Source: Lingula anatina
Taxonomy: Eukaryota > Animalia > Brachiopoda
Length of the DNA: 64,000 nucleotides
Direction: 5' to 3'
Assembly: GCA_051362555.1 (NCBI GenBank)
Contig: CM120640.1
Coordinates: 45,920,788-45,984,787, forward strand
Position numbers and translations under genes: made by a program. This document shows positions 1-64,000 of the stretch, piece after piece. The notes under the pieces are model-generated. The model had not been told where the DNA came from. It made no database searches and was given only the letters and a program-made list of their open reading frames with translations. Position 1 is the first letter of the stretch. Each line of letters opens with the position of its first letter.

Positions 1-1148
1 AGATTCAATTCTTAGGCATGTTAACAGTCTCATTATTGAACTAATAAGATACGTAAAAGTGTGTGTTTGATATTTCCTGCATCTTTACAACATTGTTAGT
101 TGATTATGTAAAAATGATGGTAAACTTGTTATCATGTATTGTGTAATCAAGTGTCCAAAATGGAAATAAACTCATATCATTGCAGTTTGTCAGATTCAAT
201 CATCCACATCTGCCATGATGACCATGATGGGAAAACCGTGTTCGTTATGATTGTCAAACTTTCAAAAAAGAAACACAGGACTAAAATGCAGCCCAAGTTG
301 GAAAAGCAGTCTAATGGGCTTCTTTTTCTGGAAGTTATTCATTTTAGTGAAATATTCATTATCTTTTTGGCATATTCATTGTGGGACTTGGAGCTCCCAT
401 GGACATGAAGCCGGATGGTAATCAAATTTTCTACATGTTCATGCTATTTATAGTCAATAATCAAAAATTGGTGATAATTATTCTATAATTTATTATGTAA
501 TGTTACATCAAAATTGACAATAATCTTTTTTGCACTGCTACTGCAAACATTATGAAAAGAAAACTGTGTTATTTATTATTATATTTAACTTAAGAGTATG
601 ATTTTTAGGATTGGCATGCAGTTCAAATTAGAAAGCCAGGTCAGTTGGGTTATCATTTATTATTGAATTTAATGCAATTTTGTGTGAAATTTCATTTTTC
701 TTATTTTGGCACTTTCTAAGTATAAACTTGAACTCTGATGGGCCTGAAGCCTTATGCTTTTACTCTCATCGGTGTTACCTGTTGTGCAAAATTAAAATTT
801 GATGTTGACTGTGCAGTTAAACATAATGTATTATTGCATCAGAAGTGGTAGTCTCCTATTTTGTGCATTATTGTTTTGTGCTCTTCTTAAGTTGTGACTT
901 ATGGGCCTGAAAGACCTTTGAGAGGGTCAGTCTATAAATTTCCCTTGGGTATCACTTCGCTAATTTCAGTTATAAAGTAATTTGCCTAATTGATAGGCTA
1001 CATAAAGCACACTTGTGATTTGAGATTACATAAAGCACACTTGTTGATATTTCCCTGTAAACTCCCATAGGTTAAGCTCTCTGCTAGATTAATAATAAGG
1101 AAGCAGTGATAATTATGCAGGTAAATTTTGTTTAATATTGCAAATAAG

Positions 1149-1149
<1 letters not shown>

Positions 1150-1210
<61 letters not shown>
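1150..1210. repeat. (TA)n microsatellite
   Basis: About 30 consecutive TA units. Confidence 0.98.
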
Positions 1211-1212
<2 letters not shown>

Positions 1213-1257
1213 AACTGAAAGATTAAAAGTTTGAATAGCAGCTTCATTGGAATTATA

Positions 1258-1441
1258 TTTACCTCTGCCAAGGAGGTTATATTTTCACCCCTGTTTGTCA
1301 TCAACATAACTCAAAAAGTTATGGACCGATTTTGCTGAAATTTTCAGGAACTGTCAGAAGTGGGCCAAAGAGGACAAAAATCAATAATAATCAACAATTG
1401 CTACCTTGGCAGAGGTCTGCACTCTCGGAGTGCTTTTCTAG
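1258..1441 (+). mobile_element. Non-autonomous Helentron/HINE (Helitron2-type) element
   Basis: Asymmetric subterminal inverted repeats ACCTCTGCCAAGG (1261) and CCTTGGCAGAGGT (~1404), a 3' hairpin GCACTC-tcg-GAGTGC, a terminal CTAG and T-rich flanks. Confidence 0.8.
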
Positions 1442-2119
1442 TTTTGTTGTTTTCCTTTATAATTTTTTCTCAAACACTTGCATTTGTGACTTTAAACTCT
1501 CATCCGCCTGAGACTCTGACATTTCTGTTTTTCCACATAAGCAGTTGTATTGTTTTTTATGTCTTTAAACATTATGTTACTTATGTAATATTATTTTATG
1601 CACTGTCATCATTTTTCAAATATTAAGACTTACATCATGTGAATTTGAACTCTCATGGTCCTGAAACTAATCTTATTGAAAGGGTAGATTGAGACCATCT
1701 TCTGGGACTTCCGGAAGACAGTCAGGTTATTAAGTTTATATTGCCTGGTATCTATTTTTTCTTCTGTTGGAAGACCATCAAAATGGAGGATGGATCAAAA
1801 TAGATACTTTGGAATACTGTCAGAAAATATCTCTGGGTCCGCTCATGTTATTGACCATTTTACCTGTTGTGCATGATTAAAATTCAGTGTTGACTGACAG
1901 TGCTATTATAAGCATTATTTATTATTGCATCAAAATTGACAAAATGACCTATTTTGCATCTTTATTTTCTGTTTTTTGTCTGTACATTTGACAGCTTTGC
2001 TGCCTTGTTGTCTGTACATTTGACAGTTTTGGGACTTTGTTCATTTTTCTGATTTTTGTTACAGTTGTAACTTGTCCATGTTTGTTTGTTTCAATTTCGT
2101 TTGTTTGTCTTATTCGTAG

Positions 2120-5100
2120 GACCATATTGATGATGGGTCGTTACACTGAGCCAATTGAGGATGTTCCCTGTGGTAACATTTGCGGTTTGGTTGGTGTGGA
2201 TCAATTCTTGGTGAAGACTGGCACCATTACTACTTTTGATCAGGCACACAACATGAAGGTAAGTGGGATATATATTTTAAGTTCAGCTTTTGATAATAAA
2301 ATGGGTCAAATTTTTCCCAAACCTTAGATAAGCAGTATTGATAAAGGCTTAGTGCCAAACGATTTAGTCTCAAAGTTTTGTTTTTTACAAATTTAGACCT
2401 ATGCCAACATCCTCTAAAATAACAATACAAGTACCAACTTCACTGCCAACTAACATTTTCTTCTGATTGACAAAATGCTTTTTTTTTTCCAAAATCATTC
2501 GATGTCAAAAATCGACATTGGTTGTTGATGTCTGTGGACAGTATCAAATTTTTTACTTGTTAATGCTGATTATTAAATAAAAAAAATTGATTGAAATGTA
2601 TTTTAGCTGTGATAATGAGGCGTGATGAAAAATATCTAGCATTTGTTTTAAAATTGGTATATCTTTGCACATTTTGATAACTTTTTGAATACTGGTTATT
2701 TTGGATAGCAGGATTTGCAAGTGATTTCTGTGCAGACAGTTTATCACATACACATAGCTTTGACAAAGAGACATTTATAAGGCCACAATTTTGTATTTTT
2801 CAGATGATGAAGTTTTCTGTCAGCCCTGTTGTGAGAGTAGCTGTAGAAGCCAAGAACCCTGCTGAATTGCCTAAGCTTGTAGAAGGTCTGAAGCGCTTGG
2901 CCAAGTCAGATCCTATGGTGTTGTGTTGTATTGAAGAATCTGGTGAACACATTATTGCTGGTGCAGGAGAATTACATTTGGAGATCTGCCTTAAAGATCT
3001 GGAAGAGGAGCATGCTAGCATCCCACTGAAGGTGACCCCACCTGTTGTGTCTTACCGCGAGACTGTGGCAGAGATGTCCAAAATGACATGTCTCTCCAAA
3101 TCCCCCAACAAGCACAACCGTCTCTACATGACTGCCCAGCCCATGCCAGATGGACTACCTGAAGATATAGATGATGTAAGTGTTATTTTATATTTAAAAA
3201 AAAAAAAAAACATGAATGCATAGGAACTATCTAAACCTAAGAACTTTTTGAGAGGCCTTTATAATAGACATTTAGATGCTTGGCCCTAAGGGGTGGAAGG
3301 GATGTGTGTGAATCGATGAACAGTCAGTATTAGTGCAATAATCAAATCATTAATTTCTTATTACCATTGTTTAAAATACTTTGCCTGAAATTTAAAATTC
3401 AACTCTGGTAATTTGCTTGAGGTTAGTGATAGATGTGGAAATGAAAGTATTATGTCAGTAAGTAAAAGGTAGCTATTTTTTCTTCAATCATCAGTTTATA
3501 TTGCATTGTTCACCTCCAATATTTTGAAAAATTGGAGGTAAATAATTCCAATATTAGCTGCCAATTACAGAAAAATTCATTACTATAATTCATTTCAAAA
3601 TAAAATAAATTCATTCCATTCTTATAACAACACAGTTGATAAAAGTTCTTCTATGACTTCCATGTCATTGATTTTTTAGGGCAAGGTAACACCAAGACAG
3701 GACCCCAAGGAGCGTGGCAGGTATCTGGCTGATACATATGACTGGGACGTGAATGAAGCTCGTAAGATCTGGAGCTTTGGGCCTGAGGGTACTGGCCCCA
3801 ACATGGTTATAGATGTCACCAAGGGAGTGCAGTACCTGAATGAGATCAAGGAAAGTGTGGTTGCTGGATTCCAGTGGGCAACAAAAGAGGTGGGGTTTTG
3901 TTTTTTCTCCCTTTCAGAGTTTTAAGAAAGAAATACAAAAACGTGTTATTAATTTATAATTGTCATGGAAGACGAATGGAAATAGACTTTCATTAAATTA
4001 ATGGTAAAAACAACAATAACACCAAAATAATTCACAATATCTGGCCATGGAGTTGAATTTTATTTCTATTTTCAAAATGTCTAAATTATTCTTCTCGATA
4101 TACTTGGGAGTTCAGCCTCCTTGTAAATAGGTAAAAACCATGAAACACCTAGAAGAAATTAGACAAACAAGAGGCCAACTGACAGCAAGGCTCACAAACT
4201 GCTTTAAAAGCTATCTCAACAAAGTGGGCAGCAAAAAAGTAGTCTGTGAAACCTTTTAATTGGCATAAAAAATAAATGTGAAAAATATTTTTGACAGTAA
4301 ATTTTGTTTTGATTACATAGGTGCTAAATATGAAATGTGTTCAGTTTTGAATAGTAATCCATGTTGTTACAAGTGAAGGTGTGATGGGTCTTTTTAGATT
4401 AATTTAAGGAGGCCATTTTTGTCATTATATTTATGTTTTTGTAATGCCATTCATATGTTATCTAAACCCTTCTATTCTCTGAAGGTCCATTATAACTTGA
4501 TGCCTTGTGATATGTCATTTTACCTTCAAACCTTCTGCTAGGGTGTGCTCTGTGAAGAAAACATGCGTGGGGTTCGCTTTAACATCTGTGATGTGACTCT
4601 CCATGCTGATGCTATCCACAGAGGTGGTGGTCAGATTATCCCAACTACAAGAAGAGTACTGTATGCCAGTGTACTGACGGCTAGACCCAAACTCATGGAG
4701 CCAGTCTACTTAGTAGAAATCCAGGTAAGTTGTAATTGCTAAAAATTGTCAGTTGATTTCTCTCCAAGACCTGTAGAAAAGAAGAAAAGGGTCCTTTGCA
4801 AGTTTCTTTTATATTAGTCCAAGAAATTGGTGCAGAAAAAAGGGTGAATTGTGCGTTTTTTACCTACAAGCATGAAATTTGGCACAGTTGTAGATAACGG
4901 AATTCTAAGCCATTTTGGATATATGGGCATGTCTGAAAATTCCAATATGGCCGCCAAATCCAACATGGCTGCCACAAATACTCTTTTAAATTAAAACCTC
5001 TAATATATAGTCCTATAATGGTTTAAAATATCATTTTATAGTTGCAAAATACCATGCTATGAATGAATTATCAATATCCGCTTCTATAGGTGTATAGAAA

Positions 5101-8100
5101 CTCAAAATGGCCTCCAAAAGTAAAATAAGCAGTCTACTTACTCAATATATGCAGTAGTATGGTGAATTCATCAAGCACTTACAATTACAAGCATAAAAAT
5201 TGGCACAGTTGTGGAGAACATGATTCTAAAAAATGTTGGACAAAGGGGCATGTCTGAAAATTCCAATATGGCAGTCAATTTCAATATGCCCCCCCCCCCA
5301 AAAAAAACATTTCATTGTGAAAGTTATTTGTATAGTATTTTATAAAAATACCATTTAATGGTTAGAAAATACCATAGTATGTATGTAGCATCAGTATCTG
5401 CCTCTTTAGGTTTTAAAATCCAAAATGGCCTCCAAAAGTCAGCGGGCCACATGTATTGAATTGTAATCACTCGTGAATAGCCATGTGGGCTTTGCAACTA
5501 CCTGTATAATCAGCATATTCCTATTTGTGCAGGAGCTATTCTAGAGAGTTTGTAAAAAACATCAAGCATGATACATTTATTATGTACTGAAAACAGTCCT
5601 TCTTTTGCTAAACCAACATAAGTAGTTTGACCTTTTGCTCTGGATTCTCATTAAGATCATTTCCCAGTTAGCAATCTACTTAAATGGCACTCATGGGCCA
5701 CCCCCCCACCCCCCCCCCTTTCTAAGAAAAAAAATCCAAAAAAAAAATCGTGCAAAATCCATAAAATGTGAAAGAAACACCAAAATAACTTAGCCTCAAA
5801 GAGGCAAGTATAAAAAAGCTTGGGGTGTACCAATTTTGTTTGTTGGTTATGATTCTTCAGCTAGATCAGTGCATGGCGCTTCACAATATAAATGTGCTGT
5901 AAGGACGGATTTTTAAATCACCATTCGTGATCAAATGTTCACAAATATTACAAAAATGACAGCTAATCAAACATACAGGTCTCAACAATTTTGGTGTGGT
6001 GCATTGGTAAAGTACTAAAAGCAGGGGCATAGTTGCACTCGGTAATCTTATGATGTTATCTTGTGCTTCAAAAGTAAATTAGAAAAGCTTCTAATTTCAG
6101 CTCTAAGAAATGGATTTAGTACATTCGCAGTAAGGGCTACTGAGAATTAAGTGAAAACTGATGAGCAAAGAAATACCCCAAACAGAGGGCAGGTGTTGAT
6201 ACGTGCTCTATCCAAGAGTTGCATAGCAGGCTTTAAACTTCATGCACTAAAAAGAAGTAGGCTCCAAACTTTGGGTTTTCATTTGTTCATTTGGCAACTA
6301 TTTTAGGTACAAACTTATACTTTCAAATAACTGAACATGATAATAAGAGAATTCAAATCCTTCAGTAAGTTAATACATATAAAGCTTAAAAAATTCACGG
6401 TGTATTCTGAGGATTATACCAGGAAATTAGTGCAATATGGACGTTAAAAGGTACAGATTCATCGCGATTTCCGGCATCATTGTCATTTTGGACAGTCCAG
6501 AATGAAGCCATGGGGAGTATCCACTTACCCAGATAGCAAAACTTACCTTTCGTAGGTAGCTCCTACCACATTTGTTCGTAGTTATGTGTGCAATTGCTAA
6601 CTGTGGAGAGGGGAGTCAGAAGAATAGGAAGACTGGTCCTATATGGGTTCACACTAATAACCTACATTTACAAGTATGCACTACCACACTTTCATATTCC
6701 TATTGTCCCACATGCATGTAAACTGATGCTTTCTGGTGTTAAAATGACCAATCACTCTTGGTATTTTGTTGGGGAAAGTGAATTACATGTAGAAGCTATA
6801 GCTTTAGGCAAATTCTGAGAAAGCTGAGGGAAACACAACTAAAGCTAGGCACACATGAATAAATGAAAATTATTTAACGAAATAAGTAGAAATGAAAAAT
6901 ATGTGACATTTAAGTCCCTTGCAAATTGAATGAAAACAAATAAATGTTTTAAAAGCATATGAACTTGCAATTTCGGTCTAGCTAGCTGCTATCTTCTGTT
7001 GAGAAATTGTCCATTTACTTAAGTAATAGGCTGATCGCCCATAAAATGTGCAACACCTACTTGATAAAATAACTTTCGTTAATTTAAAACTTATTTGTGA
7101 AAATACCTTGACATTTTCATATTCTTTGGCAACTATAGAATTGCTGCATGTGGTGTCACAACTTAATCAAAAGGAGTCCTGTTCCACTTTTTACGGTCAT
7201 TTGGATCTTAATGTAACTAAAGGAGCGGTTTTTGATAATTCATCTAAACTGAGCTCTGTTTTCAAACCAAAAATATAAAAGATTGTTATAAGATTATGAA
7301 GTAGAATTCTTACTTTAAAAGGGTTGTGGTGGCCATATTAGAATTTTCAGATATGTCCCTATATAAAAAATTGCTTAGAATCCTGTTCTCTACAATTGTG
7401 CCAATTTTCATGCTTGTAGTTTTAACTGCATGGTGAATTCACCATACTGCTGCTGTGAGTGGCCTGTTTTTCTTATTTTTGGAGGCCATTTTGAATTTCT
7501 ATACACCCAAAGATACAAATATTGATACTTCATTCAAACCATAGTTTTGTCTAACCAAAAAATGTTGTCTTAAGCTAGTATAGAATTATATACTTGAAGT
7601 TTTAATTTGCACGGGTATTTGTGGCGGCCATATTGGATTTGGGGGCCATATATTAGAATTTTTAGACATATCCATACATCCAGAAGTGCTTGGAATCCCG
7701 TTTTATACAACTGTGCCAAATGCCATGCTTGTAGTTTGATGAATTCACCACTCTGCTGGATATCTTGGATAAGTGAACTGCTTTTTACTATTGACGGCCA
7801 TTTTGGATTTAATACTCCTAAAGAAGCAGATATTGATACCGAATTCATACTGTGGTGTTTTTTAACCTTTATATGATATTTAAGCCCTTAAAAGACTATA
7901 TACTTGAAGTTTGAATTAGAAACCCTATTTTTGGAGGCCATATTGGATTTGGTGGCCGTTTTTGAATTTTTGGACATGCCAATACATCTAAATTTGCTCA
8001 GAATTTCATTGTCCACAACTGTGCCAAATTTTATGCTTGTAGTTTTAAGTGCATGATGAATTTACTATTCTAATGGATATCTTGAATAAGTGGAGTGTTT

Positions 8101-9201
8101 TTTTACTTTTGGCGGCCATTTTGGATTTTATACACCTGAAGGATTCATACCATGGCGTTTTCTAACCTTTATATGATATTTTAAGTCACTAAAAGACTAT
8201 GTACTTGAAGTTTTAATTTGAAAAGGTATTTGGGCGGCCATCTTGGATTTGACGGTCATTTTGGAATTTTCAGACATGCCCATATATCCAAATTTGCTTA
8301 GAATTTCATTGTCCATAAGTGTGCCAAATTTCATGCTTGTAGGTAAAAAATGCACAATTTTTCACCAATTTCCTGGACTATATACAGTATATGCCCCTAT
8401 GGGCTGAATGGGAAACTAACCATTATTTTGTGCTTTGCCAACAATTTCCATCAAAAGTGATTCACACAGTTGCCTTAATTTGGCAATTGGCACTTTGGTA
8501 TAAACTAGCAAAGACATATTCTGATTGAATAACCATTTTATTCTGCCTGGATTTCAGTCTTGCTTGTGACATACATATTTGAACTTGTATTTGTGAAAAG
8601 CATGCACTAGTCATAGGCATTTGTAATTTTATAATGTACAATCCTGTCTTTTAGGCACCTGAATCAGTTGTAGGCAATATCTATGGTGTGTTAAATAAAC
8701 GAAGAGGTACAGTGAATGAAGCCACAACTGATCGAGGAGTGCAGTACACGGTCAAGGCTTTCTTGCCTGTAAATGAATCTTTTGGTAAGTCACCATTTGA
8801 AACAGGATTAAGAAACTGTCATTCATCTTCTTACAGACTCATAAAGATTACCACCTGCTTGTAAATGTTACCTAGTATAGTAGCTGATGCTATTTTAGCC
8901 AGACGTCTATTGTGAAAAAGAAAGAGAAATGGGCTTGATGTTGTTGATACTGTTCTGATTTAAGTCTGCAGGTGAACTGAATTATTTGTTGGTCTTTTGT
9001 TATTTAGGTTTTGTGTCACACATCCGCCAAGAAACGGGGGGACAGGCCTTCCCACAGTGTGTATTTGATCACTGGGACCTGCTGCCAGGCGATGTAACTG
9101 AAGAGGGCAGCAAGACTGCCATAGTCATCTCTGAGACGAGGGCTCGCAAGAAGATGAAGGAGGGTCTTCCCAAGTTGGACGATTACCTTGACAAGCTGTA
9201 A
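2120..9201 (+). CDS. EEF2: Eukaryotic translation elongation factor 2 (3' part; 5' exons lie upstream of the window), possibly a divergent paralogue
   Basis: Exons 2120-2258, 2804-3175, 3680-3889, 4542-4724, 8655-8784 and 9008-9201, all GT-AG and phase-compatible. They translate to [36 protein letters not shown].., [36 protein letters not shown].., the diphthamide loop [19 protein letters not shown], and the C-terminus [13 protein letters not shown]...YLDKL*. Confidence 0.97.
4815..8380. mobile_element. Academ-like DNA transposon (non-autonomous/decayed) in eEF2 intron
   Basis: Termini TAGTCCAAGAAATTGGTG...CACCAATTTCCTGGACTA with a 3-bp TSD (TAT at 4812-4814 and 8381-8383). Long inverted arms are built from a ~300-bp unit (GCATGAAATTTGGCACAGTTG...CAATATGGCCGCC), with 2 copies on the left and 3-4 inverted copies on the right. 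No intact transposase ORF is seen. Superfamily assigned from the TAG..CTA ends and 3-bp TSD. Confidence 0.8.
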
Positions 9202-10440
9202 ACACAACTGGCTGATGACTAGAGCATTTCACCATCAATCAAAATGAGACCATTTATGTGTATATGTAGTCTTTTCAACAGGGTTCATGTCCCAAGGAGC
9301 GGATTTTTTGACAAGTGTAATGTAACAAATGTGATTGAGAAGATTTTATATACATGTACTTGTGACATCAGTTTGGGCATATTTATTACAATGAATATAG
9401 ACAATATGAGTTCTGTTATGTTAAAAAAAACTGGCTGAAACTGGATAGAGTTCACCAGGTGCAAAGTGGCAAAGAGAGAAAAAAAAAGTAAAATATCAAA
9501 CTTACTTAAAATCATGATTTGAAAGCCCATTAATACAAGTTATTTGCTTATAACTTCAGAATTCTACGGAGAGCCCATGGAATTCGCTGCTAAAAATGTT
9601 TATGGGCCCAAAAGTTGTGTAAAAGTGTCAAATATATGAAATGCCAAGTTATAAGAAAAAAATAAAGGAAGAAAAAAAATGGAAGTTGCTGTTCTTCGTG
9701 ATGCAAGTCAAAATAATGCTTATACATGTACACAAACTTGTATGCATAAATCTGGATCAATGCATACATTATATTTCAATTAGCGTTTATTTTGCTTTCA
9801 CTGCACAAATTAACTACAGATTGCTTGGTTTTCAATTTTGTTTGTAGCATTCGATTGGAATGCTCACAACTTTAAGGATGGAAAAGATGAGTCGTTACTG
9901 AAGTTGAACATCACATGCTCAAAAGCTTCAATTTTTAATAGCTGCAAAAATAACTAACTGATATTTACAAGCCAATATTTCTTCTGCCAACAGACTTCAT
10001 CAGGGAAATGAGGGCTGTGAAACTTTGTTCACCAGGACTCGGGACTGATTTTTTGCTGCTTACTGGACATTTATTCTACTATTTACTTAGTATTTATACA
10101 TTTTCCTTTAAGTGAAACACTGGACTTAATATAAAGTGAAGGTCAAGTTCTAAACTACGTTCTCTCCAAACAATTTCTAAACTGTTTTTAAAAAAGGCTC
10201 ACTGATAACATGGCTAACATGAATGTTTGGTTTATGTGACAGTTCTTATAAATTCTCTTATTTTACTAAGAAAAAAGTTATACAACCGATTATACAGGAA
10301 ACACTTGGGAGCTCCCTTCCAAAGAACGATTTATAATGTACAGAGATTTCGCCTAAATGAAGCTCTGCGCGTTAATGTCGATGTAGGGTGGTCCTAAGAA
10401 AACGTAAAATCGTATTTATAGTAGTGACCAACAGCAGCGT

Positions 10441-10555
10441 GCTATGTGAGTAATGATCTAAAAGAAATAAAAATAGTTTCATTATTTAGGAAACCCAAAG
10501 CATTCTGTATGAGTAATGATTTATAAAAGAAATAAAAATAGTTTTTAGAAACCCG
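10441..10555 (+). repeat. Short tandem duplication (~62 bp x2) upstream of myosin gene
   Basis: TGAGTAATGAT...AAAAGAAATAAAATAGTTT...GAAACCC occurs twice. Confidence 0.75.
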
Positions 10556-10613
10556 GTAAGTAAATAATACATCATGTTCCGTAATATGAACTTATTGCGT
10601 GCTTATTGGCCCT

Positions 10614-10775
10614 ATGCAAATTCAAAGCATGATTCATGCAAATAATCAAGATAATTCTTTCATATACATGACTGTCGGCTAAGAAACAAAATGCCGTGAG
10701 AAGTGCCAGTCACGCCCATTGCTCACCTATATGACGTCACAACCAAGTGTAAATATCAATCCAATATATAGGTCA
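10614..10775 (+). promoter_or_regulatory. Putative myosin promoter: two octamer sites and a full CRE
   Basis: ATGCAAAT at 10614-10621 and 10636-10643, TGACGTCA at 10732-10739 and an AT-rich ATATATAG at ~10764, all within 200 bp of the ATG at 10808. Confidence 0.45.
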
Positions 10776-10807
10776 TGCACACACTCGACAGGTGACAGAA
10801 GACGATT

Positions 10808-13002
10808 ATGGAGTATCCAGCACTAGGTGAAGTTGTGGACCTTACGGAATTACCTAAACTAGACGAGAAAGTGCTGCTAAACGAACTGAAAGCTCGTTAT
10901 GCAAAAGATAAAATATATGTGAGTATAAAAAGCCCACGACCCCCATTAAATAAGTGGGGATCGGATTACGTTACTAGTAATGCCACCTCCTTTAAGCTAG
11001 GACCCAAAATATAAGTTATGTTCTATCCTAGCTTTAAGTTAAAAGACGTTTAGTGACCGGCACACTAGCAATGAATGAAGAGTATCGGAGGCTGGAACGG
11101 TCACCGTCTGATATCATGTTGTAAAAATCAAAATACATTTGTGAACATCATGTCGCCCATAAGGTGCTCACTTTTTGTCCAAAACTGAGTTACGCGGCTT
11201 CATCATCTTGCTTTGTTGTACGATGTGCTTGAATGAACAGGATATGAAAAAGACCGCTTTCATGTGCCTTGCCCAAAAAGGTACACATGCATTTTCAGAT
11301 AGAACCTCCACCCCAAACACCCCTGTGGTAATTTGTACAATAATAAAACAAATTAAAAATATGAAATATGTTTTTTTTTTCACAATATTAAAAAAAAGGT
11401 AAGTATGGGTTTTAGAGACATAAAGGTCGGATACAAATACTATTCTTGTTATTGTCACCCATTTGAAAGCATATAGATGTGGAGCTCAGAATTCGCTTAG
11501 AACCATTTTGGAGTTTGTATTTACTGACCAGTGTTTTAACCAGGATGTTATAAATACCAGTATGTTCAGGTCTACAACATATACCACACCCCTTTGAATT
11601 GTTTAAAAACCTACACCTGTTTCCTAGCTGTTACATATGTCTATATAAACCAATATCGAACTGGAGGGTTCTTATAATCAGCTCATAGTGATTGACTGTG
11701 TCAGTCTGAATGTGACTGAGACATGGCCCTTTATATAAGCTTGTGGATGAATAGACTGTGCTGTATGACCACACATGCAACTTTAATAAATGCTTGTTTA
11801 AATGCTGTTAACCATATTGTGATTTTGGAATTATTCGAACCTGTCTTTCAGACATACATTGGGGACATCTTAGTTGCAGTGAACCCTTTTCGGGATCTTG
11901 GAATCTATGGAAAAGATGTAAGTATTTTAATGATATCAAAATGTTATTGTTTTTCATTCTGCCCAAAAAGGGAAAATGCTGATTGTTACCAGTTAATACA
12001 CTTCACAGTTTTGTAACTTTACATTTGAGCAAGAATATATGTACATGTATACTAGTACATGAGAATTATAAATTGTTATAATAACTTTGAGTGTTGCTTC
12101 TAATTCCTGTAAGTCTTATATTATTTACCAAATGTAGGCTAGCTTGCATGTTTAGTAACCGTGTGTTTATTCAGCCACTGAAGTATATGGAATCAATACA
12201 AAGAGCTGAGTGTGTTAAGAACATGGAATATAGTCCACACAACCAAATAGAACATACTTGTAATATGATCTATAACAGGATCTAGCTTTCTTTCTGAACT
12301 CCCATAGCATCAGGTTTTATATGAATTATTATAACTTTACCAATAAAGATAGTAGATACCTGTATGCTTATCCTATGCAAATAATCCATTTGTTTGTCTT
12401 GAAATATATAACAAATAAAATTGTATCTTATATGGCATAGTTTAGTATTCCTCAACCAATGTTTTTGTCAACTAATGATAAACAAAGTGGCGCTAAAAAA
12501 AAAAAAAAAATCTGCAGCACAACTTGCCAGCGGGCCAAAGTCCTTTGACATGTTTCACGATACCCAGATATGAATTATTATCATTTCATGTGTACTTATG
12601 ATTTTTTCGGGATTCACTATTAGCTAAGAGAGGTAGAACAAATAACAGTTTCCTCAGGCTGCAAACCATCATGTGTCACTTGATATCTGTGCAAATGTTC
12701 ATAGAGATGTAATGCACCTAGTAATACCTTTAACCCAGTATCTGCATAAAAATTGAAGTATTTGTAAGTGTTTTGTCATGTGCATTGGTTTCTCTTTATC
12801 TTAACATTTAAATGAGAAAATGTAAAATTCTCAAAATTTGTGATTTAGAGTAAATGTGAAATCAGTAGCTAGGGGCTAAACATATATGAAATTGTTTAAT
12901 TTTAAGTGAGAAAGTGACATTGTGATAAATCATTCAGATGTGAAGGGTGACAAATATAAATTATCAAGAGCCCCCCCCCCCCCCCGCCATGGACACATGC
13001 AT

Positions 13003-13056
<54 letters not shown>

Positions 13057-16000
13057 CTCCAACTTGAGAATTCTTTGCTCTACTTCTGTGGGCATAATAT
13101 CAGTCTTTTCCCCCCTTTTCTAAGGAGAGGAGATATTGTTTCCATTTATCTATGTGTACTTTTAATTATTATTATTATTATTATTATTTTTTTTTTTTTT
13201 GACATTGTGTTCCATGTGATGTCAATATTGTTTTACTTTAATCCAGGCATCTGATAAATATAAGATGTCTAAGCGGGCATCCCATCCTCCACATATCTAT
13301 GCAGTGGCTGATGCCACATATCAAGCCATGATGGGTCATAGTGGAAATGACCCAAACAACCAGTGTATACTTATCAGGTAACTTAAAATGAATGTCATTT
13401 TTTTCTCTTTTACACCTTTTTAGTTCACTAGTTTAAAAGCTATTGATTTGGAGAAACTTTTATAGTAAATGATTGTATAACAGTTTATTTTTTTACTGAT
13501 TCAGTATATATTTTTAATTTTTTAATGTTACAGTATTTATTCATTGGAATTTCAGATTTAAACACAATCTTTGAAAAATATGTACAGTCTTATGTCAGAA
13601 AAAAAAAATGAATATATCTATAAAATCATGCATTGAACACATACTTTAGATAAATCAGTATTTAGATGTATGTATTGATTTGTAAATTCTGCATGTATTA
13701 ACTGTGTATTTAGGTAATTAATGTTTTTATTGTAGTGGAGAATCAGGTGCAGGAAAAACTGAGAGCACCAAGTTAATCATTAGGCAGCTTATTGAGTTGT
13801 GCAAAGGCAACACACAACTGGAACAACAGATATTGCAGGTGAGAATGGTTGAAAGGCAAAGGGGAAGAACTGTTGGGACAAAATACCTCATCAAACTGAT
13901 TTGATAACCTTTTCAAAAACTCCCATGGCCCTATAGGCCAAATTCATATTTTTCATGCAAAACCCGCATCTGAATGTATTTGCTCGATTGGGTTTCAATT
14001 TTGTTTGTCCTGAACAAGATTCAGCTATTCTCTGGCCATTGTGAGCTTTTATGTGTGATCTCATATTTTGATGTTTTATTTGTCAGGTAATGAAGACAGC
14101 TATTTTTTTAAATATTATATTACATAAGTAATGTGAAGGTTATTGACAGACAATAAAACTCTTTCTTAAATGATGCAGATAATCACCCCCTGTCTTAAAG
14201 GAGTAATTGGAACATGTCAAATGAGTTTAAATGAAGAGATAACATGATTTCAGTGGGTAAATAAAATACAGTTATCATAAATTGCAGTTTGAAAAATATG
14301 ACTTTCCAATGATAAAATGTGACTTTTTGTTCATTTTAAGAAAATCTCTTTTCTTCATTGCATTCTGTTAAGCCTAAAGTAATATATTATATAATATTTC
14401 CATTAGTAAACATATTTATATAGGTGAATCCTCTGCTTGAGGCATTTGGTAATGCCATGACATTGATGAATGACAACTCCAGTAGGTTTGGAAAGTACAT
14501 ACAGCTAAAATTTAAACATGGAAATGGTAAGCTGATTTTACAGCTATTCATTTGTAAGCCTTTTTTAGGTATGTGGCTTTGTATGGCTCAATTGCCACTG
14601 TTTTTCTACTGCTTTCTGCTCGAATGAAGGGTTTTCTTTTTGCTTCTCATACATTTGTATGTATTTTTAAATACAATCCTGGACCCACAAGTAAAAAAAA
14701 TTGAGATAATTGGCCTGTATCATCACAGAGTCAGAATAATGTGAATGCTTAGTACATTTAATGTTATATATACTAAGTAACCTTTCACTGAACATGTAAA
14801 CAATGAAAAACAATTGAAAACTGGAAAACAGACTTACTTCTACTAATATCAGGATGTACAACTATTTATTCTTAAATTTCAGTCATGGGGGCCAAAATTT
14901 CAGAATACTTGCTAGAAAAATCACGCCTGGTCAGACAGAGCAGAGGAGAGGAAAACTTTCACATCTTTTACTACATGCTTGCTGGGCTGTCACAAGAACA
15001 GAAGCAGAAATACAGTCTTGGTCCAGCAGATAATTATAGGTGAGTATTAAAATTCTCCCAGATATACTGAATACGGTTTCTTATTTTTTGACAAAGTTTG
15101 GAGTCATTCATTTATTTTATTTTTTTATTTTTTTTGTTTATGATACAGATACCTATCCAATGGGGCTCCGTGCCTGAAGAAGCATGCCGAAAGACTAAGC
15201 ATGGCCTATGAAGAGGTGGTGAACCACATGGACCTGGTTGGGTTCAATGCAGATGTAAGTATAGATTTGAGTCATGTGAAACTCTTCATTATGTCACCCT
15301 CTTTCTCTACATCATCCATAACACAGGTATTTCCACACCATGCTAAAAATGAATTGTTGGAAGGTTTGGGTAAGAAAAAAATATATTAATGATGAGGTAA
15401 TTTTTGTGAAAATTCCTCAGCTGGATATATTAAATATCAGTTACTGTGCCATATTTTACATTTTTATTTATAATAATTAGGTTTTAGGCTATTGTGAAAA
15501 TTATGTGTGTGCTGCATTGATATAACTGTTATTGTTTATGAAGTGTAATTTCCAAATGATGCGTAGATCAGAAATGACACAATAAAAATACCAATACTTG
15601 TTTTTTGTTGCACTTTATTTTATTTGTTGTTAAAGACAGATTTTATATTTCATTGTTTTAAAGTTCCTAAACTCTCAATCCATTATTGAAATATACTTGC
15701 AACAAGTATTCTTACAAGTTTTGAATTGCATTAGAATTGTATATTAAAATTATTACTTAGAAATAAAATTAGAAAGTGTATCATTCATTTTCTCTTTTAC
15801 ATGTTTATGGATTTCAGGAACAAGAAGACTTGTTTGTGATTTTATCAGGTGTCCTGAACCTTGGAAATGTAACATTTGAAATGAATGACCATGAGGCAGC
15901 TTTTGTCACTGATAAAACCAAAGTCCAGGCAGCAGCAGTAAGTGTGCTGAAATGGAATGGAAACTTTCCTATCTCCTAATGGAGGGTTTAGTCCTTATAT

Positions 16001-19000
16001 TATCTTCATGAAATGTGAAATGGAGTTTAGACAATTGCTATGTTTTGTATAAAATGTTCAGAATTAGAAGAAATTCAGTTGAAGAATTTTATCATTTTCT
16101 ATTCCCTTTTTCTTACTATTTTCAGAACTTTGCAATCTTTTCATTTAAAGATGTTTGTTAAATTCAATAACATTATAAAAAAACTTTGTTAAAACACTTC
16201 AGAGCATCAACATTAATCATTTAACACTTGTTAACTTTTCAAATGTAGACAAGTTTTGAATGCAAGTCATGACTTCCAAAGTTTGGTTGTTAAGAATTTG
16301 ATAGTGGACTCTTGTATTAAAGATTAAAACTGATAGATACAATATAATGGTTTTCACCTTTTTTTATTTTCTTGCATTAGAGCCTGCTTGGTGTGGAAGC
16401 AAAAGATTTGGAAGAAGTGCTGACCTTCACAGAGACCTTTGCAAGAGGAGAGTCCATCAGGAGAAATTATACAACAGAACAAGCAGAGGGTAAGACTTTT
16501 ATTTAAATATATACTTTGAACTTGACACATTTTTTTACATTTTGTACCCAAGTTGTCATAGGCTTATTACGTATAACATTTTTCAAGTGGGAAATTATAT
16601 ATAACTTGGGTCATAGTACAATTTTGGTTCACGCAAATCATGATTTTTGCTTTCATCGAATAGTTAAAAAAACAGTGTCCAATTCAAAATTTTGATTCAA
16701 AATAATGAAAAATTTCAGAAAAGCTCAAAATAAGTTTCATTTTTTTCTGCCAGTTTAGCTATTTGCCAAAGCTTTTATAGGTTAGTTTGAGCCCACAAAA
16801 TAGAGAAGGACCATGCCACATGATAGTTAACTTTAAGTAAAATTGCACAGTTGGACTATGGCAACTGATTAATAATAAACTTCAGCTATGATTGCTGTTC
16901 TTCTATAGAGACTTCAGGTCAATATGAAGGATTGTGTTTCAGACTCTAGAGATGCCACAGCTAAAGCAATTTATGGCAGAATGTTTGGGTGGATTGTGAA
17001 TAAAATCAACCAGCTGCTGGCTCCAAAAGAAATTCTAGGACCAGAGGCCATGGAAATAGGTAATTCCCTTAAAGTAATTTTTGATCATTGAATTAGACAC
17101 AGTCTTAAGATTTAGATCAAATGATATACCAGAGTAAGGGGAGTTTGAATGCATTTATTAATGAGTAATGGGAACATACTTAATTCTGTACCAAGGGCTA
17201 ATGCAAACAGTTGAATTCTTAAAGATTAAAAAAAAAACAAACAAACAAACAATGTTGTGACTGTATACCTTTTATCACTCATGCCACTATTAGTGTACTG
17301 CATGTGTGGAGAATATTTACCATTTCTGTTTACATTTAGATATTCTGGATATCTTTGGCTTTGAGCACTTTGAAAGGAACAGCTTTGAGCAAGCTTGTAT
17401 TAATTTGGCCAATGAGCAGCTGCATTTCTTTTTTAACAAGGTAACATGATCAGAGTTCTTGAACAAGCATGGAATTGTGTGTCACAATTTCAGTGAATAT
17501 TATATAAATGAATGAATTAATTAAAGTAAAGAACATACATAGTGCACAATTACATTAATATACAAGTTTTGCAAATATCATGATTAGTCTTTATTATTTA
17601 ATTTGTCTTTTCTTCTGTTTTACAGCACATATTTTTTATGGAACAAGAAGAATACAAGAGAGAAGGTGTGGACTGGACAGAGATCAAATTTGTGGACAAT
17701 CAACCTTTGCTGGTTAGTGTTGTAAATAAGACTTTTTATACTAAAACTTGACCTTGGTTAACCACCACAACCCATCTATCCCCTTTCAATAAATGTAGAA
17801 AAAGTATAAAATGAAGAACTGTTTAATTTTTTTGTACAGAGTTCAACATTATCGAAAGACTTGGTACATACATTTATTCAGGCCAATAATCAGTCTTCCA
17901 ATAAACACATTGCATTTTTAAATTGCCATTTTTGTTAGAAAATGCAACTTTGAATAACCTATTCCTTTATCATTTAGGATCTGTTTATAGCCAAGCCCAT
18001 TGGTCTGATAGCTCTACTGGATGAGGAGAGCCAGTTTCCAAAGGTTTGTGATTCTGCCCACACTAGTAGAATAGGTTCTTAATTAGATATTGTTACTGAT
18101 ATTTTTCAAATAAGATAAAATGAAGAAAAAATATGTGGTTGATTTTCAGAGCAATGTAACTTTTTTCAGGTATGTGGAAATTTCAATTCAAGATAATTAT
18201 AGCACGCAAGGACTACATAGGTGTATTAAAAGTCAAAGAAAAGGCATGTGTTTTTCACTGGATCTTGGTTTATTCACATGGATTCACAAGACACGTAAAA
18301 ACTAAAAAGAAGAAAAGAAAAAGGAAATTACAACAATGTTCTTACTAACGGTTATTTACGTGTTCAAATTTGCTTACTCAAAAAACTTGTACATCTCAAT
18401 AATCACCAATAATAAATAACTAATCATCAATAATCAATAAACAGTATTAAACTCACCATTTCTGCCATTCCTTTAAACTATAAATTTTAAGTAGAAATAA
18501 CAGATTCAAAAGTAAGAGTACTATGTGTTCCTCCTACGGAGACACTGTGATGAATGAAATAAAGTGCAAAACTCATGGGGCGCCACCCTGAATGAAAAGA
18601 TGTCAATTATGCAAATGAGTGCATTAGATGAGCCGGACACCAAGCTCCTCAATCACAACAAAAGTAAACTAAACCTTACAATAATATAATGTGCTGTTTA
18701 TTCAATTTTTAAATCATTTTCTGTAGCTTAGAAATTTGAAGGGCTGATGAAAATGACATTCAGTTTGTTGGTTAGTCATCTTAATGAAACCATTTGTTTA
18801 CTATAGGCAACAGATTCCACATTTGTGCAGAAATTGAACAAGAACCTGCAGGGCAACAAATATTTCATTAAGTCACCAAATGCAAAGTCAGACCTGTTCA
18901 CCATTGCACACTATGCAGGAAAGGTAGGTCATATGAGAGTCAGTTCTTTATGAAAATGCTATTATACTGAAGCATTGGTAATTTATCATTCTGACACAGT

Positions 19001-22000
19001 ATATTTTAGCCAAATGCTATTCTTATTTGACTTGGAAAAATATTTACTATTTACCCTTTTCACCATATAGATTATATTATTTAGTTTTGAATTTTAAAAA
19101 TGCAAAAATTGTGTAGTCATTTGGCTTAAATGAACCATATCAAAGGGTATGTCCAGTTAATTTTGATACTATTCTGTCTCAGGTGGAGTACAGTGCTAGT
19201 AGGTGGTTAGAAAAGAACAGAGATACCATACCAGCTGGTGTACTGGAGTTATTACAGCGGAGCAAAAACCACTTACTGCAGCTGGTTTTCAAAGGTGGGA
19301 ACATCGACAGTTTAAAAGCATAATTCAGTTATGTTTATCAACTTTGTATATGTATAATACAAAGTGATTTCAAGGAAAGTGTAAGGTTTTCACTGCTTGT
19401 ATATAGAGAACCTACTGTTTTACACAATAAAGCACCTGGCAACAGTCAGTGTTTGTCTTTCTTTGTAAGGTGTAATTTATATCATACTTTTGTTAAGGTT
19501 TGATAAAAAAAGAAAGAAAAGAAAAATAAAATTCAGTTATTGCAATTTTTTCTACAGCTGCCTTCACAAGAACTGGAACCTTAGCTTTACAAAACAGAAG
19601 TTCAAAAAAACGTACAACTAGACTGAAAAAGGTAAAACAATCTTTCTGAGGATTATCTTAAGATCGAATTTTATTTTGAAGAGTGCTGTCAACTTGTACT
19701 CTATGTTCAGTGTACTGTGGTGCTATTCCAAGATTGAGGATGATTTTTAAGTATTGAGGATAAAATATTGTTGAATAAATACAGTGTTCATTTTTCCAGG
19801 GGACCCCAGATCCAGTAACTTCTAAAAGAAAACTGACAGTTGGAACACAGTTTAAGGTATCAAGTACAAATCACAAAGGGTTAATAAGACATTAGGAGTT
19901 AATTAGGTGCTTTTGTACTTCAATGGCTGTAATTTTTAAGAGTTTGATATTTTTGAGCAGATATGTAAATACTCTGACTCAACTGGTCTCTCCAGTCAGC
20001 TGGAATTAGTTATTGTTCTCCTGTAGAATGGTGACTGTCAACGAACATTCTTCAAGGCACAAGGGAATAGCTCTTAATATTGCCTCTAAACTACTATATA
20101 TGATATATAATGTGCATTGTACGATTTATAAAAGGATTTTGAAAACTTGGTTTTTCCACTTTCAGAGGTTTGAATCTAAATCAAGCAGTTAAAGTCAGAT
20201 CAATGCAGTAGTATTTAATATATCAATTCCAGAATTCTTTACAAGTGCTAATGGAGAGGATGAGTGTTGCCACTCCACATTTTGTACGCTGCATCAAACC
20301 GAACAATGACAAATTACCCAAAGCATTTGATGATGCATATGTTAATGCCCAGGTAATAAATGGTTTTGATATGTTTTCTAATATATATTTTTACAATGGC
20401 CAGCATATTCATCATGTATTGAATTTTTTTAACAAAATGATGTTCTGGAAACATAATTTTTTGTGCAGGTAGATCAAATAACTGCATATAACTTAATTGC
20501 ATACCATGGTGAAAATGGTTCCAGTTACATAATTGGCATATCTGTGAAAGTTTTGTGCAATTATTCATTTTTAATACTGAGCTTTGTATGTACTTTAAAT
20601 TGTCATCTACAGTAAAAAAGGTTCAGAAAAACTGAAGATCAAATTGACTAATAAAAGAATAAAGATTTTTTATAACATTTTAGTTTGCTTCAAGAAAAAT
20701 ATACAATGATATGAACACAGAGGCCTGATAAATGAACAGTTAAATTAGTGACCAGAAAGCTGTCAATGAAAAGTGCACTTAGTGAATCAGGTTTTCGGTT
20801 TCCTCAGTCAGGATTTCTCAAAGTTTTTACTTTACACGTATATAGTTGGCCTGCAAAGATAACTTTGACTATAAAGGTTTTGATGCAAATTGTTCTTCAT
20901 GTTCTTCAGCTTCTCTACACTGGAATGTTGGAGACCACAAAGATTAGGCGGGAGGGATATGCTTACAGACCTCTGTTCTCTGATTTCATAGAAAGGTTGG
21001 TTCATACAACAGCAAGAGATGTTATTAGTATGGTGTTTGGGTGCTCTTGTGTTGGGAATTACAAACCTTACAAATCTCTGATCTTGATGGCAGCCGTATA
21101 CTGGTAGTACCTAATCAGTATTGATAAGTATTATGCATTGTTGATTATAATTTTTTCATCTAGTATTTTTGTTTCTGATAACAATATGGCAAGTGAAGCA
21201 TTGTGCACATTAAAACAACATGAACCAAGTTTGCAGACCATGGAAGGTATTTTTAAGGCAGTCACATATTATGAAAAATAGCTCTGTATATTGGCATTTG
21301 GCTCTTTGTATTGGATCATACATGTATACCTGCATTTTAGATATGATATTTTGCTGAGACAACCTAGGAAGGATGATGACAAAGCTGCCTGTTTGCAGAT
21401 TCTACAAACAGCTGGATTAAATGGCTACCATCTTGGGTAAATAAAAAGATTTTCTGTTTGTGGAATTTATAAATAGATAAATACACTGTTGGCACTTAAT
21501 ATTATGTTTTTCACAGCATCATAGTTAAACAGTTTTCATTTATGCTGGATCCACATATTTGATTTACCTGTTGGCTGTTACATGTCTGATCACCTTGACA
21601 GACTTGGTCGCAACTGAATAACCTGTTCAGGAATATGTGGATCTGTCATAAGTGAAAACTGTTTCACTATCAATAATAGATCCAATGAAACTATTTTCAC
21701 AATTCAAATATCATGGTTTACTTCTGAGCATAGAACATACCAAGATTTCAAAAACAGGGATGCTCAACCAAAATGGACATAAAGGACTTAAAAAAACAAG
21801 CCCTTAAATTTCAATCTGCACTCCTCAAATCTGTGTTTGAAAATATTTTAATTGCATAGCTGCAAGAAACCACATAGTCTTTGAATACTGCCTCTAAGTT
21901 TATTTCATTCAGGTGGTATAGCCTCGGTAGAACCTGCAATGAAAAACTGCCAATTCAGGTTATCTCTCCAAAGCCACTAGAAAGCTCTGATTTTGGTCAT

Positions 22001-25000
22001 TGTTGTTGAATATTCTTGGCTGGTGATTTTTGATACACTGATCTATGAGGCTGTTCACAAATACTTGTAGGTTGTTTATGATGTGGAGTAATGATTTTAT
22101 TTTCTTTTTCAAGAAAAACGAAAGTATTTATGAAGCTGCACCACATTGAGTCACTTGCTGTCAAATTGGAAGAGATATCTTTAGTTGCAGTTGTGATACA
22201 GAAAGGTAAAATCTTAACCAAGTCAAACAATTAAATCTAGTGGTGGTTAGCCTATAATTAAAATTTTAGTTCGGCCAGAGAAAGGTTATAGTTTTCACAC
22301 AGTCCACAGGTGATAGGATGTTTCCTGATGTATTTTTTATTTTTTTTGAAAAATCACTGTGGACCCTGTATCAGAGGGAATCAAAAAAAAATTACTCAAT
22401 TTTAGTCATAAGAGGATTCCTGGGAAGGAGATATGTGAAGAAGAAGCAAGCTGAGGCTCTGCAACAAGCAGAAAGAGTCCAGCAACTTCTGCATGAGATT
22501 GAGAAGTTAGGAATTCAAGGTTACGAAGGGCAGCAGAAAATTGGAGAACCTCTTCCTGAAGGTATTATATGCTATGAAATAAGTTTTGAACAGGGGCTCC
22601 AGTTTAATACCTATAAAGTATTCAAATGTTTTAAGTGATAAATTTAGGTAAATTTTTATTTAAATATTTTTCTACTTCAATTAAGCTGTGTGCTTGTCAG
22701 TAAGTTATGTCTTTCCAACCCACTCTTTCTTTCCTCCTCAGTTTCTTTCTTTCTATTTTGAATATCTCTTTAAGTGCTTATTGGTCTATCTACTTGCCTT
22801 CTAAAATTGCATGCATCTGAAATGATTGTATTGTGTTATTGAAGGGTATTTTAATGAAGCTGTCTATGATGAGCCTGCAGGAGACTATGGTTTCCCTCCC
22901 CCACCACCTCCCTTGACAGAAGATCAGATAACAGATACAACAAATGAAGTATGTAAGCTGCAACAGAATCACACAGATGCTTGAATGTATGCACAAACAT
23001 GCAAACAAATATGTATGGTCTAATAATTCAATCAGATACGACTGATACACACATTCAATTTGTTGATTATTTTATTACTTGTTTCTGGCCTAAAATATAG
23101 TTGGTTGTTTATTGGTCATGCCCATTTTTGTAAGCATAGTTTTCATACACTTTCATAAGAATTGAGATTAGATGAAAAAATTTACGAGGTATGATTTGCT
23201 AACACTGTTGTGAGAGTAAGGAACAATTGATGAAACACAATTCACTTCCTATTCCATATTGAAGGAGACAGCTGGAACTGGCTCAGACACAGATGATGAG
23301 GTCCTGGAAGATGAGTTTGTTCCTGTGAAGACAACGGGAATGACCAAGTATGGCCCGGCAGGTACCAAGCAGGCCTCCATGAGGTGGTTTAGAGCCACTC
23401 AGTATGACAAGCTACGGCAGCCACATGGAGGGTTTGCTCCCTGGTTTCATGGGATTATCACGAGGAGGTATGAGACGCACTGCTTGTGTTATGAGGGCTC
23501 TACTACATTTAGGAGGAGTTCAGGAGTGGGCCTTAAAAAGTTGTTGGTTGTTATGTCACTTTTGTAGACATGCATCCTTAGATCTTTAGTTCCACCTACT
23601 TTATTGCACATTTTAGAGCTAGAAAAAGTTAAACCAAACCATTACTTTTGTTCATGTCATATGTTCTTCTGAACCAGTAATGCATGTGTTTATGTACCAC
23701 ACTCCTCACTGCATAAAGTAATGCAGCCAGTTTGATTCTTAGCCATCTGTAAACAACCTTTATCATTCTTGCTTTAAGTATTTTAGCAAAGTCTAATACT
23801 GTTACATTTTTTTTCAACTTTATACTATATATATATATTTTACAGGCAATCTGAAGAGCTCCTGAGGGGCAAGCAAATAGGTTGTTTCCTTGTCAGAGTT
23901 GGGGAAAGCAGATTTGGATATTCACTCTCATTCAAGTATGTTGTAAAATGTAGTCTACATAGATGTTCTTATAACAAAATGTGCTTATAACAAATGAATG
24001 ATTATACTTTTCATAGTAGTCCATCAATATGTCAATACATATTGTTATTACTTAGAATTCAAAAATAATTAATGTAAAAAGTTTTGTTTAACGATATTAG
24101 AACAAAAAACAGCAAGGAGAGGCCTTACTAGAGCTTCTGTTTTTGTACAGAAGAGTATTAGACAGGCATTCATCCATCAGTAGTAAGTTAAAAGTTTTGA
24201 TCATTTTCTTCTAGATCTGAAAACAGATGCCGCCATTATATGGTTGACCAGACAGCTAGTGGCAAATATGTTATAGTAGGAGAACCAAAAGTTCATAAGA
24301 CATTGAATGATTTGGTTGCATACCACCAGAAGGTAGATTATATTTCATTGTGTCTGAGAGGTTAGATAATTTGGAATTTTTTACTGCAACCTTTGCTGCA
24401 CTGTTATTTCACAAGTATAGCTCATACATAAGGCCTTTGTTATGAATAGTAGTTTGTGTACATTTATGCTTTAAGTATTTTGCTATATGTCATTGACTTG
24501 ACTTCTTGATTAAAGTCCTTTATATTAATAAAGCATATAAAATTAATATGTATGGTGAAAACTGAAGACATGTTGAATGTTCATTTTCAGCACTGTATCT
24601 CTAACTGGTCAGGGCTCCTTACAGTACCATGTGGTCAGGTAAGTGAAAGATACATCATAGATCATATAGGCCGTCCAGTGATACTGAAGGCCATCCAAAT
24701 GACAGCTGGATGGTTGGTTGCGAAAAGCCTTGTTCTAAATACTATGATCATTGAAGTTGATCGTTTTGAAGGACAAAGATTTAAGACCATTACAACTTTC
24801 ATTTAAGGCTATGATTGACAGGTGTTGTTTTATAGTCAAAGGTTTTTTAGGTAGTTTATTTTATTCATTGCAAAAACAATAGGTTGAAGTTCTTGTATAT
24901 GTTTTACCTGTTAATTTAATACATATTAATGCATGCAGCCCTGGGTCTTATTCTTTTGGGCCTTTTTTACTTTATTATTAGCAATAAACAGATCAGGCTG

Positions 25001-28000
25001 CTTTACCACTTAGAGATTGGAATTAACAACTAGGACTTGGCAGTTTTCCTTGAATTTCAGCCTCCGGGGATTAAATATATTAAAAAAGAATTCAAAATAA
25101 CTTCATTGTAGGCCCCAGGAGAGTGTGATTACCAGGAGTTGGTGGATCCAACAACAAATCATAGTTATGAGGGAATGTATTTTGAATTAGAGCCAGAGAA
25201 GGTGAGTTTTTTTATTTATTTTTTTTTTCTTCCTTTTTTCTATGAAGTAAGACCCATTCACAACACAGGCCCTCTTTTTCCTTTTGTGGGATTTTTCCCT
25301 ATTCATTTGGGGAAAAAAATTGCTGGTTTGTTCATGATAAAAGGGGAATATTACAGCAGAGGTTGGAGAGATGGAATTTCCTTGTTTTATGTTTGTTCAT
25401 TCACCTGTTTCCTCCATTCAGGGATATTGTCCTATGCTTTAAATTTGATACTTTGATTTTAGCAGTTTACGATAGCAGGTAGCTTTAGATCTTAGTTTTA
25501 TTTTATGAATTGTTCTTCTTTGAGAAATTTTTTTAGTATTGAATCACTGGGTTCCTAGTTACTAAAGCTTAAATAATATAAATCAATGATTTTCTTAATT
25601 TGTTTTTAAAACCACTAGTTTTAATATGATAAAAGCGCATGTTTTCTTTTTTCTGTTAACTTCATGCACATATATATTTTATGTATACACAGAAACATTA
25701 CCAGGTACAGTGTAGTACTTTAAGCATGCATATGCCATTACATTATCAGTATTAACCCATCAAAAGCAGTGGTTAGCATAGAAGCATGAAAAACAGATAG
25801 CATGATGTATTGTGTATGTTTTGCAGCCGGGTAGCAGTATTTATTCTGCTGCCAAAGACTTTCCTGCTAATCCAAATGTTCCTGAGCCCAAGGTTAACAT
25901 GTTCCAAGTAAGACAGTGTGTACAGCTTTTGACCAAGGCATACATTTCACATGGCTTCTTAATGCTACATAGTGCTTTCCTTTTCATGAATGGTCCATCT
26001 TAAAGTATTTTCCCCATAATCTGTATTTATCCTCCCTTGTAAACCTTTGTAATTTTTTTTGATTTATCAGTTATTAATGCTTAAGAATTGACATGAGGTT
26101 CACCTGCATTTTTCAAATATGAAAAATAAAGAAATGAAAAAGGTTTTATAGAGGGGGAAATATCTTGGAGGATGGAAATTACTATCGAACTGTGATATAA
26201 ACTATAAACTACAAGTATATGATTCCGTCTTATGCATATGTACCAGTCTGCTTGCATTTCACAATGGATGTCTTTTAGCTTTGACAGCTTTTAGGACTTA
26301 AAATACATAGAAGGCTTTATTAGCAATATGATTTGAATGTCTTTGCAAATACAAGGACTTGATGACATTCACTGAGTTATCTTCCTGCACAACAGCTCAC
26401 AATTAAGGTGCCAAACCAAGGCCAAGCTGACAACAGAATCTTTTGAACTTTCATGATTTTGTTGATTGCAATCACTGTAGTTTGTTTGGACTTGCTCTTG
26501 GACAGTATTGCTATTTACCAGATAGCTGGGAATTTTTCATGAATCAAAGTATTTAGGTATGTCAATATTAAATTTGGCAAGAGAAAAAATGAAATAATAT
26601 TTTACAATTTTCTTGGCCTTATTGGAGTATTTTTTTTTTAATTGGCTGAAATTTACTGTCAGAGAAAGCCCAACAAGTACTAGTAGTATATGACCAGACA
26701 TGACATGGATATCTTTTGAGTGGTAGTGTGTCTTAATTATTTTGAAAAGAGTATATATATATATATATATATATACAATATATACAATAAGCTTTACTGC
26801 TTGTTGTTAGTAGTATTAGCAACTAATCAGATTCTTGCAGTTTAATTCCCTACAAAGCATAATTTTATTTGATCTTTTTGCAAATAACAGACAAGAAGAA
26901 TGTACCATGGGAGAAAAAGGATGGAAAAGAGAGAAGTAGTTTAGCATGCATCATTCAGTTGTGACTGCCTCCTCAATGTTCACTGTTCAAATGAAGAATC
27001 TTCTGTGAACTTTCTAATATCAAAATGTGCTTATTGCATCAGTAACAATGCCAGTGTTTGCATCACTACAGTGCTCATTCTCACATAGTGACATACTCAT
27101 ATACTCTTATTCTGGAACTAGGAAAACGAAATGCATGATGCCTCTCTGAATGCATTCATGTGTATGTGTTTGCATGCTTGTCTTTCAAATTAGGAAATAC
27201 ACGACTGTGCAAATTTGTGTTATTTTTATCAGTTATCTATGTATGTGTTATCTATGTATGTATGTGATATGATTGTACTTTTTAATTTTTTTTAATTTAA
27301 AAAAGAGCATGAAAAACATTCATAGCTAATGTCAAAATCAAAGCAAATTTTTATTCTTCGCAGAAATGATATAATGATAATTCATGCAAAATCACATAAA
27401 TTTACTCTTGTATTTAGATTTCATTTGACAAAGAAAGAAAGTCAAAGGGAACTGCCAGATTGTTCAGTGATAGTTTTGATGTGATCACAGAAGTGGTATG
27501 TCATGGTCGGTGGACAGCATGCTAGTAGTTGCTATGTGACAATCTGAGGTTCAGAGCTTATTGGAACCTTACCTCTACAAATGCCACCCCCATCTCTAAT
27601 AACCCCTCTGCTGTTTACTACATAGAGGAAAGTAACTTTCACTATAAAATTCATGTTGCACAGCAGTGAGGAACCTAGAAAATATTAATTGCCACCTGTT
27701 GTTATAGTGTTGTGTGTATGTGTGTATGTCTGGGTTGTTTGAATGAACAGGCTGTGCATATGTATACTGGATCACTCCATGGGCGTAACTAGGCATACGC
27801 ACGGATGCACTGTGCGTACAATTTCTCGGCCAACCATGATATTATTTTATATAAATTTAGTGTATTTTTCACCGAATTTATATCGAAAATCCTCTGTGAA
27901 TTAAAGTCACCTGTATGTACAAATCCTCTGTATACGCACAATTGTTCTGACCCCCCGTCTTGCATACTTTTATTCAACTGAGATAAACAATGCCTGTTAC

Positions 28001-29828
28001 CTTTACAAGTCCTATCTTAATCGTCCATCTAACTGGAACATCCTTTACCTCTTAATTGGAGGGTTAAGTGGCCTTCAACTCTTCTGTTGTCATGAGAGTA
28101 ACGAATGCACTATCGCTGACGATATTTATCTCAGGTAAAATCTACCTGTGAGTTATTTTCAAAGAGCAGCTCCCGTAGACCTGGGGGCACTAGATAAAAT
28201 CTGGACACCAGGTTTAATAAGGAGCTACAGAAACAAAAGAATAATTTTTCCTGCAAAGCTTCAAAGAATTTCACACGGACTTGATCCAGCTAAGCCCTCC
28301 AAACTAACAGGATGGCATGGGCAATTTTCACAAATAAATAATTAAACTTAGATGTTTCAGAGCTCTATTGTGTCATATAATTGGTTGTTTTTGGGAGCCA
28401 CGCACCCGCATGAAAGCTGGATGAAACCGCATATAAGTTCAACTCAGAGGAGGATCCAGGATTATTCGAAGAGGGGAGGGGGGTCCGCTGATGCGAAGTT
28501 AGCCTCCTTTTAAATGAATATACCGTTCTGGGTAAATAAAAATATTGAAACTTTATTAAATCGCGAGTACATTTTTGACTTAAATGATGATTTTATCATA
28601 AATGGAAATTAAGCTACGATGTGTGGTACATATGCTGTGATTACGCTGTCCTTCATCTGTTGCGTTAGTCTATTTTGCTGTACATTTTGCTGTACATGCT
28701 GGGTATTTAAAAAATCTGTGCGTACAATTTTTAAAGGTCTGGTTACGCCCCTGCACTCTAGAGTAGGAATCTTTCTTTTGTCATCAGGTGGCCAGATGAT
28801 ATGGGGGTATTATTGTTTCTTTGTAATCTGGTTGATTTTTTAAAGTTGTCCAGCATGAATGCAGCTTTAGAAATCAATGTACTTTAGGATATAATTTTGA
28901 TTAAAATTTCCCATGTACAACAAACTTTTGAGAATTTGAGAAAACATGCTTAAAAACTGGAATGTTAGCTTGAAATGCAGGCACATAATTGGTTAATGCT
29001 ATTGCACGCATGCTCTGGGTAGAAGTGCTTCTATTTCTGATATTAACAGTTATAATATCAGAAACCCTGTTCCACTCTCTACAAATCACATTGTAATTTG
29101 AATTAGTAAAGTTCCAAGTTGAAAACTGAAAAATGTCATTTGAATCTAAGTTATATATATTTTTTGCTGTAGCCTGTATGTAGGTTTTGCCATTTTTGAC
29201 TAGATGTTTTTGAAAATGGCTTTACCTTTTTAACAAAACTAAGAAAATTGGTCACTCTCTTTTAATATTTTGTTTCATTATTTTTAGGGGAGAAGCAAAG
29301 GCTCAGTGGGGCCACCATTACCAGATCGCCATTACAGCTATGCCACAGCCCTAGAAGCTGAAAGGGGAAAGATGGGTGGACGACCTCTGCCACAAAAACC
29401 TCCAGAGGAGGCCTATTTAAGATTGATTCAGGACCAGGTAAAAGGGAAAGTTTCATATAGAGGATTTATCTGTAAAACTATATATTTCAGTAGGATTTAC
29501 CTTTTGAGTTTAACTGCAATGCAACACATAATAAGCATTGTGCTACCGATTTTTCTTTTATAGAAAAAAATCACTGTTCCATATACATTGCATCAAACTA
29601 ATGAAATATAAAAGATGATATCATGATTTATTCTCATGAGGAGATCATATAAAAATATACCATGCTGCTTTGCTGAAATAAACCCATATTCAAAAAATGT
29701 CTGTTGGAATTGGTTTGGAAGTGGATGGAGATCATGTTTTAAATTTGGTTTTGCAGGAATTGCAACAGCAGGAAACTGGAAGAAAAAGGATGTCCACCAC
29801 TCGGTCCAAGTTGCCCTCACACAAGTAA
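10808..29828 (+). CDS. Unconventional myosin with motor-IQ-short coiled coil-SH2 tail (class XXVIII-like, myosin-III-related motor without a kinase), ~1080 aa
   Basis: Exons 10808-10918, 11852-11917, 13247-13377, 13736-13838 (P-loop [10 protein letters not shown]), 14424-14526 (switch [10 protein letters not shown]), 14883-15039, 15149-15254, 15818-15937, 16381-16489, 16943-17059, 17340-17440 (switch [10 protein letters not shown]), 17626-17712, 17978-18043, 18807-18923, 19183-19294, 19558-19631, 19800-19856, 20233-20352 ([10 protein letters not shown]), 20910-20995, 21341-21436, 22114-22205, 22406-22561 ([12 protein letters not shown]), 22845-22948, 23265-23467 (WFHGIITR), 23846-23935 (FLVRVGES), 24215-24332, 24591-24638, 25112-25201, 25827-25907, 29288-29437, 29757-29828. 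Total 3243 nt, with phases consistent and no internal stop. Confidence 0.93.
13006..13054. repeat. (CA)n microsatellite
   Basis: About 24 CA units in myosin intron 2. Confidence 0.97.
21521..21670. mobile_element. MITE-like inverted-repeat element
   Basis: ATAGTTAAACAGTTTTCATTTATGCTGGATCCACATATT pairs with AATATGTGGATCTGTCATAAGTGAAAACTGTTTCACTAT (~39-bp arms). Confidence 0.75.
25693..25704 (+). CDS. Candidate 12-nt myosin microexon (KHYQ)
   Basis: ..tatacacAG|AAACATTACCAG|GTacag in a phase-0 intron; frame-preserving and flanked by GCATG motifs. Confidence 0.45.
26891..26944 (+). CDS. Candidate alternative exon of myosin tail ([17 protein letters not shown])
   Basis: Acceptor ttttatttgatctttttgcaaataacAG followed by purine-rich sequence. 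In phase 0 it shares GRKRM with the distal terminal exon. Confidence 0.35.
   Translation, partial: TRRMYHGRKRMEKREVV
27778..28753. mobile_element. Non-autonomous hAT-like element with 5-bp TSD (hAT5-like)
   Basis: TIRs CATGGGCGTAAC...GTTACGCCCCTG, an internal repeated CTGTGCGTACAATTT near both ends, and a flanking direct repeat CACTC (27773-27777 and 28754-28758). Confidence 0.7.
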
Positions 29829-31239
29829 CAGGATGGTGATTATTATGATCTTGTACCACCTTGGACTAATCAAACTTGAAGCAGACATTATGCAATGACT
29901 ATTATAGTTATTATATACATAAAGTATAAACTGCATATTTTACACAAATGCATTTTCAAAAAGTCATGAAGGGAGGTGATTTTTTCAGCATAAATGAAGG
30001 TTAGATTAAGCAAGAAGTATGTTAACAGTTACATGGCAATTATGCTTAGATGTTGTGAGAAAGGTAGTTTGTTTTTCACCTCAGTATCAATCAGAAAATG
30101 ATGAAAATCAAGTGAGTATTAAAGGATTTATTTATTCCAGACAGTAAGTGGAATATTATTACAAGTTACAAGTTCCATACTGTGTAATTTTTTACATTCA
30201 AGAATGTCAAGTATTTCTAGATTTCCTCTTCTGAACTTAAAATAAAAAAAAAAACATTTATAACATATAAATTGGACTGCCCTGCCATTTTACAGGTGCA
30301 TAGTATTGTTTACGGGGAAATCTGTTTATGCAACAAGTATTCTAAAATAGTTGTGATATTTTACATGGTTTTATCATAATATTCAGTGAACAGAACATTT
30401 TAAATAATCTGACTAATGCTTATATCTTATTTATGATTCTTATAATAGAAAATATTTTTTCTTTTGATAAATTAGGCCAGAAAAGTTTACCCAGGGTCAT
30501 AACATAAGTTATATTCCCTCATGTGGCCTGGTCCCAGGAAAGTAGTAGAGGGGGGGTTGTGAGAGGGGAGGTTAACTTCATAGCTTTAAGCCTGTTGTGT
30601 TCAGATTTTAGTCATAATAACAAATTTAGACGTTAAAAAGTATCTTTATCTGTGATACTTTTTGTTACCAAACATCTGGCAGATTGTCAGGGTATTATGG
30701 TATTATTATGGTATTATTCCACATAATTTTTATTGGTTTAATTGCCAGTTGAAATCTGGACAACTATTTTTCTACATCAGTCAAGTGACCACATCTTGAG
30801 ATTCATTCTTTGTGTCTTTTTAAAGTACATGCTATTTTTGTTTTAAGAGTAGAATAAAGAATAATATATATATGTAATGTGTTGTTAAAGAGCTGTCAAT
30901 TTTTTTTTTATACTTGTGCATTTCCTTACCACTTACTTTTTAAAAATTCTATTTAAAATGTGGAAATTTCTTTCACTTTCTGTATTCTTTTATTATTAAT
31001 ATTTATTTATTTGCAAAAGAGCAGCAGAAACAGCTTGTATATAAGGGTACTGTCAGGGATAGCCAAGATACTCCTTATTTTCCTCATATTTACGCTTTTG
31101 ATAAAAACAGACATATGGCGACAGTATCTTTCATTCCCAACAATACAAAAGCAACAATTGCTAAGTGCAGCCAAATGAGCATAAGATCTATGTCGTCCCC
31201 TCCCTCTCTGAATCTCTCACTCGCACGCATGCTTTGTTC

Positions 31240-31352
31240 TTCCGTACGTCACATTACGTGGGGTTTCTGTGTGACGTAAAATTTATTTACGTATACGTAA
31301 CCATTCGCTTATCTGTGACGTATGTTGCAAAGACAGCAACCGTAGCAACCAG
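31240..31352 (+). promoter_or_regulatory. Putative promoter of orphan gene: cluster of CRE/bZIP half sites plus RFX-like half sites
   Basis: Six ACGT cores (TACGTCA, TTACGTG, TGACGTA, TTACGTA, TACGTAA, TGACGTA) within ~80 bp of an otherwise CpG-poor region, then GTTGC..AGCAAC and GTAGCAAC just before the ATG at 31358. Confidence 0.5.
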
Positions 31353-31357
31353 ACTCG

Positions 31358-33754
31358 ATGGCTTGTTGCATACCTGTGAATTTTCGCATTCGCGAAAGAT
31401 TTTTAGCAGCCTCGGCTTATATTCAGTCAAGGTTACGAAGGCGTCGCCGATCACTACAGGCACCCATAAGAAACATGAATAATCCATCCACTATAGTAGA
31501 AAGTTTCGAGAAAGAAGAAACCCTAAGTGAAGAGATTGTTCCAAATAAGAAAAACGGGAAGGTATTTGATGTTGTACCGATTTTATTACGCTTATTTATA
31601 AAATGCACATTGGAATTTGATTTATGCCTTCAATTAAACACGTGAACGCCAGTTAATAGTATGTTTAAAATATAAGCACAATAAATTATATAAACAAAAT
31701 TAAATTATGAGAATTAAAACTTGAAACCACCGATACGATAAAACTTTAAATTTTTTACTATCAATCCCTTCATACTAGTAAATTTTGTAAAATGCGTAAA
31801 GCAGGATGGTAGCCTAACAGTAGTTCATTGTGTTCCGTTCTCTTTCTTATTCAGTCAAAATAGCTGTTTTCCAATAGATGGAAACTAATTAAGTGTCACC
31901 ATATGTCAGTCCAATATTCTCTATAAGTAATTAACACGTATATTAAAATTGAAGATCAACGAATAGTTACACAAAGTAAATAACAAATGACGTTATTTCT
32001 CATAAAGCAAAATTATTTAATTAGTTGTGAATACCATATTTGTGAAACAAAATTTAAAATTAGTTCTGGAATCACAATGTGGAAAGGTTCTACAACACGT
32101 TTTTTTTTTTCACAGCAATAAATGCTATTTTTCAGGGTCGCAGAAAACGAGAAAAGATATTAGAAGATGAAGCAAAACAACAGCTAAAGAATTTTAGAAG
32201 AGATAAATCCAAACAAATGAGGTAATCTGACCTGTATTTCGTTACATAGTTCATTAGAAACCACACCCACCATGTACATCAACTGGCAAATAATAACATA
32301 TTCTTTCAGCACACCATTGGATGAGAACATGAGTGCATCTCGTGGAAATCCTGAATTACGATTGGTGTCTAACGAAAATGCAATGGATGAACTGGAAAGC
32401 GAGCAAGCTGGACGGTAATATACTTCTCCATCTTCGTTCTTGTTGTGTGGAAAAACATGTTCCTGAAAATGCCATGAATCAAAACAAATTGATTTTTCCC
32501 AAGAGTTTTGCATGCGATGTCGAAATGTACTAAAAACAAACCATGTTCTTAAGGTTTGTTATGTATATCCTTATTTCAGTAGTTTTTCTTCTTGGTGAAT
32601 CTGCTTTGTTTATTGAAGTACCAGCATTCAAGTCAAATAAATCTTTCCATGAGTCATGTATGCAATGTTGAAATATACAAAGGACAACATTTATTTACGT
32701 TTGTATCATTATTTCAGTCGGAAAAAGAACCAACTCATTTCTTTGAGAAACATACCTCTTGAAAGAAATGGCAGCCATAATAAATTGGTAAGTTTTGAAT
32801 CTTGTGTTATTCTTTTTTACCTAAAATCGGATCAAGTAGAATAGAATTTAGTAATAATTACGACAAAATATTAATTCATCTTCAATTTTCATTTGCATCA
32901 GAAGAATATTAATCTAAATTAGGAAGGTTAGAAGATAGATACTCCGTAAGAATAGATACTTGTTGCACTTAACTGTTGCATTCAAGGTCTTTTGAATTTA
33001 TTTTACCAAGAGTATTAAATTATATGAAATCAATATATTTAATTGCAGACCATCAAAAGTCCAACGACAAAATCTACGAACTGCGCCAATATCACAGAAC
33101 CTTATATGCCCAAAAGTAGCGACAGTCTTCCTAGTCTGAACCCAGAAAGTCCAGTCAAACTAGGTCCCACTTCAGAGAGAACAGTCTATACTTTCAAGGA
33201 AGTGGAATTCAGATTAACCAAAAAAACATCCAAGGAAGATTTCAACTTCAAATCAGTGTCTCCTGGTCCCTTAGAGAGAAGCTCCTCTTCCACCGTAAGC
33301 CAAACTAGCTACGAATACAGTGCATCCGACACTCCCAGGGTAGCTACAGTATCCACTACTAAGTCTGCTTATATGGAACCAGGGATATGGTATAAGCCAC
33401 CTCCCCATAAGGGTCTTCGTCCAAAGGAGCGGGAACCACCATGTGCTAAGACCCAGGCGGCGCTGAAGGGAAAATACTGCAAGTGCCCAACGTATCTCAG
33501 GCAGTGGATTCCCTCCATCGCCTGCCAGTACGAGCTGGCCAGAAATGCCGCACTGAAAGAGGCAGCTGAGCAAGGTGTTATATTGTATTTATTGTAAATA
33601 TATGTGTCTTTCCTGGTTTGCTTTAAATCATACGTTAAAAATAATATTTTTTAAAAGAATAAATTGAATCATTCATTGATAGATTTAATCACACGTATTA
33701 TGATAATCCGCATTTTCTCTAGGGAGCGTCGAGGAAGAGGAGAGACCTTGCTAA
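31358..33754 (+). CDS. Uncharacterised 6-exon protein, ~340 aa, largely low-complexity/disordered
   Basis: Exons 31358-31561, 32136-32221, 32310-32414, 32718-32787, 33049-33574 and 33723-33754 with GT-AG sites. Phases 0/2/2/0/1 join into an open 1023-nt frame MACCIPVNFRIRERFLAASAY...GSVEEEERPC*. No domain recognised. Confidence 0.7.
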
Positions 33755-36700
33755 ACTCGGTACGACTCTCACCCATCCACCGACCGGTTTTCTCACCTTT
33801 GGCCTCTGGAGACGTCCAACTAATGAACTGATTTATGATTTTCAAACTTTCTTAATCTGCACTGGAAAAGGCTCCCATGATTAATTATATTTAGGGTGGT
33901 TAACCCTACGTCATTTTAGCTTAACAAGGAAAGTTTCTGATCTAATGATGTTCCTCTGAAATGATGTTCCTCTGAAAACGCGATTTCACTTATTATCTGA
34001 GTAAATGACCAAATCAGTGATGTTAGCTGGTTTCTTAAATCATTTATTTTGTAAATATGTATAATATTGATCTTAAAAAATGTTTTTTTTTCTTTTCGAT
34101 GTGTAAAGTGTATATGTGTGTAATATTATAATATGTAAAGTTCTGAGCAAGTCAACGTGGGTAAATATACAAATAGAAATATCTCTTGAATTTTTTGCTG
34201 TATTTATCAGTAAGCAATATGGAAAAATTTGTGAAACTAAATTAATTTAGTTCTAGGGTAATTGTTATACTACTTAACTGACGTTTTTGAAAAGATGTAT
34301 AATGGCTGGCGTATAAATGTGGTAGCCACGTAAATATTGTCGTCAATCTGGGCAATGTTTTTGCCACAATTGTTCCTTCTTCTGTTAAGCCGACTAGTTG
34401 CACGCATTGAACGGTGACTACCAACCGCTGTACACAGCAAATTGGCCACCAACGCTAAACACTGGGTCTGTTCCTCAGCTCCCCCCTCCCCGCGCGAGCG
34501 CGCACACACACACCATCAACCCTCTCCATAAAACATGTCGCCCCCACTCCCCTCATACACAAACACAGGTCACATTAAATTTTTCTTTTAGGCCCCTTAT
34601 GGCTTTAATTGGTCCTAACGTTTTCATACCATTATAATAAAAAACACTACACACAACTTTGCTTTAGAAAATGTTATTTTCTCCCCTTTTACATAGCTTA
34701 TACAATCTCAATCCCAATACAACTACCTCAGAGAGCAACGTTACATAGCTGACCCAGGGGTGCAGGTATGGTAGTCCGCTAGAGACTGGTCCGTTCCCCC
34801 ATTGCTTAGTACACATGACACACGTGCCTATTACTGACCCTAATACTCCCAGCTGTCAAACCTAGACCAAGCATAGGGGACTCTAGACATTCGTTTTTAG
34901 GACTACCTTTCCTGTTCCACTGGCATTTACTTGCAAAGCAAAACAAGGAAACCGTGTAGTGTATTAGAATGCAGAAAAAACAACTGCCAGTTAAAACGAA
35001 AAAAATTGACAAAGCAATTTCCCATTAATAATTCAAAAATATCTACACAAGTATAGCAAATTTGTCCAACAATAAGTATATCATATTTACACATAGAAAA
35101 AGATTCAAAAATACTCCATTGATTTGTGCACAGTGAATATGTGAGGGGTGCACCTGTACACATGTGCATTCTATATGCTTTTTACACATCTTACATACAG
35201 TAAAGAACTAGTTCTCCAGGTTACAATTCGTTCTCTTTTGTCCTTTTACATAGTGTCTCTTAAATAAAATTAATACTTGTAAAACATTGCATTGAATCTT
35301 GCACTACCTGAAACATTAGGCAGGTAATGCTGTTACACACCTCCAACCTTTTATATACAGCTACATGCACTCTATTTATGGCCAAAAATATAACTATTGA
35401 CTAGTATATTTGACTTGAGATCAAGTAGTATGGCTGTGGAAGTAAATGAAACTGCATAGTAAACTGTTGCAGTATCCATCTATTAGATCAACTATGCTCT
35501 ATGGATCAAAACATCATCAAATTTTCAAGTTGGGGAACTCTACAAGTATTGAAGATACCTTTTACTCTTTGTACTCCATGTCTTAGATGACAAGTCAGGT
35601 TAGAGGTTTTGTTATTTGGGTCTTAATGTACAGTAATGCTATATGTGACTGAAAATGCACTACTTCTATATACAGTTGCAATGTATCACAATATTGTCTT
35701 TTAGCACCACAACACAAATGCCATGCTTGGTAGGCGTTTCCTCTCCCCTTAAACACATTAATACAAAATAACTGGCCTCTCCGTATATTGGTAAGACAAC
35801 AACAAACTATCTCAGAGAGACATTCAGTCTATTCTGCTCTCCCTTTTAATGTTTAAGAAAATTTTCATCAGTGTACTCGATGCCTCACTCCAGCTAAAAT
35901 ATTATTGACATTAGAAAAAATACTTCCTCCTTAATCAAATTCATGATGAATTGGCATGAATAAGTGTTATAATGTTAATCCATTGTAAAAATACATAAGC
36001 AAGAATGACCTTAGATTTTAGCAGGTATATTACTTTCACATTGTAAAAAAGAAAAAAAAAATGAAAACAACAACAACAACAAAAAGATAAATGAATGAAT
36101 GGATTACTGATAATCTGTAATACGGAGACAAATCCAGCTATTCTCTTAAATAAGATATATTTTCTATTTTGTTCTTAAAAAGGAATTTTCTGCCTCCAAA
36201 TTCAGGGATGTTGTGGAACGCACTCACTGTGCAAATCAAAATCTAACTGTAGAAGCAATCACTCACAAACTTAAACAAATCACGTAACAAAGACAAACCA
36301 CATCAGGCATTAGCTATGGAATTCTGACAATTCAATCAAAAATTGCTGGCAACACTACAACTAGGTCACACAAAAGAGACAGAGTACAGTTTAAGGTACA
36401 CCAGGCCAATGTTTCTGTATGAGGAATGCTGTAAGAGATTTCAACTGCCATCTTGTCTTGATATGTCATTCAAAAAAGTACATAAGCATTTTTGTAGTCT
36501 AGTGAAGTCATAACTGAATCACTAAATGATTAAGTCAGAATGTAATGTGAAGTTTTTTCATTTTGTGGTATGTTCAGGTTATCATACAAAAAGAAGTGCT
36601 TAAGCCCTTAGCTGTTGAATTGATGTAAAAACGGCAGATAAGATACATCAGCCCTTCAGTTGAAGTTCCTGTATCCATAATGTCCAATGTACACCATACC

Positions 36701-37482
36701 TATATTCATAAGAAAATATCACTTTGTACATTTACACAGGCATGTCAACTCATTAGAAATCTCCTTTTCACCTCTTAGTTCCCACGCCAATGTAGTAATG
36801 GAGACCCACCCTACCAATACTGACACATTTTAAGAGAAATCTTCTTTTTGACAATTTGTTGTCATCTGTTACATAATATATTAATTTGAAAGAAACTCTC
36901 AAAACTGCCTTTTCATCATGTGCATTCTAACCAGGTGTCATGTCCTGAGATGGGTCTTTCACATCCTATCAATAGTTATCATATACTAGTTTTAAATTTT
37001 TACTCCCCCCCCCCCCCCCCCTTGCAATATTTTTAGTTGCTCACCAAAATATATACTCTCTAAAGTAACTAACTGTAGCAAAATTCAATTTTCATTTCCC
37101 AGTTCAATACCAGGTCTTTTTTCGGACATTAAGTGAAATCTCACTTTCAGTTTCCAGCTTTTCCCTGTTAAAGCAACTTAAATCCCTGCATTTATTCTAG
37201 AAAAGCAATGATGAAAGTCCTTCCTCTTTTTCCCCTCTGCCATCCGGCAATCTGGCCATTAAAAATTATTGAAGTTTCCAGGCATTTTAAACTAAGTCAA
37301 GGCTGTGACATAATCAGAATAAAATCTTTTCACAGCAGGGAATCCCTGCTCCATCTCCAATCTCCAGTTCTGAAGTATTGAAATTTCCCTTTGATAATTC
37401 TATTCCATGAATCCCTAAGTTTTTTCCTCAACTTATCAGACAGCAGGCCTCCATTTCTTCAACGTTGGTGGACTGGTTAAGA

Positions 37483-40400
37483 TTAAAACATGATTGGTTT
37501 GTCTTTGGTTTGGTCCATCACGTACTGTGTAAACCTCTTCAGGAACTTGGGATATTCCCGTTTGTACACAGCCCGTAATACTGAGGCCGGGGCCCAGCCT
37601 CCAGGGTTGACTGGAAATAAGAGTGGAAAACCATTTATATACATCTACATCATACATGCACTAAAAGGAAAAGGAAAAGGAAAAACAAATTATATTATGA
37701 TCACAATATTATTTTTATAGTAAAAAATGTTGTCATCTTTTTTTTCTATTGGTTCATAAACAGTTACTGTTATATACGAACTGACTATAAAAGGAAGTAC
37801 TGTAAAAAATGTGCATCAAATAATTACGCAGTATTTAAACATTTTAGATGACTCAATCATAATTACTGTTTACTAAGAGCTTTGGTCTATATATGCAGGT
37901 TGTAAGTAAATTTGTCAATCTATAATGATATAGAAGACTAATAAAAACCTTTCCACCATTACAGAATTCAAATATAAAACAGCAAATTGTATACAGCCAT
38001 GCAGAGGAAGCCATCATCAGTGTGTAATGGTGTTGCAATTTTGCTTATACAAATTACATCTGTTTGTTAGTAACGTTAACTATTGTTTTATGACATGTTT
38101 ATCCTATAATGCCTTCGTATCAGCAAGCTGTTTTTGAATAAATTATGTTTTCTTTTTGGTTGTGTAGTCAGATAAAAAGAATAATCCTAAACATGTTTCT
38201 TCAAATGAGAAAGTCATGCTACAGTGGATGTAAAGACTGAGAGGAAAATTCAGAGTCTTCAACAATTTTACCAATGTCTTGAAAGTTCAATCCTTGTCAT
38301 TATTTCAGTTCAAATAATGTCCAAATTTCCCTTTGAAGAACAATTAAATTGGAATTAGCAACACAGTGACTTTAGGCCAAGAAGAAATTTTCAAGACATT
38401 TTCCCCTGTTGTTTAAAGACATACGAAGTATACTTCAACATGAGCTAGATTCCTACAGCTTAAAAGCTGCAGTTTGGGTTCACAGTTTCGCCATGCTAGT
38501 CTCACCATTAGCTGCATAGGTAATGCGACAGGTTATATGGTCTCTTGTGATTTCCCCATCATGGCTGCTAGGAGGCTCCATAGACGTCTCGCACACCATT
38601 GCCACATTCATGTTGATGCGCACATTTTTTGATGCCTAAAATTATTCCAAGTGCCAAAGCAGACCAATAAAAAAAACTGCATGCACTCCCTGTTATCACA
38701 AAAAAAAAAAAAAAAAAAACAAAAAAAAACAAGCATAGGTACCTTCCCAGAGTCCCCTACTACAAAAAGAGTTAAACATGTACACATATTCTGTACCTGA
38801 TATTCCATGCAGACCTAAGAAATGGTTGGATGATTTTGCAAATATCACAAGAAAATTATTTATTTATCAATTTTTAATACTTTACATCTTCTTACTTTTT
38901 CAAATACAAAATTAGGACTGAAAATGCATATTTGTTTAAGGCAGTCTCTACGGTGACAAATGGCACCATTTCTTCTACGTGATGATTTGCAAAATCAGCC
39001 GTAATAAAATAAAATAAAATAATATAATAATATAATAAAATAGTAAAATGTTGCAGTCACTATCCTCCAGTATTCCAGTGTTAGTATTCAGTGCAGGCAC
39101 CATAAGCAATTTTCTTCTGAAAGTTTCGGAAATTTCTTACCGTTTGCATGATATTGTATCTTACAAGTTATATTTTCACGGGTAATGTTTCTGTCGCTTT
39201 GTGGTGGCTCTACCACAGTCTCGCAGATCATTGCAACATTCATTATAGCACGAATATTTTTTGTTTTCTCCTAAAAGAAAATATTCAAAACATACTGTAA
39301 ATGCTGAAAGTGTATTTCCCAACAAGTCATTCTGAACTGGAATCTCAAAACAAATCTGTACCTCCTGGTCTTCATTGTAAATATTTCTACATCAGTTCAT
39401 ACAATTTCATACATTTCAATGAATTTCCTGCAATTGAAAAACACAAAACCACTATATTTATTAATAATGAATGGTCACTCTTGCAATGCAAATGAATCTG
39501 TCTATAAACATACTGTGAAATTTTTATTTTGCTTATTACTTTAATCATTAGTGTATGAAAGCTGTCCTTTATTCTTAAAACTCTAGTTACTGTCATTGTA
39601 CTTCATCTGAGTATATCTCACTAAATATGATATTTCATGTAAAAAAATAGATATGTTTAACTTACATAACTATAACTGAATTTCAAAACACAGAAGCAGT
39701 TACATCTACCTGTGAATGGACAAAACATGAACTTGTACTGTGTCTGTAACCTGTCAATTGACATCAATATAAAATATACACATCAATAAATATATCAACT
39801 TACAGGGCACTTGTCATGATCAGGTATAGAGTAATTGCACACAATCCAGTAATCTGGGCCATCCTCGTCTTCATCTTCATTAGGCACATGCCTGATCTGT
39901 GTCCAGAACAGGGCCTCTCTCTGGGTGGTGGGCCACACCTTCTTGTGGATCTGATAACACACACAGGTGTCCTCTGAGAACCAGTCCAATACTTGAGCAC
40001 TTTCTAGTGTACCTGTGGGCAGAGTAATTGGGAAAGAATTGCATGATTTTGTAATGAAAAAATGTCCAAATTGCACCCTTTCAAGAATACCATTAAGCTG
40101 ATGAAATTAATACAAAATTACATGTTTGAGTAATTACTGCATTTAATCAAAAATAGATAGTTCTAGTCAAATTTATTTAATTTGGCTCAAATATCTGGAT
40201 GAACTGCTAGCACCCTTACCTTCCCACTCCATTCTGACATCTGGATTCCAGAAGTAATGGCACACTTCATGTCCTGTGATACCCTGGAGAAAAAAAACAT
40301 TCACACATTTATACAACCAGCCAGGTTATCCAAAAACAAAATTTAGCCAGGAGTAGTTTATTTAAGTACGACTTCGAGGTGCAGAAATGATTTCCCTATA

Positions 40401-43400
40401 TGCCTTTGTTAGCCAATCTGGGTATGGATACCTGGGCTAAATAAAGAAAAGATCAAATTTAGTGAGGTGGTCTCATAAGTTGTCTAATTTTGAACCAGGC
40501 AAAATTATAAACTGAAAGGACTGTAGCAACATAAAACTTCAGTTGTATGCCAGTATAGGTTTCACAAAAACTCTTGGACAAAATTTCAAAAATTCACAAA
40601 GATCAAGAGAATTTCAACTCTGGCTCATTATGTGATAATTACCACAAAGTCTGGAATGTTATAGAAATGCTATATATGTTAAGTGAACTTAAACATTTTT
40701 TCATCTCTAAACAAACAAACAAAAAATTAAAAAAAAAAAAAATGGGTGACTGGATCGGATTGCCTAACAAACAGACTGATTGCACTACCCACCTTGACTG
40801 TATGTACAGCTTTGAGGGGGTCAACCACCATGCCGTCTTCCTCCATTTCTCTCTTAAACACTTTCATCTCCCCCTCGTCATGTATCAGCTCCCATGTGTT
40901 GTCTATGTCTAACTTGGCTGCATACTTAATGTGTTCTGCTATTACTTCATTTATCTGGAAATTAGTGGCATAAAAATTAATGAATTCAGAATGAAGTGCA
41001 TGCACACAAACACTGACTGATGCCCTGTCAACTCATCATCAATTTGGAAAGAGACCTCTTTCAATGATTACAGAATGTCATCAGGGATTAAACGATGTTG
41101 CTGTTACATAAATTCCCATGTTGCCTATGGCAAGTTAGACAGTGTGTTTGACTTGCCTGGCTTTTACTTAATTAATATGAAAATGTCTTGCTATTAATGT
41201 ATCAATCAAATGATAGTGCTTTGTAGTATTGATAGTGTTCATAACCTCCTGACTGGTACCTATTGTGAGCATATTAAAAATTTTAATACCTATTTTTTTT
41301 TTTGGACGTATACACGTTTTTTTTTTCTTATCTAGTATGGGAGTGCACTTGAAGTGTTCTGCAGACATACATCTATCTTTCTTTTTAATGAGAGCTTTTC
41401 TAGAAACAAAATTTAAAATGTGTATCTCAGCAGGATTTGTCATGTTTTTCACTTTAGTCCTGTTAATATACAGAAAGCTTAGATCTATTTACTTACTTCT
41501 TTATAATACTTATGCTTGGGACTAAGGGAAGTTTTAGGGGCCTTTGGAGGCTTTATTTTCTGTATGCTCAATTTCTGAAATATAAAAAATGCACAGTTGC
41601 TGAATTATATACATATGTAACAGCATTCTACATGAAAATATGTATATCTTTGCACTACTACTTCAGATTTTTCAAAATGATCTTGCACAGATAAGAACTT
41701 AATATCAAAAATTACCCAACTACAGTCATTCATTCCTTGCAAATGTCTCAATACTTACATTCTCCACTTCTTTATCTAGTTTATCTAGTGATGCATCGAC
41801 TGCATCGAAAAATTCATCTTCATTAATTGCACAATGTGGTCCCTCCTGGAAGAGCCAATAAACCCTTTTACTGTCTCCACTTTTCATATAACCATACACA
41901 GCATCATGTCCAATAACATTAACCAGGCTGTTTTCCATGAAATCTCCCAACAATCAAAGTCCAGACAATATCTTTTGTTATAAATCATGAGAAATTACCA
42001 ATATTACACACTGAAAAACAATGAAAACCCATTGTTGTTTGAGCTGTGGGACACTTAGCAGGCTGTTTCACATAAAAAATGGCTTCTAGTAATGACGGTT
42101 GTAAATTTTAGTCAATCTGATCAGGGTAAGCTACTGAGAAAGACAATTTACAAAGAAGAATTATGGCATTAAGATATCCATTACTAGCTGCAGACCAAAG
42201 AAAATTGATTCTGTGTATTTCTGATTTCAGTAAAGTGCATAGAATTTGCATCCAATCCCCCCCCACCCACCCCACCAGTTGAACAACACAGAGGTGTGCA
42301 CATAAGACACCTACCTCATAATCAGGTCCGCCTATGACAATGGGTGGTTTCTTGCTATCTTGTAACAAAGCTTTGTAGGCTTCTTCTATCTTTTTCCTTT
42401 TTTCAGTCTCTCTCTCTGATCTTTTCCTCCAGGCGTCTTCCCTCTGTGACATGAGTTCTATACAGTGGTTGAGCGTGGCCACTATGCCTGCTGTTGTAGC
42501 CTTGAATGTGAAGGCTTCTCCCTTGAAGTCTATAGCATGTGCTCCGTGTTGGGAAAAAATTCCAACTGAAAGAAATTTAATTTTAAAAAGTTTGAAGAGT
42601 TGACTATATATGTTAGATGTAAGCAGTTCTCACAAAATTTCTTAGTTTTTAATAATTAGGACTAATTTTTTTCATAGGTTAATTTATAATTTTTCTCTTC
42701 TTTTGTCTGTGTTGCATTTGGCTGGCTACTACTACTACTACACTCACAACTGCCTCATTAGCATGTATGGAAACCCTTGAGCAATCAAAAGTTTGATGGA
42801 GTAGAAAAAAGAGAGAGAAGAATATCAACTTTTCTTTGGCCTTTCATTAACATTCAAAGTTATCAACTCCGATATCAAACGATGGAAGTGGAGACTAAAT
42901 CCAGTTTGTTTTGCTTTGATAGCCATGGGGTATACTTGAAACTTCAAAGGCATTCAAATGTGTATGCATAGCCTAGAGGCAAAGTAGGATGTATTTTGTG
43001 ACTGATTGCATAATAGGACTATTATATGTCAAGTTAAAATACATTTTATCTGCATTAAATGTAAAAAAAAACTCAAGCGGGCAGGCTCATAACAAGGAGA
43101 GGTGACAGTGAATTATATTGGATATTTCATTTCATTTTTTAAATCTAGAAACTGCATTGAAATACAGTATGTAGGGTGAATCTAAAAGGTGAATTTGACA
43201 CATAAGGTATTGACTGGTAATAAAAACATGGCATAAACCTACAAATTAAATAATTATTCAGTATCAATCAATCATCACTTTTACCCTTAACAATAATTTA
43301 ACTGATAATTTCTGAAATACAAGCAGAAAATGCAATCATAACAAATGTTCTTTTATATCAGACCAAAAGCACCCTGGTGCTTTATACCCTCAGGCTCTGT

Positions 43401-44301
43401 TCAGTGTCAGAGTAATTGATTTTTGTAGCTGTACATGGTACTTTGATGCTTGGCTTCTCTGCACTTACACCTACTTAGATTTAAAGAACATGAAAAACCT
43501 AGATGTGTTTATATAAAAACCAATCACAAAATCCTAATAACGCACAACTATTTCTCACTGTGTTTTGGCAGCAGACACCATGATGCAGTCTTAACTTGAA
43601 TCATTTTATCTTCCACTGCTACCACCTCTCTGTTCAAAGATTAAAGGATTAGGAATAGTGTCCTTTTTATCACTCAAGTCTTAGGCTTCGTTCACATGGA
43701 AAGTCTATTTTCTAAAAATCTATTTTCTATTCGCGGTATCTTATGATCACGGTCTGTGCCGTAATTACTGGCAGCGCGAGCTAGTTACTTATAGTAACTT
43801 TTAGGGCACAGACTGTGATCACAAGATATACCGCGAATAGAAAATAGATTTTTAGAAAATAGACTTTCCATGTGAACGAAGCCTTATTTCCTTCAGTACA
43901 GTATGATATGCCATCTGTGTCATCGTGGCAAGCCAAACATGTACGGTCATACTAACATTAAATAAATTGCCCTTGGATGAACAGCTTTTTTTTTGTCTAA
44001 TAACACATATGGAAAACTGAAGTACATTAATAAGAGTACCAGCAGTTTCTCACTTATGTTTTTAAAAGGCATACTCGAAAAGGCACTTTTAATTTTCAAT
44101 GTCATCAAGTACAACACAGTACAACACAGGAATTGAAAGGGGTTCTGGGGGTTGGTTTTATTGAGAACACCTGAACTGATCTTCATCAGAGACAGAAAGT
44201 TTTGTATAATTTGATATTCAGGACAAATCTAGATTAGCCCTTTCCATGATCTAAAACATTGGCTTTTTTTCTGTGCTAAAGGTGCAAATAAATTTCAGCT
44301 G

Positions 44302-44351
<50 letters not shown>

Positions 44352-47300
44352 ATTTCAGCTGATTTATTGTGTTAAAGTTGACTGAAAGCTTTAGTGTACA
44401 AGTGAAAACCATCCCCTAGGTGAATGATGTAAGGGTAAGAGAAATGGAAATGTTCAGATTTAGTTGAGTGAAAAGACATAAGTGAAAATTGTTTTCCCTC
44501 ATAAATCTAAGAAAACAAGGGACCATACAAAATGGGTGATTAAATAAAGGAATTAGAAAAAAGTTCATCAGTTTTATAATAATATGGATGTATCTTGTGA
44601 TTAAAATACTGAAACCCATGCTGAGTGAAAGAAAGATTATTAAATGAAACATTCTGCAAACTGGTTCAAAATATAAACCCCACAAAGATGAGATATTGTT
44701 TCTCCCTCCTCAACCTTTTTTCCAAAAAGTTTTACAAACATACAGGCAAAATCCACCCAAAAAATTTCTATTTTTACTAAATCTACAAGTCATACAACTT
44801 CACATGAAGAATTTTCAAAGGAAACATATTCAAGACCAAATGTTTTACACCAAAGTTAATTACAAAATTTCAAAATAACCTACCAAAATCTTCTCCTTTG
44901 GACAACTTCTCACTAAACAGACTGTTAGGAGCATCCTTGGAAGATGGTGAGCTTACTCTTGGCGTATCATAATCATCCACATCATCGATGTCATCACTAT
45001 CCACTGAAAACATAAATAAAAAGAATCACATAAAATCTCTTAATTCCAAACGATAATCCTCAATGGGACTGAATTCGGTGCTACAGTTAAGAAATCCCAC
45101 CTCAGTCTGGTTAACATTCTAGGCGAGGACTACTGGGGCAACCTGGATCAGAATGATACCACTTGTTTAGTATAGGCATTCCTAGTATCACGCCACATCT
45201 GCACTGTTAAGAATAGCTGTACAGTCTATTCTGGTGGAGGAGGTAAATACATATGATGTTAGTAATAGTATTATGTGCAACAGACTGGTTCCCAAGTCAA
45301 TCATAATCTAATTAAGAGTAAGATACCAGACAAACGCCACAGCCTTGCACCTATATAGAGGTCTGTTCAGACAAGGACTATTTAAGATGGAAACAACCTA
45401 AAACAAAAAGGTTGCAGGAAGATCCTGATCAGCAATGTTAAATTATACAGATTTATACTGACGTGAATCTGGCAGATGTATTGGCCAAAAAAAAAAGAGT
45501 TTTCTTTACATACTCAATTCCACAGATTCACCAGTTCAAAAAAATACTTGTCTGTTCAGACCCAATAAAATACAGATGACCATATGGTGTGTTAGATACA
45601 TCATTTCATCTCTAGAGATCACAGAAATACTTTAACTAGTGTCTAAAGGCGCTTATTTTTACAGATTATGTCAGAACCATTACTTTAGTTTCTCTGTACT
45701 TTTCTACTGAACAATCAGAAATGCCTTAGGTCTGTTCACTCCATGTCTTAACAAAAGACAACAGTTTCATCACATTTGTCTAATGACTAGCCCAAAGGTA
45801 TGGTTCAATACATGTATTAAGACTTAACTGATTGTGTTTAAAAATCAATTTAAACTGACAAATACAAATTTTCTATTTTAAGTATGGGCATTATTCCATT
45901 AACATGCATTTGAGTAATAATAAGAAAATATTTGGGTGGAAACTAGTAGGCTAAAGACAGCAGCCATGATATTTTTGCAAACTGATTTTAGCTTAAAGCA
46001 ATAAATAACTAACATTCAATAGCTGACCACTTAAACAGTAATCTTGATTTTTCAAATGATAGCCATTTTGTTGGTTTTTAGAAAAACAGCCACCTTCAGT
46101 AAAAGAGAAAATGATTACATCAAACTTATATGTCCATGAAGGGCAAAAAGGGAGCAACCCAAAAGGCAAAGCTACCACCATATTTACAGCATTATCTCAC
46201 AAGTGCACCCTCAAATATGATTGCCAGACTTTCCTGGCTACATTATATCTACATTTGTCCACTAGAATAGCACAAAATGTACTGCCTGTGTAAATGTGAC
46301 TTGCAGTTGTCATAGTTTTATCTCCACAGTATCAGATAACAAGTATTTTCTACACCAATGAAGTCCACATATGATCATGTTTGCGATATAGGATTCTATC
46401 ACTATCTTTTAGGGGCTTTTACCTGGGAGAAGAGGGGATATGTGTGGATATGCCAGTTATCTACTACTCAGAACAAATGTCCAACTTGGGAGACATAAGC
46501 CTAGGATATATAGAATCAAAATCAAAAATTCTGTTTAGTTGGTATCTGATACATTTTGAAAAGCTGGACTGACTCCAGACATATGTATTGTACTGGCAGA
46601 CGGGGGAATCCAATGTAGCCTTAGATCCTGGTAGCAAATTTTGCCCGCTAGAGTTGGAAAAAGACCAATTACTAGTAGATATTTTACATGATTTTCCACT
46701 TAGAATAGTAGGCAGAATTAATCATCATATGGCAAAACAAATTTTAAATCTGAATGCATTAATTCCAACAAAGATATAACGCCATAATGGGTACCAAGAT
46801 AACTTAGAGGGCATTTCCAGAGATTTAGATCAATCTTACTAGATCGACCTAACTCCCTGGGGTTCACGCTAAATTGCAGTCAGCCGACCGCAGTTAATTA
46901 CCCCAGCTTGTAATAGGCGGGCGGAGATTTAAGCCGGATTATCTGACAGTAATCTAGTGAGACTCCCCACGGGGATAGATCGATCTAAAATCTATGGGAA
47001 TGCACCCTTAGATTAACTTTAATTAGCATGGATTTCTATGGGAGGAAATGAAAAGCTGGAATTGCAAACAGGTCCCATGTAAAACACAGACATACATTTG
47101 GCAAAACTATCTATTGTTGAAATTGCCAATGACTAGAAAGTCCAAAACCTACTAGGGAGTATACCACGTAGTTTGAAATACATTTGTGGATCTCTAGGCC
47201 AGAGGAAATACAACCACTTAATACTACTGCATGAATAGGTCTACTTCTAGTCAGCTGACACTGACATCAGACAAAATTTACTGCACTATAGCAGATCATG

Positions 47301-50300
47301 TGATTGTGAAGGATTGCACTGCCTTCCTAAAGACAGGCCCTTCTCACATCCAGCACTTTACTGAAGAGATACAGTCTACACCAGGTCACCCTCAGACACT
47401 GACAACTTAATACCCTGGCTATTACGTGAGAGAGTCACCTCAACAACACCTTTATACATAGATTTGTATCTGTTTTATAAAGTGCCTATTCATTCATTCA
47501 TGAGATACAACTGTCTACTGATGAAAGGAATAAAATAGGTGGAGTGCAAAAAAAACTCAGGATATTTTGTAACAATGCTTAGCTCTTGACAATGCCAAAC
47601 TTGTGGTACCATGTCTGATTCTGCACAATTTTTAAATAGGTCTTCACTGTTACTAATTGTTACTATCTGTGCTACTTTGTTGCTATCTTTAATATACATC
47701 AATGACTGAGGGAAGATGGAAAATGTGGCCCTTATACCCACTGGACAGACAGACAGACAGACACACAGGCAGACAAATAAATAAAACCAACCATGATGTA
47801 AGCCAGCTGCTTTCATAGCCTCTGCACAGGCATCAAAGTAACCCTGAAGGGTGTCCACCTGCCGACATAATATGTCCCTGAACGTTTCCATTTCTGCCAG
47901 CTTTTCTCGCAAACCTCTTCCTCTCTGAAACAAATTTTTATGCCATACACATATATTATATCAAAACGAAGTATAAGTCAAAATCAGATACATTGCTGGG
48001 TTCACTCAAGGACAGGATCTCTCTACGTAAAATTGAATGATTTATCCAAGTCAGAAACTTGAATTAACCCAATGATACATGTTTCAAAAACCCAATTAAA
48101 TATTTTATTTCTTACTATGCCAGAGTGAGCCCAGCCCAGACATGTACGTTTAATACCAAAGAATGAGAATGCTATCCTTAAGTTTCATTGTATACATACT
48201 GTAGCTATGAAAATTATGACCTGACATTATGTGATCTGGTTCCTTTTCTATAGAAAGATCAATCCACAGCAGTGCATTGCACACACAAACATGCACACAC
48301 AAATTTTAATCATGTAGAAACTATTTCACTTGGAAAAAAAGATGCTTACCTTGAAGGATGATGTTGACTGTGTGGACAAACTGGTCCCTGATGTAATGGA
48401 TAACATGGAGCCATGTCTTCGTAGGCTGTTCTCGCTGCCATAGCCAGATTCTGTCTGCTAAAAATGAACAAGGAAAAAATTACAACCAGTGATGACAATG
48501 TCCTAGATATTCATTTAAATAATCAATAACTAGGTAGAGAAGCCATTAAAAATATGTACTTACTACATCAGCAAAATGCTGAAGTGAAAGCTTTATAAGC
48601 AAATGATTTTAATCACAGCAGCAACAACAACACCAACAAAAATGTATAGTCAAATTTAAACAAAATTGCTTTTTTGTTCAATAATTTGGAGGAGTAGGAG
48701 ATGGTTTTAGAATTTAGTTGCAAGTCAGTTCAAATGGTCAGTGCTCAACAGGCAAAAAAGTGTTGAGGAGATGGATTGCATGCACTCCCTTGAACTTGGT
48801 CACTATTTCCTGTTCTACTTTATCAAGCAATCCGTAAGCTTTTAGCACTTTATTTTCTTTCTTTTTTTTTTTGTCCGAAGCAAAAAAGGGGGTGTCATCT
48901 GCTGCTGCACTTGAAGCTTGGCCACTAACTTAAAAACAACACTTCACTTTGAACTCAATTTTGGTAGACCACAATATTTAATCGAAGCTGTAATTTTTAC
49001 TTTATTTTGTCCACTCTCACATACTTACAGTGCACTTATCCCTCTTTCATATGAAGTATGTTCCACTTATCAGACTCATAAAGTCACACAAAAACTATAT
49101 CAAATCAGTCATAAAGAGTTCAAAAGGTAGGCATAAGGAGAGCATATGTCCTCTCAAATGAGGCCACAATGGATTTGTGGCAATTTACTGAGATGTAATT
49201 TCAGTCTACTTTGTGTCCCTTCATTTAATAACCACAGTGTGACTGTCTGTAAGTTATAATGACAGAGCCATATTCTGAGTATGACATAAGGAGCTGTTGC
49301 TTGGGCCATCCTACTAACCGCTGGCATTCAATGAGGCCTTTCATTTCTTAGCAAGTGAGTATAACCTTTCCATATGCAACATTTTCTATTTGCTGAAGTT
49401 ATAATGGAAAACCAGGTGATGTCTAATGATAACTGAGGACATCAAATATAAAAGGAAAAACATGGGTCAGACAATGGCAGAGGACGTTGAGTCACCAACC
49501 TATAGATTGATAGGACATATTGATCGTGACTCACTAATACCATTGTGAAATGATATGACAGCAAGTGCTGATGTACAGTGTTAATACCTGCATGCAGTGA
49601 TAGGGGAGGTTGGGAGTACTACCTTTTTGGCTCAGCAAGTAAAACCTCCATTCTGCCTCACAAATTTAATTTTTCTTGAAAGAGATGCACAGCTGGTTGG
49701 ATGGGTGTAGTTGGTGCAGGGGTGGGGGAGTGTGGGGGGTGGGGGGTGGGGGTGTCCACCTGATAGATAGGAACTCACATTTATTATCTTAGTTGAGATA
49801 ATCTGCAATTTGACTCTCAAATTTCTGATATACTTGTGGGTTGGGAGGAGGGTTGTGTGATACACCAGCACCATGAGAAAGAAATGCCAGAATACCTTGA
49901 GTGTCCAAGGCACACATTACCAGAGGTTGGCAATGTATTATTTGACATACATACCAAGAGAAAGTACTGGCATTTCACAAAAACACATACCTAAAACCAA
50001 ACAAAGTATATAGCCCCATGGTCACATAACATCTCTAGGTATGTAACCATACATAGCAACCTTCGTATTATGGATGAAAAACAAATTTTCCTCCATATTA
50101 ATAATCCTGCACACATCATCATGTGAACCTGGATGTTACATACCAGGGAAATACTATAGGTATCATGCTTACTTCAAAGAGTTCAAGGTATCTGCACTGA
50201 GGGGGTTAATTGACTGTAAAACCAACTTATTTATGCCAGAGCATTCCACAAGGCAAAAAACATTGCCAAAGGCAGTGAACCCTTTTCTACTGTTTAGTTT

Positions 50301-53300
50301 TTGCATGAGTGCAAAAACAGATAATCAAACAAGTGCTATTTAGTTATACTCTTGGTTTGCCACACACACTTTAACCTAATAGACAAGTGTCAGAGAAACT
50401 TCATTTCCCATACAGAGTTGAACATGAATGAAAGATTTATAAGCAGAATGTTGATCAGACATCAAAAGAAATGGGCTAATGGTGATTCATGTTTTATGTA
50501 TAGATTTGTATTTCTTTACATAGTGGCAAAATTTGATTGCCTATTTATTCATTTATAAGTTATGACTCTTTACTGATGAAAGGAACAATATTTAAGTGGA
50601 GTGAAAAATCTCAAGATATTTTTTATAGTATGGAGCAGCCATTGTAAATGTAAGTATGCAGTATCAGTAATTCTGGTGGTAGCTAAACAAACAACTACAA
50701 GACAGAACAGCCCTTGTTCATGAGTTTCATAATATATTATTTTGACCATGCATAAAATGGATACAGTTTCATAGTCCAGTTCCACCTGAAAGGTTTTTCA
50801 TGCAAGAATGTAATTAACATTTCATTCTTCTTTTAAGAACAGGTTTTGGGTCAGGTAAATGGTGACTAAAAAGCACTTTCTTCTAATGTGATAGTCCATA
50901 AAAAATGGCTAATATTATAAGTAAATCAAACTGAAATTTTGCATTAAAACAACTATCATTATCATAATCAATTGGTTTAGCAGAAGTAACACAGGCAGTA
51001 TTTCTGAAATAATTACTAGGAACTAGGAAGCAATGATTTGGTTTATTTATCACCAAGTGAATTTGAAAGAAGGAGAACTAAACAGACAGTGAGAGTTGGA
51101 GCATACCATTGTATTTCTGGATCAATTAACTACCAGGTACTTGACAAGGAGTGGGAGTATAATCTTGACAAGAAGACATCCTTATATTCTGAAGGTTTAT
51201 TGTTCCGAGGGTCCGATATTCCAAAGACTGTGGGAGCCAGGTTAAGAAATTGACCATACTGTTCTGAGGGCCCAATATTCCAAAGGGTAGAGGGTCCGAT
51301 ATTCCAAATGCTTCTTAGACTGAAGATCTGCTATTCCGAAAGAAGTTATTGATGCCATAGCAACACGTATATGCTTTTGCTTGCACGTGTAGGAAGGCAC
51401 TTTTAACTATTTTTTGCTGTGAGATTTGCTGCTCCTTCCTGCGCCATTTTGTTGTCTGCACTCATATAATATGGCTCATAAGCTCATATACATATCGCTT
51501 CGGAATAGCGGACCCTCGATTCATTGGTCCCTCAGAACAGCCGCCCTTTGGACAAAAGTCCCTGGGATAACGGACCCTCGGAACTTAAGACCCTCGGAAT
51601 ATAGATATGCACCCTAACACACAATTGAACAATCAGGATCATCCTAACTGTACAACTCCATCATGTTTTGAACTATTGAACATTTCTCTTTTAAGAAATG
51701 CACCTTCATTTGTTTATATCAAAAGGGGGTGAGATGCAAATATTATGACTTAATAAGTTCTTCTGGCAGCTGCCAAAAAAATTAAGCATTGTAGTCTGTA
51801 ACACTAAACCATAAATTATTCTATTTTTATGTTTCTAAATGCTTTTTTAATCCATCAACTGATACCAATTTAATGTAACATTACTTCAGCACAAAATGCA
51901 ATCAATATAACATTACAGCACAAGAGTCTCGAGAGATATATGTTACACTCTTTATTTGTGTCAAAACATTTCCCTCCCTATCTGTTATTGATGCAGTCTT
52001 GCAAAGCAAATCTACCCAAGAGCCATGAAAGTGGGGAAACTGCCAAACATGATGCTCACAGAAGCATTTTTCAACATGCAACTGGAAGCAACTAGATATA
52101 ACTAGTATTGTCAATCACCTAAGTGCTGATTGGTATGAATCATCAGAAAGACAAATTTTAAAGCAGCAAGCAAATCCATTTTCTATTGAAACAACTCACT
52201 TACAGTTACTTATACTAAAACGGGTTTCAAATATACTAGTACAAAAATGTTATGTAATAAATTTGGCAAGCCTAGAGATGCACAGAAAAAGTTTAAGCCT
52301 TGAGCCACACAACTTATCAGAGAAAATTCAAGTCTTATCTGAGATTTAATACTTCAAGTTAATAATAAATATTTAACGAAAAGCAAATAATTCAGGGTAG
52401 ACAGACATGTAGCAATCAATACAGAAGGAAATATTATAAGCACTATTCAAATTACATTCACACAGGTTTTGCAGCATTCCAACTTAAATCATCAACTGAA
52501 GTTATAAGGACTTTTCACAAGCAGTGTTCCACCTTTTTAGCAGTATGCTTTGGGATGTCCTACCATGACATGTAATGACGATTTCTATAGGAGACATCAC
52601 TCTCTATCACAAGAATGTTACCTAATGTTTGGGTGAAAGTTCTATAGGCTCTTCAACATAGCAGAAATAGGATGAATGATGAGCAAAGCCTCAGTGAGTA
52701 GAAACAACCTACTGCTTATTAATAAGCCATGACAATTACAGTAGCCCCACTTAGATACTAGACAGTCACTCTCTCAAAGCTGAATACAAAAGATGGAACG
52801 CTAAGTTGAAACAAAAGGCCTACTCTGATCATTCCCAAACAAACAGCAGACACTTTCTGTGTACAGCTACAATTTATTTTCTCAAATTCAGGTGGCCTAC
52901 TGCTGAGCTGGTGACTATTCCTACTGGAGGTCAAAGGCCCATTTCACAAATATCATGAATTTTTTCTGTGCTAAAACTGATAAAATTTCATTCTGTAAAT
53001 GATTGGCCCAGTCTTATTGTAGCTGATAAACCCAAACAGGCTGCTGTTACCTCAGCTAATGGTAATTTGCTCAACGGGACTGGCTAGCCGCTATAGACCC
53101 AATATAAGGAGAGCAGCCTTTAGATTCTTTGGCTGAGCTGAATTTTTGAACCTTTCTGTGAAAGAAGTCCCGCAACAGTTCAGAGCCTAGGAACAGCTGG
53201 TAACTAGAACTACTGTCACTGATGCTTTGGGAGTTGGATGCTTTGGTAGTTTCCTGCCCTGCCGTGGACTACCTTTCAAAATTTACTTTCTGGCAGCACT

Positions 53301-56300
53301 GGTCAAGTTCCTGTATGGTGTACATTTCACACATCAATACTGTAATCCCAATATGAATGATATTTATTCAAAGAGCCTCCTGAGTACACATCCAATTTAA
53401 ATACAGTTTAATTCCAGTATTTACACATCTTTCAGCTTACCCTGTGTGTTTCTAAGGCTTCCACCCACTTCTGTCTGGCCTCAGCATTTTCTGCTCGAAG
53501 GTACCAGAGACAGTCATTTACACTGACGTCAAAACGGCACTCATCGTATGGATGGGGCTGAAAAAAAAAGCAAATATTGGTTATAAAAAATGGATTGTGT
53601 GTACATTAAACAAAGCATTAATATCAATTATTAACGTATTCTTTCAAATTTAAATTCACCTAATATACGTAGCACACATTTTTTTCTACCAGCTAAATCT
53701 CTGTAGATATTATCCTACTCTTTAAGTGCCAGTGTAAACAATCACAGGATTAGTGCATGAAGAAAAAACCTCCCTTCCTCCCAAACACATTGCATGACTA
53801 AAATCATTAATAAATTAACTAATAAATAATGAAATGACTTATTGAACATTCTGGCACCTCACATCCTAATATGAAATATCCAGACCAATAGAACATGGAA
53901 CACCTATATAAATAATGGATATATAGGATTTATTACTGAGCAGTTGCTGCTTGCATGTGATGGTAATGTTAACGACTTGATCAATAAAGCCTTTTTGCAG
54001 CAGATACATAGTAGAAGGTAAGTGTCTAAAACTATGGCAACAGCACTGCTTCATCCATTTGCTGTCAGCAGCAGAGATGATTGCCATATAAGTGGAATTG
54101 ATTTCAACATGTACATTTTTGATATAAGGTCAGCAGACAGGGAAATTGTCCCAGCACTGGAAGGCATAGGGAGCGAAATATTGTTCAGGAAATTTGATTG
54201 GATTTCTTTCGCAATGGTCAATGTCAACTTCATTTATTTGTATTCCGAACATGTCTTTAAAAATTGACTTTTTTAATTTCAGTCAGAACAAGACACCACT
54301 GTGCTTTCACAAATATCATTTTTTTAACAGCTTATGTAGTTCAAATGTTATTAAACAAAGTGTCTCTATGCCACAAATGCTTGCCAATAACAAAATTTGC
54401 CCTTTTTTCATACACATCATTGCAAATTTTACTTTAAAACTGTACTAAAAGAAATATTTTTTAGATGAGAATAGACTAGGCTTTTGATTGCAGATCAAAT
54501 ATCTCCGACCCACTTAAAAACAATACCCACTTATTCCCTGATGGTCTACCTGTCTACACATACACTGCCCCTGCAGGGGCCTAGCACTTAAACCTCGGAG
54601 CTGAGATTTGATCTGTTAAATGGTGCTTGTGAAACAGGGAGACCATCAGGGGACTAGGTGGCTTGCTTTTAAATGGGGTCAGCCATATTTAGATCTGTTC
54701 TGGATGCACTCTTAGTAAGCACAAGGCATTATGCAACATATGACCCTGTGTAAATGATAATAGAACAAACATCTGTTTTAACAGTGTCTTCCATCAGCTG
54801 GGTAAAGCTTTTCTACAAAAAATATATCATAAACACAGGTCTATGGTCCCATTAAAGAATTCCTAGGAAAACCACAAGAGTGCACAGTTCCATGACTCAC
54901 TGTGACCTTAACAGCTATGTAATGTATTCAATCAAGACTGCATGCATTCTTTCTCAAGTTGTGTTCTAATCAAGTTTGACCCAGAACCAGGAAAAGGCCA
55001 AACTCCTTTAAACTGCCAAACATAAATTAATCTTTTTTATGAAAGGAAAGGGAGTTTCTTATAGGTAGGTAATCCCGCTCAGTATTCCAGATGCTAGGAA
55101 CATTTCAGGTTTAACTTAACCTTACAAAAACACAACAAGAATTTGTCAAGTGCCATGTCAAGCCTACCCAACTAACAGACTTGGCACCGAATGATCCAGA
55201 ATTCACCGGTATATTGGACCACACTACCCCTTTTCAATGTGTGCGTTAATACTCATTTTGAAGTATCAGAAGCGACACCGCTCTTGTCTAGCATGCGATG
55301 TGATAGCGATGAGCAAGGTTGAAAAGTAGTGCATCTCATCTCAAAATTTGTTCCGGGATATGATACTGTGAAACGTGCACTGATGCACACCTTGAAAACG
55401 GGTATTGTGGACCGATCTACCACTGATGTAGGATCATTCACTGCCGAGTCTGATAGTTGGGTAGACCTGCGTGTACATTTTAACAAGATTGACTGACCTA
55501 AATTTTTTACCCCTAATTTATTTCAGAAATGATCAACAGAGGAGGGTTGGGTTAATAATGGTTAAAAGGCATGTCAGAAGTACTAAAAGTGATAACAGGT
55601 AATTTACAAAACAACCCCTTCAATGTGGATAGGATAGTCTCTTGTGGTGGCTAAATAATCAAGGTCAATGTGATTCAGATGACAAGTATCCAGTTTTAAG
55701 AATCATATAAAAAGTTGGGGCTCTTATAATTTATCTGTGATTCAATGAAAACCAAATGCAATTGAAAATCCAGTTTTGATCCATTCAGAATGTTAATAGT
55801 CCTGTTATAATATTCTCCAGTGCAAGTCTATATTCAAGTGTTTTGTAATCTCATACCCCTGGAGCAACTGTGAATTTTGGCAGCTTGTTATATTTAACAA
55901 TACATCTACATTAATTATTGGTTCCCAATTTTATGTATATAAATTATTTTGGTGGCGGTGGATCATAGTAAAGACAACCTATTGCATTCCTCTACCAAAG
56001 TAACTCATGTCAGACAAAAACAGTCAGACGCTCAGCATTCTTATTTGATGCATCACTATAATTGCAGTTGTTTTCCCAGGTCTGGCCTGTATGGAATGTC
56101 CAGCCATTTGTTTTCTAATTACTGGATGTCCACTTCCATCATTCTCAGCATTCCACTCTCAGTGAGGTATTGACAGAAGCCACATATAATACAGCAGTCA
56201 TGTGGTCCCAGGGGCCTCAGCCATGAGATATCAATGCTACTACTAGTATTTCTTACTATCAAGGTTGGTTGTTGTAAACAGAGCACCTAACATTAGAATA

Positions 56301-57577
56301 CTCTATATGGATTTCAATTATGAAAAAGCAATGATCACAATTCTATTTGTCAACATGGTATTATTATTAAATTACCAAGTCCATAACTTAACTATTTTTG
56401 AAATTTTATTCAGATATGATGATGAAATTTGAATATTATGTCACCTGAAAGAATAAAAGGGACAGAATTTCATGTTTGTGTTACTTTACAAATGACACCT
56501 GAACTAGAGATTGATTCTTTAAAATATAGCTGTTTTAAACTACATGTGAAAAAAATGCTTTTTTTCATTTAGGCATTCTTTTTAAAGACCATATAAAATG
56601 GTCAATCTATCAACAAACATAAAATATGTAGATATCTTGTCAACTAGATGATAAGCATTACATCTTTTTCTAATATTTTGTTTCAAGAATTTGGTTCTTA
56701 CTTAAAAACCAGTCTTTTGTTTCTTTTTATAAAATAAGGGCAGTATTTGGCACTTACGCACCCCCCCCCCCCCCAATCCCTAACTTATCTCTTTAAGTAC
56801 TGGATTTAAGATTTCTTTCTAAATTTGGTTGTGTTGGAGAAGTTGGAGAAGTCTGTGTTATCCAAGTAAATTGGCTTGCAATTTGAAATGCATGTCAATT
56901 TTCAATGTTTAATAATAAAAATTCAACCAGTAGCCAATTTGAATAGGAGACTGAGGTCATTTTGAGTGTGCACTGGAAAACTGGTCTTTTAAGTTTTGGG
57001 AGCATACTTACTGCACAAATGCATGTACAGTATAAGTACTTTTAGCGGTATGTCAACAAAAGCTTCACTTTACTGGTACAACCGATCTGCAATATACTAA
57101 ACCCAAGTTTTCTTCAAATTTATATGGCTCGAAAATAATATTTCCCAGAAAATCTTACTCAAAATGACCTTTTCAACACAACACAGCTAGTAAGCTTCAC
57201 TATCTAACGTTAGGATCCCTCCACTACGACGATGTCGTAATTTGCGTAATGGCACTGGGTCATTATATCATTAAATTATAAATCATTGGGTAAAGATCTG
57301 ATGGTGGGAAATGAAAATGATAATCCAAATTTACCCGAATTGATGCCCTGAGCAAGCTGACAGCACCACGACACCCAAAGGCCGTTTCATTTTCAGATTT
57401 ATAGTAACTGAGAGTGGCATCTTTGAGTACAAAGTAACGATCCTGCCAACCGTGGATGTAATTCGTCCATTTACTGAGTGTCTGCTGCAGTTCATATGGA
57501 AAAGTTATGTCGTCTTCAAACTCATCATCTTCCTCTTCATCAGTAAGACTAAGGGCATCCTTTTCCTCGCTCATCAT
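37483..57577 (-). CDS. CERT1: Ceramide transfer protein (PH - serine-repeat motif - coiled coil - FFAT - START), ~609 aa
   Basis: Exons (minus) 57577-57335 ([19 protein letters not shown]), 53557-53441, 48457/48454-48350 ([26 protein letters not shown]), 47924-47792 ([23 protein letters not shown]), 45003-44884, 42565-42315 ([15 protein letters not shown]), 41845-41759 (FFAT EFFDAVD), 41574-41497, 40954-40793, 40283-40220, 40012-39804 ([10 protein letters not shown]), either 39270-39141 or 38635-38506, and 37610-37483 ([27 protein letters not shown]). Total 1830 nt. Confidence 0.97.
38506..38635 (-). CDS. CERT1: CERT START-domain mutually exclusive exon B
   Basis: attttAG|...|GTgaga; 130 nt, phase 0 to 1; [43 protein letters not shown]. 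Confidence 0.9.
39141..39270 (-). CDS. CERT1: CERT START-domain mutually exclusive exon A
   Basis: cttttAG|...|GTaaga; 130 nt, phase 0 to 1; [43 protein letters not shown]. Confidence 0.9.
43684..43883. mobile_element. PIF/Harbinger (Tourist-like) MITE, young
   Basis: Near-perfect ~75-bp TIRs GGCTTCGTTCACATGGAAAGTCTATTTTCTAAAAATC... with TTA TSD at 43681-43683 and 43884-43886. Confidence 0.9.
44289..44364. repeat. (ATT)n tract between 16-bp direct repeats
   Basis: TAAATTTCAGCTGATT at 44289-44304 and 44349-44364 encloses pure (ATT)n. Confidence 0.9.
46807..47007. mobile_element. Harbinger-type MITE
   Basis: Imperfect TIRs GAGGGCATTTCCAGAGATTTAGATC...GATCTAAAATCTATGGGAATGCACCC with TTA on both sides. 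Confidence 0.7.
51172..51615. mobile_element. Decayed foldback-type element with inverted arrays of a CCGAGGGTCCGnTATTCC motif
   Basis: Repeats GAGGGTCCGATATTCC (51207-51340) are mirrored by GGAATAGCGGACCCTCG/ACGGACCCTCGGAA (51500-51605). Confidence 0.65.
54490..54698. mobile_element. Older MITE-like inverted repeat
   Basis: CAGATC..GACCCACTTAAAA..CCCTGATGGTCT.CCTGT pairs with ACAGGGAGACCATCAGGGG..TTTTAAATGGGGTC..GATCTG. Confidence 0.65.
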
Positions 57578-57619
57578 TTTAGTTATATCCAATATTTCCT
57601 CGGCTGATGGTGTATAGAG

Positions 57620-57760
57620 CTTCTATCACATGATCACCTCGCACTTGCCTCCCACCTCTTGTTTGGCCGCCATGATAATGAGACATGACGTCACTGCCCC
57701 AATGTGTTTGTCTCAAAGGTCATCAGACCAACCGACATGTAAGCGCCATTTTTATATCGC
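57620..57760 (-). promoter_or_regulatory. Putative CERT1 promoter/5' leader: CRE, YY1-like and E-box motifs
   Basis: CpG-enriched stretch with TGACGTCA (~57686-57693), GCCGCCAT (57666-57673), GCGCCATTTT (~57743) and TCACATGA (57626-57633). Confidence 0.5.
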
Positions 57761-58784
57761 AGTCACACCTGTCGCAATAGTGAAAAGGCCAACGCAGCGA
57801 GGTACTTTGCTGCACAGCTAATGCACTGTGAAAAATAACTTTTGGGGATTACCTTGACAGTAAATTTCAAGCCATCATTACCAGGTACAAATGATAAAAT
57901 TATTATCTATAGATTAAAAATTTCTAAACATTTCCCCCAATCTTCACATCAGATGTTTATTTTCCCATAAAAAAGAAGCACCTTTTATTGCAGGGACGGA
58001 TTTCAGGATTTTTTAAAAACAGGTTCCCAGTGGGCTTTGAATACAACTCAACCCGAGCAATTATAGGAAATTGCTGTATATGAAATTAATAAGCGTATGC
58101 CTAATCTTAGATTTAATTTATACCCAATTTTGTTTTATCAAATTTTAATGCGTTTGCATTTTTTTTATTCTTATCTTATGTTCATCCATTCTTAGTAAAA
58201 AAAGATACAATACATGTATGTCTCATAATAATTTATTGATTTCTGCCAAGCTTTGCAATACACTGCTGAACACACACACACGGCTATCACCTTGATCGGT
58301 TAATAAATCTAAAAACCACATAAAACGACTATAGATTACCACGCTAGTCTACCAAAATGCAATAAATCCGATCAAAATTGGTTGGGTAGGATAAACCAAA
58401 TTTAAAAAATGCACGCCATAATGGCTGTGCAGTCTACTAATAAAAGAAGCTCACGACACAAAAACTCCAACTACAACCGTGAAAAAAATAGAAACAGCCA
58501 TCAAATCAGTAAGTCCACCTACTTAAAAGTTTAAAACATCCTAGACTAAATTGTGCCGTTCTTCGTTTATAAATCTTCTGCACGGAAACCCCAGAGTAAG
58601 GCCCGTGCGCGTGCAAAGTGTGCTTCAAAGTCAACCGCCATTTTCAGCCTTTCGTTATGGAATTTAAAGCTTCCTTGTTGGGAAAATAATCATACACATA
58701 CTTTCATTGTTCCATTTTTTCATATGTTGATTTTATTAGATTTAAGTAAAATAATAAACTGATTCCTTTGATCGTTGTTATTAT

Positions 58785-58785
58785 T

Positions 58786-58823
<38 letters not shown>
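58785..58823. repeat. (TTG)n microsatellite
   Basis: Run of GTT/TTG units preceded by ATT units. Confidence 0.9.
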
Positions 58824-61800
58824 GATAGAGTAGTGTGGTGTTCTTAAGCCTTAATTATTAAGTCTGTGTGTGTATCAAGGTGATAGTCAAGCATATGATA
58901 AGTTTTCGTCAAAATTACAGAGATTAATAAACTGACAGGTCGGTAATTGCACTTATCTAAGCAAAACTTCGTCCAATTATGTTTAGCAAATAGATGTCAC
59001 CATAACCTAAAGAGCGTGTGTTATCGCCATAATTCGTGTTTTTGAATCTTCAAGGAACTTTGCAGTGCGTGCAAGACGATCAAAACAACTACGACCCCCG
59101 CGTAAGCTGGTTGAAAGTTAGACGTCTATTTTTTTCTCATCAACACCACGCAACACCAATGATTTTAAAGGCTCGACTCAATAAGTCTGGCAGCTTGGAT
59201 TTTAGTGATTGATACAAGACTGATATTCTCTCTTTTACGAAAGAACTAATTGTAAGTTTCGATTTTACATTCACCGATAGAGAAGAAGTAAGCAACCAGA
59301 GTCGTGGATTCCAAACAGCTTTATTCCCACTGCCTAAGTCCTTAAGTCCTAAGTGTCTAATCTACCCACCGCCACTCATATCCAATTTATATCCAGCTTT
59401 ACCTCAAACGTCCTATTGAAATATGACATATAAACTTAAGATGTTATCTAAACTCACGAGGCAGGTGTCACGAGAGGCACACGGCATCTAAGGTGACATG
59501 CTAGGGGGTGCAACCGCGTTCCTTACATAATACACCAATACAATGTTTGTCATTGTCGATCAATATAAAATATAGGTTTCATTCAAATATGTTCGAGACA
59601 AACCTGGATAGGTGAACCAAAACATATTTCTACTAGCATACATACGTACACACAATCTGTGTTCACAGAGTAGGCCTACTTCGTCCTAAATTTTAATGTA
59701 CTTCCCAACAGTATGGTATTCATTATAAGAATGTCTGTGTAATTGTTAAAAATCATTTATTAATATGGTAAGTTGAACAATCAACGCAAGCCTAAGCGAA
59801 CAAACACGAACCAATTTTGAAGCATGATGCCAGCGTCAGGTCTCTGGTCTGACGAGCTTTGTAATTTGATATATTGAATCGATTCTGAACGTCACACAAC
59901 CAAGTACAATAACTTCAAATTAAAGCAAGCACCTGGTGTCGACTTCCTGGCCTATTGTTCTGCGACCGTTGATACTCCAGATACTCCCGCGTTATTTTCC
60001 AGCCTACGAACATGTTATTTCCACTGCTCACCTATTAACACAGCAGAAAAGTAAATAACTATCCGAAATATTACAAGAATTCAGATGCATTTTCATATGT
60101 AATAAGCATGTTCTCTTAAAATATAATTTCCTGTTCATTTCTCTAGGTTCAATATTGAACGAGTAGTTTTGTAAGTGTGGAATGGTCAGAGTCGTAGCAT
60201 TATGTCGCAAATGCCGTTCCTTCATGTACCGGTAGATGCCTTTACTGGGATTGATTTTAGCACCACAAGTACCGGGTGACGTAAATAGGGGCGAGTTCCT
60301 TCATAACTTGAAATTGGCGAGAAAATATGCAAAAATGAACTTCCCGGATGATACTGACAATTCTCTATCGGTTATTAATCCAAATATACCCTACAGATAT
60401 ACGTTTTAAAGACTACTTTTTTACCACAAGCTTAAGCCCAATGGTCAGTTGCAGTTCTATACGTAGTACAAGTCACCCTTTAATCTCAATTTCAGTTGTT
60501 TCAGTTGAAATAAAATTAACTTCAATCGAATTCTTGTATTTGTTATTAAAAAAAAAAAAAGAAACAAGAAATGTATATAGATGCTTTCTTACAATACAAT
60601 ATATTTCTAAACTGTGAATATGCTGTATATTTAAGTAATCTGGTTTTGTCCAAGAACTGGTGCGCATTAACTTCCTTATTTACATCATCAAGAGATACTA
60701 TATAGGGCAATGCCCTTTTAAACTAGACTTTTCGCTAATATCAACTATCATGTATTTGGTCATACTACAACTGTATATAACTGTAGACAATTCACGAGTA
60801 GGGCATACATGTAGGTATTAATTTCTAGAATCTTTAGTGAATCATAGTCCAGTATCAGTAACTGTGAATATGAGATTAATACTTTACATGCATAAATTGT
60901 TGTCACGATTCAAGGCAATCAAAGTGGAGGACGGCCAGTGTTTTGTGTTCATACAAAACTACGTCTTGGTTTTGCTTGATATTATGTAATCTATTACAAC
61001 CTAATACAGCATTAACATAAGATTTAAGCAGATCGCCTGACTTCTGTCTACTTATACTAAAGGTGATGAATTAGTATTTATTTATTTATCTGGGTCAGCA
61101 TTTTGTTATACTTAGTATAAAAGGGCATTATCAAATACGACTGAAAAAGAGACTGGCGGTACTGCATGATGTCGTACGGTAAAAATCTATGTGCTGGAAA
61201 TGTCGTCTTAGAAAGCCACACAAATGTGACTTTCAGTTGTGTAGTAACTGTAATTCGGCAATTCTTAAGAAAACCCCAAATATCCGTGAATATTTTCAGC
61301 TTTTACTCATTATTTTTGGCCCCGCACTTCTCTAAATCCTGTCAGAGCCACAAAACATTGAGATATATCTGATGATATATTAAAATGCTATTTATTTTTT
61401 CAAGTCTGGAAATGAAAATGTGTGCAGAATGCCCCCTTTAAACTGATATTAGGCGGTCTTGATTACCAAGGTCTGTATAAAAATTTTGTGTAACTTAAAG
61501 TTATCAATCAAAACGTTCGTCATTGGCACTCCTCTGATACAAGCTTAGGTAGTAAAGAACACCAAAGAAACAAAAATAGCTCTTTCGCCAAAAAAAAAAA
61601 AAAAAAAAAGATACATTAATTGATTTATTAAAATAAATAAAAAGCTGATATGAAGTCTTCAGATAATGATAATACTTTTTCTGAGGACAAGCAATATTCA
61701 TGGACATTATAATTGTTAAGACTATTATAACAAATAACATCCATGAACATTGTATAATTATCAATAATATTATAACAGCCAGTATTTATATAAAGAGATT

Positions 61801-61916
61801 GATTTCTGATTTTGGCTAACGGGGTATAAAACCTTGATTTCCGTTATCATTCATATGCTGTGCGACTATATATCTTATCAAACGTTGTCATAATGAATGT
61901 GAAACCTAACAACATC

Positions 61917-61951
61917 AGACGTCATTCAAAGAAAACGGTTGCCTAGGAGAC
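61917..61951 (+). promoter_or_regulatory. RFX X-box-like site with adjacent CRE-like site upstream of GPR19-like gene
   Basis: GTTGCCTAGGAGAC at 61938-61951 and AGACGTCA at 61917-61924. Confidence 0.4.
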
Positions 61952-62589
61952 GCATCGTAGGTATGGACTAGTAGCACACGCATCTGTCTATCTGTTATAA
62001 CGCTATTGATTGTATCGCAGAGACGTTAGCATTCTAGCTTTATGTCAGGTATAGTGATATAAAGCGAAAAGTCAATCACTTGTTCATAAATTTGGTGTAG
62101 AATTTGCATTCATTTGCAATTTACCAAGAGCTGCACTTTGCTTGACTTCATGGCTGCCCTTGTAGATGGAAATTAAATGACATCAATGACAAAATCGACA
62201 GGCAGCCGTTTCAAAGAGTTGCTTGCAAACGGAAACAATCTGAACCACACAGGAATCAAACTTTATACGTCCACTACTTGGAATTTCAAAGGTGGCTGGC
62301 AAATGAAGAGAAACTGTAGTGAGAAATAATGAGGTAGGTGCTGTAAATGAGAGGATAGACAACGAGCACACGTTTGCATGGGTAGCATATAGCTTTAACA
62401 TATAACATCTGGGATTGAGTTGACAGGATGCTTGTGAATCTGAATCATTCCACATCATTACCAATTATCAGTAATGCTATAGTAAACAAGAATTGTGTGT
62501 TGCACCGCACATCATTTGGCTCTATAAAAAGTCAGACTTGACTCGAGGCAATAAAAATATTTTCTCTTACTCTTTGTAAGAGTACTTTA

Positions 62590-62840
62590 AGGCCCCATTC
62601 CCATCAACACCATCGGTCAACGTAAATCGATCTAATTCTGTGGGGACTCTTGCTGTATGGCATGCAATCAGCTTAACTGAATGACAAGCCTCCTCTTGTT
62701 TCCAACGCACTCGTATAATCACCAGCTTTTTTGTATTCTACTTAACGCCACAAGGAGTCATGTTAATCTTTTTTACTGATTGCATTCAGCAAGAGTCCCT
62801 ACGGAGTTGGATCGATCTACATAGACTGGTGAACGGGCCC
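62590..62840. mobile_element. Harbinger-type MITE
   Basis: Ends (A)GGCCCCATTC...GAACGGGCCC with TTA flanks. Internal arms ATCGATCTAATTCTGTGGGGACTCTTGCTG / CAGCAAGAGTCCCTACGGAGTTGGATCGAT. Confidence 0.7.
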
Positions 62841-63349
62841 TTAGCGTTTTTATAACAACCGATTGTCGCTCATCTTGGGTATATAGGTCTAAGTAATATG
62901 ATAGCATAACATTTGAGATGATATGTGCACCGGAGTTGAAATGTAGGCCAATTCAATTTGTATTTTACTGTTTAGATATCACGATATGCGCCCGTTTGTG
63001 GTGTCCAGTAGCCTTATTTAATTACATTGTAGGTTTGTGCTGCCTTTAAATATTGAAAGTACATCTGTATACCATGCTGACATTTTAAAATATATCCCAC
63101 TGTATTACGCAGAGACAAATATAAGTAATCGTATAAATCTGAAAAAGAAAAAAGCAACAAGAATTTATCATTTTGAAAAACAAAAAGTGATGGATGAGTG
63201 AACTTCAGTTCCAATTTTCTATGTTAGTTATTCCGATATTCATGTACATATCCTACGTATGGTTCTGTAATGAGAACGAAATTGATTTATTCCAGATTTG
63301 CAGACTTGCAGGTCGTTTAGGAATAGCATGAGTTTACTAAACCCTAGGG

Positions 63350-64000
63350 ATGGCAATTTCTAACGAGTCAGACGTCATCGATGTCCCAGGTAAAGAGGTC
63401 GTCATTTTACAAGCTTCCGTGATGACAATCCTATGGCTTTGTTCAATCATCGAAAACGCTTTGGTTTGTGTTGTGATCTACAGGAGCCGGCGAATGCAAT
63501 CGACGACCAATTACTTTGTGGTGTCTCTCGCTTGTTCAGATTTAGTCCTTGCCGGAGCCTGGACACCGTTCGTGTTTGGCGGCGTGGTAGTTGGCAGGTG
63601 GACGTTTGGTCTGGCATTGTGCAAAGCGGTCACATATGCTAGTCATGCTCTACTTGGAACGTCAATGTTCGTCTTTGTTTGCATCAGTATTGACAGATTT
63701 TATACGATCATTTATCCGCTGAGTTTTAAGGTGACAAGGGGCACGGCCAAAAGAATGGTCACGGGAAGCTGGTTTCTTGCCTTTCTTGTCCCACTGGCCT
63801 TGCTGTATTTTACATCATCTAAAGACAATCTGTGCGTCCAAGGGTTCCCGTCGGTGTCCAACGGCGCTGTTTACTTTACGGTGATGGTCATTTTGACGTT
63901 TGGCATCCCTTCAGCTATTATTAGTGCCAGTTTTACAAAAATCGCAAAATATATTTGGAGAACAGGGAGGGGACACAGAATGGTTCAAAGGACCAACAAC
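63350..64000 (+). CDS. GPR19: Rhodopsin-family GPCR, GPR19 orthologue (partial; continues beyond window)
   Basis: Open frame from ATG 63350 (in-frame stop at 63338) reading MAISNES...LVCVVIYRSRRMQSTTNYFVVSLACSDL...SIDRFYTIIYPLSFKVTR...KYIWR. These match the GPR19-diagnostic QSTTNYFVVS and DRFYTIxYPLSFKV motifs. The ORF track missed it because there is no stop in the window. Confidence 0.92.
   Translation, partial: MAISNESDVIDVPGKEVVILQASVMTILWLCSIIENALVCVVIYRSRRMQSTTNYFVVSLACSDLVLAGAWTPFVFGGVVVGRWTFGLALCKAVTYASHALLGTSMFVFVCISIDRFYTIIYPLSFKVTRGTAKRMVTGSWFLAFLVPLALLYFTSSKDNLCVQGFPSVSNGAVYFTVMVILTFGIPSAIISASFTKIAKYIWRTGRGHRMVQRTNN

Follow-up and report, generated by a model that had tools for sequence, protein, structure and literature searches.

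Two alternative copies of one START-domain exon in the CERT gene of the brachiopod Lingula anatina and their recurrence in a second invertebrate lineage

Introduction

Tandem duplicated exon substitutions, in which homologous exons of the same phase and near-equal length are used one at a time and mostly exchange residues conservatively, are described as ancient, often tissue-specific and recurrent in orthologous genes, with an enrichment in ion channels and muscle genes; the word 'lipid' occurs zero times in the main text of that description, as far as it is accessible (PMC9741552). A closely comparable case within lipid metabolism is that of coq-2, whose exons 6a and 6e switch between ubiquinone and rhodoquinone, have an equal, non-triplet length (134 nt) and replace part of a lipid-handling core. 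The coq-2 pair is found in several invertebrate phyla, its common versus independent origin is left undecided, and coq-2e is credited in the available text with two residues next to the substrate site that are invariant across all lineages, and with a proven function (PMC7434440). In OGDH, exons 4a and 4b likewise exclude each other, as do the members of other steric pairs.

Here we analyse an exon pair of this kind in the CERT gene of Lingula anatina, located in a 64,000-nt stretch of genomic DNA that we refer to throughout as the window. The two exons are homologous and adjacent, share the same phases, have canonical splice sites and are each spliced to both constant neighbours. The pair is an instance of a known splicing pattern that we have not found in print for CERT, and it differs from the enriched classes in belonging to a lipid-transfer protein: our literature search, with most subscription journals outside its coverage, returned no report of a CERT exon pair and no such pair for a START lipid-transfer domain. 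It resembles coq-2 in its equal non-triplet exon lengths, in replacing part of a lipid-handling core and in a spread over more than one lineage that would fit one origin or several, and it differs in that its function is predicted where that of coq-2e is proven.

Results and Discussion

The gene occupies the minus strand of the window, with the following features (window positions):

37483..57577, minus strand: entire CERT coding span; each isoform has 13 coding exons, to which the alternative copy adds one; PH domain, FFAT-like motif and START domain
39804..40009, minus strand: upstream constitutive exon, phase 0 at its end
39271..39803, minus strand: intron before exon A, 533 nt, no TGCATG
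39141..39270, minus strand: exon A, the less used of the two mutually exclusive copies, encoding 43 aa with Ala at human position 521 and Gln at 552; junction reads in runs X7, X8 and X9
38636..39140, minus strand: 505-nt intron separating A from B, with TGCATG twice (at intron positions 330 and 456) and TACTAAC once (at 55-61)
38506..38635, minus strand: exon B, the more used of the two mutually exclusive copies, also encoding 43 aa; joined by reads in 8 of 8 runs
37611..38505, minus strand: intron after exon B, 895 nt; two TGCATG (positions 503 and 846) and a GCATG 10 nt past the donor
37483..37610, minus strand: coding portion of the last exon, covering the Omega4 loop and helix alpha4, phase 1 at its start

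The product is an orthologue of CERT (STARD11). Both isoforms score above the Pfam cut-offs for an N-terminal PH (PF00169) and a C-terminal START domain (PF01852), their PDB matches are CERT PH and CERT START, and Foldseek ranks 1-19 are all CERT START (E to 1e-30), with STARD10 following at 7e-13. Between the domains, P0001 carries an acidic EFFDA stretch, an FFAT-like motif by the usual consensus. Five of the six residues listed for the ceramide head group in the accessible part of PMC11228987 (R442, E446, Q467, Y482, N504 and Y553) are identical, the sixth, Tyr482, being Phe as read from the PDB alignment, and ceramide transfer is predicted. Human CERT (CERT1/STARD11/COL4A3BP; PDB 2E3M series and 5JJD) has the same PH plus START architecture and the hairpin discussed below, with 53% identity and a TM-score of 0.94 over START, and the introns flanking the exon lie at equivalent positions in fish and insect genomic fragments, as read from alignments; the human gene holds a single copy of this exon where Lingula holds two. 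The cassette exon of the known CERT-L/GPBP variant lies outside START. CERT1, COL4A3BP and STARD are not among the human tandem-exon substitutions tabulated in a supplement that does include the controls PKM, TPM1 and OGDH (PMC8373072).

The coordinates of the two homologous 130-nt exons (39270-39141 and 38635-38506), their AG/GT borders, phase 0 to 1, open frames and translations were all confirmed as given in a preliminary description of the locus, and a profile search of the 64-kb window with the exon found exactly two copies. Both match human CERT START in the PDB over the same 39 residues (E 8e-10 for A, 5e-8 for B). Exon A is 100% identical to L. anatina collagen type IV alpha-3-binding protein isoform X2, and the RefSeq isoforms X1-X4 of this species form one cluster, with exon A in X2 and X4 and exon B in X1 and X3. 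Both isoforms are already part of the automatic RefSeq annotation as X1-X4, though our search returned no paper on them. The earlier account of the reading frame stands: inclusion of both copies leads to an early stop, ending 62 nt before the last junction, and when neither copy is used the altered frame runs into a stop within the last exon. Elsewhere in the gene, a NAGNAG tandem acceptor at the third exon (48455-48460) accounts for the one-Gln difference between RefSeq X1/X2 and X3/X4, and protein record P0006 has 40 residues of exon 44873-45004 exactly twice where the window has a single copy, which probably reflects a faulty model or assembly elsewhere.

The same exon is doubled in a second invertebrate lineage. 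A metagenome scan by last-exon patterns, which would miss most annelids since their last exon differs, confirmed 86 loci, of which 80 were kept. Within these, the exon profile had no hit in 16, one in 57 (many of them spliced transcripts, unable to reveal a second copy), two partial hits in three, where an intron splits the exon, and two tandem copies in four, namely L050, L060, L061 and L062. All eight exons of these four loci have AG/GT borders, run from phase 0 to 1 and are open over 118-133 nt, and double inclusion leads to a stop 107-113 nt before the last junction; a transcript of this lineage, L002 (P0173), uses the upstream copy. The introns of L060 and L061 are 12-15% apart, which makes these two close relatives, so that the four loci amount to three distant lines. 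Eight loci span the upstream exon to the last exon with their introns, and five of them are single-copy, including the mollusc-like L045. In a tree of the flanking sequence the second lineage groups as a single clade (95/86) that lies within neither the mollusc nor the main annelid clade and has no supported sister; our guess, and only a guess, is that it represents bryozoans. Genome contigs scanned with an annelid-type alignment gave 0 loci. Among other animals, no further isoform pair with the same upstream flank and a different exon was present in 254 proteins covering flank and exon, nor subsequently in 357 of 474, the only pairs being the Lingula isoforms and two intron read-through artefacts; this protein set includes annotated isoforms of several molluscs and spiders and is blind to unannotated genomic copies.

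Three features of the surrounding sequence were observed in the course of this survey. The upstream exon of L050, L061 and L062 is without the intron at window positions 40216-40010, which L045 and L048 appear to have. Downstream of CERT and on the opposite strand, L050, L057, L058 and L060 hold exon fragments of a common coiled-coil gene, presumably GKAP1-like, which has no match in the window; no downstream neighbour gene common to this lineage and the window was found. Most annelid-type CERTs (P0016, P0017, P0023, P0024, P0047, P0049, P0052, P0083 and P0089) have an altered start of helix alpha4, with loss of the Tyr of VYKREY, at an otherwise conserved site that adjoins the membrane gate.

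As modelled, the exon is the beta8-loop-beta9 hairpin of START. A fold computed from a 77-sequence alignment (mean pLDDT 77.6, the single-sequence fold being unusable at pLDDT 38) gave a TM-score of 0.94 against CERT START and places exon B at residues 525-567, with a strand at 529-543, a loop, and a strand at 558-569. The beta8/beta9 loop is described as crucial to the PH-START interface in the accessible text of a docking paper that cites Prashek 2017, and L532, V533, P535 and E537 are placed there at or near that interface (PMC7729066). With human numbering anchored on Y553 in the PDB alignments, the corresponding residues of A and B are Val/Ser at 532, Val/Met at 533, Pro/Pro at 535 and Gln/Ser at 537 (535 and 537 being assigned by reading those alignments), that is, three of the four differ. 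The loop of exon B is one residue longer than that of A and carries a net charge of -3 as against -1, and its Ser532 and Met533 are absent from all 52 other sequences of lophotrochozoan type. In the second lineage the loop of the downstream copy is 2-4 residues shorter (13-15 instead of 17) and has lost its Pro-Pro motif, and an altered loop in the downstream copy is, at the level of sequence, a trait common to both lineages.

The cavity is less affected. Simulations show hydrophobic contacts of A521 and I523 with ceramide (PMC11228987, accessible part), and V525 contacts a docked ligand in the cavity (PMC7729066, likewise). At the published cavity positions within the exon, A and B read Ala/Ile at 521, Met/Met at 523, Val/Val at 525 and Tyr/Tyr at 553, such that one of four differs, and both copies retain the head-group Tyr and the strand core. 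The preliminary description had aligned residue 521 correctly and had rightly noted the retention of Y553. Its proposal that the swap rewrites the ceramide pocket is possible but overstated, one position in four differing; the differences around Y553 probably lie outside the pocket, residues 552 and 554 being expected to face away from the cavity by strand alternation and neither being mentioned in the accessible part of PMC11228987. It also overlooked that the same exon holds the PH-binding beta8/beta9 loop, where the equivalents of L532, V533 and E537 all differ.

A change in PH-START autoinhibition fits these data better than a pocket switch does, given that three of four PH contacts differ against one of four cavity contacts. 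Exon choice would retune the START loop that binds and silences CERT's own PH domain, with the pocket change being the smaller one: the isoforms would differ in how strongly PH and START hold each other and hence in Golgi targeting and transfer rate, and the Ala/Ile difference at 521 may in addition alter, to a modest degree, how the tail fits or is released. That the main effect falls on PH-START regulation is the reading we prefer, tentatively and with somewhat less than even confidence; loops vary more than core strands, and loop differences are expected anyway, without any functional change. The broader proposition that the two isoforms are functionally distinct in one way or another is probable.

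Another possibility is that exon choice mainly switches lipid selectivity or release through the size of the cavity, by Ala or Ile at 521 and, in the second lineage, by Val versus Thr or Ala at 525. By analogy, this is what the coq-2 pair does for its own substrates. A521 and I523 contact ceramide in simulations, and the V480A substitution cost about 1.2 kcal/mol in the available text of PMC11228987. Ala521 is unusual for an invertebrate, occurring in 0 of 52 other lophotrochozoan-type sequences and in 11 of 11 vertebrate ones, and Val525 is replaced by Thr or Ala in 4/4 downstream copies of the second lineage. Yet Lingula varies just one of the four named cavity positions, Ile or Val is the invertebrate norm at 521, and that residue is no fixed marker, the downstream copy having Ile in L060 and Ala in L061. 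Fixed cavity residues of the coq-2 kind that would separate upstream from downstream copies are not found across both lineages, 521 being Ile or Ala among downstream copies and 525 differing only in the second. The human cavity, moreover, accepted very long ceramides in simulations (PMC12979188, accessible part), and we regard a primary switch of lipid selectivity as unlikely, if worth serious consideration.

Both copies are spliced in the animal. Eight Lingula RNA runs were chosen by species label (X1-X5 and X7-X9), 6-30% of each was read, and joints with fewer than three reads mostly do not feature among the listed ones. Reads joining exon B to the last exon number 14, 9, 2, 11, 8, 15, 21 and 27 in X1, X2, X3, X4, X5, X7, X8 and X9, respectively, and those joining the upstream exon to B 12, 7, 9, 15, 14, 12, 18 and 9 in the same order; exon A is joined to the last exon by 9 reads in X8 and 3 in X9, and to the upstream exon by 2 reads in X7 and 4 in X9. 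The junction-read check that had been suggested thus found both copies joined to both neighbours, B on both flanks in 8/8 runs and A in 3/8, with 18 reads for A versus 203 for B among 221 listed junction reads. No A-to-B or skip-both joint is listed in the eight runs, where at least three reads are mostly needed, A is rare and decay could hide double inclusion. Together with the RefSeq isoforms and the second lineage, the junction reads back the proposed use of exactly one of two selected exons, and that the pair is real and expressed is close to certain.

The A-positive runs X7, X8 and X9 all come from one study, P3, in which A makes up 15% of the listed joints, and in X8 it reaches 9 of 30 downstream joints; run X1 has zero depth on exon A. 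The contrast between studies has p 1.7e-5 when unlisted joints are taken as zero, 0.015 for downstream joints with run X1, 0.19 for fully listed rows alone and 0.25 in the worst case, and the P3 animals are genetically more distant from the window sequence. Sample-dependent regulation of exon A is suggested. Across the introns around exon A, polyA runs included, a read depth of about 1-4 extends over 38714-39521 and falls to nearly zero at 39522-39723; this pattern hints at slow splicing or at a cryptic acceptor near 39513, where no joint is listed.

Selection on the copies was assessed from their divergence and from variants among the reads. Over 41 codons, A and B share 59% identity; pS is 0.75 (saturated) and pN 0.33, in line with the earlier claim of purifying selection on both, and R520, T531, Y553 and A555 (human numbering), invariant in 52 other lophotrochozoan-type sequences, are kept in each. 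The saturation of synonymous sites and the retention of all invariant residues argue that A has long been under protein-level selection. Read variants are synonymous in 2/2 cases on exon B; exon A has four, two synonymous and two conservative replacements, and of 14 listed for the constant exons, 10 are synonymous and 4 are replacements. In the second lineage the downstream copies compared with one another have pS 0.81-0.95 and pN 0.33-0.40, and between L060 and L061 the 118 nt of that copy show 6 changes plus one in-frame gap of 3 nt, compared with 136 changes over 989 nt of intron (p 0.005).

These observations also bear on a further reading, under which the copies are near-equivalent, A being a minor duplicate that stays in frame since broken versions would be harmful, or one that tunes transcript level by unproductive splicing. 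The low share of A in the junction reads speaks for it, as do its two conservative amino-acid variants and the fact that, in runs without listed A joints, reads on A continue into the next intron (4/4 at 39124 in X2, X4 and X5; 2/2 in X3). The saturated divergence of A and B with every invariant residue kept, the share that A reaches in X8 and the persistence of two open copies over saturated distances in the second lineage all argue against it, and we consider near-equivalence rather unlikely. An assembly artefact, with alleles laid in tandem, or one dead pseudo-exon deserves practically no weight and is refuted by the junction reads, for although odd models of the gene exist (the P0006 repeat, not in the window), 59% protein identity with saturated synonymous sites lies far beyond alleles, X8 and X9 each hold joints for both copies, and intronic depth between the copies is low.

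Exclusivity would be enforced mainly by the reading frame, with double inclusion giving an early stop and, presumably, nonsense-mediated decay; the frame break and early stop hold in all five loci (the window, L050, L060, L061 and L062). The 50-nt rule for such decay is not known to be established for brachiopods. Steric exclusion through a distant branch point does not fit the window, which in this differs from OGDH 4a/4b and other steric pairs: the 505-nt intron ahead of B has an AG-free zone of 41 nt, and such zones measure 16-23 nt in L050, L060 and L061, the steric limit being about 50 nt by the distant-branch-point criteria given in the accessible text of PMC7969005. The 71-nt intron of L062 may be short enough for steric exclusion. 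A perfect TACTAAC, one of four such words on the minus strand of the window, lies at 39080-39086, 55-61 nt past the exon A donor, and is unlikely to be B's branch point since the AG-free zone before B is just 41 nt; it could be a Quaking-type site. No strong docking-site/selector RNA pairing was seen in the window, where the five longest among 64 inverted pairs have a complementarity of 70-74% and an AT-rich sequence. The inter-copy introns of both L061 (2426-2538) and L060 (749-863) contain an inverted pair of 18-25 nt, 76-83% complementary, that would shorten the intron, with no covariation seen.

The choice between copies may involve TGCATG. This word occurs 4 times in 1401 nt of the two introns after A versus 9 times in 16153 nt of the ten other CERT introns (Poisson p 0.008, in a post hoc test where it ranks 12th among hexamers); pooled over four lineages it occurs 5 times in 1039 nt between the copies (0.5 expected) and 0 times in 2121 nt before them, while being missing from the introns of L050 and L062. 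Under the Rbfox position rule, as set out in the accessible part of PMC11874969, inclusion of A would be promoted and that of B repressed by sites lying between the two copies, where an Rbfox-type, cell-type splicing factor would bind to this effect. The two TGCATG after B would favour B, and the Rbfox picture is not clean.

Whether the doubled exon arose once or twice was approached from the order of the copies and from exon trees. The order is alike in both lineages, the upstream copy having Gln at 552 and the downstream one Thr, Ser or Ala, and the downstream donor starts with GTGAG in 5/5 loci; Gln552 is found elsewhere only in annelid-type sequences and one further row. The like order and the near-limitation of Gln552 to annelid-type sequences argue for one origin. 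Two origins are favoured by the best exon tree, which pairs the second lineage's own two copies at 87/87, unstarred, and by the recurrence of such events in orthologues (PMC9741552, available text). In this tree of 35 rows and 42 columns, p-AU is 0.27 for A with the upstream copies, 0.36 for B with the downstream copies and 0.40 for A with B, and five constrained histories, a crossed control included, all fall within 3.0 log-likelihood units, none being rejected. We regard as improbable the full scenario of one ancient duplication before the split of brachiopods and the second lineage, perhaps also annelids, yielding a conserved CERT splicing switch that would set PH-START autoinhibition and ceramide tail fit by cell type. 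Were one ancient origin true, annelids would have kept or favoured the upstream (Gln552) copy and molluscs the downstream type, and the exon pair would be a rare genomic marker for lophotrochozoan relationships as well as a natural probe pair for how CERT is switched on.

Conclusions

The CERT pair still exemplifies a familiar kind of splicing in an animal that has been little studied, and its functional effect is predicted. The doubling and retention of the same exon in a second lineage suggest that the swap is likely useful, whether it originated once or twice. CERT sets the flow of ceramide out of the ER into the Golgi, and the mutual shut-off of its PH and START domains and its chain-length limit are live questions. 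A protein that comes naturally with either of two versions of a hairpin and is otherwise the same offers a ready-made test of both.
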